Source: a virus. From it: a stretch of DNA of 37,305 nt. The stretch lies in the UHGV virus genome UHGV-0050993; one strand, 5' to 3'. Shown one piece after another: positions 1-37,305 of this stretch (positions within the stretch are counted from its first letter, which is position 1; every line of letters begins with the position of its first letter). The translations under genes and the position numbers were made by a program. The notes under the pieces are model-generated. The model did not search any database. It worked only from the letters and a program-made list of their open reading frames with translations, and had not been told where the DNA came from.

Positions 1-49
1 CATGGTTCGCGTCAGATCGTTGACAGCCGCACTCCATGACGGGTAAAAA

Positions 50-1243
50 GTGGATAAAATGATTTTACCCACCGGATTTTTACCCATGCTCACCGTTAAG
101 CAGATTGAAGCAGCAAAGCCGAAAGAAAAACCATACCGCCTTCTCGATGGTAATGGCCTGTACCTTTATGTCCCTGTGTCAGGGAAAAAGGTATGGCAGC
201 TTCGCTACAAGATTGACGGTAAGGAGAAAATCCTGACCGTAGGAAAATATCCGCTTATGACTTTGCAGGAGGCAAGAGATAAAGCATGGACCGCGAGGAA
301 AGACATCTCGGTTGGCATCGATCCGGTAAAAGCGAAAAAGGCTTCGTCTAACAACAATTCATTTAGTGCGATTTACAAGGAATGGTACGAGCACAAGAAG
401 CAAGTCTGGTCAGTAGGCTATGCAACTGAACTTGCCAAAATGTTTGATGACGACATTTTACCCATCATCGGCAGCCTTGAAATTCAGGATATTGAGCCGA
501 TGCAACTGTTGGAAGTAATCCGCAGATTTGAAGATCGCGGTGCAATGGAGCGAGCCAACAAAGCACGCAGAAGATGCGGTGAGGTTTTCCGTTACGCTAT
601 TGTCACCGGAAGGGCTAAATATAACCCTGCACCTGACCTTGCAGACGCCATGAAGGGATACCGCAAGAAGAACTTCCCGTTTCTTCCTGCAGACCAGATC
701 CCGGCATTCAATAAAGCACTGGCAACATTTTCAGGAAGTATCATATCGCTCATTGCCACCAAAGTTTTACGCTATACAGCCCTAAGAACGAAAGAGCTTC
801 GTTCCATGCAATGGAAGAACGTCGATTTTGAAAACAGGATTATCACCATCGACGCCAATGTGATGAAGGGACGCAAAATTCATGTGGTTCCTATGTCAGA
901 CCAGGTAGTTGAACTTCTCACTACGCTAAGCTCAATCACCAAACCAGTATCAGAGTTTGTTTTTGCCGGGCGCAACGATAAGAAGAAGCCAATCTGCGAG
1001 AACGCGGTATTGCTTGTGATCAAACAAATCGGCTATGAGGGTCTGGAAAGCGGTCACGGATTCAGGCATGAATTCAGCACGATTATGAACGAGCACGAAT
1101 GGCCTGCTGATGCTATTGAAGTGCAACTGGCACATGCCAACGGCGGATCTGTGCGCGGGATTTACAACCATGCTCAGTATCTCGATAAACGCAGAGAAAT
1201 GATGCAATGGTGGGCGGACTGGCTTGATGAAAAGGTGGAGTGA
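50..1243 (+). CDS. int: Tyrosine integrase, P4/CP4-57 family
   Basis: 397-aa ORF with N-terminal arm-binding motif (LTVKQIEAAKPKEKPYRLLDGNGLYLYV) and C-terminal catalytic region (HGFRHEF...LAH...Y) typical of P4-type integrases. Alternative start at ATG 86. Contiguous with xis at window end if genome is circular. Confidence 0.9.
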   Translation: MDKMILPTGFLPMLTVKQIEAAKPKEKPYRLLDGNGLYLYVPVSGKKVWQLRYKIDGKEKILTVGKYPLMTLQEARDKAWTARKDISVGIDPVKAKKASSNNNSFSAIYKEWYEHKKQVWSVGYATELAKMFDDDILPIIGSLEIQDIEPMQLLEVIRRFEDRGAMERANKARRRCGEVFRYAIVTGRAKYNPAPDLADAMKGYRKKNFPFLPADQIPAFNKALATFSGSIISLIATKVLRYTALRTKELRSMQWKNVDFENRIITIDANVMKGRKIHVVPMSDQVVELLTTLSSITKPVSEFVFAGRNDKKKPICENAVLLVIKQIGYEGLESGHGFRHEFSTIMNEHEWPADAIEVQLAHANGGSVRGIYNHAQYLDKRREMMQWWADWLDEKVE

Positions 1244-1362
1244 TCCACCTTAACCACTATCGAAGAGCACAAAGCCTTGCAATCCAGTACAAAGATTTGT
1301 GTGTCTCACTCAGTTTTTCCTTATTGTAGTTATCAGTGCACGAATGAAGATAGATATGGTTA

Positions 1363-3450
1363 TTATTGAATCATTACGTTAACTCTAAGATTTGCTCGTT
1401 CGTTATTACTATCACCAGTATCAGCACGGTATCCAACTACCACATCAGTGTTAGTTACATCTTTTACCCACGCTATAACTGTAGATGTGGTTGGTGTAGC
1501 CCTATCATCTATCGTTAACTGTATTTGTCTGAAATCTGGCTTGTAAAGGAATTTATGAGGGATGCTTATGTCTTTACTTCCAGGTGTTGATATGTCAAGA
1601 GTTTCACTTAGTCTTTGTATTGTTGAATACCCTATGTTATTTATTGATGCTGATATATTCCAATTCTGGCTCCTATTTAAATCAGGAGGATCTCCATAGA
1701 AGGGGGTCTGTCCGCTTAATAACTCCATTGATATGCTTATATTCTCTGATGCAGGGGTTCCCTCAGACACAAAACCAGTATCGCAACGGTAAACTGATCC
1801 TGTAATATTATTTCCACGCATAGAGTTTTGCTTGGAAGATCTACGAATGGCCACAGTACAAGATCTAGCATTAAATGTTACTGTCTGCCCAGCCCCATCT
1901 AAATAGACTAGTTCGCCATTACAATTCTTTCCAGAAACCTTTAACATCCCACCAACGGAAGATGATGAATATAGCCCAATTCCTGAATATAAACGCCCTG
2001 CTTCTGCATCTCCTGCCGGTGCAGTTGAGTTTGAGAAATTCATTTCAACCTGAGCATCATTTGTAACCACTACAGCTGTAGAACCAACAACCCTTGCTGG
2101 TTGGGTTATAGTTCGTTTACATGTAATGCGACAAGAAAATCCAGCTGAGGCTGCTATCGTTGCGCCATCAAATGATGCATTTGGTAATGTGTAATATGGA
2201 ATATCTCCAGTCCAATTTGGATGTAGAAGACTAAGACTCCTGATATCAAAAAATGCTGACCCGTATGTATTTGCGCTAATATTTATCTGTGCACGAGAAC
2301 TTTCTGCGATAACTCGACCACCCTCAGTTAGTCGCACGGTATTCCTTGTTCTAAAGGCGGTTCCAGACCACGCAGCATATGTATGGACATCTCCAATCTC
2401 AATATTAGCCCCATCAATAACAATCCCGTCAACTTCGGACCCTGGGTACACGGTTGAGGTCGCAACTGAGCTTTCTGCCAAAGGTCTTGGCAATATCCCC
2501 GCCCGACCTATCCATGCTTTTCGCAATATGCCGTCGTTTGGCCCTTGAATTATAATACCCTCCTGCCCAAAATCGCGCCCTACGATACTTATATCGTACA
2601 GCGCTATCCGGGATGCTGAGTTCTCAGCACCAGGGTCTTTAAACCAAGCGCCAATGCCAGGTACGTTATTTAGCAAGATGTCGATTGTAAAGCCGAAACC
2701 CTGTACCTCCAGCCCATTACCGGACGTGTTACCCAAAACACCGGTTGCAGCATTCCATGCACTTGTAAAATAATTACAGTCAATACCTAGATTAGTTATT
2801 TCGAAATTATTTGCATTTGCTATAACCGCAGTAGAGTTCGTTCCAGATATTTGTTTCAAGGTGGTTTGAGTGTATCCAGAACCGTTAATAACACATCCAT
2901 CTGGTATGGCTAGTGTGCTAAATAAGTATGTACCTGGAGGAATATTGACATCAAGTGTATTTATTGCCGCTTGTAATGCATCTGTATCATCGTTAACACC
3001 ATCACCTTTAGCTCCATAATATTGAGGCGTCTTCCGCAACGTGTCGTAAACATTTGACTCTCCATAGCCAATAAATTTAGCTCCATCATGACCAGACAGC
3101 CTATTCTCAAGTTGATCAGGGTCATACTTCAGCACATTCGGAAAATAGAACTGCTGCGCACCATACGCATCATAAACAGCCATAGAATGACCTTGCACAG
3201 TTACGAACTTGGCAATCTGTCCGTTATATACCGGATATCCAGCAGCGTTAATGATGATTGGTTGCGAAACAGGGACATGAGAACCGTCTTCGTTCTCCAC
3301 ATAAACCTGAATCTGGTTTTCAGGATTTACCGGGTCAGTGTCAATTTTACCGATATAAATTTTGCCATTGGCAACCGCTTTAAAAGAACGCGCCATAGTG
3401 AAGAGTTGCGAAGGCATCGATACGATCACATTGGCTGTAATGTCTGTCAT
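1363..3450 (-). CDS. Tailspike protein, P22-type N-terminal head-binding domain with divergent beta-helix receptor-binding domain
   Basis: N-terminus [13 protein letters not shown]...[21 protein letters not shown]...VLKYDPDQ closely recalls P22 gp9 head-binding domain; remainder diverges and carries a [19 protein letters not shown] motif typical of pectate-lyase-like depolymerases. Confidence 0.9.
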
Positions 3451-3507
3451 TTAATTTGCTCCAGATACAATGAATCGCCGCAGCGTGGCCACGGTGAATT
3501 TTGGGCA

Positions 3508-3533
3508 TAAAAAAACCCAGCCGAAGCTGGGTA
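3508..3533 (-). terminator. Rho-independent terminator downstream of ant
   Basis: On - strand: ACCCAGC-TTCG-GCTGGGT hairpin followed by a T7 run, between ant stop (3551) and tailspike start (3450). Confidence 0.7.
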
Positions 3534-3550
3534 GTTGCGTTGGTTATCTG

Positions 3551-4486
3551 TCAGTAGTTATGTATTGAAGGAGGTAATTCTTTATTCTTAAGTCTCATCC
3601 ATGCGGAAAGATTCGTTGGTCCGTCTGGCTCATTAATATCAACATCTCGTGTGTGATTGATTAAAACGTCTCTCGCCATTCCGATAACATACGAGAATTC
3701 ATGACCGTAGTAGTAGCATCTGCCGGAATAGTTCGATTGAATTTGTTTTAATGCCGGATACAGTTCGCGGAATAATGCCTGTGAACGGTTGGCATAATCC
3801 CATAACCATACAAGGCTGTTTGCTTCTTTTGCAGAAAGCTCGTTGGTTTTCTTCTCTTGTTTGCCGATGAACTCACCGTCAAGTGGAACTCGAGCTGCAA
3901 GTGACAGTGCTTCGGCAAACTGCTCCTCACTGATTTCTTTGTATGAACACCCAAAATGGGATTTCAGTGACGACCACATGGTGATCATCGCCTTAGCCTG
4001 TTTTTCCTTTGACAGAGACTGACCGCGACTCATGACGAGTTGTTTAATGGCTTCCTGCTGTTCAGTGGTGATTTTACCCGGCAACGCCTTTTTAGCTTTG
4101 CGTGGGTTAACTACATGGCCTTTAGTCCAGTAGTCATGCAGCACGCTAAAGCATTCCTCCTGGTACTGAATCAGTTTATCGCGGATGTCAGCTCGAACTT
4201 TCTCAGGGTTGATGCTGAACAGCCATCCATTTAACTTCTTCAAAGGAAGGCAGAGTAGCTTACGAAGCTTCCCATCAGCGGCAACCATATTCATATGAAT
4301 ACAGTTGAACTTATCTAGTTGTTTCATAAGTTTTTGTTGCTGAGTACCCCAACTCATTCCAAGGTTTTCAACGATTGGCTTCATCGCAACGTATGCAACT
4401 CCGGCAGCCATGGCGGTGATAATTTGCTGACCGTTGAATGGTACGTAAGAGGTGTTCACTGCTTCTAAAATTGCTATACTATTCAT
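3551..4486 (-). CDS. ant: Antirepressor Ant (immI)
   Basis: ORF extends to 4552 but likely start is [10 protein letters not shown] at 4486 with GGAG upstream; position after arc and similarity to P22 Ant-type antirepressors. Confidence 0.8.
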
Positions 4487-4518
4487 GTTGGTTTTTCTCC
4501 ACGGATTTACTGACAACC

Positions 4519-4550
4519 GAAGCCCTGACTGTTCCCGCAGTTGGGGCTTC
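4519..4550 (+). ncRNA. Candidate sar-like antisense RNA terminator hairpin in arc-ant intergenic region
   Basis: Inverted repeat GAAGCCC...GGGCTTC in the 68-bp arc-ant spacer; in P22 a small antisense RNA (sar) ends here. Hairpin seen in sequence; RNA identity is inference. Confidence 0.3.
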
Positions 4551-4554
4551 AACT

Positions 4555-4716
4555 TTACGCGCCAATGCGCCCTTCCTTCTTAAAGCTTTCCATTACTCTC
4601 TGATAAATCTCAGAGTTAACAGACCGACCATTCTCTTCCGCCACCTTGCGTACCAAATCCAATACTTCTTTAGGCCACCGCAAATTGAACTGCGGCATCT
4701 TGCTCATTCCTTTCAT
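4555..4716 (-). CDS. arc: Arc repressor
   Basis: [53 protein letters not shown] is near-identical to P22 Arc (53 aa) as I recall it; ORF track shows longer upstream extension but canonical start is at 4716. Confidence 0.95.
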
Positions 4717-4732
4717 ATTCACCTCACAATAT

Positions 4733-4779
4733 AGGTCCACCGTGGACCTATTGAGAATATAGTAGAGTGCTTCTATCAT
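4733..4779. promoter_or_regulatory. immI operator region: Mnt operator palindrome and Arc operator (Pant/Pmnt)
   Basis: Perfect palindrome AGGTCCACCGTGGACCT (4733-4749, Mnt operator-like) and ATAGTAGAGTGCTTCTATCAT (4759-4779, Arc operator-like) between divergent arc and mnt. Confidence 0.85.
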
Positions 4780-4806
4780 GTCAATACACTAACTTGGAGT
4801 GATGGC

Positions 4807-5058
4807 ATGGCTAGAGATGATCCGCACTTTAACTTCCGTATGCCTATGGAAGTAAGGGAGAAATTAAAATTCAGGGCGGAGGCGAATGGGAGATCAATGA
4901 ACTCCGAGTTGTTACAAATCGTCCAAGATGCTCTATCAAAACCATCGCCTGTGACTGGATATCGTGACGATGCAGAACGACTCGCTGATGAGCAGTCAGA
5001 TCTTGTTAAGAAGATGGTGTTTGATACGCTGAAGGATTTGTACAAAAAACCCACCTGA
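4807..5058 (+). CDS. mnt: Mnt repressor
   Basis: MARDDPHFNFRMPMEVREKLKFRAEANGRSMNSELLQIVQDALSKPSPVTGYR... matches P22 Mnt almost residue for residue. Confidence 0.95.
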   Translation: MARDDPHFNFRMPMEVREKLKFRAEANGRSMNSELLQIVQDALSKPSPVTGYRDDAERLADEQSDLVKKMVFDTLKDLYKKPT

Positions 5059-5075
5059 TGGTGGGTCCTATTTAT
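5047..5075. terminator. Bidirectional terminator between mnt and lipoprotein gene
   Basis: ACCCACC-TGAT-GGTGGGT hairpin flanked by A-run upstream and T-rich tract downstream, overlapping mnt stop codon. Confidence 0.65.
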
Positions 5076-5494
5076 TAGTCTTGATTTGTTGATGGTATAA
5101 GAGATGCGTTTGCCTCTTTTGGCTTCAAGGTATACATCCCACCATTAAATGGATCAACAGCAAGCCAACCAATTAACCCACCAAACACAAGGTTTCCACC
5201 AATATACCAACCATTAGCATTGGCTTTGATTGGCAGGGTAACTGGTTCGTACCCATCCTTCTCCATAGTGATCTGGTAGCTCTTTTTGCCAAAATAACTA
5301 CCATCTGACTTGGCAAGAGTTACTCCTTGTGGAGTCTTGCCTTGCGCAACAATCACGCCTGATTCATCTTTTACCTTAAAGCTCGCACCGGAAGGGTTGC
5401 TGTTCACTTGCACAAGTTGCGTTTCATCACCAACAATAGTTGCGCACCCAGATAACATGATAACGCCAGCAACGACGCTAATAATCCTCTTCAT
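5075..5494 (-). CDS. Putative lipoprotein (moron at the position occupied by sieA in P22)
   Basis: Signal peptide with lipobox (MKRIISVVAGVIMLSGC); Gly-rich C-terminal region. Sits between ejection-protein gene and mnt. ORF track start 5506; MKRIIS start at 5494 preferred. Confidence 0.7.
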   Translation of the reverse strand: MKRIISVVAGVIMLSGCATIVGDETQLVQVNSNPSGASFKVKDESGVIVAQGKTPQGVTLAKSDGSYFGKKSYQITMEKDGYEPVTLPIKANANGWYIGGNLVFGGLIGWLAVDPFNGGMYTLKPKEANASLIPSTNQD

Positions 5495-5589
5495 ATCAAT
5501 TTCCATATCTAAAAAACCGGAAACATCCTAATGACAAATCATTCAAATGTGAAGCACGAGATAAGATCAATCCATCCGTGGACGACTAA

Positions 5590-7758
5590 TTACTCCTGTG
5601 TCATTCCACTTAGCGATGCCACAATTCCAGCCCTTGCTAAACGCTGGAACTCTTCGTTTCCTAGTGCCTCACGTATTGCTTTTACGGCGGCCTTATTTGC
5701 CATAAATCTGCGTTCAGCCGCCGCTAATGCACCATCACTTGCCCCAACCTTAACGGCCTTTGTTGCCTCTTGAACAGCCTTTTCAATAGCGTAACGACCA
5801 CTTCTGGTTGCGGATAATTTCGCTATCGATCCTTTTGCTATCGCATCAATTGCTCCACCTGCAGCGCCACCAACTATTGCTCCAATAACACCTCCTCCAG
5901 AGAACCCTGCGATAGCGCCAGCGGTTGGAAAAGCGCCAGACAATACGCTCTCTAAAACTGGATGAAGGCCATTCTCAAGAGTGCTAATGGCTGGCATAGA
6001 GCGCCCTGTCTGTTCAACATATCGAAGTGGCTTTGTTGCAGCTCTTGCAAGTTCTCCGTATGAACTTGTAATCCTGCCAAGTTCTGGAGAATATCGACTA
6101 ATTGCCTTCACGTTTTGTGGGGTAAGAATAGTCGCGATATGCTTAATTCCAGCCCCTTCAGACTTACCTCCGCGTACCCCTTGCGATACCGCATCTTGTA
6201 ATATTGATGCAATTGCTGGCGCGCGTTCCGACTCAGGTAGGGCGCTTATTATTTTATGGAACTGACCTGTTCCACTTTTTGCTGAACCCTGTAACGCCTT
6301 AGATCCATTAGTTACCAACTGATCAGTTGCAAGGTCTCTACCAAACGCTGCTTCAGCCTGTTCTTGTGCTGTAAATCTTGCCTTTGACAGATCATTAGCT
6401 TTTTGCCAGTCATCAAGAAAACCGCCATTTTGAGCCATTATGCGCATATCTTCCGTTGCTGCATCACGAAGCTCAGCCATGCGCCTTGCCGTATTTGCCT
6501 CACCAGACCTTATATACTTCTGCTCTGCGTCAGCAAGTTTACTTCGCCATGCCTTCATGGCATCAAACGTGATTCCTTTTTTACCAGTTTTAGCATAAGC
6601 AGATGCGAATTGTTTCATCTCAGGAGTTAGCGGCATGCCAGCCAAAATATCACCCTGAATTGTAGCGTTCAGGTTTGACATTCTGGCCTTTGCGTCAGGC
6701 ATCGTGGAGCGGACGCTATCCCATGCGGCCTTTTCTGAATTTTTCATTTTATCAATACTTGCCAAAACCCTTTGTTTTATGGCTGCACTTTTTTCTGATG
6801 CAGTTCCTGCTTCAGCACCAAACTCATCCAATGCTGAGTTAAATTTCGACTCTATTTCACTGAATGCTTTGGTGTGTGCATCCTGTGTAATTCCGGGCTT
6901 TGACGCCAGAATCCCCTCTGCCTGAGCAAGACCACGACTACCTGATCTCATGCCAGGAGTTAATGCGTTGATATCTATTCCAGCAGTATCTGCTGCTTTT
7001 GCTATTTCGTCTGACACGTTAGCTGACTGTCTGGCAATAATCTCTCTTCCTGTACCAGACTTTGCCATTTTCGAAACATCAGCAGCGGAATTTATTGCCC
7101 CGCCACCAAGAACTTGAGGTGATTTAGAGGTTAAGATCCTTCCAGCCCCAGAAAGTATCCCCTGAGCACCAATATTGATACCACCGTTAATGGCGGCATT
7201 TTGTGCAAAATCGCCCTCCTGATTTGCAGCATCAGCAAGAGAACCTGCAATCATGTTTCCTGCGGAACCGATATCTCCAGCGAGCTTTGCTGTCGCTCCA
7301 GCAGCTTTTGCCGCTGTGCCAATTGGCAGGAGATACCCACCAATTGTTTCACCGGCTTGCGCGTAAGGGTCTGTAGGTCGATCGACAGGGCGATAAACAT
7401 CATCCAAAACCTTGGGTCCACCAAGCCCCTGACTGATTGCATTAATCAGACTTGCGCCGCCCTGCAATACGTCAAATGGTATGTTTACCAGACCACGACC
7501 AGCCTGTTCTGCAATTTGCCCTGCACTTTGACCACCAGTGAGCCAATCGCCAGCTTGTTGCATTAATGATGGTTCTTCTTTCTGCTGCTGAGGTGGAGGG
7601 TATGCTGCATAAAACTGATCTCTTGCTTCAGCCCATTTGTCACCAGCCTTAGGGGCAACAACCTCATCAAAATATTGCGCTTGAGCCTGTGCTTTCTGTT
7701 CTTCAGTTAACGCCTGATACTGTGGAGAGGCGATAACATCTTTCCATGCTTTAGCCAT
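5590..7758 (-). CDS. Ejection (injection) protein, P22 gp16-like
   Basis: 722-aa Ala/Gly-rich protein at the gp16 position of the P22 gene order (4-10-26-14-7-20-16); stop/start overlap with upstream gene. Confidence 0.7.
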
Positions 7759-9146
7759 TAATCACCCCATAGTGAAGAAAAGTTACTGCTGGCTGCTGGC
7801 TGTGATACCTGTGCAGGTTGAGATTGCTTCCGCTGAGATTTACCAACATTAACGTTATATTGTTGGTTGTAATTGTTGGTGTATTCCTGAATTTCACGAA
7901 TCGACTGCTGCATAGCCTCCGGACTTGAATAGTCAACCTGCGGCATCCCCTGAAAATACATCTTCGCTTCTGCAACGGTGTTAATACCACTGGCACCCAT
8001 GTCCCTTGCTGCCGCCACACCCTGATTCTGCATTCTGCCCTGAATACGTTGTGCTGAGTTATATAACTGGCGCTGCTCTTTTCCTGTTAATCGGCTGCGA
8101 ACATCAGCACCAATTGCCGGGTTACCTGCGCCGCCGGTCATTCCTGTCATGAAATCGAGAGCAGAAGCATCTGCATTTGCGATCGCGTCGATATCCTTCT
8201 TCATGGCATAGTTTTGTGCTGATGCAGACGATGTTGCAGGCGCTGCGATTGAACTGGCAGGAACGCGAACCATATTCCCCTCGTTGTCGATGCCTTCGTA
8301 GAACGCATTAGCCCCAGCGCCGTGAAGTTTCCCGCCTACCGTTACAGTTCTGCCATCTGATAACTGAACTGTACGCTCATCATTCCCAGCGGTTCCTCTT
8401 GTTGACGCTCGCTGCATTGCCAAATCCTGCCCGCGTCTCGCAGTAGAAGCAGATAAGTCCTGACCGCGCATCGTGATGTTCTGGCCTCGTGCTGTTAGCG
8501 CCTCGCCAGCCTGATTGCTGCGGATTGTCTCTGCCAGCCTGCCTCGGTCAATCTCACGACCTGCCATCTTGTCCTGAACATTGAAGTAATCAATAGGACC
8601 AAGAGCAGCCATCCCAAGGTGATCAACAAACTCACCAAATCCTGAAGGATTCTGCTGATACATCTGAGCAACGTTATTAGGGTCAACACCGACGCGCGCC
8701 AGCTCATTGGCGTTGTTTTGCAGCCATGATTGCATTGCTTCTGGAGACGAGGCCGCAAGGCGTGCGCCAGCCGCTAAGGTGCCGATAGAATTGCGCTGGT
8801 CTTCATCAATGAATCCCATGCCTTTACGAACGGATTCAATCTGGTCTGGATATTGAGTAGCCAACTGACGCAAAGCACCGCGATCACCAGACGCATAAGC
8901 ATTAGCGTATGCCTGCTGAAATTCTTTCTGCCGCTGAGCCTGCTTTTCCTGCTGAAACACCCCCGCAATACCTGAAAGGCCTTGCAAAGCAGTCAGCCCA
9001 ACATTGTTAGCGCCTGAACGCTCAATATCATTGTTCTGCCTGATAAGCTGAAGCGTATTGCCGATGTCATTTACGCTCGGAGCGTTTGAGTTGACGCCGC
9101 CGATACCAGCCAATAATCCGCCATTTAATCCTTGCCAAGTAGCCAT
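7758..9146 (-). CDS. Ejection protein, P22 gp20-like
   Basis: 462-aa ORF, synteny with P22 gene 20 (471 aa). Confidence 0.7.
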
Positions 9147-9155
9147 GATTACCCC

Positions 9156-9848
9156 TTAAAACAACGAGCCAAGCAATCCGATACCAGCACCAATGCCAGC
9201 GCCCCAAGGTGTTGATGTTCCCAAAAGGCTGGCAAGACCTGCACCTGCAATCGCACCAGACGTTCCGCCACTAATTGCTGTCTGAAGACTTGATGGTTTG
9301 TTGGCATTAGCAGCGGCAAGAGCTGCGCTTTGCTGTGCAATGCTGCTCATGTTGTTGGCGTACGTCTGCCCGGCGTTTGCCTGACCTTGCAGAGCACCAA
9401 GCCCAACGTTTGCCAGATTGTTGTAATTGCTCATCTGGTTTGATAACCAAGACTGACCGAGAGTCGGCGCGATCGTAGCCAGTTGATTGCTTGTGGCTGT
9501 CGAACCAAGTCCACCCGTCGCCTCCGCAGCAGCAAGACTCTGGTAACGCGCCTGACCTGCAAGGTCTTTATACTGCTGAGAGTTGTAATACTGATTAAGT
9601 GCCTGCCCCTGACCTTCTAAACTGGAAAGATTCTGCAACTGGTTAACATACTGCTCCGCAAGAGGCGTGAACGGAGCAAGGTTTTTCATGATCGTCTGCC
9701 ACTGCTGATTTTGCAGGTCTGCTGCATACTTCTGAGCTTCTGCGGCATACTTTGCGCTTTTATCAGAACTGCCACCTTTCCCACCCTTTTCAGGGCAATA
9801 AGGTTCCTCGCCGCGCAGTTTTCTGCCCAGCTTAAATGCATATAACAT
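9156..9848 (-). CDS. Ejection protein, P22 gp7-like
   Basis: 230-aa ORF with Gly-rich hydrophobic C-terminus; synteny with P22 gene 7 (229 aa). Confidence 0.7.
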   Translation of the reverse strand: MLYAFKLGRKLRGEEPYCPEKGGKGGSSDKSAKYAAEAQKYAADLQNQQWQTIMKNLAPFTPLAEQYVNQLQNLSSLEGQGQALNQYYNSQQYKDLAGQARYQSLAAAEATGGLGSTATSNQLATIAPTLGQSWLSNQMSNYNNLANVGLGALQGQANAGQTYANNMSSIAQQSAALAAANANKPSSLQTAISGGTSGAIAGAGLASLLGTSTPWGAGIGAGIGLLGSLF

Positions 9849-9850
9849 GG

Positions 9851-10306
9851 CTATCTCCCGTGATTCAGGAAGTCGATTAGTTCTTCGCGTGTGGCGCTGT
9901 AAAAAGTCACGTCATCAACGCCTTTGAAGTATTTCTTGATGGTTCCTACACGCTTAAGGCCAATCATTGCGCAGTACATCTGACCGTGGCGGAATTTGCG
10001 TGCAGCGAACGATGTTACGCACTGAACGGTGGTGTTAGTCAGAATGTATCTCCAGAACGCCAGCCCGATTTCCTTGCTGAAGCCGCGAATCTCTGGCAGG
10101 TACATGGCGTGGCAATCGAATGTCAGCGGCTGAATCTCCTGATAGTAAACAATGCCGCCAAACTGACCGTGCACGTTAACCTCAAAGTAACGGCATTCAG
10201 GCTTGTAGTCGTATCCATCACCGTTGTTGCTTCCGGCAATAATGTCAGGGTGATTTCCGACAGCTTCGATCAGGTCGATGTTTCGCGTTGGTTTGAATGT
10301 AATCAT
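9851..10306 (-). CDS. P22 gp14-like protein (ejection protein assembly)
   Basis: 151-aa ORF in conserved position between gp26 and gp7 homologs. Confidence 0.65.
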   Translation of the reverse strand: MITFKPTRNIDLIEAVGNHPDIIAGSNNGDGYDYKPECRYFEVNVHGQFGGIVYYQEIQPLTFDCHAMYLPEIRGFSKEIGLAFWRYILTNTTVQCVTSFAARKFRHGQMYCAMIGLKRVGTIKKYFKGVDDVTFYSATREELIDFLNHGR

Positions 10307-11007
10307 CAGTCAATCAGCCCATGTAATCTAAGTGCCGTTTCAAGCGCCAGAATACGCTGCCGCGCCTGCTGCAAACCTGTAGCGAGAGCCGCGACTTCGG
10401 ATTGTGTGTACGTAGTGCCGACTGTGTATGACTGGTTAGCGTTGAATGAGCCAAGAAGAGGTGTACCTGTGGCTGAAGTCCATCCGGTATTTCTTGCTCC
10501 AACAACCTGAATTCCATCAACTGAATATGATGTTTTTACATCCAGCGGTGACTCAAGAGACTGCAATTCGGTTACGGTTTTCGATACGTAATCACTCTTA
10601 ATGCCAGAGACATCGTTTTCTACGTCATCCAGTCTTTGGTCAACAGTGACCAGATGCGCCTGAATATCGATAACCTCATCCAGCAAGTAATCAACATCGC
10701 TACGCAGTACGACTATCTTCCCTTCGGCAGTTGTTAACCTGACCTCAAGTAGATTTATCGCTTTTGTGTTTGCGGTGATTCTTGCATCGTGGTCAGCCAG
10801 CTCGACATCCTGTTCATCGTTTTTTACCTGGGCATCATAAGCGCCCTGACCAGCCTGATTTGCCTTTCCAGCAATTGCACCGACATCAGCCCCCTGATTA
10901 ATGACATACAGCAGGTAAGACTGGCTGAATATATTGCGTGGCAAAATTGAAGCATCAAGGCGCGTAGCCTGAACCGCGACAGGATTATTCAGTGATGAAT
11001 CCGCCAT
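10306..11007 (-). CDS. Tail needle protein, P22 gp26-like
   Basis: 233 aa; N-terminus [73 protein letters not shown] and C-terminal ...RLHGLID closely match P22 gp26. Confidence 0.9.
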
Positions 11008-12425
11008 TACTCAATCCTTATCTGAGCGCCAGACAGAGTTACAGGTGACTTCGTGATAACGCGAAGTTTGAAGCCGACATTTTTCCTGATGCGCCCGACA
11101 CGCTTCCACAAAACGCGTTTGTCGTAAACGAACGGTTCATTCTGCTCAATCATCTGCTCACGCCCGTAATTGATGCCGTCAGTGGTTGCAGAGAGAAAAA
11201 GGCGGTCGGCGTACTGCGCAACGCCAGTTGACGATTCAACCTCAAGGTCGAACACTCTGGCGTTATCCGCTTTGAACAACGGAGTAAACAGCAGGTGTTC
11301 CTGTTGCTTGTCGTACTGGCTGCTGATATCGAACTGCAATTTGCCGGTCACGGACTCCAGCTTATCGCCGCACGTTATCTGATTGCCTTCGTAAATGAAG
11401 TCAATGGCGCGGTACACATCGTCATACAGGCCTGTTTTCAGTACACACCATTGCGGACCATTGGCGCTTGAAGATGCGTCGTACACCAGAACATGGCGCG
11501 GAAGATGGATAATCAGCAGCTCATGAGCATCAAAGCGCAACGATTCCATCACGCCATCAGCCAGTTCATCAGCAGTGTAGGAGCGGAGGATTTTCTCAAT
11601 GCTCGCGCTGGCGATTGGTGACACCTGCCCGGAGCCGATGATATACACAGACGGCGCACCTGTTGCCGGATTGCTGATGAACGCATAAGAATCAGCGAAT
11701 GGCGTTTTGCAGTAAGTCCCGGCGATGCCTTTCTGCACCATCAGTGATGGCTGTGCGACATACAAAGCAGCACCAACAGTTGTTGCGCCAGTCAGGGAGA
11801 AATATTCAATCGTCGATGAACCAAAGCAGACGATGAAGTCTCGCCATGTACCTATGCCGATGATGCCGTCAGGCTGCGATTCTGCACGATATTGTGCGCT
11901 GTAGCGGTCAGGGTGCGATTCGTCTTCAAGGTCAGTGATAAACCATGAATCAGTTCCGTCTTTTGACCACGCATAACGCCCACGTAAGCGTGTAATGTCG
12001 CGGACTGAGCCTAACTCATACTGCGTGAATCCGCTGTCTGTAGGCCAGTTTGAGACGGTTTTAACCGTGCCATCATAGCGATACTCGACCAGTTGACCAT
12101 TAACGCCTACTGCCTGTGATGTCCTACCGTGTGCCATTGATACGCGACCACTTCCGGCAACATCACCGACCTCGCTTTCGCCCTTATACAGCTTGCCGCC
12201 ACACACGCGATATACAGCATTCTGCGCCATGTTGTACTCGACGCCGCGCGATACGCCGTTCACATCAGAACGTTTGGCAATGCCCGGGAATGAGCGAAGA
12301 TATCCGCTGCTGTTCAGGATTTCTTTGGGCGTAGCCAACATATTCACTGGCAGATAGTCGATATAGTCGGCGTTTCGGAAGTCTTTGCCGACACCTTTCA
12401 TAAGCGGAAGTTGCTGAATCGGCAT
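11007..12425 (-). CDS. Tail accessory protein, P22 gp10-like
   Basis: 472 aa, same length and position as P22 gp10. Confidence 0.8.
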
Positions 12426-12434
12426 TTATTCACC

Positions 12435-12896
12435 TCACGTACTCGGATCATCTTTCTCGATGTAAAACCGATTCCACGTAAACGCGCTTTTGTTACCACT
12501 ACCGCGAGGCATGTCATTTCGCCGCTCAAGTGGTGGTATTTTGGTTAAAGCGATACAGATTGTCTGATATGCACTGTCAGCAGCGGTAAGGAGAGCGTCT
12601 GACGGCTGAATGACGTTATCCATGCACACTTGCACAGCGAGTTTCAAAGCGACGCCATCATTTGCCCATGCAGGGATACCTGAATCATCGTCAGGTAACG
12701 GCATGATGCCGTTTTCTGTATCAGCAAACTGATACCCAAGCTCGATACCTTTAGCCTGCCATGCTGCCATCATGTCTTCGAGGTCATTAATGGCATCTTC
12801 AATTGCCTGAGGGTCAGCATCTGTCAACGTTGCATTGGAATACAGCCCAGCTTTTCGTAAAGCCTTTAGAACGAGATCACCCTTCGTTTTCGCCAT
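12435..12896 (-). CDS. Head completion / tail adaptor protein, P22 gp4-like
   Basis: 153-aa ORF immediately upstream of gp10 homolog. Confidence 0.75.
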   Translation of the reverse strand: MAKTKGDLVLKALRKAGLYSNATLTDADPQAIEDAINDLEDMMAAWQAKGIELGYQFADTENGIMPLPDDDSGIPAWANDGVALKLAVQVCMDNVIQPSDALLTAADSAYQTICIALTKIPPLERRNDMPRGSGNKSAFTWNRFYIEKDDPST

Positions 12897-13065
12897 CTTC
12901 TTCCGCCTTAGCCACTTTTTGCTTCGTTGCGGTTTCTTCAGGAGTTTTTACCCAACCTTTTTTCAGGTGAGATTTAACTTCTTCGTCATCAACAATGATG
13001 TAATCGACAGCAAACTGACCACAGGTGATCATGTTGCCAGGCTTATAGAGCATTGTTCGTGCCAT
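12877..13065 (-). CDS. Small hypothetical protein between coat and gp4
   Basis: ORF 12877..13104; likely start MARTMLYK at 13065; overlaps gp4 start by 20 bp. Confidence 0.4.
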   Translation of the reverse strand: MARTMLYKPGNMITCGQFAVDYIIVDDEEVKSHLKKGWVKTPEETATKQKVAKAEEDGENEG

Positions 13066-13106
13066 TGTCTTCTCCCAATAAAAATGGGGCCGAAGCCCCA
13101 CCAAAA

Positions 13107-14360
13107 TTACTGCCCGGCAATAACGATGCCCGTATATTCAGGAACCAGTACAGAGCAACCGTACAGAGTGGTGAAACGCGCAGTGGTTACACCTTTGATG
13201 TGGTCGAAGGCGTAAGACATGATCAGCGTAGCGCCCTGCTCGGTGGTTGCTGTCATTACCTGTGGCCCCTGACCAGTCGGGAACGCCAGTTTGCCGTACA
13301 TCAGCTCAACAGAACCATCAGCCCAGAACAGGTTAGCAGGTGCTGCGTTCTTGTTGAGAATGGTGATTGCTGCTGATGCTGCCGGCTTGGCATCGACGTT
13401 TGCATATGGACGACTCGCAACATCGGCATTTTCAACAGGGAGAATCTTTGGAGAGATTGTTACGGTAGTTCCGCTAACAGCCAGAACACGGAATACCTGC
13501 GGTTGCCCGGTGGTATCTTTTGTGATCTGGTGTACGGAATTCACACCGGCAATGGTGAACGCATCACCAACCTGCAAGCCAGATGCAGATACCGTAATAG
13601 TCCCCTGTCGGTTATCAACTGGCATACCATTTGAATCTTTCGCTTCAACCTTGTGTTCAGGTTGGCCTGATACTGTCAAGGATTCAGCGCTTCCTTTCGG
13701 TAATCGACCAGAAATATCGGTCTTGTAGCTATCAAAGGAAGCAACCGGAGGGATCTGCGCTTTTTCGTATGCTGTCAGGGTTGCGCCCTGAGCGTAAGCA
13801 CGGTGACCAAGCTCGCCAGCAAGGTCTTTGTAGTTGAAGGGGTTCCAGAAAGAGCGACGGTTGATACCCTGAGGTACACCAATCGCCGTCATGGTGGCAT
13901 CAATACCTGCCGCACAGTTCCACAAATCACGGCCCTGTGTACCTGTGGTTGAGTCAGCCATCGTGATCACGTTAGTAGCACGCTGCGTGACCATGGAAAT
14001 CAGGTCAGAGTCAATCTGTGCAGCAAGGCGCATACCTGCGGCGCGACCAGCTTCAGTTTTATGCTCAGGGTCACGCATTTCACGCGCATCCAGAGTGTAC
14101 AGAATGTTTTTCGGCTCCTTGAACACTGAAGGAACAAGACGCTGAACCAGTGCTGTTGGCGTTTTGCTGCTGAGGTCGAGGCCTTCCTCAATGTTCATGT
14201 GGTAATGCTGCGGACGATACAGAACATCACCTGCTCGCTGCATTGCTGTATCACCGGGACGGAATTTTTTAGCGTTACGGGAAACTACGCAGGCGGCCTC
14301 AAAGCCTTCAACGTAGTTTTCGAACATGATTTCAAGGTCTTTTGCTAATTGGTTAGCCAT
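13107..14360 (-). CDS. Major capsid (coat) protein
   Basis: 417-aa ORF downstream of scaffold gene; position and weak motif similarity to P22/Sf6 coat proteins. Confidence 0.8.
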   Translation of the reverse strand: MANQLAKDLEIMFENYVEGFEAACVVSRNAKKFRPGDTAMQRAGDVLYRPQHYHMNIEEGLDLSSKTPTALVQRLVPSVFKEPKNILYTLDAREMRDPEHKTEAGRAAGMRLAAQIDSDLISMVTQRATNVITMADSTTGTQGRDLWNCAAGIDATMTAIGVPQGINRRSFWNPFNYKDLAGELGHRAYAQGATLTAYEKAQIPPVASFDSYKTDISGRLPKGSAESLTVSGQPEHKVEAKDSNGMPVDNRQGTITVSASGLQVGDAFTIAGVNSVHQITKDTTGQPQVFRVLAVSGTTVTISPKILPVENADVASRPYANVDAKPAASAAITILNKNAAPANLFWADGSVELMYGKLAFPTGQGPQVMTATTEQGATLIMSYAFDHIKGVTTARFTTLYGCSVLVPEYTGIVIAGQ

Positions 14361-14378
14361 GCTTAATGCTCCGATAGG

Positions 14379-15272
14379 TTATTTTTTTGCCTTTTTAGCG
14401 GCGAAATACGGCGTCCAGTCACCAGTTTCCAGCGCCTTGGCTTTCAGTTTGTCGAGGTTATTGATTACTGCGCCGTTGCCCCCCTTAACTGTCGGGGTTG
14501 TGGCTGCCGTGGTTTTTGCTTTTGGCATGATTCTGGCCTTAGATTCGATACGTTCCAGCAGACGACCAATTGCTACGGGGTTGGTAGCTTCTGCCAGTTG
14601 CTTGCGCAGTTCAGCGTTGCGACCAAGCGCCAGAACAACGATTTCCGGCTTCTCTGACTCAAACAGGATCGCGTTTTGTGTCTCGATGGGGATTTCCTCG
14701 AGTACGGCCTGTTCTGCTTCCTGATAGCCAGGAACCTTGAGAGCCTTAACACGTTGCTGATATTTGGATAATCGCTCTTGATAAGCAGCCTGAAGCTCCT
14801 GCTCCTTCTGCTTGCGAGCCATCTCCTGTTGCTGGTACTTTCCGTTATCCTCTGCCCACTTAGCCATGCGTTGCTGATAGATTTCTTCATCGAAACCGAT
14901 GTCCTCATCATCCAGTTTTGGCATTCGCGGTGGTTGAGTGATTACCGGCTGCTGCTCGACGGGTTTCTGAGACTGACGCATCAGCTCTTTCAGCTCTCGG
15001 TCTTTCTCTTTAATCGTCTTGCGCAGGTGTTTTACCAGTCCATGCTCTGCGCTATCTTCGCTGGTTGGCGAATCCAGCTTTTCGTCACCAAAGTAGAATT
15101 CCTGTTCTGATTCGTCGTCATCAGTTTCAGTAGCTTCCTCTGCATCATTGCCAGAGGACTCACTGCCATCTTCTGTTTCGACTTCTTCAGCCAGTTCGAC
15201 ATCATCAGGAATCTGCTCTGACGCGTCGGTTTCGATTTCAACTTCTGGTGTGTTTTCTGCCATCTGGTCCAT
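14379..15272 (-). CDS. Scaffolding protein
   Basis: 297-aa acidic, coiled-coil-rich protein (long D/E tracts) between portal and coat; typical scaffold composition. Confidence 0.8.
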   Translation of the reverse strand: MDQMAENTPEVEIETDASEQIPDDVELAEEVETEDGSESSGNDAEEATETDDDESEQEFYFGDEKLDSPTSEDSAEHGLVKHLRKTIKEKDRELKELMRQSQKPVEQQPVITQPPRMPKLDDEDIGFDEEIYQQRMAKWAEDNGKYQQQEMARKQKEQELQAAYQERLSKYQQRVKALKVPGYQEAEQAVLEEIPIETQNAILFESEKPEIVVLALGRNAELRKQLAEATNPVAIGRLLERIESKARIMPKAKTTAATTPTVKGGNGAVINNLDKLKAKALETGDWTPYFAAKKAKK

Positions 15273-15362
15273 TTGTTACCCCTGTTTACTCGATGTTCAG
15301 CCCATCGGAAGGCAATAGGGTGCCAGGCCTCATAAAGACAGCCATTGCACGTTATGGGTTAA

Positions 15363-17561
15363 TTACTGCTGTGGTTGTTGCTGAGTTGATTTTTGCAGGA
15401 TGCTGCTGATGTCCATGCGCTGCGCATGACCCTGCGCCTGACTTTTCAGGACAAGCTCTGCATCAGCACGGGCATTGTCTCCTTGCTGTTGCTGGAACTG
15501 TCCGAGCAGTTTCAGAGCCTCGCGGATATCAGATTTCTGCTGGCTATCGGCAGATGCGAGGATTTTCACAACATTTGCCGCTGCAACCTGAGCATCAGTC
15601 TGTGCCTGGAATGCTTTAACCTGAATGGCTGCCTGTTCGTTCTGCGCTTTCTGCAATTCAGCCTGACCAGCAAGAAGCTGACCTTGCGCTGCAACCATAG
15701 CCGGATCTGGCTGACTGGCCTGTTGTTGTTTCGCCTGTTCAACCATCTGCTGTTCTTCAGGCGTTCTCGGCTTGATAACGCCAGACAGAAGCAACTGATT
15801 GCGGTTGTATTCTTTCAGGTCGTCCATCCCTTCGCCGTCCATATTGTCGAGAATCATCGACGATACAAGGTCGTGCTTCGGAGTTCCTGGTGGGATAAGT
15901 GCCAGCATGGAAAGTAACGACTTAACCGTTGCATCACGGCGAGTAGCGAACGACTGGCCAACATCGACAGTCACTTCATAGTTACCCTGCGAAAGGTCAT
16001 TAAGCGCGATAACCTGCCCTGTCTGACGGTCAACCACTTCACCAGTCATCAGCGCCACGTCATCGCTGCCGTCCTCATTAACGATACGCATCGGCGTATC
16101 ACTGCCATAGACTTCACGAGCCATAGAAAGCCACACGACGCCAGCGCGGCGCATGGATTTAGCCATGTTGTCCATGTAGATATAGGACTGCGTATCCATC
16201 CGGTTAAAAATGCTATCAACGGTATCGGTGGCGATGTTGCTCGGCATGTTCTCAAGCTGCGACGCACCTGTAATTTGCTGAATAGCCGTTCCGGTGTACT
16301 GCAATAGCCCGGCAAGAGCAGGAGGCATTTGTGTCGGAGGTGTCCAGCCAGCAACCTGAGCCTCTGAAATGACCGTTCCGTTTTTGTCCTTCTTGCTGGT
16401 CATGGGAAGAACTGCAGGTCTTTTCTTATTCCTCTCTGCCCAGTGATTCATTAATGGGCCGGGAATGAAATCAACATCCACGATAGGAATGCCATCACCG
16501 CCAGCCTGAGTAGCGTTATCTGCAATCATGGAAACCATCAGGTTCTCAAGACGCTGTGCATCCATCGCTTTTGCTGCGTGGCCTTCGATTCGCTCCTGAT
16601 TATCAACAAATGAGCGACGCCCATATACCGGGATGAGAGGAATATGTTCACCCGGAATACGCTTCGGTTCTTCCAGCCATTCAGCGCCAGACAGAAGACC
16701 GCAATAAACTCGGCGTTTCTTCACCGTTCGCTCGCCAATCAGTTCGAATGCACCATCGGTCAGCTCGTCGACAATATCTTTGATTTGCTCTTCATCATAG
16801 ATTGCCGTTTCTCCGCTAACAGGGTTGCGCCACGCCGTGAGCTTCACCTTCTCTATGCGAACTTCGTAGTAGCGTCCAACATAGATGGCATCGGGCGTTG
16901 ACCAGTCATATTGAGTGCCAGTGTCATCACGAGAAAGGCTTGCCGCGATGGAATCAGGGTATTCAGCCTCGAAAGCTTTAGGCGTCATGGAGAACATTTC
17001 CATAGCCCACATAGCATCAGAGCGGTCATATTGCTTGCTGTCCTGATCGAAGAAGACGCATGTCGCTGGGTCGTAAACAGGAAGAAGGCTGATGCGTCGC
17101 TGCTCGTTACTCGGATCCATTTCATCTTCGTAATCGGCACACATGCGGAAACAACCGAATCCGCCCGTTACAGCATCATCAAATGCGTTATCACACGCTT
17201 CGCCACCTGATGTTTCCTGATAGTCAGCGCGGAATTTGCCGTTCATTTTTTCGGCTAACGCTTCCGATGCCTTGTCATCCTTCGGCCTGAATTTAACGCT
17301 TATGCGATTCTGTCGATACTCGCCAATGATGCGATCACATTCACGGGCAATCTTATTCAGTTCAAAGCGCGGGTAATGCTCAAACCTGCCTTCATCAAAT
17401 GAGTAACCAGCGTTTGTGCTGCCTTCCCACTGTGCGCCGGACACCCTGACGAAACGTTGAGCCTCAATAATCTGCTCACGCATATCCTGCGTTGCTGACC
17501 AGGCATTATCAAAGTTGCACAGCACCTTGCGATGCCAGTCAGTCATCTTTTTTTCTGCCAT
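15363..17561 (-). CDS. Portal protein, P22 gp1-like
   Basis: 732 aa (P22 portal 725 aa), downstream of terminase large subunit; Q-rich C-terminal barrel-like tail. Confidence 0.85.
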   Translation of the reverse strand: MAEKKMTDWHRKVLCNFDNAWSATQDMREQIIEAQRFVRVSGAQWEGSTNAGYSFDEGRFEHYPRFELNKIARECDRIIGEYRQNRISVKFRPKDDKASEALAEKMNGKFRADYQETSGGEACDNAFDDAVTGGFGCFRMCADYEDEMDPSNEQRRISLLPVYDPATCVFFDQDSKQYDRSDAMWAMEMFSMTPKAFEAEYPDSIAASLSRDDTGTQYDWSTPDAIYVGRYYEVRIEKVKLTAWRNPVSGETAIYDEEQIKDIVDELTDGAFELIGERTVKKRRVYCGLLSGAEWLEEPKRIPGEHIPLIPVYGRRSFVDNQERIEGHAAKAMDAQRLENLMVSMIADNATQAGGDGIPIVDVDFIPGPLMNHWAERNKKRPAVLPMTSKKDKNGTVISEAQVAGWTPPTQMPPALAGLLQYTGTAIQQITGASQLENMPSNIATDTVDSIFNRMDTQSYIYMDNMAKSMRRAGVVWLSMAREVYGSDTPMRIVNEDGSDDVALMTGEVVDRQTGQVIALNDLSQGNYEVTVDVGQSFATRRDATVKSLLSMLALIPPGTPKHDLVSSMILDNMDGEGMDDLKEYNRNQLLLSGVIKPRTPEEQQMVEQAKQQQASQPDPAMVAAQGQLLAGQAELQKAQNEQAAIQVKAFQAQTDAQVAAANVVKILASADSQQKSDIREALKLLGQFQQQQGDNARADAELVLKSQAQGHAQRMDISSILQKSTQQQPQQ

Positions 17562-17562
17562 A

Positions 17563-18978
17563 TCAACCTACACCACAAGGAATTGAGTAACTGGAATAGT
17601 CGGGTTGCGCAGCCGACTCCGGGCAATGCATACACATCATCAACGCATCAGCCAGGTTAGGAGATGGAATACCGAGCTTCTGCTTCATTTCGACCTTAGT
17701 CATAAGCTCCAGCTTCCCGTTGTTATTGAATTTGCGCTGAATCTGCGTCAGTTCTGCAAACAGCTTCTCCAGCATCTTCTCGCCTATCGCTTCTTTGTCG
17801 AAACTCAGCATGTCGTCGGGGTCTGCATACTCACCGTGGACAACCGCCCGATATGTCAGATACAGCCTGTCAGCCAGCGCGTAATAGAATTGCGCTCGCT
17901 TATTGCGGAACACATCGCCAATAGTGCGAACGTTGTCGCCCTGCACGACTTCATCAGCCCATGCCCCAGCCTGATAAGGCGCATCTTCATCGAATGGCGA
18001 TTCGCTGCCCTTGAACATCGTGGCGGTGATTTTCTTACCGGAGAACGCTTCCGTTGTCTGTCTGCGTAGCCCCGCACCGACGCCATCACCATCCCACAGG
18101 TAATGGTCAGCGCCGTCTTCAATCGCCAGCGAAGTTGCCCAGTCAGCACCTTCATTGATGTCCATCAGCAGGCCTTCGGCAATGCGCTTAACTACCGAAC
18201 CGTGGCGCGATGCATAACCTTTAGCATCCGGTCCTGTATCTGACGGGTCATGCGCAGAGACAACAGCGCCTTTCGCCTTCCATCCGAGTTTCTTGTGCGC
18301 ATCGGTTGCGGCTTCAAGCCATTCACGTTTGATGATTGCCATATCACTTGCGCTTACTGGCTCACCAAGCCAGATGTGACGATACAATGTCGGATTTCTG
18401 CGTTTGCACTCTTCCATCTCCAGACGGAGAACTTCAGGAAAGTGCGGGTTGTCGGTGTAGTTCACCGTCAGCAGGCAAATATCATCGGGAGGATTTACAA
18501 CGAATCGCTGATAGGTATCGTCGAGGATGTTTTTCGGGTTGAAGCTCACCCATATTTCGGAAAATGGCTTGCGGATGGTTGGTATCAGGATATCCCATGA
18601 TTCCTTCGTTACCGCTTCCGCTTCCTCCACCCAGCAGATATCAATGCCTTCGAGCGATTTAATCTTCGTCGGGTTGTTTTTGATGCCGTAGAACATGAAC
18701 TCAGCATTCGTTCCGAGATGACGAATCATTGAACGCTGAATTTCAAACTCAGCCGAATACCCTTCCCGCTCTATGGTGTCTTCAAGCAACCGGATTACCG
18801 AATCGCTGATACTGTTTTGCAGCTCACGAGCGCAAAGTATGCGCACAGGCTGCCGACGCGCCGCTTCAACAAGCAGCCTCGCAATTGCCCATGACTTACC
18901 GCTACCTCGACCGCCTTTGGCAACTTTGTAGCGATGCGCCTCAATGAACGGTTCAAAGATAGGATTAATCGAGGTCAT
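17563..18978 (-). CDS. Terminase large subunit
   Basis: 471 aa; Walker A-like KGGRGSGKS near N-terminus; resembles Sf6/P22-like TerL. Confidence 0.9.
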   Translation of the reverse strand: MTSINPIFEPFIEAHRYKVAKGGRGSGKSWAIARLLVEAARRQPVRILCARELQNSISDSVIRLLEDTIEREGYSAEFEIQRSMIRHLGTNAEFMFYGIKNNPTKIKSLEGIDICWVEEAEAVTKESWDILIPTIRKPFSEIWVSFNPKNILDDTYQRFVVNPPDDICLLTVNYTDNPHFPEVLRLEMEECKRRNPTLYRHIWLGEPVSASDMAIIKREWLEAATDAHKKLGWKAKGAVVSAHDPSDTGPDAKGYASRHGSVVKRIAEGLLMDINEGADWATSLAIEDGADHYLWDGDGVGAGLRRQTTEAFSGKKITATMFKGSESPFDEDAPYQAGAWADEVVQGDNVRTIGDVFRNKRAQFYYALADRLYLTYRAVVHGEYADPDDMLSFDKEAIGEKMLEKLFAELTQIQRKFNNNGKLELMTKVEMKQKLGIPSPNLADALMMCMHCPESAAQPDYSSYSIPCGVG

Positions 18979-19415
18979 TTTCCGAATAGAGTGCTCATCG
19001 GTGATGTTTCAATCTGAATTGCGCCGCCGTCTTTGCCTGTTAGCTCGTGATCAACCTTGTCGCGCCATTTATCCTTCTGTCGGTTCTTAAGCCAGAAGAT
19101 GGCGGCGGTTGTATCAGGCGGGTAATACTTCTCAAGCGGAGTTTCGACAATTCTGTTTTCAATAACACGAATATCGATGTCTGGAGCCACAAAGCCCATA
19201 GCGCGTTGATAAAGACGGTCACTAACTTCTGCATCAGCGACGGCCTTACCCTTTTTTATGGACTCCGAAAACTTAGGATAATCAAGCTTCCACTTGTTAA
19301 TAGTTGACTCACTGACTTCAAAGAAATCAGCAAGTTCTGCATCGGTGTAGCCCAGCAAGCACAGTTTGCGTGCCTGTTCGGCATACGCCTCTTGATACTT
19401 TGTTGGGCGCGCCAT
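18975..19415 (-). CDS. Terminase small subunit (Sf6-like)
   Basis: 146 aa; C-terminus ...GKDGGAIQIETSPMSTLFGK as in Sf6 gp1-type small terminase; 4-bp overlap with TerL. Confidence 0.8.
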   Translation of the reverse strand: MARPTKYQEAYAEQARKLCLLGYTDAELADFFEVSESTINKWKLDYPKFSESIKKGKAVADAEVSDRLYQRAMGFVAPDIDIRVIENRIVETPLEKYYPPDTTAAIFWLKNRQKDKWRDKVDHELTGKDGGAIQIETSPMSTLFGK

Positions 19416-19417
19416 GT

Positions 19418-19660
19418 TTATGCTCCGGTAGTGAACAGGTCTAACGCTTCCTTCGATTTACGCACCGCTTCGATAGTTCGAGTCGTGATATCTGAATTAG
19501 CGCCACCTGACTGGAAGTGAATTTTGAATAGCTCAAGCTTCAGCTCGTCAGTGCCAATGAACTGAAATGCTTCTTCTGCGGCTGCGTTCTGGTTCATGAC
19601 CAGCTTGTAAATCTCTAACTGGAATTTCTGTTCTTCAGTCATGGGAATAATCTCTGCCAT
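19418..19660 (-). CDS. Hypothetical protein upstream of small terminase
   Basis: 80-aa ORF tightly packed against TerS start. Confidence 0.55.
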   Translation of the reverse strand: MAEIIPMTEEQKFQLEIYKLVMNQNAAAEEAFQFIGTDELKLELFKIHFQSGGANSDITTRTIEAVRKSKEALDLFTTGA

Positions 19661-19907
19661 TGTTGGCTCCGTTTATCCGTTAAAAGGGATATCAGTTAAG
19701 TTATCCCGTGTAGGGTATAAGCCATTGTCGAGACCACTCATTGAATGGTCTCTGCAATAACCGATGTCTTTCCATCAGTCCGCCACCACAAAGAATCTTT
19801 TTTGCCATAAGGCTGGAGGTTCATCTTTCACTGGCTGCCAGTGTTATTTCCCCACTTACTGGCTTGGGTTGTTTCGCTGTACTGCCGTTAATTAGTGAGT
19901 CCGGGGA

Positions 19908-20393
19908 TTATTTCAGTTCGTTACCAGGCATTTCTTTTAGCTCTTTCAAATGACAACGATTGAGGCTAAACCACTCCCCGTGCGACCTATAGTTGTAATA
20001 TTTTTGGTGCAATTTGGTTTCAAGCTCTCTATCGGCCGGAATCTTTGCAATTAGATTTAGCTTCCCACCACTCATGCGAGATATCTCTGAAATTCGTTTA
20101 TTAACCCTGCGACTAAACCCTATTTTTGTTAGCCCACTATCTTCAGCATGCAGAACGTACACATATGATTTTTGCGAAGCACTGGGTGCGACTTTGTTGT
20201 AATTAATCATGTCAAACATAAAGCCTTGCTTTAGCAAAGTTTCAAAAAAGATAGAATTAACACACCCATTCCTTCTCAGCTCTGCACTTAGCTTGTCAAT
20301 TTCCTCTATGATGTCGCCAGACCCCTTTCCACTTATAAGAAAATCTTGGTACATGCGACCAATTCTTGAGGTAATTTCAACAAAGTTATTCAT
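19908..20393 (-). CDS. T5orf172/GIY-YIG-like domain protein (moron)
   Basis: 161 aa; C-terminal motif YVYVLH...GLTKIGFS...LHQKYYNYRSHGEWF resembles T5orf172 (GIY-YIG superfamily); gene is visibly AT-rich relative to flanking late genes and flanked by non-coding DNA. Confidence 0.6.
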   Translation of the reverse strand: MNNFVEITSRIGRMYQDFLISGKGSGDIIEEIDKLSAELRRNGCVNSIFFETLLKQGFMFDMINYNKVAPSASQKSYVYVLHAEDSGLTKIGFSRRVNKRISEISRMSGGKLNLIAKIPADRELETKLHQKYYNYRSHGEWFSLNRCHLKELKEMPGNELK

Positions 20394-20537
20394 AGCGTTT
20401 ACCTTTTAGAAAGATGAGCCTGTTCGCACAGAAAAGCCGTCCCCGAGATGGTCGCCACCATATACGGCAATTCTCAGGCTCAGCTTTCTGAAAGACTCGG
20501 GATTGTTACGCGCTGCGATGCGCGGTTTACTGCAGAT

Positions 20538-20563
20538 GTAAAAAAGCCCCGCAAATGCGAGGC
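20538..20563 (-). terminator. Rho-independent terminator downstream of Rz
   Basis: On - strand: CCTCGCA-TTTG-CGGGG hairpin followed by CTTTTTTAC. Confidence 0.5.
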
Positions 20564-20737
20564 TAAATCCTGGTATTTGTAATGACTGGCTCTTATCTCA
20601 ACGCAGCCCCTTACTGCGCGCCAGATGCTCAATATCAAGCATCAGCAATGAGATGTTTAATCTGGATTCACTCCAGAAGTGATCATCACCCTGTCTACAG
20701 AGCCAGATGTGAAGGATGATGAGTAAAATTATCGCTA

Positions 20738-21205
20738 TCATCGAAGGCATTGCGTCCTGATGTATTCCTGAAGCGTTCTCAGTGCTGTTTGGTCGCGGAT
20801 AATTCCGTCCCGGACACCGAGAACGTTTCGTCCAGCAACTGGAGAGAGTTCGACGGTGGCATCATTGCCCATGCCGGAGGCGCCGGAGGTTTCGGCTGAG
20901 GATGGCACAGGGCATTTTCCTTTGACGAGCATCCTGCCACCATTATCAAGCTTGCGCCGAAGAGCATCATTTTCAGCTTTCGCATCAGCTAACTCCTTCG
21001 TGTATTTAGCATCGAGTGCATCAGCAGCACGCTGGCGTTGCTGCATGTCAGTAATGGTGGCGGTCGCCTGCTTCAGCTCACTGACTTTTTTATCTCGCTG
21101 TTCTTTGTAGGCGATGGCGTTATCACGGTAGTGATTAACAGCCCATGACAGGCAAACGATGATGCAGATAACCAGAGCGGAGATAATCGCGGTTACTCTG
21201 CTCAT
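20738..21205 (-). CDS. Rz: i-spanin Rz
   Basis: [31 protein letters not shown]... matches lambda Rz N-terminus; ORF track start 21217, MSRVT start at 21205 preferred. Confidence 0.9.
20779..20985 (-). CDS. Rz1: o-spanin Rz1 (embedded in Rz, +1 frame)
   Basis: Embedded ORF with lipobox (LIMVAGC) and proline-rich stretch [11 protein letters not shown], as in lambda Rz1. Confidence 0.8.
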
Positions 21206-21705
21206 TGCTGCCCCCACAAACAGACTTCACGCTCAATCTCACGGCGAGTCATCAGCCCTTTCCATTGCTTACCGCCAGCGTATGTCCAGCGACGTAGCTG
21301 GTCACATGCGCCATTGATATCGCCCTGGTTGATTTTGCGAAGAAGCGTCGATGTTCTGAAATTGCCTGCGCCCACGTTATAGACGAACGAATAAAGAGCG
21401 CCGCGCGTTGTTTCCGGTATATCGACTTTGATGTACGGGTTAATTTGTCTGGCGACCGTGGCAAGGTCTTTATTCAGGAGGGCTTTGCATTCTGCTTCGG
21501 TATACGTTTTACCGAGCACGATGTCTTTTCCGGTATGTCCGTGACATACAGTCCATACACCAACAATATCTTTGTATGGTATGTAGCTGACACCTTCCAG
21601 ACCATCGTTACCACTTGGCCCAGTGATTAACACAGATGCTATAGCAATAGCCCCGCCACTTATCGCCGCTATTACGCTATTTCGTAGTGCCGGTGACATT
21701 GCCAT
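21202..21705 (-). CDS. SAR endolysin (phage 21 R-type lysozyme)
   Basis: N-terminal SAR domain ([16 protein letters not shown]) followed by lysozyme catalytic region; resembles R21. Confidence 0.85.
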
Positions 21706-21880
21706 TCAATCTGTCCTCGCGCTCTTTGCGCTTGTAGTACCAGTTGATGCCAAATGTGCCGACAGTACAAAGAATACCAATGATGACAGCCCAGTCATTC
21801 AGGGAGAGAATGCCACCCATCGCAGTCAGTCCTCCGAAGCTGTAACTGAACCATTCTCTGATTTTGTCCATACGGTACAT
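21677..21880 (-). CDS. Holin (pinholin-like, class II)
   Basis: 67 aa with two hydrophobic segments, dual-start motif MYRMDK, charged C-terminus; immediately downstream of pR'/6S leader and overlapping endolysin start. Confidence 0.8.
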
Positions 21881-22421
21881 GCTCTACCCCTTCATTGAGG
21901 GGATTTGCTCTATTTAATTAGGAATAAGGTCGATTACTGATAGAACAAATCCAGGCTACTGTGTTTAGTAATCAGATTTGTTCGTGCCCGATATGCACGG
22001 GCAAAACGGCAGGAGGTTGTTAGCGCAACCTCTTGCCACCCGCTTTCACGAAGGTCATGTGTAGAAGGACGCAGCATAACTATCACTGATGAATTCAGGA
22101 CAGCCAGTGGCTACGGCTCAGGTTGGGTTGTGGCGGTCGGTGCTGAACTCCGACTTAATGACGATAGGCGTGTACCGACGCCTCGTTTTACTTCCTCCGC
22201 TTTCACGGCTTCACCCTAGACCAGCTTTACGAAATCCTCGTAAACCTAACCGCGGCAGATATGACCGGCACAGTGTGCCATATCACGGACCGGCGGGTGT
22301 CTCGTTCACCTGATTAACGCATCAGCCTGCGTATTCACCACAACGGAAAGAGCACTGGCTAACCAGGCTCGCCGACTCTTCACGATTATCGGCTCAATGC
22401 TCTTACCTGTTGTGCAGACAT

Positions 22422-22650
22422 AAAAAATCCCGAAACCGTTATGCAGGCTCTAACTATTACCTGCGAACTGTTTCGGGATTGCATTTTACAGACCTCTCAG
22501 CCTGCGATGGTTGGAGTTCCAGACGATGCGTCGAAGTGACCAACTAGGCGGAATCGGTAGTAAGCGCCGCCTCTTTTTATCTCACTACCACAACGAGCGA
22601 ATTAACCCATCGTTGGGTCAAATTTACCCAACTTTATTCAAAAAGTCAAT
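22422..22650 (-). promoter_or_regulatory. Lambda-type late promoter pR', qut site, 6S leader RNA and tR' terminator
   Basis: On - strand: TTGACT(-35, 22645-22650)...TAAATT(-10, 22621-22626) and downstream leader nearly identical to the lambda pR' region as I recall it, ending in tR' hairpin AATCCCGAAAC...GTTTCGGGATTTTTT (22422-22480). Confidence 0.85.
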
Positions 22651-22691
22651 ATCATGCCGTTAATATGTTGCCATCCGTGGCAATCATGCTG

Positions 22692-23315
22692 CTAACGTGT
22701 GACCGCGTTCAAAATGTTGTCTGCGATTGACTCTTCCTTGTGGCATTGAACCACCAGAGCGTCATACAGCGGCTTAACAGTGCGTGACCAGGTGGGTTGA
22801 GTAAGATTTGGGATTAGCATCGTTACAGCGCGATATGCGGCGCTTGCTGGCATTCTTGAATAGCCGACACCTTTGCATCTTCCGCATTCTTTCTCAACAA
22901 CTCTCCCCCACTGCTCTGTTTTTGCTATATCAACCGCACGGCCTGTACCGTGGCAATCTCTGCATCTTGCACCCGGCGTCGCGGCACTACGGCAATAATC
23001 CGCATAAGCGAATGTTGCGAGCACTTGCAGTACCTTTGCCTTAGTATTTCCTTCAAGCTTTGCCACACCACGGTATTTCCCCGATACCTTGTGTGCAAAT
23101 TGCATCAGATAGTTGATAGCCTTTTGTTTGTCGTTCTGGCTGAGTTCGTGCTTACCACAGAATGCAGCCATTCCGAATCCGGCTTGTGATTGCGCCATCC
23201 CCATAGCAGCCATCACATCAGTACCGGAAAGAGAGTCAGAAGCCGTGGCCCGTGGTGAGTCGCTCATCATCGGGCTTTTTGGCGAATGAAATTTAGCTAC
23301 GCTTTCGAGTCTCAT
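22692..23315 (-). CDS. Q: Late antiterminator Q (lambda type)
   Basis: 207 aa, [44 protein letters not shown]... essentially identical to lambda Q. Confidence 0.95.
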
Positions 23316-23977
23316 GCGCCTTCTCCCTGTACCTGAATCAATGTGAGATTTCCGCAGAACACTGCCCCAGTATCGATATACATCTGGTTGGCAAATTTGA
23401 GTGGTTTCACTGCTGGCGTATGACCAAAGATGAACGTGTCCGCGCCTTTGATTTCTTTCACGATCCCGTCTTGTGAGTTGCTGATTCGTTCGCGGTTCCA
23501 GATTACCTGCTGATGATCAACTGGCTTTCCAAACTCGTATTCGTCACAAGGATAATCGGCGTGGCAGATAACATATTTTTTATCTTTGCTCACCAGTTCG
23601 ATGATTAACGGAAGTTCATCTGCTTTATGGGCAAGAGCTTTAGCCAGAATTTCTTTGTCGTAATCGAGATTAAAGAACCAGCCACCGCCATTAAGCATCC
23701 AGTGATTGACGTTTCCTCGCTCTGATAAGCCATCAATCATCATTTGCTCATGGTTTCCACGTACAGCTCTGAACCAGGGGAATGTGATTAATTCCAGACA
23801 TTCGACGTTCTCTGTACCGCGATCAACCAAATCGCCCACCGAGATAAGCAGGTCTTTTTTGGTGTCGAATCCTATCGTCTCCAGTTTTTTCATCAGGTTC
23901 GTGTAGCATCCGTGCAGATCGCCAACTACCCAAATATTTCGGTATTTGCTGCCATCAATTCTTTCGTAATAGCGCAT
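23312..23977 (-). CDS. ninI: Ser/Thr protein phosphatase NinI (lambda PPase)
   Basis: [29 protein letters not shown]... matches lambda phosphatase; ORF track start 24052, MRYYE start at 23977 preferred. Confidence 0.9.
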
Positions 23978-24161
23978 CTCTTTCACTCCATCCGCGATGA
24001 ACCATGAGAACGTCGTTGACGATGGCGTGCATTTTCCCGTCTTTATCATCAACGTATTTTCTTACCGTGCCGCGACTACATTTCAGTCTGCGTGCTACTT
24101 CTGTCTGGTTTCCGTATGCTTCAACGAGCATGTCTGGAATGGTTTTTACTGAGAACGTCAT
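23955..24161 (-). CDS. ninH: NinH
   Basis: 68 aa [37 protein letters not shown]... matches lambda NinH. Confidence 0.9.
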
Positions 24162-24769
24162 GCGGCCTCACTTCTGCTATTTCGCAGGTCTTTGAGTTTC
24201 TGTTGGTACTCTGCCTTGATCGCCTTGCACTCTTCGATAGTCCAGCGATGGCGGCTATGGTTTGATTCGATTTCGTCTACTGCTTCCTGCCCGATGCGGT
24301 TAATCAGTTCGACGCGATACGGAACGAGATTTCCGCTTTTGTGCTGGTTGCACACCACGCATTGCTTGTGAATATTGCGTTCATCAAATCGGAGTTGAGG
24401 TGCCGCAGCAGTTGTCCGGTAATGTCCGGCATCCCACTGAGCAGACGTGAGCGTTCCGCACGAGATACATGGTAAGTCGCGGTCTCTTTCTCTGATGAAG
24501 GCGTTTACGGCTTGTTGGGCTTGTTTAATCCAGTAACTGCGGGGCTTTAAAGCGAGTTTTCGAATCTTAATTTTATCTTTCTGTTTCTGCTCCTCTCGTC
24601 GTCGTTTCTTCTCTGCTGCTTTTTCCGCTTTTTCGCGTTCTTTGCTTCGTCGTTCGAGTGCTATCTTGGTTCCACACTCTGGAGAGCACCACCACTGATT
24701 AGCGAATGCAGGATGAAACCATTCTCGACATTCATCGTTTTTACATCGTCTTCGCGCTGGTTTAGCCAT
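24158..24769 (-). CDS. ninG: NinG (Rap) recombination endonuclease
   Basis: 203 aa [33 protein letters not shown]... matches lambda NinG. Confidence 0.9.
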
Positions 24770-24932
24770 CGTCTTCTTCCTCGTGCATCGAGCTATTCGG
24801 ATCGCTCATCAGTTCTGCGCAGCAGTGCTCACACACGTGAACTTCCAGCACATGCAGCTTCTTACCGCAGTTAGCGCACGTTAAAGCCCGCTCGACGCTT
24901 TCTTGTTCGTAACTTCGATTTGGGTCAATCAC
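24762..24932 (-). CDS. ninF: NinF (GTG start)
   Basis: Translation from GTG gives [55 protein letters not shown], matching lambda NinF; not in ORF track (no ATG start, under 60 aa). Confidence 0.75.
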
Positions 24933-25111
24933 CTTGTTTTCCTCGCACGTTCTCTAAGCCACCGGATATCCCACAGGTGAGCCGTGTAGTTGAAGGTTTT
25001 TACGTCAGATTCTTTTGGGATTGGCTTGCGTTTATTTCTGGAGCGTTTCGTTGGAAGGTATTTGCAGTTTTCGCAGATGATGTCGGTGAAACTTCGTCGC
25101 TGTCGTCTCAT
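24929..25111 (-). CDS. ninE: NinE
   Basis: [60 protein letters not shown] matches lambda NinE; ORF track start 25171 is an upstream extension. Confidence 0.85.
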
Positions 25112-25548
25112 GCCGCCCGGTCTCCCCATCGCGCTTTCCATTCGAGAGCCAGTCGCGCTTCGTCTGACCACTTAACGCCACGCTCTGTACCGAATGCCTG
25201 TATAAGCTCTAATAGCTCCGCAAATTCGCTTACACGCATCCTGCTGGTTGACTGGCCTATTACCACAAAGCCATTCCCGGCAAGGTTAGGAACAACGTCC
25301 TGCTGCTTTAATGCTGCGGTAAAAACGCACTTCCAGCTTTCTGCATCCAGCCAGCGACCATGCCATTCAACCTGACGAGAGACGTCACCAAGGCAAGCCC
25401 AAAGCTTTCGATTCTGGTCTAAGCTGCGGTTGCGTTCCTGAATGGTTACTACGATTGGTTTGGTTGGGTCTGGAATAATTTGCTGTACTGCGTGAATAGC
25501 GTTTTGCTGATGTGCTGGAGATCGAATTTCAAAGGTTAGTTTTTTCAT
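25108..25548 (-). CDS. ninB: NinB (Orf) recombination mediator
   Basis: 146 aa [56 protein letters not shown]... matches lambda NinB. Confidence 0.9.
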
Positions 25549-25741
25549 GACTTCCCTCTCTAACAGATTTCAGGTTATTCCACTCCGTTACCGCACTGCG
25601 ATAATTCGCGGCCGCCACAGCGGCGTGGTTAGCGCAGTAGATTTGGCACCCGTTCTCCATGTCGAATATTGTCGGTGATTTTCCGCATTTACATTTTTTG
25701 GCACGCGGTGCGTCTGAACACATTCCGTTAACGGTGTCCAT
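25529..25741 (-). CDS. Hypothetical Cys-rich small protein
   Basis: 70-aa ORF with CKCG...C...C pattern between helicase and ninB, where lambda has ren. Confidence 0.5.
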   Translation of the reverse strand: MDTVNGMCSDAPRAKKCKCGKSPTIFDMENGCQIYCANHAAVAAANYRSAVTEWNNLKSVREGSHEKTNL

Positions 25742-25825
25742 CAGGATCCCCCTCGTTCTTAATCCAATAAAAAAGGGCTACTGTGTAAATAGCCCCTGTT
25801 ATTAGCTCAGTGATGTAGATGGTCA

Positions 25826-27262
25826 TCAGAATCCTCCTTTCTTCTTGGACTGCGGTTCCTCGCGTTCACGTCGGCGCATTTCAGCAGACTGTTGGTCTGT
25901 GTCATAAATAGCGCCATTTGCCTGAATGCAATACACCGTGCCGGTATTGCCATGACGATTGAGACGAAGGATTAGTTCGGTTTCACCAGGTGGAACACTG
26001 TCATCAAAAGCACCTTCACGATGGATCCCAACCCAATAATCGCAATCCTGTTCAATCTGCCCTGTATCTCGGGAGTCACTTGGTAATGGGCGTTTATTGG
26101 TTCGGCTTTCCAGTGCGCGGTTAAGCTGTGTCAGAAGCACAACAACACAATCAAGCTCTTTGGCAAGGTTCTTCAGTCCTTTGGTGATCATGCCGTAAGC
26201 AAGGTCGTTGCGATCGGCCTTCTCAGCGGTCATTAGTGTCAGGTAATCGACCAGAATCATGCCAACACATCCTTTTTCTCGCTTGATTCGACGACTTTCG
26301 CTGACGATTTGAGCCAGAGATAATCCCGGCGTGTCGTCGATGTAAAGCAGGTCGATTTCACTCAAGCGATTGGCTGTTTCGATCGCCCTGTTGAAGTCAC
26401 CATCGTAATCACCCTGATAGCCGTCATCAGCGTCATTTGTCGCCGGAAGGTAAAAAATATTCGGGTTAACACCAGACTTCTGCCCTACCAGTTTTTCCAG
26501 TATCTGATCACCTGGCATTTCAAGGCTGAACATCAAAGCGGGCTTTTTCTCATGCACTGCGCAATTGATTGCCATCTGGCTGTATAGCGTCGTTTTCCCC
26601 ATCTTAGGGCGAGCGCCAATGACAAACAGAGAGCCTTTCACCAGACCTTTCGGTGACAGCATCCTGTCCAGCGATGGGATCCCTGTGCTCATTCCCCGTT
26701 GTTCGCCTGATGGGTCAAATCGCTTCTCAAGGCCGCTAACCCAGTCTTCCATGACCTCACCAAATGAACGAAGGCCGCGACGCGATCCGGTTTTTGCATG
26801 GTCTGTCAGTTGCGTGAAAATCGACTGAATAGCTTCGTACTTCTGCGTTGCAGTCATTCCGTTGCGGGAATAGAGCAATTCCGTCGCTTCAGTCATGCGG
26901 TTGATGGCGTAGCGTTCCATTGCGGTTTCACGAACCTGCATTGCATAGGCAACGATGTTTGCTGCGCTTGGCGTGTTCTTTGCGATCTCAGCGATATAAG
27001 CAAAACCGCCAACAGACGCCGTTAACGATTTACGCTCCAGTTCATCGAAAAGCGTCAGGCCATCTACTGGCTTTTGCTCCCGGTGCATTCTGGTTATTTC
27101 TTCGAAAAGGATTTTGTGTGGTCGGCCGTAAAATGAATCAGGCTTCAGCATCGCCAGAACTTTCTGGACGCGCTCACTGCTGTCATCATCCAGAAGCAAT
27201 CCACCAATCACCGCCTGCTCTGCCTCGATGCTATGGGGCGGCGCATAAAAATTATCGGTCAT
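25826..27262 (-). CDS. Replicative DNA helicase (DnaB-like, P22 gene 12 type)
   Basis: N-terminal DnaB-like domain, Walker A GARPKMGKT, RecA-like fold motifs; ORF track start 27277, MTDNFYAPPH at 27262 also possible. Confidence 0.9.
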   Translation of the reverse strand: MTDNFYAPPHSIEAEQAVIGGLLLDDDSSERVQKVLAMLKPDSFYGRPHKILFEEITRMHREQKPVDGLTLFDELERKSLTASVGGFAYIAEIAKNTPSAANIVAYAMQVRETAMERYAINRMTEATELLYSRNGMTATQKYEAIQSIFTQLTDHAKTGSRRGLRSFGEVMEDWVSGLEKRFDPSGEQRGMSTGIPSLDRMLSPKGLVKGSLFVIGARPKMGKTTLYSQMAINCAVHEKKPALMFSLEMPGDQILEKLVGQKSGVNPNIFYLPATNDADDGYQGDYDGDFNRAIETANRLSEIDLLYIDDTPGLSLAQIVSESRRIKREKGCVGMILVDYLTLMTAEKADRNDLAYGMITKGLKNLAKELDCVVVLLTQLNRALESRTNKRPLPSDSRDTGQIEQDCDYWVGIHREGAFDDSVPPGETELILRLNRHGNTGTVYCIQANGAIYDTDQQSAEMRRREREEPQSKKKGGF

Positions 27263-28142
27263 CGTGTTCACCCTCACGAACTTTCAGGTAGGTATTATCG
27301 TTAAGCAGGAAATCAAATCCCTTTTTGTGCCAGACGGTTCCGCGTTGATGGTTTGGACGCTCTTCGAACATCCATCGGCAATTTTCGCCTACGTAGCTCA
27401 AATAATTTCTCCAGTCCTGCATCGTGAACCCATGCCCGTCAAGCTGGCGGGTTATCACTCCGGCTTTGCGCCAGAACGTTCGGATCTGGTTTTTACGCTT
27501 GTCATTCAGTGCGCGGATTCTTGGCGCTTCAGGAAGGATTTCGTGGTAAGCATCGACAACATCCTGACAGCTAACGGAAGGTTTTTTCTTGTCAGACTTT
27601 TTGTCTGCTGTGGCACTCTCTAATACGTCAGTATTAGAGATATTATTTATATTATTGTTTATGGACAACCGTTGGACAACCGTTGGACAATCTCCGCTGA
27701 GAGCCGCGCCATTACTGGTGTTTGCGTTGGACAACCGTTGGACAACCGTTGGACAATTTTTTGACTGAAAATCGTCATATTTAACGATTGTAAACAGGCT
27801 AAATTTCTTCCCCATCGCGCAAATATTAAGCATCCCTTTCGACTCAAAAGTCCGTAATAAGCTCCGAACTTTGTTGTCTGGGATGAATGTTTCTCTGACC
27901 AGCGACGGGCGTCCAGTTATCATCTGACCGCGATCAACAGTTATCGGACCGATATCCGTATTGACGACAGTAGATTCGTGATTAGCCTTGAGGATTAAGT
28001 GAAGCCAAAGATGTACTGCCTGAGAGTCCTTATAGAGCCTGCTGTCCATAAACTGGCGGTGTATAGAGACATACCCCATACTGGATGCCTCCTGATGTTG
28101 TACAGGGTTATGCCTGTAATCAGCTAACTTAACGACGCCCAT
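27252..28142 (-). CDS. Replication initiator (O-like), contains ori iterons
   Basis: 296-aa ORF upstream of helicase; internal iteron repeats encode the repeated peptide CPTVVQRLS, as replication origins embedded in lambda-type O genes. Confidence 0.75.
   Translation of the reverse strand: MGVVKLADYRHNPVQHQEASSMGYVSIHRQFMDSRLYKDSQAVHLWLHLILKANHESTVVNTDIGPITVDRGQMITGRPSLVRETFIPDNKVRSLLRTFESKGMLNICAMGKKFSLFTIVKYDDFQSKNCPTVVQRLSNANTSNGAALSGDCPTVVQRLSINNNINNISNTDVLESATADKKSDKKKPSVSCQDVVDAYHEILPEAPRIRALNDKRKNQIRTFWRKAGVITRQLDGHGFTMQDWRNYLSYVGENCRWMFEERPNHQRGTVWHKKGFDFLLNDNTYLKVREGEHDDR
27661..27757. repeat. Origin of replication: six ~11-bp iterons (TTGGACAACCG) in two triplets, with adjacent AT-rich tract
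   Basis: ATGGACAACCGTTGGACAACCGTTGGACAA at 27661-27690 and again at 27726-27757, separated by 36 bp; AT-rich stretch at 27630-27660. Confidence 0.8.
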
Positions 28143-28290
28143 GTTTCACTCCTGCTTTGGCTAGTCTGTAAACACCAACAAGGCGCTCTGCGAACGCCCT
28201 GTTATTTGCTGCGGCTACCACTAATCCCTCAGGTGAATCAGGGTGTCGAATCTCTTCTTTTTCCTGGTATTTCTTACGACGTTTTGTCAT
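28129..28290 (-). CDS. Small hypothetical basic protein between cII and O-like gene
   Basis: 53-aa ORF (MTKRRKKYQEKEEIRHPDSPEG...) with AGGAGT RBS 6 nt upstream of ATG; not in ORF track (under 60 aa). Confidence 0.45.
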   Translation of the reverse strand: MTKRRKKYQEKEEIRHPDSPEGLVVAAANNRAFAERLVGVYRLAKAGVKHGRR

Positions 28291-28322
28291 AATTACTCCT
28301 GTGGATTGATCCAGTAATTCCC

Positions 28323-28619
28323 TCAGAATTGCATATCAATTTGCTCAGAATCCTCGGTGGCAGCCGGGGATTTTTTCTTTGTGATTCCATCCAATGCATA
28401 CTTAAAAGCCCTGCTAATCGGACTGATGTCTGATGCCATTCCGAAAGCACACAAGACCGAAGCAATAAATCTCCAGTCCGTTCTGCTTATCTTCGATTCA
28501 TGACAGCCAATCATCTTTGCCAGACCGCGCTGGGTAAGCGTTGACAGGTTGATGAGTAAATCAGTTTCAGCGCGATCAATTTCTCGCTGTGTTGGCTTGC
28601 TATAACTTGCTTGTGTCAT
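28323..28619 (-). CDS. cII: CII transcriptional activator
   Basis: 98 aa; ...KISRTDWRFIASVLCAFGM... and C-terminus KKKSPAATEDSEQIDMQF parallel lambda CII (KKRPAATERSEQIQMEF). Confidence 0.8.
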   Translation of the reverse strand: MTQASYSKPTQREIDRAETDLLINLSTLTQRGLAKMIGCHESKISRTDWRFIASVLCAFGMASDISPISRAFKYALDGITKKKSPAATEDSEQIDMQF

Positions 28620-28702
28620 TTGTTAATTTTCCAATAGTGAATAGTTAGTTGAAAGGTATGCGTGGAAACGCATATGGCCTTAGTTGGTCAGATATCTTGG
28701 GG

Positions 28703-28749
28703 CTCGCTTTGTCAGCGACGTAGGACGAATGTCCATTGTGAAAAGAGCG
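28703..28749 (-). promoter_or_regulatory. nutR (boxA-like CGCTCTTTTCACAATG and P22-type boxB TCGCTGACAAAGCGAG)
   Basis: On - strand between cro and cII: boxA-like element followed by hairpin with GACAAA loop, matching the boxB at nutL. Confidence 0.6.
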
Positions 28750-28756
28750 GTGTTAC

Positions 28757-28957
28757 TTATGCAGTTGTTTTTTTGTTACTTGGGAAGGGCTTTATTTCTT
28801 CCGCATAAACGCTTCCATCAGCGTTTATAGTTAAAAAAATCTTTCGGCCTGCATGAATGGCCTTGTTAATCGCGCTTTGATATACGCCGAGATCTTTAGC
28901 CGTCTTGGTTTGCCCAAAGCGTATTGCATAATCTTTCAGGGTTATGCGTTGTTCCAT
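28757..28957 (-). CDS. cro: Cro repressor (lambda type)
   Basis: 66 aa [66 protein letters not shown], near-identical to lambda Cro. Confidence 0.95.
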
Positions 28958-28983
28958 ACAACCTCCTTAGTACAGGCAACCAT

Positions 28984-29047
28984 TATCACCGCTAGAGGTA
29001 AAATAGTCAACACGCACGGTGTTAGAAGTTTATCCCTTGCGGTGATA
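28984..29047. promoter_or_regulatory. Right operator OR1-OR2-OR3 with pR and pRM (lambda immunity)
   Basis: TATCACCGCTAGAGGTA (OR1), CAACACGCACGGTGTTA (OR2), TATCCCTTGCGGTGATA (OR3) between divergent cro and cI. Confidence 0.9.
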
Positions 29048-29054
29048 GATTTAA

Positions 29055-29771
<717 letters not shown>

Positions 29772-29802
29772 TTGTTTTATTTTTCACGTAATAGGATGAT
29801 TT

Positions 29803-30144
29803 ATGACACAATTTCAACTTGCATTAATCGCTAGAGAAGTTGATGGAGAAGTCATCCATCTTCGCACCAAAGACGGATACATCAATGCCACCGCGATGTG
29901 CAAGTCTGCGGGGAAGCTACTTGCTGACTATACACGACTAAAAACAACACAAGATTTTTTTGATGAATTATCACGCGATATGGGGATTCCCATATCGGAG
30001 TTAATTCAATCATTTAAAGGCGGAAGAGCAGAGAATCAAGGGACTTGGGTTCATCCAGACATCGCAATTAATTTAGCTCAGTGGCTATCTCCAAAATTTG
30101 CAGTGCAAGTATCGAGATGGGTGCGTGAGTGGATGTCAGGTTAA
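29803..30144 (+). CDS. KilA-N domain protein (N-terminal fragment of a longer disrupted gene?)
   Basis: 113 aa with KilA-N hallmarks (INATAMCKSAGK...GTWVHPDIAINLAQWLSPKFAVQVSRW); its TAA stop is in frame with the following ORF. Confidence 0.7.
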   Translation: MTQFQLALIAREVDGEVIHLRTKDGYINATAMCKSAGKLLADYTRLKTTQDFFDELSRDMGIPISELIQSFKGGRAENQGTWVHPDIAINLAQWLSPKFAVQVSRWVREWMSG

Positions 30145-30183
30145 AGAGCGCCTGCCGAACTCCCTATCCACCTTAAGCGGTAT

Positions 30184-30562
30184 ATGACAAACCGAGGCAG
30201 AGTTCCTCATACGCACTTTTCTATGCTTAATGAACTGACGTTTAACTTGGTTGCGCCACTTGAACAGGCCGGATATACGCTGCCAGAAAAAATGGTCCCT
30301 GATATTTCAGAGGGTAGGGTTTTCTCGCAATGGCTCCGTGACAACCGGGGGGTTGAGCCGAAGACATTCCCAACATATAACCATGAGTACCCAGATGGCC
30401 GGACATTCCCGGTACGTCTATACCCAAACGAATATTGCAGATTTCAAACAATACTTCAACGAAGTGTGGCTGCCTCAGTACGCTCCTAAATATTTTGCTG
30501 AACGAGACCAAAGGGCATTGACGTTGATTGAGAAAATCATGCTACCTGACCTTGATTCCTAA
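30184..30562 (+). pseudogene. Downstream part of KilA-N gene, interrupted by a +1 frameshift near 30400-30425
   Basis: ORF 30184..30489 is protein-like at its N-terminus and ORF 30251..30562 is protein-like at its C-terminus; the two overlap in adjacent frames, and 30184 is in frame with the KilA-N ORF across a single TAA. Confidence 0.5.
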
Positions 30563-30748
30563 ATGTTATTCCCGGCCACAGAGCCGGGTTTTCTTTGCCT
30601 CACGATCCCCCTCACCCAAGAACACATAACCAATTGTATCTATTTGAAAATAAATAGATACAACTCACTAAACATAGCAGTTCAGATCTCTCACCTACCA
30701 AACAATGCACCCCTGCAAAAAATAAATTCATATAAAAAACATACAGAT

Positions 30749-30811
30749 AACCATCTGCGGTGATGAATTATCTCTAGCGGTGTTGACATAAATACCACTG
30801 GCGGTGATACT
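30749..30811 (+). promoter_or_regulatory. Left operator OL3-OL2-OL1 and promoter pL
   Basis: AACCATCTGCGGTGATG (OL3), TATCTCTAGCGGTGTTG (OL2), TACCACTGGCGGTGATA (OL1); -35 TTGACA (30783-30788), -10 GATACT (30806-30811). Confidence 0.9.
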
Positions 30812-30879
30812 AAACACATCAGCAGGACGCACTACTCACCAGGGCGGTGAATATACAACGATTCAAATATGAATCTACG

Positions 30880-30894
30880 GCGCTGACAAAGCGC
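30880..30894 (+). promoter_or_regulatory. nutL boxB hairpin (P22 type)
   Basis: GCGCTGACAAAGCGC, as I recall the P22 boxB; lambda boxB (GCCCTGAAAAAGGGC) is not present. Confidence 0.7.
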
Positions 30895-31022
30895 AATAAC
30901 CAAAGTGAACTTTGGGGTGAATGCAGAAGCTAACCTTCTCGGCGGAGGCGCTTTGCAATGATTACGCTACCGGAGTTAGTCGCCCGGCTGTATTCACCGC
31001 CAAAGTTCACCAGGAGGTCTAT

Positions 31023-31406
31023 ATGACACGCAGAACTCAGTTCAAAGGCAATTCACGTTCTCGTCGTCGTGAGCGTTTAAAGGCAAAGGCATTAGCTAAC
31101 GGCGTACTGGCCCGCGAAGAAGCAATAAGTTCAGAAGTATTACACCGCCCTACTCTAAGCAGAGCGCAGATTCAGGCTAAAGGTACTCACGAAACGCCTG
31201 AGCGCATAGAAGACGCTAAGCCAATTAAGTTCATGGCACAGGACGTGATCTGGCAACAGAAAGAATACAGACGCAATCTGGAGAGAGCGGCCATTGTGTA
31301 CGCGAATGAGTTTGGACATAAGCAACCAGAAACTGGTGTATGTCTTCCAAATGTAGCTCTTTACGCAGCAGGATACCGGAAATCAAAACAACTGACGGCG
31401 AGATGA
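31023..31406 (+). CDS. N: N-like antiterminator (P22 gp24 type)
   Basis: Arg-rich motif near N-terminus (RRTQFKGNSRSRRRERLKAKA) and C-terminus ...LPNVALYAAGYRKSKQLTAR resembling P22 gp24; AGGAGG RBS before ATG 31023. ORF track start 30921 is an upstream extension. Confidence 0.75.
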   Translation: MTRRTQFKGNSRSRRRERLKAKALANGVLAREEAISSEVLHRPTLSRAQIQAKGTHETPERIEDAKPIKFMAQDVIWQQKEYRRNLERAAIVYANEFGHKQPETGVCLPNVALYAAGYRKSKQLTAR

Positions 31407-31467
31407 CTTGTGTTGGTCGCCAGAAAATGAAATTAGGCAGCAAACCACTTATTTGAGAGGAATTAAT

Positions 31468-32091
31468 ATGTCATCAATCCGCTTAACTACGAGAATGAAA
31501 GAGGAAATCGCTCGTAACGCTTTAATTAAGTCTGGGGTTTTCACTGAACTTGAAGAAGTAACAAAGTTAAAGAACCAGCTTGCACTTGACGCCAGAGTTA
31601 TTGCGTTTGGCGGTAAAAAGAAAACTGAGGAAGTGGATCGGTTATCATCCAAGTTAGCAGCTATAAGTGAAGAACTTGAGAAGATGGGATGTTCATTTTA
31701 CTCATGCGATGTTCGTTCTACTTCGATTTATCTGACTGTATCTGGAAGAAGGGTTGGCTGGCATTCATACGGAAAAGACGGCAACGGTGAAGATATATTG
31801 CTCCCCACCCCAGAAAAAGATAAATGCATGTTTGACGCAGAACACGAAATAACAAAAAGGTTTGATGAAATCTGCGCATTGCAACAAAAACTTGAAGCCA
31901 AGAAAAAGGATATCGAATCAAATGTATGGGCTGCTTTGAACTCAGTCACAACAGTTAAGCGACTTATTGAGGTTTGGCCTGAAAGCAAAGAATTGCTACC
32001 AAAAGAAGCAGATAAAGCAAGTACAGCACTTCCTGCTTTACGGGTAGAAGATTTGAATAAGATGATTGGACTTCCTTCCGAGGCCGCATAG
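31468..32091 (+). CDS. Hypothetical protein, AT-rich moron downstream of N
   Basis: 207-aa ORF (MSSIRLTTRMKEEIARNALIKSG...) with GAGAGGA RBS; visibly lower GC than neighbours; occupies the early-left slot where lambdoid phages carry ral/sieB-type genes. Confidence 0.6.
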   Translation: MSSIRLTTRMKEEIARNALIKSGVFTELEEVTKLKNQLALDARVIAFGGKKKTEEVDRLSSKLAAISEELEKMGCSFYSCDVRSTSIYLTVSGRRVGWHSYGKDGNGEDILLPTPEKDKCMFDAEHEITKRFDEICALQQKLEAKKKDIESNVWAALNSVTTVKRLIEVWPESKELLPKEADKASTALPALRVEDLNKMIGLPSEAA

Positions 32092-32315
32092 TCGGACTTT
32101 ATTTTTGGCATAAACAACAGAATAAACACTGCACTGTGTATTCATTCCAACGAGTGAATACACGGAGCAATGTCGCTCGTAACTAAACAGGAGCCGACTT
32201 GTTCTGATTATTGGAAATCTTCTTTGCCCTCCAGTGTGAGGGCCTTTTTATATGCATACCAATAGCGCTTCACTCGAGGCGTTTTCGTTATGCAATCAAA
32301 TATAAGGAGTTACCC

Positions 32316-32450
32316 ATGATGCACTTTCAGCTCGCGGGTAGCGGCGTCATGTCCGCTTTCTACCCGCACGAATCTGAATTATCACGCCGAGTTAAACAAT
32401 TAATCAGAGCAGCAAAGAAACAACTGGAGGCGTTATGCGCAATGAAATAG
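32316..32450 (+). CDS. cIII: CIII-like protein (FtsH inhibitor)
   Basis: MMHFQLAGSGVMSAFYPHESELSRRVKQLIRAAKKQLEAL parallels lambda CIII core (AIAGWPVAGCPSESLLERITRKLRDGWKRLIDIL); AGGAG RBS. ORF track start 32211 is an upstream extension. Confidence 0.7.
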   Translation: MMHFQLAGSGVMSAFYPHESELSRRVKQLIRAAKKQLEALCAMK

Positions 32451-32587
32451 CCATTAATCACCAGATGCTTCGTGCTGCACAGAACAAAGCAGTAATAGCC
32501 AGATTTATTGGTGATTCAAAAATGTGGCTTGAAGCAAATAAAGCGATGAAATCAGCGATCAACATTCCGTGGTATCGCAGGAAATGA
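32435..32587 (+). CDS. Kil-like small protein (possible FtsZ inhibitor)
   Basis: 50-aa ORF overlapping cIII end, as kil does in lambda; segment IARFIGDSKMWLEANKAMKS resembles lambda Kil as I recall it; not in ORF track (under 60 aa). Confidence 0.45.
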   Translation: MRNEIAINHQMLRAAQNKAVIARFIGDSKMWLEANKAMKSAINIPWYRRK

Positions 32588-32668
32588 GTTTTACAGATAA
32601 CTGGTCAGACGAAGAATTCATTCGTCAGATGAACAAAATGCTCAATCAGCACAAAGAACAGGATAAAG

Positions 32669-32980
32669 ATGATGATTCTGACTCTGAATGATAAGCGTGA
32701 AATATCGCAAATAATCGCAAGTTTTACTGATGAAGATTACGAACGAATCAACAGTGAAGTTGATCGCCTCTGCAAACGTTGCGACCCAATAAGCGAAATG
32801 CTTCGCTCATATAAACCAGATGAACACACTAAGGACGCTATCGACTGGCTGGAAGATGATGACTGTAACTATCAGGAAAAAGCCGCTGAATGGTTCTGGG
32901 ATGCAATAACCGAAAGAGTTAAGGCTGAATATGCCTTCGCAATATTCAAACGCAGACACATTTTTGGAGAAGCTGCATGA
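32669..32980 (+). CDS. Hypothetical protein
   Basis: 103-aa ORF; a 34-codon ORF (32584..32688) overlaps its start, so the true start is uncertain. Confidence 0.45.
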   Translation: MMILTLNDKREISQIIASFTDEDYERINSEVDRLCKRCDPISEMLRSYKPDEHTKDAIDWLEDDDCNYQEKAAEWFWDAITERVKAEYAFAIFKRRHIFGEAA

Positions 32981-33879
32981 GCAATATCGTTGAATTCGTT
33001 AAACAGCAGGAGCAGTTATTCTGCGGAGCATTGACTGAACAGACGGTGACATGGGCTAAGGAAAGCCAGTTTGCAATTCAGTATTTCCAGAAAAACGATT
33101 ACCTGGCTAAAACAGCACTGGCAAATCCAACCAGCGCACAGAACGCCATCATCAATGTTGCGGCGATCGGCATCACCTTAAACCCGGCCAGCAAACTGGC
33201 TTATCTGGTTCCTCGCGACGGCATGGTGTGCCTTGATATCAGTTACATGGGATTACTTCATCTTGCGCAATCGACAGGATCAATTAAGTGGGGGCAATGC
33301 AAACTGGTGTACTCAAACGACACCTATGAATCAAATGGCCTTGATTCAGCACCAACCCACAAATACAACGCATTTGGTGAGCGAGGCTCTATTGTTGGAG
33401 GTTATTGCACGGTTAAAACAGCAGATGGTGACTACCTGACTGAAGAAATGAGTCTGGCAGAAATTAAAGCTGTGGAAGCAACGAGCAAGGCAAAGAATGG
33501 ACCGTGGAAAACATTCTGGGAAGAGATGGCGCGTAAAACAATAGTTAAACGCGCCAGCAAATACTGGCCTAAAGCCCAGCGACTGGATAATGCCATTCAC
33601 CTGCTTAACGAAGATGAAGGTATGCATCAGGAACCAGTTATGCCGCACAAATCAGAGAAAGATATCCGCGAAGATGAACGGAAACGCCAGCAGGAAATAA
33701 TGGAAAAAGCACAACTTCTTTGTGATGAAATGGCTCAGGCAGAAAACATGGATGATTTGAAGCGATATTTTGCAGAAGCATATCGCCTGACATCTGGAAT
33801 GAAATTGCAGCAGAACGTACAAGCCATTTACATAGAATGCAAAGCGAAACTGGAGGTTGCCAGTGAGCAAACTGTATGA
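32977..33879 (+). CDS. recT: RecT-family single-strand annealing protein
   Basis: 300 aa; GPWKTFWEEMARKTIVKRASKYWP matches the conserved RecT motif (Rac RecT GPWVTHWEEMAKKTAIRRLFKYLP). Confidence 0.85.
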   Translation: MSNIVEFVKQQEQLFCGALTEQTVTWAKESQFAIQYFQKNDYLAKTALANPTSAQNAIINVAAIGITLNPASKLAYLVPRDGMVCLDISYMGLLHLAQSTGSIKWGQCKLVYSNDTYESNGLDSAPTHKYNAFGERGSIVGGYCTVKTADGDYLTEEMSLAEIKAVEATSKAKNGPWKTFWEEMARKTIVKRASKYWPKAQRLDNAIHLLNEDEGMHQEPVMPHKSEKDIREDERKRQQEIMEKAQLLCDEMAQAENMDDLKRYFAEAYRLTSGMKLQQNVQAIYIECKAKLEVASEQTV

Positions 33880-34345
33880 AATAGCCAATGAATACGCAAA
33901 ATTGATGGATTCAGATTTAGAGCCAGAGATGATTGCTGACACAATAGAAGGCATGGAAGGAGAATTTACCGATAAAATAGAGCAACTTCTCGCCATTATT
34001 AAAAATGAATCTGGTTATGCTGAACGCCTCAAGGAAGAGGCAAAGTCACTAAAAGAGCGAGCCGCAGTAATTCAAAATAAGATTGACAGCATTATGGCGT
34101 ATATAGCGTCATCGCTTGAAATGGTTGGCAAGAAAAAGATTCGAGCAGGTATTCACCAGGTAACAATCCGCAAACCGTCAGAAACTGTAGAAATCATCGA
34201 CTCAAGCGCCCTTCCTCCTGAATACGTTGAGTTTGAAACGACAATTAAAGCCGACAAACTGGCAATCAAACACCAACTAAAAGCAGGAATAAATATCCCC
34301 GGCGCTCAACTCAAAGTTGGGAAACCTTCACTTCTTATCAAATAA
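33857..34345 (+). CDS. Siphovirus Gp157-like protein
   Basis: About 160 aa with coiled-coil N-terminal half, immediately downstream of and overlapping recT; start codon uncertain (TTG 33857 or GTG 33863). Confidence 0.5.
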   Translation: MPVSKLYEIANEYAKLMDSDLEPEMIADTIEGMEGEFTDKIEQLLAIIKNESGYAERLKEEAKSLKERAAVIQNKIDSIMAYIASSLEMVGKKKIRAGIHQVTIRKPSETVEIIDSSALPPEYVEFETTIKADKLAIKHQLKAGINIPGAQLKVGKPSLLIK

Positions 34346-34356
34346 CGGTATCGCCT

Positions 34357-34671
34357 ATGAAAAAGACTCCATGGGAGAAATGGGAAGTAGATTTCTTGCG
34401 CGAAGTATCGGCGACAATGCCAGTTGGAGTTATCGCTGAAAAACTGGAAAGGACTGAAAAAGCAGTAATGGCGAAAGCAACAAGGATTGGCGCTGACATT
34501 GTTAGCCGACTTCGTGGAAGACGATGGACAAGAGCCGAAGTATCACTTTTCGGTAAGTTCTCCGCAGAAGAAATAGCAATTGCAACCTGCCGCTCAATTT
34601 ATTCAGTAAGAGCTATGCGATACAAACTAAAAAAACTCGATGAAGAAAGAGCAGGCATACGAATAAATTAA
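34357..34671 (+). CDS. Hypothetical protein
   Basis: 104-aa ORF in early-left accessory region. Confidence 0.5.
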
Positions 34672-34687
34672 CAAAGAGGAATTTACC

Positions 34688-34852
34688 ATGAGAGGACTTG
34701 CATACAATCCCGGCATTCTTCCGGCAGAAATGATTATTCGCCAACGCGTAAAGCCAATGCCATCGAGAGAGGAATTGCTTAAGAGAAATTCTTTTCCATC
34801 AGTGAATCAAAACAAATATCTGAATGCGATGTGGCGGAGTGGGAAGAAATGA
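34688..34852 (+). CDS. Small hypothetical protein
   Basis: 54-aa ORF with AAGAGGA RBS; stop overlaps next start (ATGA). Confidence 0.4.
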
Positions 34853-35556
34853 AACAAATGACACTAATTGAGATGGATGGATTTCTGAAAGGTAAATGCA
34901 TCCCACGAGATTTAAAGGTTAACGAAACAAACGCTGAATATCTGGTGCGTAAATTTGCTGAAGCGGAGGCCAAGATTTCGGCTCTGTCCGAAGACCAGCA
35001 GAGAGCGATTGAGTCAATTGAGCAGGCTGATGCAGCTGTTAAGTTGGCACACGAGAAGTTTTCGGCGCTTGCGGCGGAGAATGAGCTGGCTCGTAAGGCA
35101 GTTCAGGTATTCTGCGATGTTGTTGGCGACAACACCGAGGTTATCGCTGAGGTGGTTGGGCGAGATGGCGTTCTGGTTATTTTGGGGGCCATGAAGGCAA
35201 CAGGAAATATGCCAGCCACCGATGCTTTTCTGGCTGAAGTGCGTGCGCAGGGTGTGAAATCGCTATCCAATGCCGTTCAGTCAGTAATTGCAGAGCGTCA
35301 ACGCCATCAATCAGCTGAGGGATGGACGCCTGAGCATGATGACCAGTACAGCAAATCGCAGTTACTGTGGGCATCCTCATGCTACGTACTGAATGCCATC
35401 CATCCATTTAACCGCATTCCATTTGACTGGCCGTGGACACCAGAATGGTGGAAGCCGACAAATCCACGCCGTGACATGGTGAAAGCTGGCGCACTTATTC
35501 TGGCTGAAATTGAACGAATCGACCGCGCCGCAGCCGGTAAAGGAGAGGCATCATGA
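34849..35556 (+). CDS. Hypothetical protein (possibly Ead/Ea22-like), coiled-coil N-terminus
   Basis: ORF track start 34831 (GTG); ATG at 34849 with GGAG upstream preferred; Trp-rich C-terminus [17 protein letters not shown]. Confidence 0.55.
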
Positions 35557-35636
35557 GCATAGGTGAGTGCATTGCTCTTATGGTTGGCTTTATCGCCTGC
35601 GTTTTATTGATTTCTGATCTAGGGTTGCTGAAATGA
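35553..35636 (+). CDS. Small hydrophobic peptide
   Basis: 27-aa [30 protein letters not shown] with AGGAGAGG RBS; ATGA overlap with downstream gene. Confidence 0.35.
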   Translation: MSIGECIALMVGFIACVLLISDLGLLK

Positions 35637-36319
35637 AAATTACCAAACAGAAAGCTCAAGCAGTTGCCGATTTGAAAGTTGGCTACACCCTCGGTCACGC
35701 TGATGTGGCAATGCTGAATGAGCTGGCGCGTATCGCGCTGGCATCGCTCGAATTAGAGCACGGCATGATTCGGCGTTTCGATCTTGATATGAGCAATTGC
35801 GACTCGTTCGGGCAGGATTGCGGAGCTGATATGGTTGAGGATTTAGACGGTGAATATGTGCTTTGGCATGAGGTTTTACCCTACCTATATCGGTATGACG
35901 AATACACCGCCACGACAGCGACGGTATATGTGCCAGACGCCGCTACAGCAATCCGCGCGTGCATAGATGAATTTCCAGAATCTGTGCGCGATATTGTTGA
36001 AGAATGCGCATCTATCGCAGAAAATGCCTGCCGCGCCGCCATGCTTCATGGTGCCGAACCTGTAAGCCAAACTTACAAGTTGAACGAGCTATCGGGCAAC
36101 TCTCCGGTAACTCCGGATGGTTGGATAAGCTGTAGTGAGCGAATGCCGGATACCAAAACAGCCGTTCTTGTTGCCGTGGAGTTTGACAGGAAAGGTGACT
36201 GGCGAATGAAATGGGCGACTTACATCCCGGGTCATCCTGACGCTAATGATGGGTGGATAATTCCTGGTGCGTCGTGGAAACCGTCACACTGGATGCCGCT
36301 ACCAGAGCCTCCACTTTGA
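35633..36319 (+). CDS. DUF551-domain protein
   Basis: C-terminal region DGWISCSERMPDTKTAVLVAV...GWIIPGASWKPSHWMPLPEPP resembles DUF551 common in enterobacterial prophage early regions. Confidence 0.6.
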   Translation: MKITKQKAQAVADLKVGYTLGHADVAMLNELARIALASLELEHGMIRRFDLDMSNCDSFGQDCGADMVEDLDGEYVLWHEVLPYLYRYDEYTATTATVYVPDAATAIRACIDEFPESVRDIVEECASIAENACRAAMLHGAEPVSQTYKLNELSGNSPVTPDGWISCSERMPDTKTAVLVAVEFDRKGDWRMKWATYIPGHPDANDGWIIPGASWKPSHWMPLPEPPL

Positions 36320-36415
36320 AAGCGAAGCTTATACATATCTTTTACATCAGCAATCTATTGTTAATCTCCAATCAATGTTACGTTGTCATCTCACTCATGC
36401 TTTGGAGGTAGTGAT

Positions 36416-36595
36416 ATGTCTTGTCCAAAATGCGGTTCTGGAAATATTGCAAAAGAAAAAACAATGCGTGGATGGTCTGGTGATTATGTGTGCTGCGATT
36501 GCGGATACAACGACTCTAAAGACGCATTTGGAGAGCGTGGTAAAAACGAGTTTGTCAAAATTAATAAAGATCGCGAAGGCAACGGAAAAAGCTAA
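36416..36595 (+). CDS. Small zinc-ribbon protein
   Basis: CPKCGSG...CCDCG four-Cys motif; GGAGG RBS 8 nt upstream of ATG 36416. Confidence 0.55.
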   Translation: MSCPKCGSGNIAKEKTMRGWSGDYVCCDCGYNDSKDAFGERGKNEFVKINKDREGNGKS

Positions 36596-36658
36596 TTTAT
36601 TTATTCATATATGAAAACAATGTAACCAATATTCGAATTGAAGAACTGAAAGAACACC

Positions 36659-36684
36659 AAGCCGCCTGATGGCGGTTTTTTATT
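36659..36684 (+). terminator. Rho-independent terminator
   Basis: GCCGCC-TGAT-GGCGG hairpin followed by TTTTTTATTT. Confidence 0.75.
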
Positions 36685-36695
36685 TGGGGTAGTAG

Positions 36696-36911
36696 ATGGC
36701 TGCAATTCACATTGTATCAATAACATGCAATGCAATTCAGATAGTTGCTTGCATTATCTTTGTTTTCTCAATCCTTCGCTCCCGACGATATTCTCCAGCA
36801 ATTAACCGACATCCTGCACAGGTTGAAGCCGTCAGGATGGCTATAGAGTTACGAAATGAGATGAATAAGGCATTAATGGAGATAGAGAAACCATTCACTG
36901 ACAAACATTAA
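36696..36911 (+). CDS. Small membrane protein (terminator-flanked cassette)
   Basis: 71 aa with one N-terminal hydrophobic helix (IVSITCNAIQIVACIIFVFSIL) and charged C-terminal half; bracketed by terminators. Confidence 0.5.
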   Translation: MAAIHIVSITCNAIQIVACIIFVFSILRSRRYSPAINRHPAQVEAVRMAIELRNEMNKALMEIEKPFTDKH

Positions 36912-36935
36912 GAGTGGAAATAAAGAAATCACACC

Positions 36936-37009
36936 GCCTCACACTCGATGAGGCATTTTCATTTATCAAGATATCCAGACCTACCATCGCCGCATCAATG
37001 CGGTTTTTT
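36936..37009 (+). terminator. Tandem terminator-like hairpins
   Basis: GCCTCACACTCGATGAGGC followed by ATTTTCATTT, then CCGCA-TCAA-TGCGG followed by TTTTTTATT. Confidence 0.65.
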
Positions 37010-37054
37010 ATTGCCTGATTTGCAGGTTCGATTCCCTATTCGGAGATAGCACTC

Positions 37055-37255
37055 ATGCAACACGAACTACAACCTGATTCACTAGTTGATTTGAAATTCA
37101 TCATGGCCGATACTGGCTTCGGTAAGACCTTCATCTATGACCGGATTAAGTCCGGAGACCTGCCAAAAGCCAAAGTTATCCACGGGCGAGCAAGATGGTT
37201 ATATCGTGACCATTGTGAATTCAAAAATAAGCTCTTAAGCCGCGCCAATGGGTAA
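37055..37255 (+). CDS. xis: AlpA-family excisionase / transcriptional regulator
   Basis: 66-aa protein with AlpA-like HTH (LKFIMADTGFGKTFIYDRIKSGDLPKAKVIHGRARWLYRDHCEFK), directly upstream of int across the window junction. Confidence 0.75.
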   Translation: MQHELQPDSLVDLKFIMADTGFGKTFIYDRIKSGDLPKAKVIHGRARWLYRDHCEFKNKLLSRANG

Positions 37256-37305
37256 AATAGCGGGTAAAATATTTCTCACACCTAAAAAACACCATTCCAA
37301 TCAAT

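Follow-up and report, generated by a model that had tools for sequence, protein, structure and literature searches.

Prophage morons that alter the cell surface determine both the range of phages able to infect a strain and the success of that strain in its host, and the slot between gene 16 and mnt of P22-like phages is well known for its variable cargo. Several described proteins resemble the product of the gene that we analyse here. Cor (phi80, N15 and T1) and Llp (T5) are likewise small phage lipoproteins whose genes adjoin those for tail or receptor-binding proteins, and they alter the outer membrane as phage-restricted blockers of FhuA. Lambda Bor and Iss, which are known for serum resistance, are small outer-membrane lipoproteins expressed by lysogens from morons, and Bor also has a Gly-containing hydrophobic stretch at the C-terminus. 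SlyB, which is induced by stress and in macrophages, and Pcp combine a lipid anchor, a Gly-rich hydrophobic hairpin and a small beta domain. HK97 gp15, said in work by Cumby and colleagues from 2012 to be an inner-membrane protein, is also produced from a promoter-gene-terminator moron. In P22, the slot is filled by sieA, an accessory gene expressed from the prophage; the order there is 16 (minus strand), sieA (plus), orf59a (plus) and mnt (plus), in agreement with a preliminary description of the present DNA, which had assigned sieA to this slot. Its product spans the inner membrane as a polytopic protein (PMC10883804), and HK97 gene 15 is cited as a superinfection-exclusion moron in the same paper (ref 8 in PMC10883804), with Cumby and colleagues as the source for proven exclusion by this gene.

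The window, meaning the whole stretch of 37,305 nt that was analysed (UHGV virus genome UHGV-0050993), is the mosaic genome of a P22-like (Lederbergvirus-type) phage of E. coli, with phiv205-1, CUS-3 and HK620 as its nearest records. It carries a lipoprotein gene in the sieA slot. That this gene is a selected, lysogen-expressed lipoprotein moron of a large bacterial family is well supported by its sequence and by published RNA-seq data of an orthologue. Regarding its function, we tentatively favor a general role in envelope conversion with protection under host conditions as the leading phenotype, at a probability of about 0.45. A prophage lipoprotein moron is an element of an already known kind, and the gene is a clean, testable candidate rather than a surprise. 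What is new here is the movement of the gene among moron hot-spots, a reassessment of the LF82 transcriptome, and the size of the family together with its invariant motif.

Genomic context of the lipoprotein gene

The lipoprotein gene lies between a gene-16 homologue and mnt, in the accessory region extending from gene 16 to the tailspike gene, so that the placement in the P22 sieA slot by the preliminary description was borne out. The ORF list gives the following layout.

1363-3450, minus strand: tailspike
4807-5058, plus strand: mnt, with arc, ant and the tailspike beyond
5075-5506, minus strand: lipoprotein ORF, full extent
5590-7758, minus strand: gene-16 homologue, with the gene-20 homologue next

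The lipoprotein gene is on the late-operon strand, opposite to the strand of sieA in P22. A tblastn search of the entire window with SieA of P22, the one SieA type compared, returned nothing below E 7.9; neither the lipoprotein gene nor any other part of the window is recognizable by it as a sieA homologue. In every copy that we inspected closely, mnt adjoins the lipoprotein gene. The side facing gene 16 differs among the carriers: epsilon34 has an hkcB-like gene, Gally and 720R6 have a second, unrelated lipoprotein gene between the orthologue and gene 16, and the window has no gene at this position. Instead, a short remnant was detected by tblastn.

5557..5589, plus strand: relic of an epsilon34 gp14 / hkcB-like 3' end, last 11 codons

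The match is weak when taken alone (9/11 residues identical, E 0.3), and its position is as expected from the epsilon34 layout. A relic of an hkcB-like gene would make the window a deletion derivative of an epsilon34-like arrangement, and the relic is, as far as the sequence can tell, a deletion scar adjoining the cassette. The difference from epsilon34 and Gally lies in the gene separating the orthologue from gene 16, which would have been deleted in the window with only the 11-codon relic left. The string CCGTGGAC at 5577-5584 was considered as half of an mnt operator; it is located inside the relic coding sequence and was judged to be a chance occurrence.

Promoter and terminator of the cassette

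Two elements delimit the cassette.

5525..5553, minus strand: candidate sigma-70 promoter TTCACA-17 nt-TAGGAT, from a promoter scan and conservation, with 5554 as the left boundary of the cassette
5044..5074, bidirectional, no single strand: intrinsic terminator (A-run, stem 5049-5066, T-rich run), from folding, the epsilon34 annotation and P22 homology

The homology with the epsilon34 and O111 prophages starts exactly at the -35 hexamer. Moreover, the upstream region of Gally, otherwise diverged, retains both hexamers at the same spacing and few other stretches. A PhoP-box direct repeat, searched for by eye in the promoter, was dropped because of its unsuitable spacing.

On the minus strand, the terminator has a folding energy of -15.0 kcal/mol (z -2.9) and is followed by UUUUUU; for the plus strand, the energy is -13.1 kcal/mol. 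These values accord with the bidirectional terminator shared with mnt that had been proposed. The hairpin loop holds the stop codon of mnt, and the stop codon of the lipoprotein gene is 8 nt away. The epsilon34 record annotates the same hairpin as a Rho-independent terminator, and P22 has it in common with the window. Since the P22 homology ends at 5066, the terminator belongs to the mnt module and serves the cassette from the opposite side.

With its own promoter, a terminator alongside from mnt, a boundary at the -35 hexamer, and its absence from P22, the gene conforms to the definition of a moron in the sense of Juhala and Hendrix as a gene having its own promoter and terminator and missing from close relatives, as the preliminary description had claimed. 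The accompanying claim of an own transcription unit stands in part. The promoter match, its conservation and the RNA-seq data of the orthologue are in favor of it, but the 95-nt spacer between gene 16 and the lipoprotein gene has no terminator and no significant structure (z +0.76), so that read-through from the late operon into the lipoprotein gene is also possible.

The encoded lipoprotein and its predicted fold

The features of the gene and its product are listed below.

5075..5494, minus strand: CDS of a 139-aa lipoprotein precursor, orthologue of epsilon34 gp15 and Gally GALLYPH_14, from the ORF, identity, PHROG and dN/dS
5444..5494, minus strand: signal peptide (residues 1-16) and lipobox LSGC, read from the sequence; the Cys17 codon is 5444-5446
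5216..5422, minus strand: PEGA / transthyretin-like beta-sandwich (residues 25-93), from the AlphaFold2 model and its structural neighbours
5132..5215, minus strand: Gly-rich hydrophobic motif NGWYIGGNLVFGGLIGWLAVDPFNGGMY (residues 94-121), from the alignment of 50 relatives

Translation from the conserved start codon, an ATG at 5494, yields 139 aa; a further in-frame ATG, four codons upstream at 5506, reads ACG in the Gally copy. The precursor begins with MKRIISVVAGVIMLSGC followed by ATIVGD and comprises K2 and R3, a hydrophobic core, L-S-G-C17, and Ala at position +2, with cleavage predicted between MKRIISVVAGVIMLSG and C. These are the hallmarks of a lipoprotein: a basic N-region, a hydrophobic core, and a lipobox [LVI][ASTVI][GAS]C within the first ~35 residues. 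In the alignment of 50 relatives, which reaches down to 36% identity, Cys17 never varies, and at least 90% of the sequences share A18 and I20. The strict lipobox is present in 231/270 family proteins fetched, with Ala at +2 in 210/231 and Asp in 0/231. The lipoprotein features predicted for the window copy are well supported, and both the sequence reading and the invariance of Cys17 confirmed the 139-aa lipoprotein with a signal peptide and an LSGC lipobox noted previously. The Gly-rich C-terminus, reported at the same time, holds for residues 94-121, which include 8 Gly within residues 95-119, but not for the last 15 residues, which are variable and not Gly-rich.

By the +2 rule, Ala at this position would imply Lol sorting to the outer membrane, where we infer the protein to be located. 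A tether of 7 residues is short for efficient Lol sorting, and with such a tether inner-membrane retention or surface exposure is also conceivable.

The AlphaFold2 model (mean pLDDT 81) has a confident beta-sandwich at residues 25-93 and a confident hairpin at residues 121-131. The structural neighbours of the model agree with PEGA / transthyretin-like sandwiches. In line with this fold, PEGA (Pfam PF08308) was matched by 15/50 relatives with a best E of 5e-9, although this protein itself scored 17.6 bits against a gathering cut-off of 20.8. That weak match was the only one in Pfam at E<=1, and no Pfam family covers the Gly-rich motif. A profile search of the PDB sequences found only a marginal match to a CnaB-like repeat (E 0.076).

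The segment NGWYIGGNLVFGGLIGWLAVDPFNGGMY is the most conserved of the family and, besides the signal peptide, the sole hydrophobic stretch of the protein. Among the 50 relatives, G109, D114, P115, G118 and M120 are invariant, and W96, Y97, G100, N101, G105, G106 and V113 are at least 90% conserved. Residues 95-120 were modelled as two short helices with low confidence (pLDDT 54-68), which leaves any membrane insertion of this segment a guess.

Expression of the orthologue in E. coli LF82

LF82_139 / GALLYPH_14, the copy of the gene in prophage Gally of this strain, is 420 nt long and adjoins mnt (PMC9928086). Published expression values of this gene, given as log2(fpkm+5) for two replicates per sample, are 6.22 / 4.79 in LB overnight, 9.82 / 10.19 in B1, 10.49 / 10.24 in B6, 11.03 / 11.00 in macrophages at 1 h, and 9.39 / 9.50 in macrophages at 6 h (PMC9928086 table S1). 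We read B1 and B6 as DMEM because they are not macrophage samples and the caption of table S1 names LB, DMEM and macrophage (PMC9928086). For the gene-16 homologue LF82_137, all samples give values of 3.6-4.2 (PMC9928086 table S1), so that LF82_139 is expressed ~50-130-fold over the adjacent late gene in DMEM and macrophages, and only ~3-fold over the prophage background in LB overnight. Between macrophages at 6 h and LB overnight, the log2FC is 3.84 with a q value of 1.4e-31 (PMC9928086 table S4). A high level of LF82_139 next to a silent late gene shows that its transcription in the repressed prophage does not depend on the late operon and varies in level with the conditions.

The authors of that study scored the LB-overnight data only, with a 5-fold cut-off, and termed Gally 'devoid of any moron' (PMC9928086). 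However, their tables S1 and S4 show otherwise for LF82_139 and its neighbour. For the window copy, similar expression may be expected through the shared core promoter only, as the upstream context differs from that of Gally.

Orthologues and selection

The closest described relatives are epsilon34 gp15 (ACF16641.1) with 99.3% amino acid identity, the Gally protein with 97.1%, and the vB_EcoP-720R6 protein with 96.4%. Together with PHROG 6823, epsilon34 gp15 and GALLYPH_14 represent the nearest system, sharing 96-99% identity, the mnt-adjacent slot and the same terminator. Residues 1-139 match PHROG 6823 over its full profile (1-139, E 8.9e-86), whose function is given as unknown, and 715 homologues were found at E<=1e-3. 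By tblastn, the gene was located in 3 distinct phages, represented by 4 closely related entries in a collection of 50,697 phage records, with one further match to a 30%-identical Caulobacter phage protein. It is missing from P22 and most P22-like phages. The alternative raised beforehand, that the gene might prove to be a conserved virion component, is at odds with so few carriers and with its absence from P22. Among complete E. coli genomes, 126/5,426 (~2%) have the gene, always on the chromosome; the carriers include the Crohn's-associated strain LF82 and O111 EHEC strains.

Compared with the epsilon34, Gally and O111:H8 copies, the window copy has 12-15 synonymous and 1-4 non-synonymous differences, corresponding to a dN/dS of 0.02-0.09, and residues 17-136 of the mature protein are identical in four prophages. 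These values point to strong purifying selection and, along with the 715 homologues, show that the ORF is no product of chance. Furthermore, the gene is intact in two decayed prophages that lost their late genes.

Placement in phage moron hot-spots

Relatives with 62-82% identity are present in lambdoid siphovirus prophages at several different junctions.

Tail chaperone / tape measure junction: E. coli ED1a-type, Proteus, an Enterobacterales isolate
Tape measure / gpM junction: a Pantoea MAG
gpK / gpI junction: Phytobacter
gpI / gpJ junction: Pseudescherichia and others
Beside Q or antirepressor genes: Actinobacillus, Proteus

In the lambdoid carriers, the lipoprotein gene is co-oriented inside the tail operons. 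The HK97 record annotates morons or moron terminators at the chaperone/tape-measure, K/I and I/J junctions, and the first of these is the slot of HK97 gene 15. The HK97-like carriers also hold a porin moron. Such placements amount to independent captures at five or more positions in phages.

The family in bacterial chromosomes

An exhaustive HMMER search collected 3,697 cluster representatives at E<=1e-3, of which 1,324 reached E<=1e-10; C-terminal extensions are present in many of them. Scanning species-representative genomes with a 13-sequence alignment yielded 415 relatives, and for the 80 best loci of these we compared the neighbourhoods by clustering and Pfam. In Pantoea, Erwinia and Winslowiella, the order is an amino-acid permease gene, a homocysteine S-methyltransferase gene, the family gene, and a convergent GNAT acetyltransferase gene, with the methyltransferase gene directly upstream of the family gene in 15 Pantoea/Erwinia loci. 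Photorhabdus (4 species) has a GNAT gene upstream and murJ downstream, and Lonsdalea (5 loci) has a lipid-A acyltransferase gene and an EAL-domain gene upstream. Further non-phage copies were found in Chromohalobacter, Enterobacter and A. baumannii, where the homologue bears the database name 'PEGA domain-containing protein'. Among 80 loci, chromosomal and phage ones together, no partner gene or regulator was conserved across the genera.

As a lower bound, 7 of the 80 best loci have at least two neighbours similar to a phage reference set; all 7 belong to the closest clade. In a neighbour-joining tree, the Enterobacterales copies from phages and from islands are intermixed, and the Pantoea/Erwinia chromosomal clade is separate. 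The family is mostly chromosomal and vertically inherited. Syntenic, non-prophage members in several genera suggest that the molecular activity is probably a general envelope function.

Comparison with known phage and host proteins

Apart from the slot and the opposite strand, P22 SieA is without sequence similarity to the lipoprotein, and it is polytopic, whereas the lipoprotein is predicted to be secreted, with a beta-sandwich and one hydrophobic stretch beyond the signal peptide. HK97 gp15 is a 62-aa unrelated protein; a 69%-identical relative of the lipoprotein fills its slot in HK97-like E. coli prophages, and the parallel is positional only. The NCBIfam model for Cor (NF047972) reached 13.1 bits against a cut-off of 31, aligning to residues 1-30 only, and the match to PHROG 1119, also for Cor, was limited to residues 1-20, in both cases the signal peptide. 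For Llp, the sole comparison was the tblastn search of the phage collection, which gave no T5 record. Cor and Llp further differ by their restriction to phages, as the family of the lipoprotein is mainly chromosomal.

Homology to Bor / Iss, which the similar C-terminus of Bor had suggested, was rejected as well, because hhalign aligned 30 columns only, comprising the signal peptide and the first strand (74% probability). Just like LF82_139, Bor is induced in DMEM in LF82 (PMC9928086). Compared with SlyB and Pcp, the order of the domains is reversed, and the resemblance is a functional analogy only. SlyB was not among the structural neighbours listed for the model, and glycine-zipper (PF05433, PF13488) or Rick_17kDa_Anti matches were absent from the Pfam results at E<=1. 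The defence models of PADLOC-DB 2.0 gave 0 families at E<=1.

Proposed function and alternatives

We propose that the autonomous cassette of promoter, gene and borrowed terminator lets the lysogen make a small lipoprotein, whose precursor would be exported and lipidated on Cys17. A very short conserved tether (CATIVG) would then hold the PEGA-type beta-sandwich flat on the membrane, and the Gly-rich loop GNLVFGGLIGWLAVDPxxGGMY could dip into the bilayer or mediate self-association. The lysogen would benefit from an altered envelope by which the host is protected in host-like growth conditions, as with Bor, Iss or SlyB. Interference with the adsorption or DNA entry of superinfecting phages may be this very effect as it shows on the side of the phages, or else an alternative of nearly equal standing. 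Because the same fold and motif are found in syntenic chromosomal genes, phages presumably captured a general outer-membrane or periplasmic activity, which would not have been invented against a particular phage protein. The membrane location, the loop insertion and the phenotype of the lipoprotein are what we infer in this proposal.

Envelope conversion and exclusion are close to each other as explanations, and we place envelope protection narrowly ahead. A dedicated superinfection-exclusion lipoprotein, as considered in the preliminary description, is a possibility to be taken seriously, even if we would not bet on exclusion being the primary function. From the inner face of the outer membrane, the protein could mask a receptor or block the gp7/gp20/gp16 (or tape-measure) DNA conduit, and superinfecting phages would adsorb and fail to deliver their DNA; in a variant, late read-through would protect the progeny from debris, as Llp does for T5. 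The gene always lies beside entry-apparatus genes, occupying the sieA slot in a window without a sieA homologue and the slot of gene 15 in HK97-like prophages. Position is nevertheless weak evidence because moron hot-spots hold many kinds of cargo. The porin moron of the HK97-like carriers suggests selection on surface receptors, but podoviruses and siphoviruses with different receptors are both among the carriers, which makes a single receptor target unlikely. Expression of the orthologue in lysogens (PMC9928086 table S1) and the missing terminator after gene 16 would also suit exclusion. On the other hand, similarity to Cor and Bor ended with the signal peptide or first strand, SieA, T5 and PADLOC gave no match, and a family that is mostly chromosomal and syntenic in several genera is unlike phage-restricted exclusion families. 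Strong purifying selection without diversification also argues against an arms race.

The other alternatives have less in their favor. A SlyB-like mode of action, in which the Gly-rich loop enters the inner leaflet and self-associates around outer-membrane proteins to bring about broad masking of protein receptors or of the entry sites of unrelated phages together with protection from envelope stress, seems unlikely to us. Still less likely is a passenger gene that brings hardly any benefit or none, a lipoprotein gene acquired from a host through illegitimate recombination and carried in the variable immI region; its transcription would then be a by-product of de-repression in this AT-rich part of the genome instead of a selected function. 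The right end of Gally (mnt, tailspike and two hypothetical genes) indeed rises jointly in DMEM and macrophages (PMC9928086 tables S1 and S4), the G+C content of the gene (0.44) is similar to that of its neighbours, and the Gally genes singled out by a CRISPRi gut screen of LF82 do not include this one (bioRxiv 10.64898/2026.01.05.697630). A mere passenger would hardly account for a dN/dS of 0.02-0.09 and a mature protein whose gene differs at synonymous sites only, for independent capture at five or more positions, for retention in decayed prophages, or for promoter hexamers kept in a diverged upstream region. We consider it very improbable that the gene is an accessory of the lytic cycle, expressed by late-operon read-through and modulating outer-membrane disruption or masking receptors on debris. 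Such a role would fit its location 95 nt downstream of gene 16 on the same strand with no terminator between, as well as its co-orientation within the tail operons of lambdoid carriers. Against it, the LF82 gene is highly transcribed next to silent late genes (PMC9928086 table S1), most P22-like phages do without the gene, and chromosomal homologues have no phage nearby.

If the gene acts in envelope protection, as we favor, it would be a new lysogenic-conversion factor. If it acts in exclusion, it would define a new exclusion family unrelated to SieA, Cor and Llp, with relevance to phage therapy and typing. A SlyB-like action would explain the recruitment by podoviruses and siphoviruses with different receptors and would provide a function for thousands of chromosomal homologues. 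Our literature searches found no functional study of the family or of PEGA lipoproteins, and proof of either envelope protection or exclusion would be the first lead to the function of these lipoproteins, which number in the thousands among Proteobacteria. The gene has been present in the databases as a hypothetical protein since 2008.

Lipoprotein genes in the LF82 expression data

The transcriptome study of E. coli LF82 concluded that its prophage Gally carries no morons, on the basis of LB-overnight data only (PMC9928086). The study's own tables are at odds with that verdict, as both lipoprotein genes of Gally stand far above the late genes. In DMEM and in macrophages, the PEGA lipoprotein gene LF82_139 was expressed about 50-130-fold higher than the silent late genes, and the second lipoprotein gene, LF82_138, which was likewise induced under these conditions (table S1), about 15-80-fold higher (PMC9928086, tables S1 and S4). 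The gene for this second lipoprotein was located in two loci:

6555-7040 of L015, the Gally locus of LF82
3381-3866 of L098, the vB_EcoP-720R6 locus

It encodes 161 aa (MKKSLLIIPLLLAGC...) unrelated to the PEGA lipoprotein and, in Gally-type prophages, is oriented divergently from the PEGA lipoprotein gene. The window lacks this 161-aa second lipoprotein. Its 139-aa PEGA lipoprotein (5075-5494) has Asn at residue 137, where epsilon34 and Gally have Lys, and had no exact match in a collection of 15 billion proteins.

Local architecture of the window

A short coding remnant separates the stop codon of gene 16 from the promoter of the lipoprotein gene:

5557-5589, + strand: relic of an epsilon34 gp14/hkcB-like gene, last 11 codons (DKINPSVDD*)

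This relic is a deletion scar and indicates that the window descended from an epsilon34-like layout. At the shared terminator hairpin, the 4-nt loop contains the mnt stop TGA (5056-5058). Two neighbouring frames were called mechanically:

3551-4552, - strand: ant ORF, 333 aa, TTG start
4555-4779, - strand: arc ORF, 74 aa

Both exceed their counterparts as annotated in P22 and epsilon34 (903 nt for ant, 162 nt for arc), and the true starts are probably internal ATGs.

Other prophage and genomic settings

In the HK97-like prophages L005-L008 (e.g. E. coli ED1a, CU928162, 1675015-1691428), the PEGA lipoprotein occupies the HK97 gene-15 slot, with a porin gene also present at the gpM/gpL junction and a ClpP/Arc/Arc/antirepressor block 3' of gpL; one tail operon houses several surface or immunity morons. 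Two decayed P22-like prophages with missing or truncated late genes, L016 (O111:H8 strain 8E) and L101 (strain VTB97022v), have kept an intact lipoprotein, WP_000821222.1, identical in both, alongside the immI genes. Rosenbergiella australiborealis (L024) carries a copy of 71% identity. It is found 0.7 kb downstream of a gene from which it diverges and whose product, judged by eye from the sequence, resembles TssB, the sheath subunit of type VI secretion.

Follow-up and report, generated by a model that had tools for sequence, protein, structure and literature searches.

Phage ICP1 encodes Odn (Gp88), an origin-directed nuclease whose activity has been proven and is abolished by the substitution E180A (PMC8263062). 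Odn joins an N-terminal targeting domain to a C-terminal T5orf172 domain in which the catalytic Arg and Glu are conserved (PMC8263062); the N-terminal domain is RepA_N-like and DNA-binding, having been copied from the target satellite, and the neighbouring genes in ICP1 are interchangeable rha-like or Bro-N gene pairs. More widely, T5orf172 genes are described as homing endonuclease genes enriched near terminase genes (35% of neighbourhoods), and 87% encode larger proteins with one or more CapR, DUF723 or DUF4397 Zn-finger domains (PMC10448857). In the GIY-YIG homing endonucleases I-TevI and Seg of T4, the catalytic domain is instead N-terminal and the DNA-binding domain C-terminal. Terminators together with RBS-sequestering hairpins are a documented means of controlling I-TevI, segB and the HNH gene mobE of Aeh1 (PMC2988022). 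Lambdoid phages hold either Rha (P22, phi80) or KilA-N/ORF11CD3 (HkbK) with HkbL (HK620) in one slot behind a terminator and leader, exchanged exactly at the AUG. The proteins of these cassettes bind DNA through Rha or KilA-N domains of their own and lack a nuclease domain. Misregulation of rha in IHF-defective hosts harms phage growth (PMC4936722).

Here we describe a locus in a 37,305-nt virus genome (UHGV-0050993; the whole stretch is hereafter the window) at which the same slot, terminator and leader carry a 161-aa protein with a T5orf172 domain. Its architecture is that of Odn, an N-terminal domain followed by the catalytic one, but its N-terminal domain is a three-helix bundle of the HkbL type without evident DNA-binding character. 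With the T5orf172 homing genes of ICP1, T5-like and Aeromonas phages it shares the catalytic domain, a sporadic distribution, proximity to terminase and a position at boundaries of genetic exchange, here a 1.35-kb block (Barth et al. 2023, PMC10448857); in contrast to those genes, it is short, has no Zn-finger and belongs to a temperate lambdoid late operon behind a common leader. The features of the locus are collected in Table 1. An earlier note on this DNA had placed the gene between Rz and the small terminase gene, which is its location, although a 50-aa ORF and a DUF2560 gene lie in the same interval.

Table 1. Features of the locus (window positions)
Feature	Position	Strand	Basis
Small terminase subunit	18975-19415	minus	phrog_309 E 1e-67
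DUF2560 gene (hkbM family), 80 aa	19418-19660	minus	Pfam DUF2560 E 1e-43
Conserved spacer, 247 bp, not cargo	19661-19907	.	96-98% identity to phages with other cargo
28-codon relic ORF in spacer	19738-19824	minus	
161-aa two-domain gene	19908-20393	minus	ORF call
T5orf172-class GIY-YIG catalytic domain, aa 76-155	19929-20168	minus	Pfam, model, invariant residues
Three-helix bundle homologous to HkbL (phrog_875), aa 1-73	20175-20393	minus	AF2 and profile matches
Long irregular leader hairpin, ~95 nt	20402-20495	minus	MFE, covariance model, covariation
Predicted small G+C-rich hairpin (CGCGC-loop-GCGCG) between terminator and long hairpin	20509-20524	minus	MFE fold
Intrinsic terminator behind lysis genes (stem-loop 20545-20564 and U-run)	20539-20564	minus	Backbone feature
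Conserved 50-aa ORF (Sf6 gp65 / epsilon34 gp67 family), overlaps end of Rz	20598-20750	minus	phrog_11822 E 2e-37
Rz i-spanin, upstream neighbour	20738-21217	minus	Pfam Phage_lysis E 3e-29; phrog_13
Rz1, embedded in Rz	20779-20985		

The gene encodes a T5orf172/GIY-YIG-type protein of a P22-like prophage and is already so annotated in relatives: it corresponds to epsilon34 gp68 and g341c gp64, bears the RefSeq name 'GIY-YIG nuclease family protein' and is matched over its full length by phrog_4284 (E 1.4e-75). DNA identity to epsilon34, g341c and NM-3 is 98.7% (about 99% for the gene itself), extending in epsilon34 and g341c across a block with the terminator, spacer and DUF2560 gene; the N-terminal 75 aa of gp68 and gp64 are 100% identical to ours, and apart from their flanking Rz and terminase modules these loci show no substantial difference. 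No experimental characterisation of gp68 or gp64 was found in the literature searched. Among NCBIfam models the protein had no match, and PADLOC-DB 2.0 gave no defence-system match above domain level; the sole PADLOC hit, candidate PDC-S57 (E 4e-4), aligns aa 74-145 with positions 4-82 of a 212-position profile and thus reflects the common nuclease domain alone. The gene itself is ordinary, and the locus is a known variable spot of P22-like genomes. The AT-richness reported earlier is real: the GC content of the gene is 38.9%, the window averages 47.4% (sd 3.7 across stretches of 486 nt), and the gene falls among the lowest 1.5% of such stretches.

The C-terminal half had been assigned to T5orf172/GIY-YIG from the motifs YVYVLH (aa 77-82), KIGFS (aa 90-94) and GEWF (aa 139-142), and profile searches bear this out: over aa 77-154, Pfam MUG113 (PF13455) scores 50.1 bits (E 4.2e-13, cut-off 22.3) and T5orf172 (PF10544) 39.2 bits (E 1.1e-9, cut-off 20). 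The predicted model of this half has the beta-beta-alpha-beta-alpha core of the GIY-YIG fold and matches the GIY-YIG nucleases SLX1 and I-TevI, the best matches being SLX1 structures, a likeness of fold only. Hpy188I, a GIY-YIG enzyme of ~170-180 aa, aligns with the family profile from the helical N-terminal part into the GIY-YIG motifs, at a non-significant E of 0.041. Nine residues (Y79, K90, G92, R100, E125, H129, E140, W141 and F142) do not vary within the family, and the second Tyr is replaced by Lys (K90-I-G), as is usual for T5orf172. Judged from the sequence, Y79, R100 and E140 are the positions on which catalysis by I-TevI and ICP1 Odn depends; we take them to be the counterparts of I-TevI Y6, R27 and E75 from motif spacing rather than from residue-by-residue superposition. 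All three, including R100 at G92 + 8, are unvaried in alignments of 17 and 36 sequences from a family whose members can be as little as about 25% identical, an argument that the chemistry has been retained. Dependence of T5orf172 nuclease activity on the equivalent Glu has been shown for ICP1 Odn (PMC8263062). By analogy with Odn, for which cleavage has been demonstrated, the 161-aa protein is a putative endonuclease.

The N-terminal ~75 aa, previously considered unrecognised, proved to be homologous to HkbL. The AF2 model (pLDDT 85) contains helices at 3-21, 25-41 and 47-73; the domain matches phrog_875 with E 1.4e-6, the reciprocal PHROG match from HkbL has E 4.3e-6, and hhalign aligns the two over 68 columns with 98% probability (E 1.5e-13). 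Direct comparison with HK620 HkbL by BLASTP gives 33% identity, and both contain SR-x-GR-x-(F/Y)S and GCVN motifs. In HK620-type phages, HkbL is translated directly after the KilA-N gene of the same slot; unlike the present domain, it stands alone as an 85-aa protein and ends in a basic tail. The net charge of the N-terminal domain, counted from sequence, is about 0, its model matches generic helical bundles only, and Pfam, PHROG and NCBIfam searches found no Zn-finger, HTH or other DNA-binding domain. A tblastn search of phages with this domain recovered identical copies only, and a protein search with its profile returned a single fragment. A phmmer match to designed PPR proteins (E 3e-6) was rejected as evidence of PPR identity, being the sum of eight weak repeat matches on one helical hairpin. 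The HkbL-like half probably serves dimerisation or partner-mediated targeting rather than direct sequence reading. Elsewhere in the window, no ORF11CD3, Rha or HkbL partner was found, the only related candidate being a KilA-N-like ORF at 29803-30144.

Comparison of relatives shows that the nuclease gene is one allele of the 'rha slot' in lambdoid late operons. The order is Rz, terminator, structured leader, then Rha, KilA-N plus HkbL, or the HkbL-like::T5orf172 fusion, with terS further downstream. As the earlier note had anticipated, the locus is polymorphic: relatives have Rha, KilA-N plus HkbL or other ORFs there, or no gene at all; mostly the alternative is another gene (Rha, KilA-N), and a near-empty slot occurs only in Sf6. 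Replacement is ORF-precise between conserved flanks, with breakpoints at 20386-20389 and 19888-19910, and the unit swapped is the ORF alone or the ORF with the 150-nt leader. Among 5426 complete E. coli genomes, 58 contain the nuclease gene and 1064 the downstream flank; flank identity is 98.7% among carriers versus 96.6-98.0% to non-carriers, which is not clearly higher. The suggestion of recent acquisition holds for this allele, which is at least 99% identical across E. coli and Salmonella prophages, but not for its association with the slot: homologues with 49-61% identity and saturated synonymous sites are found at this position, and after this leader, both in unrelated lambdoid backbones and in Erwinia, so the association with the position is old. 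Both domains are under purifying selection (pN 0.26-0.38 vs saturated pS). Such long-term selection at one locus is unlike the classic invade-then-decay cycle of homing genes.

Because the slot and leader are exactly those used by Rha and KilA-N proteins, and the partner protein in the KilA-N allele is a homologue of the N-terminal domain, the product could instead be a functional analogue of these proteins. It would then bind DNA or act as a regulator, either like an antirepressor or by modulating host or phage DNA transactions, and its T5orf172 domain would bind or at most nick DNA, domesticated like PLE CapR, with cleavage not its biological role. We regard this as unlikely; what CapR retained is its DNA-binding domain, the nuclease domain having been lost, whereas here the nuclease domain is what was kept, and Y79, R100 and E140 are invariant over deep divergence.

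Upstream of the gene, a terminator-like hairpin had been placed at 20538-20563, and one is indeed present at 20545-20564, with a stem of 8 pairs (6 G-C) followed by UUUUUU. Terminator-like sites in the region do not exceed chance (3 found vs 1.9 ± 1.3 expected); this one is kept in relatives, and the records of epsilon34 and phi80 annotate it as rho-independent. It is retained in phages with other cargo or none, and homology to Kapi1, HF4s and Huey, which lack the leader, stops at 20541, just 3′ of the terminator. Neither the terminator nor the spacer, which is 96-98% conserved regardless of cargo, can thus be counted as part of the insert, as had been supposed. In its deviant base composition and insertion polymorphism the gene resembles a moron; however, it is not a classical one with its own promoter and terminator, the only intrinsic terminator being the upstream one owned by the backbone. 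A consensus scan of the minus strand from 19300 to 21300, which weak or non-canonical sites could escape, found no sigma-70-like promoter.

Between terminator and gene lies the leader. The MFE of its long hairpin is −66.4 kcal/mol (z −4.0), and the 3′ strand at its base is formed by the Shine-Dalgarno AAAGG (20402-20406), ahead of the AUG at 20393. A covariance model of the leader detects it upstream of T5orf172, Rha and KilA-N genes with E values of 1e-19 to 1e-30; by blastn, the leader occurs in 149 phage records, and prophages have it as well. In alignment, 95.3% of cells are paired, compared with 81.3% in shuffles (0/500), both sides have changed in 14 of the 25 pairs, and slid controls are 36-54% paired. 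On comparative sequence evidence, the leader hairpin is thus supported by covariation, pairs with the Shine-Dalgarno and is common to Rha and KilA-N alleles across lambdoid phages; divergent leaders also have a counterpart (GCGCC..GGCGC) of the small hairpin at 20509-20524. The independent regulation proposed earlier therefore stands in so far as there is a dedicated structured 5′ leader, and fails in that this leader also precedes the Rha and KilA-N alleles. A permissive Rfam search of 19300-21300 returned nothing below E 0.5; without an Rfam family, the leader RNA may be previously undescribed. No conserved site for the IHF consensus WATCAANNNNTTR, allowing up to 1 mismatch, was found in ten leader and upstream regions, and the published link between IHF and rha is not accounted for by an obvious IHF site here. 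A candidate uORF in the leader (MVATISG...) was dismissed as not conserved, since its ATG is missing in HK620, phiv205-1 and L010. The same ORF is the source of the annotated N-terminal extensions of P0010 and of the CUS-3 and phiv205-1 Rha proteins, whose annotated starts are probably wrong.

The nuclease and DUF2560 genes move together in a 1.35-kb block (19420-20773) edged by clustered mosaic junctions. At one edge, breakpoints fall at 19418-19423 in most T5orf172-positive prophages; at the other, breakpoint clustering identifies a junction at 20773, within the 3′ end of Rz. The 50-aa ORF inside the block is also annotated in epsilon34, Sf6 and Kapi1. The position just upstream of the terminase genes, the SLX1 structure-specific nucleases as top structural neighbours and the absence of a sequence-specific DNA-binding domain would all suit a housekeeping enzyme of late DNA processing, either SLX1-like, trimming or debranching concatemers before headful packaging, or a terminase helper like the HNH protein gp74 of HK97. 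This is the least probable of the readings that we consider: only about 5% of genomes with this flank have the gene, phages of the same terminase type lack it or carry Rha (CUS-3, phiv205-1), it occurs with at least three different terminase modules, and the window already encodes NinG/Rap.

The best explanation, to which we assign slightly less than an even chance, is a Q-dependent, throttled, putative DNA-cutting selfish or conflict nuclease acting late in lytic growth. With no promoter of its own, the gene would probably be transcribed only by Q-modified RNA polymerase that has passed the terminator behind Rz, and its translation would probably be kept low by the position of the Shine-Dalgarno at the base of the conserved ~95-nt hairpin. 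By analogy, this throttling logic would be the same as for the toxic homing-endonuclease genes of T4-type phages, although in T4 the RBS is freed by a late promoter within the hairpin, and none is evident here. The detrimental effect of misregulated rha is in keeping with a slot set aside for DNA-directed proteins that are potentially toxic. Observations on the side of a selfish or conflict nuclease comprise the domain and its fold, the invariant catalytic positions, the Odn precedent and the proximity of T5orf172 genes to terminase, together with the sporadic distribution, ORF-precise swaps, the 1.35-kb block, purifying selection, the shared slot and leader, and covariation.

Two modes of action are rated about equally, each of them doubtful when taken singly. 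In a homing-type 'marker exclusion', the nuclease might cut genomes with the other allele, the break being repaired from its own genome via the conserved flanks; in an Odn-like mode, it might attack a competing element. Presence/absence polymorphism at one locus with conserved flanks is what a homing gene would show, but a dedicated sequence-specific DNA-binding domain is absent. Co-conversion would make the flanks of carriers more alike; carriers do have the 1.35-kb block with its clustered breakpoints in common, but the downstream flank of non-carriers is 96.6-98.0% identical as well. The protein is without the Zn-finger DNA-binding domains typical of 87% of T5orf172 homing endonuclease genes, and with an uncharged, generic helical N-terminal domain in their place, a long specific target site is hard to explain. 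Moreover, non-nuclease alleles are held in the same slot behind the same leader, so the positional pattern may stem from modules being exchanged in the ordinary way and not from homing. Along the lines of the other option in the earlier note, a single-gene defence, the gene could be a prophage gene of the moron type whose nuclease protects the lysogen from incoming phages by defence or superinfection exclusion; this is very unlikely: no promoter-like site lies on the gene's strand, a position inside the late operon directly behind a terminator with a masked Shine-Dalgarno is the opposite of constitutive lysogenic expression, no known defence-system model was matched above domain level, and the other alleles of the slot are lytic-cycle genes.

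Returning to the favoured selfish or conflict nuclease, we suggest, as a rather speculative generalisation, that lambdoid late operons may hold a dedicated riboregulated 'conflict slot', in which a backbone terminator and a leader RNA masking the Shine-Dalgarno precede potentially toxic DNA-directed effectors swapped at the AUG. Within such a scheme, the HkbL fold may serve all of these as an adaptor or regulatory module, which the KilA-N cassette encodes as its own protein and the present gene as part of the nuclease; it may target or restrain the effector by protein-protein contacts, making the nuclease partner-guided rather than a classical homing endonuclease. Apart from this generalisation, the long mysterious rha/kilA position of lambdoid phages proves to be an allelic series that includes a putative nuclease behind one conserved Shine-Dalgarno-masking leader RNA, and the 'unknown' half of that nuclease is the HkbL module of the KilA-N cassette. 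Joining Rha, KilA-N, HkbL and T5orf172 in one testable unit offers a handle on widespread phage genes, and a small putative T5orf172 nuclease without a Zn-finger would be useful for studying GIY-YIG targeting.

The spacer downstream of the gene shows further structure. It had been described as ~250 bp of non-coding DNA with a perfect inverted repeat; the repeat is there, but the 247 bp hold a relic ORF, whose counterpart in the epsilon34 record is a misc_feature noted for its similarity to the start of ST64T orf118 (N-terminus). The GAGACCA/TGGTCTC core is part of longer arms, of 17 nt each (19724-19740 and 19742-19758), and as RNA the hairpin has a folding energy of −24.2 kcal/mol (z = −6.2; 0/200 shuffles as stable). 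It has no U-tract, and phages with other cargo have the spacer too. There is a further ORF-precise insertion point, at 19762, where Sf6, Huey and E. coli EC6 have a Gp49-family gene, and the EC6 prophage contains both this gene and the nuclease gene.

By profile, fold and motifs alike, the 161-residue protein encoded between the lysis and terminase genes belongs to the GIY-YIG/T5orf172 family. Residues 77-154 match Pfam MUG113 (E 4.2e-13) and T5orf172 (E 1.1e-9), both exceeding the curated cut-offs, and they hold the motifs that an earlier note had picked out: YVYVLH (aa 77-82), KIGFS (aa 90-94) and GEWF (aa 139-142). In the AlphaFold model (pLDDT 85.5), the C-terminal domain runs beta-beta-alpha-beta-alpha-beta-alpha. 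An exhaustive profile search with the nuclease domain returned 17,251 representative proteins at E ≤ 1e-3 and 240 at E ≤ 1e-10, and Y79, K90, G92, R100, E125, H129, E140, W141 and F142 are invariant in alignments extending to ~25% identity. Judged by motif spacing, Y79, R100 and E140 would be the counterparts of I-TevI's catalytic Tyr, Arg and Glu; in Odn, a T5orf172 nuclease of phage ICP1, the residue matching E140 is E180, which is needed for cleavage (PMC8263062). The window is a P22-like prophage (integrase at 50-1243, tailspike, P22-type Ant, Q at 22692-23315) whose lysis and head genes are read from the minus strand. Its nuclease gene is AT-rich, as first noticed: the GC content is 38.9% versus a window mean of 47.4% (sd 3.7), which puts the gene within the bottom 1.5% of stretches of that length. 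The window's two other stretches with GC ≤ 0.39, at 1151-1550 (close to the integrase/tailspike junction) and 36251-36600 (close to the right end), are possibly further foreign modules.

The N-terminal half, previously described as unrecognised, is modeled as a three-helix bundle (helices 3-21, 25-41 and 47-73), and its 75 residues are homologous to HkbL of HK620 (85 aa, phrog_875), as found by PHROG matches in both directions, BLASTP (33% identity) and hhalign (98% probability, E 1.5e-13, 68 columns). The gene therefore encodes a two-domain protein, HkbL-like plus T5orf172/GIY-YIG, with intact catalytic positions. HkbL itself, frequent among lambdoid prophages of enterobacteria, stands alone as a protein and ends in a basic tail. 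In HK620 and many other phages its gene occupies the same slot, directly behind a KilA-N/ORF11CD3 gene (hkbK) with overlapping stop and start, and the ATGA overlap in HK620 suggests that the two are translationally coupled. A C-terminal ORF11CD3-like region is common to HkbK and the Rha alleles, which lack HkbL, and in the database protein P0164 (123 aa) HkbL is fused to an ORF11CD3 domain. The net charge of the nuclease's N-terminal domain is about zero, which suggests that it serves to bind proteins or to oligomerise rather than to read DNA, and no DNA-binding domain is recognisable in the 161-residue protein. Elsewhere in the window, the only candidate for a DNA-binding relative of the proteins found in this slot is an early-region ORF at 29803-30144(+) (113 aa), whose weak KilA-N-like resemblance is to HkbK of HK620 (tblastn E 1e-4).

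Pairwise comparison of the window with eight relatives revealed both presence/absence and allele polymorphism, with the nuclease exchanged for Rha and KilA-N at a fixed slot and exchange points falling just within the ORF ends. In HK620, CUS-3 and phiv205-1, which hold KilA-N plus HkbL or Rha instead, upstream homology ends at 20386-20389, right around the AUG at 20393, and starts again at 19888-19910, around the stop codon. In Kapi1, HF4s and Huey, upstream homology ends at 20541, just 3′ of the terminator, and unrelated ORFs follow; in Sf6 the slot is almost empty. The terminator-like hairpin and the inverted repeat reported earlier are both real, but these breakpoints assign the terminator and the 247-bp spacer with its repeat to the phage backbone, not to the cargo. 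The terminator behind the lysis genes is also annotated in the epsilon34 record. Placement of the gene between Rz and the small terminase likewise holds, except that two small conserved genes, the 50-aa ORF and the DUF2560 gene, had been left out. The 50-aa ORF overlaps the Rz 3′ end and stops short of the terminator, and in Kapi1 the homologous ORF is annotated with a predicted signal peptide.

Coordinates of features at the slot (window positions unless a comparison locus is named; L-numbers are comparison loci, L002 being HK620)
Feature	Position	Strand	Remarks
Nuclease ORF	19908-20393	-	161 aa
Leader	20394-20545	-	~150 nt; also in L002, L007, L008, L010, L012, L040-L050, L091-L098
Long irregular hairpin	20402-20495	-	~95 nt, leader fold
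Small G+C hairpin	20509-20524	-	leader fold
Intrinsic-terminator hairpin	20545-20564	-	followed by U6; conserved
50-aa ORF	20598-20750	-	phrog_11822; Sf6 gp65 / epsilon34 gp67
Inverted repeat	19724-19758		17-nt arms; RNA fold -24.2 kcal/mol, z -6.2
DUF2560 gene	19418-19660		small conserved gene
Gp49-family gene	L003 548-960; L005; L009 19442-19822		second cargo slot
HK620 hkbK (KilA-N + ORF11CD3)	L002 1849-2346		precedes hkbL
HK620 hkbL	L002 1595-1852		adjoins hkbK, 4-nt overlap (ATGA)

When ~30 prophages carrying the nuclease are compared with the window, homology is lost at a handful of points, namely 20773 (Rz 3′ end), 21136/21205, 19418-19423 (DUF2560/terS junction) and 19761-19763, indicating that the gene moves in a ~1.35-kb block, which is found next to Rz and terminase modules of several kinds. 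At 19762 the spacer has another ORF-precise insertion site, where Sf6 (gp66), Huey and the E. coli EC6 prophage carry a 381-bp Gp49-family gene; the EC6 prophage holds this gene and the nuclease gene together, and the Huey copy is annotated 'anti-CRISPR'. The hairpin at 19724-19758, just 3′ of this point, has no U-tract and could thus be a stabiliser or processing site. Its loop contains the stop codon of a relic ORF at 19738-19824(-) (28 codons, MNLQPYGKKDSLWWRTDGKTSVIAETIQ), and in the epsilon34 record the corresponding stretch is labelled 'similar to the N-terminus of ST64T orf118'. Positions 19763-19898 are conserved at 96-98% whatever the cargo, for no obvious reason.

The 150 nt from terminator to AUG are conserved ahead of the T5orf172, Rha and KilA-N ORFs. 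A covariance model built on ten sequences (matches at E 1e-19 to 1e-30) placed this leader upstream of every tested T5orf172 homologue that is close or 49-61% identical, before the Rha genes of CUS-3, phiv205-1, phi80, Pantoea PA-1, Hafnia yong1 and Stx phages, and before the KilA-N genes of HK620 and one Actinobacillus phage, the lambdoid hosts being Escherichia, Salmonella, Klebsiella, Enterobacter, Hafnia, Pantoea and Erwinia. The model did not find it in Sf6, HF4s, Huey or Kapi1, nor in loci with merely distant T5orf172 domains; blastn retrieves it from 149 phage records. The Stx phage Lyz12581Vzw of Escherichia has a second and less similar copy (L095 146-290; 74.8 bits, E 1e-13), which precedes an 'antirepressor' gene inserted between endolysin (R) and Rz, and the leader therefore travels with the gene class rather than with one genomic position. 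In the predicted fold, the Shine-Dalgarno AAAGG (20402-20406) forms the basal 3′ strand of the ~95-nt hairpin, a pairing that covariation supports. In an alignment of 19 distinct leaders fitted to the model, and so biased toward structure, standard pairs fill 95.3% of cells versus 81.3% in shuffles (0/500), both sides change in 14 of 25 pairs versus 8.9 expected (0/500), and sliding the partners lowers pairing to 36-54%; an independent MAFFT/RNAalifold run gave 10 of 25 pairs compensated. Rfam contains no family for this RNA, which appears to be undescribed so far. Starts called inside the leader, at L007 2031-2100 (CUS-3), L008 2086-2122 (phiv205-1), L012 5001-5069 (phi80) and L091 1614-1652 (a metagenomic contig), are probably mis-called for these Rha and T5orf172 genes; the conserved AUG, 12-23 residues further on, is where both the family alignments and the PHROG matches start.

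The suggestion of independent regulation survives in the dedicated structured leader, but that leader is common to the Rha and KilA-N alleles, and a sigma-70 consensus scan of 19300-21300 found no promoter on the strand of the nuclease gene; no conserved IHF site was found. The gene departs from a classical moron in both promoter and terminator. A defence moron expressed from the lysogen is quite improbable; no known defence system in PADLOC-DB 2.0 matches the protein above the level of its nuclease domain. Its tie to the slot is, on sequence comparison, old. Proteins 49-61% identical are encoded at the same place, Rz to small terminase, in an Erwinia genome and in metagenomic lambdoid phages that differ in their holins, Q proteins, terminases and portals, and DNA similarity of these loci to the window (67-71%) starts exactly at the terminator. 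Non-synonymous divergence from these homologues is 0.26-0.38 per site versus saturated synonymous divergence of 0.68-0.94, alike in both domains, so that the whole protein has evidently been kept under purifying selection.

We tentatively favor, at somewhat less than even confidence, a selfish or conflict element that cuts DNA, acts late and is kept under tight restraint. Within this reading a homing-type mode and an Odn-like mode rank about level, the former slightly ahead and each less likely than not. Transcription would arise solely via Q-antiterminated read-through of the late operon, translation would be low or conditional, and the protein would cleave DNA. This reading draws on several precedents: toxic homing-endonuclease genes of T4-type phages are controlled by terminators and RBS-sequestering hairpins (PMC2988022), paralleling the terminator and Shine-Dalgarno-pairing leader seen here; T5orf172 genes of other phages are viewed as homing endonuclease genes that are over-represented close to terminase genes (PMC10448857); Odn is a proven anti-satellite nuclease (PMC8263062); and phage growth without IHF is impaired by rha (PMC4936722), the most frequent allele here, in keeping with a slot that houses hazardous DNA-directed proteins. 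The main counter-arguments are that Zn fingers occur in 87% of T5orf172 homing endonuclease genes (PMC10448857), whereas neither they nor the DNA-binding domain that defines a free-standing homing endonuclease is recognisable here; that flank identity does not appear to set carriers apart; and that the slot also holds non-nuclease alleles. A Rha-like regulator that does not cleave is improbable, and a debranching or packaging helper very unlikely. The earlier observation is confirmed, and its interpretation as recently acquired, independently regulated cargo is partly supported.

Salmonella phages epsilon34, g341c and NM-3 match the block at 19418-20773 with 98.5-98.7% identity, and in them the nuclease gene is gp68/gp64 (RefSeq 'GIY-YIG nuclease family protein'). 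As a family member it is already known and annotated, though uncharacterised, and the nuclease finding alone is ordinary; what is new is the HkbL-like domain without a Zn finger and the place in a riboregulated allelic series. Of 5426 complete E. coli genomes, 58 carry the gene, always chromosomal and single-copy, with at least 99% identity to the window gene in 56 of the 58; the downstream flank is present at a minimum of 80% coverage in 1064, so that ~5% of such slots carry the nuclease allele. A 100% identical protein, with leader and flanks, is encoded on a 9.7-kb contig (L097, JAUVQU010000080.1) of a 'Cellvibrionaceae bacterium' MAG, most likely an enterobacterial phage contig that was mis-binned.

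Follow-up and report, generated by a model that had tools for sequence, protein, structure and literature searches.

In phage lambda, the interval between the repressor gene cI and the leftward promoter pL is occupied by rexA and rexB, whose products are expressed together with the repressor in lysogens and exclude other phages by abortive infection, acting as a two-protein membrane-depolarising system. The KilA-N/APSES proteins, such as KilA of phage P1, yeast Mbp1 and Bqt4, carry partner domains other than that of the BstA proteins, the abortive infection family whose published function was described by Owen et al. 2021 (PMC8585504). As set out in the sections of that paper on which we draw, BstA is made in the lysogen, from a promoter apparently common with the repressor, and the characterised BstA proteins localise to the DNA of the infecting phage and block its replication. 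The resident prophage is exempted by aba, a 63-bp DNA element located at −29 to +34 of bstA in the Salmonella prophage BTP1. Every BstA is paired with a cognate aba. Changing one base of the BTP1 aba abolishes self-immunity, and a bstA mutant with a double stop keeps it. The same sections mention a few homologues with the N-terminal region alone or the C-terminal region alone, and give no assignment of the domain required for defence (PMC8585504).

We analysed a stretch of viral DNA of 37,305 nucleotides (UHGV-0050993, hereafter the window), which is a P22-like (CUS-3/phiv205-1-like) E. coli prophage with the leftward genes of lambda on the + strand, and which looks complete by ORF tiling. A first-pass annotation made from the sequence had described, between cI and pL, a KilA-N ORF of 113 codons, an ORF in the same frame starting at 30184 and a continuation of the reading in the +1 frame up to 30562, and had proposed that these derive from one ancestral KilA-N protein of about 250 aa that a nonsense codon, together with a frameshift, had disrupted. 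All the coordinates of this layout were confirmed, the second ORF ending at a TAA at 30487–30489 and the +1 reading at a TAA at 30560–30562 (Table 1). The proposed ancestry was equally borne out, as E. coli D5 and phage PhiR5_2 carry in the same position, behind a lambda-like cI and, as in the window, 31 bp after its stop, an intact allele of 253 codons (WP_000191544.1) with 99.4% DNA identity over the cassette. The same place is taken by intact, single-ORF alleles of 253 aa in 15 complete E. coli genomes, besides PhiR5_2. The cassette measures 849 bp in the window and 851 bp in the intact alleles, as determined by megablast against complete E. coli genomes and phages.

Table 1 Features of the cI-to-pL interval and its surroundings in the window.
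Feature	Position	Strand	Basis
cro	28757-28957	-	
pR	29010-28982	-	
cI repressor, 237 aa, HTH_3 and Peptidase_S24	29058..29771	+	ORF; Pfam precomputed for L010
aba positional equivalent, 29 bp upstream and first 34 bp of ORF	29774..29836	+	Position inferred from BTP1
bstA fragment 1, codons 1-113 and premature TAA	29803..30144	+	PF04383; product WP_227164514.1
Nonsense TAA (GAA, Glu114, in intact alleles), interdomain linker	30142..30144	+	Alignments; AlphaFold2 model
bstA fragment 2, ancestral codons 115-211 (211 in part)	30145..30434	+	PADLOC BstA; alignment
2-bp deletion site, codons 211-212	30434..30436	+	Alignments; model
bstA fragment 3, ancestral codons 212-253 and original TAA, now in +1 frame	30435..30562	+	PADLOC BstA
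Intrinsic terminator, stem of 6 G-C pairs then T-run	30571..30598	+	
pL promoter (TTGACA, 17 bp, GATACT) within OL operators	30783..30811	+	
Antitermination protein N, 127 aa, first gene of the pL operon	31023..31406	+	Precomputed PF25694 N_peptide, identical L010 gene

Calling the lesions against the D5/PhiR5_2 allele, we found that the window differs by four changes. At 30142, G to T converts Glu114 (GAA) to TAA. Two base pairs (TC or CT) are lost inside TAT-CTT after codon 211, at a site that can be placed no more finely than 30434–30436; this −2 deletion has the same effect as a change to the +1 frame, so that the frame switch first proposed is real, although it lies 10–35 bp downstream of the interval 30400–30425 to which it had been assigned. 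A C to T change at 30452 replaces His218 by Tyr in the ancestral frame, at a nearly invariant position that is at least 90% conserved across the family. The fourth change, G to A at 29811, is synonymous and affects codon 3, and the product of fragment 1 has no amino-acid change within the KilA-N ORF.

The first-pass annotation gave the locus no family beyond its KilA-N domain, and the assignment to BstA is added here. The intact 253-aa protein matches, over its full length, PHROG 6287, "BstA abortive infection system, replication inhibitor" (E 1.8e-82), and it matches the PADLOC BstA model with residues 120–237 (E 2.5e-20) and the Pfam KilA-N domain with residues 13–112 (E 8e-27). By BLASTP it shares 29% identity with BstA of BTP1 over 133 aa of the C-terminal domain (E 5e-15), the only part of the 253-aa subfamily which detectably resembles BTP1 BstA at the sequence level; the KilA-N-like region of BTP1 BstA was not aligned by BLAST to the canonical Pfam KilA-N domain found here. 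The C-terminal family, PF26567 (BstA_C), is present among the precomputed Pfam hits of a public collection and was not returned by our local Pfam scan. The remains in the window point to the same family. Fragment 1 encodes the full KilA-N domain (PF04383, residues 13–112, 95.8 bits for a cut-off of 23.8, E 1.7e-27), the ORF of fragment 2 (30184–30489) matches positions 160–226 of PADLOC BstA (E 4.3e-12), and fragment 3 matches positions 237–272 of the same model (E 8e-4), with a weak precomputed match to PF26567 for an identical 55-aa ORF. The fragments tile the PADLOC BstA model in order, a similarity that is not due to chance. A weak PADLOC match to the candidate system PDC-S22 (E ~3e-5) covers residues 73–129 of the intact protein, which correspond to 30019–30144 of the window and beyond, and probably reflects a shared KilA-N segment at the end of the domain. 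When the intact and truncated proteins were scanned with PADLOC, BstA and this weak match were the sole results, with no homology to RexA or RexB; the gene shares the slot of lambda RexAB but has no sequence relationship to it.

A search of 5.8 billion proteins returned 2748 homologues of the intact protein. The best 120 clusters, at 56–87% identity, come from Escherichia, Vibrio, Shewanella, Neisseria, Rhizobium and others. In 118 of them a single protein of ~241–311 aa carries both KilA-N and BstA_C; the last two, near-identical and partial, measure 153 and 172 aa. We therefore take the one-piece architecture to be ancestral. A paralogous allele with 77% identity, intact and 257 aa long (PADLOC BstA, E 3e-21), is found in E. 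coli STEC383 and in 116 other complete E. coli genomes; in STEC383 it adjoins hokD and does not lie behind a repressor.

The surroundings of the gene are also those of a bstA locus. As in BTP1 (st313-td), which is likewise P22-like, the order is cro, cI, bstA, then terminator, pL and N, with bstA on the same strand as the repressor, and the two proteins share the KilA-N(-like) plus BstA_C build and the same PADLOC and PHROG families. They differ in that BTP1 BstA is 307 aa long and intact, whereas the ancestral protein here has 253 aa and its copy in the window is in three pieces. The window shows the KilA-N domain, remnants of BstA_C, and a place directly 3' of the repressor, on the same strand and with its own terminator. 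Near-identical loci have cI annotated as encoding a LexA family protein. The gene heads a lysogenic operon which includes the bstA remnant; the terminator closes this cI-bstA transcription unit and pL marks the downstream edge of the cargo slot. The terminator and the surrounding 50 bp (30571–30620) show 92–98% identity in numerous lambdoid and Stx phages whose cargo differs (HK542, HK544, HK244, H-19B, BP-4795 and Stx1/Stx2 phages), in some of which the stretch is annotated as the immunity-region terminator, and sequence comparison thus identifies it as the conserved 3' boundary of the slot. The description of the cI-to-pL interval as a hotspot for exclusion systems also held, since the complete genome most closely related to the window over this early region has rexA and rexB in the slot, behind a cro protein whose RefSeq accession is also that of cro in the window-type modules of strains EC2641 and 1008S19.

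Two features outside the slot deserve mention. The gene that follows N (31468–32091) has, from the identical gene of a human-gut metagenome scaffold (L010), a precomputed match to PF18757 (Nmad5, a putative nucleotide-modification protein), which is unusual for an early left operon. At 4487–4554 lies the sar antisense RNA (Rfam RF00262, 95.6 bits), indicating that a P22-type immI (ant/arc/mnt) region is present. The tRNA and Rfam scans of the window added nothing at the bstA locus itself.

In order to place the lesions on the protein, we used an AlphaFold2 model of the intact allele (pLDDT 87), in which the KilA-N domain (residues 5–111) is connected by a linker (residues 112–121, pLDDT ~63) to a mostly helical C-terminal domain (residues 122–246). 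The Glu114 stop falls inside the linker, and the frameshift coincides with the start of helix 209–226, inside the C-terminal domain. Fragment 2 spans the first two-thirds of BstA_C and is no longer joined to fragment 1. The two domains are thus encoded in one uninterrupted polypeptide in the sibling alleles but not in the window, and, because the single polypeptide is interrupted by the TAA and the deletion, the window copy is best read as a pseudogene of the BstA family and not as a working member. The only sizeable product predicted from the window allele is the 113-aa KilA-N domain, which, unlike the KilA-N domains of P1 KilA, Mbp1 and Bqt4, stands alone, and does so through truncation.

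We consider it likely, on these grounds, that the locus is a pseudogenised, loss-of-function bstA allele. The ancestral gene encoded a 253-aa abortive infection protein of the BstA family, with KilA-N at about residues 5–111, a 10-residue linker and a helical BstA_C at 122–246. It would have been co-transcribed with cI in the lysogen up to the immunity-region terminator just upstream of OL/pL, with an aba element at the 5' end of the locus exempting the prophage's own replication. The G to T change placed a stop in the linker, and the C-terminal domain was damaged further by the loss of 2 bp behind codon 211 and by the replacement of His218 with Tyr. Defence activity would thereby have been lost, since the conserved BstA_C is neither attached nor intact. 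The change at His218, a Thr81 to Ala change in a truncated Klebsiella allele and a further 1-bp deletion in E. coli strain 81 can be read as signs of relaxed constraint, but decay of the KilA-N ORF is not demonstrated in the window allele, as no amino acid is changed there.

The first-pass annotation had left open that the stop and the frameshift were sequencing errors, so that the real gene would be intact, and beyond that general possibility nothing speaks for it. Both lesions are present in 12 other independent loci, taken from independent NCBI genomes and ENA metagenome assemblies. Ten of these (the complete genomes EC2641 and 1008S19, which come from different countries, and eight loci from a contig look-up) have cI-to-pL DNA identical to that of the window apart from two isolated bases outside the gene (29369 and 30712), and the remaining two align to the gene without gaps. 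One of the loci, on scaffold L010, is 100% identical over 3360 bp (window 28101–31460). E. coli strain 81, which we counted apart because it carries additional lesions, also has both. The exact 113-aa product corresponds to WP_227164514.1 in RefSeq and is recorded across 1970 index blocks of public assemblies, with at least 1000 contigs carrying it, and neither lesion lies within a homopolymer. The occurrence of the identical allele in many independent assemblies rules out sequencing or assembly error as the source of the lesions, and we regard the chance of such an error as negligible.

The truncated form is not rare. Its 1970 index blocks compare with 2229 for the intact sibling protein, and 5 of the 22 complete E. 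coli genomes with this allele group carry a truncated copy. However, 7 of 10 sampled window-type contexts resemble degraded prophage remnants, with a truncated N and fused replication genes. In six loci the cII-cro-cI-bstA' module is found in a degraded remnant with N cut to 55 aa and adjoining RecT, Gp157 and integrase genes, the replication genes being fragmentary. These remnant contexts likely explain much of the abundance of the allele, the count of which is therefore probably inflated by vertical inheritance.

Two further truncated forms have a length of exactly 113 aa; the first, in 118 blocks, belongs to Klebsiella-type prophages and the second, in 39 blocks, to Rac-like E. coli prophages. 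In both the same GAA to TAA change is found without the 2-bp deletion, and an open BstA_C ORF of 113 aa follows; we sampled six loci of each type. In all, three different repressor modules are followed by a bstA copy with the Glu114 stop, on no fewer than two distinct haplotypes. Only 2 of 762 bases separate the Klebsiella split allele from an intact allele that is itself widespread (1559 blocks), and the window differs from its own intact sibling by three substitutions and the deletion, whereas the two haplotype backgrounds differ from each other at 20–25 of 762 sites, including position 30141, beside the mutation. Either the same G to T change would have arisen at least twice, or there would have been a conversion tract with its start precisely at the 30141/30142 junction and its end no more than 59 bp away; the same stop codon seems to have arisen at least twice in nature. 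A templated origin of the recurrent change, by a quasi-palindrome or a direct repeat, was considered and rejected, as neither the wild-type nor the mutant sequence has a direct or inverted repeat of at least 6 bp across the nonsense site. The gene is also truncated elsewhere, with products of 69, 81, 93, 124, 144, 175/176 and 239 aa, each on fewer than 100 contigs, so that the Glu114 alleles are by far the commonest. Thr81, replaced by Ala in the Klebsiella truncated allele, is a family-invariant residue of KilA-N.

The recurrence of the nonsense change on a second haplotype, together with an abundance close to that of the intact allele, is not what random decay predicts, and we weighed the pseudogene reading against the possibility that the truncation is adaptive. 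The stop in the linker would then yield a folded, stand-alone KilA-N protein, made from the repressor operon and with its own role, which might compete with or titrate the full-length BstA of co-resident or resident prophages, or bind aba or phage DNA; alternatively, the costly abortive activity would be removed and a useful DNA-binding module kept. The identical codon-114 change on two haplotypes, each near-identical to its own intact sibling, would fit this possibility, given that a stop could arise in the ORF by any of 109 single-base changes, with no nearby repeat to template this one. So would the high frequency of this truncation, the position of the stop in a low-confidence linker, which spares the whole Pfam domain, and the BstA_C frame that is still open downstream in the Klebsiella-type and H6-type alleles. 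However, the two additional lesions in the C-terminal domain of the window lineage and the Thr81 change in Klebsiella both look like decay, the degraded contexts mean that abundance may reflect vertical hitch-hiking, and the roughly 10 other independent truncations make a coincidence of site not very unlikely. A very short conversion tract is also conceivable, and the window-type alleles are almost clonal, which made a selection test on the truncated ORF impossible. The data suggest that truncation at the linker may be favoured, but the number of independent truncations, the Thr81 change and the near-clonality of the window-type alleles mean that they do not prove it, and on balance we regard an adaptive role as unlikely. 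It is decidedly improbable, in our estimate, that the Glu114 stop is convergent and positively selected, turning an abortive infection gene into a lysogen-expressed stand-alone KilA-N gene with the aba DNA kept. If it were so, the prophages would be spared the cost of altruistic suicide and could still replicate in hosts protected by the cognate BstA, with which the KilA-N fragment may even interfere.

Separate KilA-N and BstA_C genes acting together could be a natural layout, as Owen et al. (PMC8585504) note, in the sections used here, a few homologues with one region, and the split alleles of Klebsiella-type and H6-type prophages retain an open BstA_C ORF. These split alleles are, however, one or two bases away from intact ones, which marks them as recent derivatives, the C-terminal part in the window is itself frameshifted, no convincing ribosome-binding site was seen on reading the sequence before ATG 30184 or ATG 30223, and the family is overwhelmingly single-ORF. 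Intact homologues among the best 120 clusters are almost all single polypeptides, and a multi-gene layout is thus very improbable. The three fragments are colinear and close together, which could also allow a full-length protein to be made by programmed read-through and frameshifting, or the gene to be switched by phase variation, as contemplated in the original wording "decaying or phase-variable". Of this pair, decay was supported and phase variation was not. Two separate recoding events would be required, the stop is TAA followed by A, and the deletion site (GAATAT/TGCAG) is neither a slippery heptamer nor a simple-sequence repeat. The gene's only repeat tract, a G6 run at 30346–30351 in the BstA_C part, is unaltered in the window, although 1 bp of it is missing from the strain 81 allele and from the variant of 239 aa, and the intact alleles differ by ordinary point changes. 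Because a G to T transversion and the loss of 2 bp, both in non-repetitive sequence, account for the disruption, we rejected a phase-variable or recoded gene, for which the odds are close to nil.

The positional equivalent of aba, which includes the Shine-Dalgarno sequence AGGA, is retained in the window. Its only difference from all the other alleles examined is the G to A change at 29811, which is unique to the window-type allele. This change may have come first and so account for the loss of bstA, or it may have followed as a neutral substitution. No sequence similarity between the BTP1 aba and the 5' region of the window was visible by eye, and none is expected, because each aba works only with its cognate BstA. 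The stretch kept in the window may act as an aba element, in which case the phage could replicate in cells expressing the cognate intact BstA. In the literature that we searched, work on BstA after 2021 and on truncated alleles consisted of census mentions, and no defence assay of the window allele or of its intact 253-aa subfamily was found.

What is new here is a name and a testable function for the locus, as the family itself is known and the 113-aa allele is already in databases. Taken alone, a known prophage defence gene that has been inactivated is an ordinary result. The similar frequency, in public assemblies, of a broken abortive infection allele and its intact sibling bears on the cost of such genes to the prophage, and on how censuses of defence systems treat annotations such as "KilA-N domain-containing protein". 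The recurrent stop in the linker, together with the retained aba-equivalent, amounts to a natural experiment on which domain of BstA does what.

Follow-up and report, generated by a model that had tools for sequence, protein, structure and literature searches.

A P22-type phage with lambda immunity carries a widespread Nmad5-family gene as a mosaic cassette between N and cIII

What is encoded between the antiterminator gene N and cIII in the early-left operon of this phage? In the 37,305-nucleotide viral DNA analysed here (the window), a sequence-only reading had seen the first gene after N as AT-rich and its 207-aa product as a protein without an assignable family, and had proposed it as a candidate for a new exclusion, anti-defence or host-takeover function. 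Our analysis leaves hardly any doubt that the gene encodes a full-length Nmad5 protein (PF18757) that stands alone, and that it occupies a self-contained mosaic cassette between N and cIII in a P22-type phage with lambda immunity. The family and the exact sequence are already known and are not a discovery.

The gene starts with the ATG at 31468 and stops at 32089-32091, which gives a product of exactly 207 aa (Table 1). The ORF called by the program is longer (31408-32091, + strand, TTG start, 227 aa); this start was dropped, as the extension crosses the remnant of a lambda-type N in another frame and is absent from all homologues. The coordinates of the sequence-only reading, 31408-32100, began at the same spurious TTG and ended 9 nt past the stop, while its description of an intact 207-aa gene with a good ribosome-binding site, placed first after N, was borne out. 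HK542, mEp235 and E. coli A35 share the ribosome-binding site, GAGAGGA, letter for letter. The 207-aa ORF is a real gene, since 67 of 69 full-length copies in the IMG/VR loci are intact (the remaining two stop three codons early), pairwise dN/dS among the IMG/VR copies of at least 93% identity is ~0.25, and the length of the protein is kept in homologues down to ~30% identity. The gene is under purifying selection. An antisense ORF at 31728-32129, listed as the hypothetical HK542c101 in HK542, was dropped as a gene; its stop-free length ranges from 63 to 187 aa among homologues and its conservation is inconsistent. With a GC content of 40.9%, compared with 47.3% for the window, the gene falls at the 3.5th percentile of 624-nt windows. 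It had been described as lower in GC than its neighbours, which holds against the flanking N (47.9%) and cIII (47.4%) but not against kil (40.5%), gp157 (40.7%) and the phrog_3486 gene (41.7%), which are equally low.

Table 1 Features in and around the Nmad5-family gene of the window.
Feature	Position	Strand	Evidence or remark
lambda-like cI	29058-29771		
terminator	30571-30588		between the KilA-N gene and pL
pL promoter, lambda-type, TTGACA-17-GATACT	30783-30811	+	promoter scan and sequence; inside lambda-type oL operators
nutL boxB hairpin, GCGCTGACAAAGCGC	30881-30895	+	sequence
antiterminator N, P22 type	31023-31406	+	Pfam N_peptide, E 2.8e-16; PHROG 271
lambda-type N 3'-end remnant, non-coding; left mosaic junction of the cassette	31404-31456	+	matches the final codons of HK542 N exactly
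ribosome-binding site, GAGAGGA	31455-31461	+	6 nt before ATG; read from sequence
Nmad5-family gene	31468-32091	+	207 aa plus stop; ORF, PF18757, PHROG 1965, exact NCBI protein, dN/dS
strong hairpin, no U-tract	32130-32169	+	~40 nt past the Nmad5 stop; inverted repeat
two terminator-like hairpins upstream of cIII	32226-32283	+	terminator scan and fold; first clear terminator-like sites after pL
cIII	32316-32450	+	Pfam cIII, E 7.8e-30; next conserved gene downstream of Nmad5

The window begins with an integrase gene, contains sar RNA and has the appearance of a complete temperate phage genome of the P22-like kind. On its + strand the order is cI, a KilA-N gene, a terminator, pL, the nutL boxB, N, Nmad5, cIII, kil, the phrog_3486 gene, RecT and a Gp157/Mu-Gam-like gene. 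The same pL feature is annotated in HK542, and the boxB hairpin GCGCTGACAAAGCGC is one that we take to be a P22-type nutL. The promoter scan returned no promoter for the Nmad5 gene besides the repressible pL, and the terminator scan found no clear terminator between pL and the end of the gene, the only candidate being a weak stem of 5 bp within N (31325-31337). The gene is thus probably transcribed from pL on the same early transcript as N. Such co-transcription ahead of any terminator is not universal, because mEp235 has a terminator-like hairpin ahead of the gene. Downstream of the stop codon, the RNA of 32092-32200 folds at -33.6 kcal/mol (z = -4.9).

Family membership rests on a Pfam match to PF18757 with an E-value of 2.7e-71 and 240.3 bits, compared with a cut-off of 27, in which residues 4-203 cover profile positions 1-206 of 206. 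Nmad5 stands for nucleotide modification associated domain 5. The protein also matches PHROG 1965, of unknown function, and NCBI lists its exact 207-aa sequence, from 186 contigs, under the name 'Nmad5 family putative nucleotide modification protein'; RefSeq/PGAP gives the Nmad5 name in E. coli chromosomes. The view of the gene as unrecognised therefore fell away. PF18757 was found in 71 of 71 close homologues, and an exhaustive profile search returned 2304 Nmad5 representatives at 50% identity. Among the best 150 of these 2304, nearly all are stand-alone proteins of ~200 aa (190-220) in which a single match spans the whole protein, and the window protein, with 207 aa, has the same single-domain size. 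In a Pfam scan at E <= 0.1, the protein matched nothing besides Nmad5 and sub-threshold coiled-coil noise, with neither Ral (PF11058) nor a superinfection-exclusion family among the matches. The NCBIfam profiles gave no match, nor did the PADLOC-DB v2 defence profiles at E <= 0.1. Homology to a characterised housekeeping phage protein, named beforehand as telling against a new function, was not found, because the Nmad5 family is itself uncharacterised. At the DNA level, the gene is matched in 233 phage records, which include mEp235, HK542, HK244, Kapi1, PhiR12 and many Stx1 and Stx2 phages, and in 1290 of 5426 complete E. coli genomes (about a quarter); in 201 of these genomes, one unbroken match reaches at least 80% coverage.

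The borders of the gene were compared across 80 IMG/VR viral loci with copies of at least 93% identity, a set that holds near-identical E. coli copies only; a scan of genome contigs with narrow patterns gave 4 loci. Similarity to the window begins at 31404 in 44 of the 80 loci and at 31433-31448 in 18 more, and ends at 32121-32309 in 71 of them, so that an exchangeable cassette extends from about 31404 to 32300. The ORF directly upstream varies among a lambda-type N (27 loci), a hybrid N (20), Ral (12; PF11058, E 2.2e-48), a Nun-like ORF (7, assigned by resemblance to the Nun annotated in mEp235 and not by profile), a P22-type N (5) and others (9). Downstream, most loci carry variants of cIII and kil, sometimes preceded by an extra gene of ~320-390 aa without a Pfam match, and further on the recombination modules differ (RecT, Erf, Bet or Rad52-type). 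A tie of the cassette to one N allele or one recombinase type was ruled out by these partners, which comprise at least four N or N-proximal genes and all four module types. PhiR5_2, which has the same N allele as the window, follows it with an unrelated 237-aa gene in the Nmad5 slot. These upstream genes, which include the antirestriction gene ral, and the exchange of the slot's content in PhiR5_2 support the earlier description of an N-proximal accessory slot. As Ral itself adjoins Nmad5 in 12 of the 80 loci, Nmad5 is no simple replacement for Ral.

Most likely, a lambda-type N was the original partner of the cassette, and recombination at the stop codon later replaced the N allele. This history is indicated by the stretch at 31404-31456, which corresponds to the last codons of HK542 N (ending in VTCVGRQKMKLGSKPLI and the stop); in HK542 the lambda-type N is intact and stops 11 nt before the Nmad5 ATG, and mEp235 and E. 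coli A35 have the remnant ahead of the gene as well. In an Stx2a phage, a 1309-bp IS3-family element, with a junction overlap of 4 bp, splits the Nmad5 gene after ~107 nt, which shows that the gene is dispensable. In many further Stx2a records the match falls in two places per record, and splitting by the IS probably accounts for the partial matches in most E. coli genomes.

Does the name of the family describe its role? The 'nucleotide modification' label derives from gene neighbourhoods in M6-like phages, as can be read from the Pfam title and later papers, and the family was reportedly first described by Iyer et al. in 2013. In the early-left region, the nin region and the other ORFs tested in the window, no methyltransferase, hydroxymethylase, kinase, aGPT-Pplase or thymidylate synthase was matched. 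A modification-gene neighbourhood was thus not found among the ORFs tested in the window; such a neighbourhood is a basis for the name and not for membership of the sequence family. A second set of loci, led by a distant member, comprised 79 viral loci in 15 lineages at 70% identity. The neighbour met most often in these 15 diverged temperate lineages, in 11 of them, is a gene for an S24/HTH repressor, which lies on the same strand ~1.2 kb upstream of Nmad5; in these 11, Nmad5 heads the early-left operon. Genes for SSB, ERF, RecT, YqaJ and PD-(D/E)XK proteins lie downstream in these 15 lineages, cII is on the other strand, and no modification enzyme occurs among the conserved neighbours. Prophages of Klebsiella, Providencia and Serratia carry a homologue of 43-58% identity, with no other gene called between it and the repressor upstream.

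In virulent phages, Nmad5 genes are found amid genes for polymerase, primase, helicase, exonuclease, SSB and thymidylate synthase. As to individual phages, whether virulent or not, the N4-like Ithacavirus carries the gene directly after ThyX, amid polymerase, exonuclease, primase and SSB genes; in eiAU and Jilinvirus it adjoins helicase/primase genes, and in Vibrio phage Athena1 it lies just 5' of the replication gene O. In Dhillonvirus it is the lone opposite-strand gene amid head genes. In the M6-like Yuavirus SN1, it is located between aGPT-Pplase1 and a pyrimidine hydroxymethylase (cf. PMC9476957). Modification genes are near Nmad5 in one lineage only, and a thymidylate-synthase-type gene is adjacent in two. 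The trait shared by these contexts is early expression together with nearness to genes of DNA replication and recombination.

The sequence-only reading had proposed a sensitive profile search and a structure search; the profile search assigned the family, and the AlphaFold2 model found no fold match among solved structures. Modelling reached a pLDDT of 85 with 19 sequences and a pLDDT of 91.4 with a pTM of 0.81 with 92 sequences. From the N-terminus, the model runs through a short strand, three long helices (8-72), a small beta unit (86-100) and a long helix (127-158) to two short helices around W-P-E (163-176), a low-confidence linker (185-190) and a last short helix (194-200). No enzyme-like or cofactor-binding structure matched this model, and no membrane segment was predicted in what appears as a soluble helical fold. 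All family motifs are present, namely the N-terminal R-L-T, GG, T-x-K-x-L-x-x-x-W-P-E-x-x-E-L-x-P, L-P-A and L-N-x-x-I-G-L-P. Invariant residues in an alignment of 50 sequences are A18, W170, E172, L176, P178 and N197; with 92 sequences, only A18, L176 and N197 remain so, and W170, E172 and P178 nearly so. Nearly invariant in one or both alignments are R5, I14, R43, G48, G49, G93, T162, L166, P171, L188, P189, L196 and G201. The alignments contain no conserved cluster of His, Asp, Cys or Ser and no nucleotide-binding loop. The pI of 6.2 marks neither a strongly acidic DNA mimic nor a strongly basic protein. Conservation and modelled fold are more in keeping with a protein that binds or scaffolds than with an enzyme, although an unconventional active site is possible.

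Functional data on any Nmad5 protein came from one paper only in the literature searched, by Yamashita et al. 2025 (PMC11846954), and no paper in that literature described a biochemical activity for any member of the family. In the HK542 and mEp235 literature, nothing was found on the Nmad5 gene, and the OLD preprint has HK542 as a test phage only. Dhillonvirus mutants that escape Tmn carry nmad5 K296E (SM_S22) or K216E (SM_A8), and sensitivity to Tmn returns when the escape change is reverted (PMC11846954). Deletion of nmad5 is viable, leaves Tmn sensitivity unchanged and does not allow escape, and cloning of the gene failed, apparently from toxicity (PMC11846954). In the deposited SM_S22 genome, K296 aligns to R165 of the window protein, inside T-x-K-[KRQ]-L-I-x-x-W-P-E. 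The R165 column holds K, R or Q in 50 of 50 aligned members and is never acidic. Escape by charge reversal at the position equivalent to R165 thus singles out the conserved C-terminal module as a surface that matters for function; it also shows an interaction, direct or indirect, between the Nmad5 family and host immunity.

Based on these observations, we tentatively favour, as quite possible, that Nmad5 is a dispensable, non-catalytic binding protein made very early, which would act on DNA metabolism or in host conflict. A helical protein of ~23 kDa would be made from pL, probably with N on one early transcript, and could use its most conserved surface to bind a partner that is conserved throughout Proteobacteria. 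This surface may be formed by the N-terminal R-L-T strand against the C-terminal module of T-x-K-[KRQ]-L-I-x-x-W-P-E-x-x-E-L-L-P and L-P-A...L-N-x-x-I-G-L-P. Candidate partners are DNA itself or a component that serves its replication, its recombination or nucleotide metabolism, and the putative outcome is a tuning of early phage DNA metabolism or of host takeover. Such a protein would be dispensable for growth and yet touched by host immunity, as charge reversal at the R165 equivalent frees Dhillonvirus from Tmn. Several points speak against a pure binder. The replication and recombination neighbours may reflect early timing alone, and E172, R5, R43 and N197 could form an unconventional active site, catalysis being compatible with a fold that has no solved relative. 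In addition, the family name and two independent thymidylate-synthase-like adjacencies could point to nucleotide metabolism. Perhaps, and with considerable doubt, Nmad5 proteins make up a large, unrecognised class of early effectors whose C-terminal module engages a core DNA-metabolism or immune component through the same interface that Tmn-type immunity reads or is blocked by; the name would then be a misattribution from context, and the lambdoid copy, which Stx phages have either intact or split by an IS, a host-takeover or anti-defence factor.

Alternatively, the protein could be dedicated to anti-defence or host takeover, as an early direct-binding inhibitor of restriction, of RecBCD-linked systems or of a Tmn-like NTPase. 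The slot that also houses Ral and Nun, the AT-rich, cassette-like and dispensable gene, its spread over unrelated phages in the manner of known anti-defence genes, and the apparent toxicity of the Dhillonvirus homologue on cloning together with Tmn escape by a missense change (PMC11846954) all fit this role. It is nonetheless rather unlikely, as the wild-type protein gives Dhillonvirus no protection from Tmn and its deletion leaves Tmn sensitivity the same (PMC11846954), likeness in sequence or fold to known anti-defence proteins was not detected, and the pI is that of neither a strong acidic mimic nor a strong base. The very high conservation of the C-terminal motif across hosts from Vibrio to Pseudomonas also suits a target in the core machinery over a fast-evolving immune target. 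Improbable as well is a true role in nucleotide or DNA modification, whether as an enzyme or as an obligatory non-catalytic subunit, which would here work with host enzymes. The Yuavirus SN1 homologue between aGPT-Pplase1 and the pyrimidine hydroxymethylase (PMC9476957) and the Ithacavirus homologue directly after ThyX are what would be expected of such a factor, but modification genes were found neither among the tested ORFs of the window nor among the conserved neighbours in the 15 temperate lineages, most contexts of the family do without them, and the protein shows no catalytic-type motif, cofactor-binding fold or enzyme-like structural match.

Two further roles would tie the gene to lysogeny, and we consider each of them very improbable. 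Its position near the immunity region, where prophage morons often exclude other phages, would allow superinfection exclusion or abortive infection from the prophage in the manner of sieB or rex. Exclusion in the lysogen, which the sequence-only reading had entertained, is disfavoured by the location of the gene downstream of the repressible pL, the only promoter found, with no promoter-like site of its own, and by the lack of a PADLOC match and of a predicted membrane segment; moreover, the family is common in strictly virulent N4-like, Dhillonvirus and Yuavirus phages, where exclusion by a lysogen makes no sense. Probable co-transcription with N and, in most E. coli loci, a place right before cIII could likewise indicate a regulator of the lysis-lysogeny decision that acts with its neighbours N, cIII and kil, but homologues occur in virulent phages that have no lysogeny module, and recombination of the cassette follows neither N nor cIII nor the immunity type.

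Few uncharacterised early genes are as common in lambdoid and Stx-converting prophages as the Nmad5 gene. The database name of the gene implies modification, for which the context in the window, the related temperate phages and the predicted fold give no support, and probably overstates present knowledge. HK542 and mEp235 are genetically tractable carriers with lambda immunity and would be convenient for learning the role of the family. Such phages could also show why a single charge reversal in a conserved motif defeats Tmn in Dhillonvirus therapy phages.

Among known systems, lambda Ral (PF11058) shares with Nmad5 the N-proximal slot and early expression from pL, but it is a protein of 66 aa with no sequence relation to Nmad5 and, as described above, can exist directly upstream of it. 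The labels of Nmad2 and Nmad5 as nucleotide modification associated domains presumably come from the same original survey. Nmad2 (PF18753), which is part of the experimentally validated NTTI defence system of the DefensePredictor study, shares only the label and belongs to a different Pfam family; the 'NMAD' domains of that study were dropped as evidence on the window gene, as its supplements show Nmad2 and not Nmad5. Within the family, the Ithacavirus proteins (Shigella phage B2 gp19 and FSL SP-076; 209 aa) align over the full length of the window protein at 30% identity and differ in their setting, as their gene is flanked by ThyX and by exonuclease/primase genes within the replication module of a virulent podovirus. 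Yuavirus SN1_019, of the M6-like phages, is a family member (E 3.4e-33) with 32% identity to the window protein over the C-terminal 88 residues. It is encoded in a thymidine-hypermodification cassette with aGPT-Pplase1, a kinase, a radical SAM enzyme, a PLP enzyme and a hydroxymethylase, none of which was found in the window. The Dhillonvirus proteins of SM_S22 (CDS0006, PP627283; PF18757 E 1.2e-55, profile 1-206) and SM_A8 also belong to the family, and the Tmn-escape and toxicity data pertain to the Dhillonvirus protein only (PMC11846954). The SM_S22 protein differs from that of the window by an insertion-rich N-terminal half, is annotated 80 residues longer, and is encoded by a lone opposite-strand gene in a virulent siphovirus. 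The C-terminal halves of the two proteins are 31% identical and share T-x-K-[KR]-L-I-x-x-W-P-E ... L-N-x-x-x-G-x-P, and both are products of dispensable accessory genes.

At its left edge, the Nmad5 cassette meets the P22-type N at the latter's TGA, to which the final 17 codons and the stop of a lambda-type N are joined. This lambda-N fossil is a precise recombination scar that marks the left end of the cassette. The immunity region is itself a mosaic, in which oL/pL (TTGACA-17-GATACT) and cI are lambda-like, while N and the nutL boxB (GCGCTGACAAAGCGC) are of P22 type. A sar antisense RNA (Rfam RF00262, 95.6 bits) indicates that the window also carries a P22-like immI/ant region.

Directly downstream of cI, three ORFs together make up a broken KilA-N/BstA-like gene. 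Its unbroken counterpart in phage PhiR5_2 encodes 253 aa and is 99.4% identical to the window copy, with the region measuring 823 nt in PhiR5_2 as against 821 nt in the window. Either a sequencing error accounts for the break in the window, or the gene there is a pseudogene that arose by frameshift from a prophage defence-type gene.

Features located in the window and in the comparison loci
Feature	Sequence	Position	Assignment
sar antisense RNA	window	4487-4554	
Broken gene by cI	window	29803-30562	KilA-N/BstA-like
ORF 1 of broken gene	window	29803-30144	KilA-N
ORF 2 of broken gene	window	30184-30489	PADLOC BstA, E 4.3e-12
ORF 3 of broken gene	window	30251-30562	
Immunity region mosaic	window	30783-30895	
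Lambda-type N fossil	window	31404-31456	
ORF antisense to Nmad5	window	31728-32129, minus strand	
Hairpin 3' of Nmad5	window	32130-32169	
Element within Nmad5	Stx2_EH1965 locus (L014)	1192-2500	IS3 family
Gene after N	PhiR5_2 locus (L101)	4270-4983	PHROG 2539
Hairpin 5' of Nmad5	mEp235 locus (L001)	about 3925-3950	terminator-like

A 133-aa ORF runs antisense to the Nmad5 gene, and its counterpart in phage HK542 is annotated as a hypothetical protein (HK542c101). As no conserved stop-free length was found for this ORF among Nmad5 homologues, where the length varies, it is probably not a gene. About 40 nt beyond the Nmad5 stop lies a strong hairpin whose stem has 14 bp and which lacks a U-tract (fold of 32092-32200: -33.6 kcal/mol, z = -4.9); it may serve in processing or stability.

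In the Stx2a phage Stx2_EH1965 (LC616032), the Nmad5 gene is interrupted by a 1309-bp element that has ORFs of 108 and 296 aa, and the junction shows an overlap of 4 bp. Many other Stx2a phage records likewise match Nmad5 in two pieces, and such IS-split copies probably explain why most matches in E. coli genomes are partial.

The N-proximal slot is also arranged differently elsewhere. In 12 of the 80 IMG/VR loci (e.g. prophage locus L031), a ral gene (PF11058, E 2.2e-48) precedes Nmad5 by 36 nt, so that N, ral and Nmad5 stand in series in some prophages. In phage mEp235, a terminator-like hairpin (AGCCCACTTCGGTGGGTTTTTTAT) separates Nun from a lambda-N remnant 5' of Nmad5; judging from this arrangement, Nmad5 expression in mEp235 may depend on N antitermination, in contrast to the window. 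PhiR5_2 (PV340546) shares the window's N allele, yet its gene after N, in the slot that Nmad5 has in the window, is an unrelated one of 237 aa that weakly resembles Lar-like/endonuclease VII zinc fingers, a further uncharacterised cassette in the Nmad5 hot spot.
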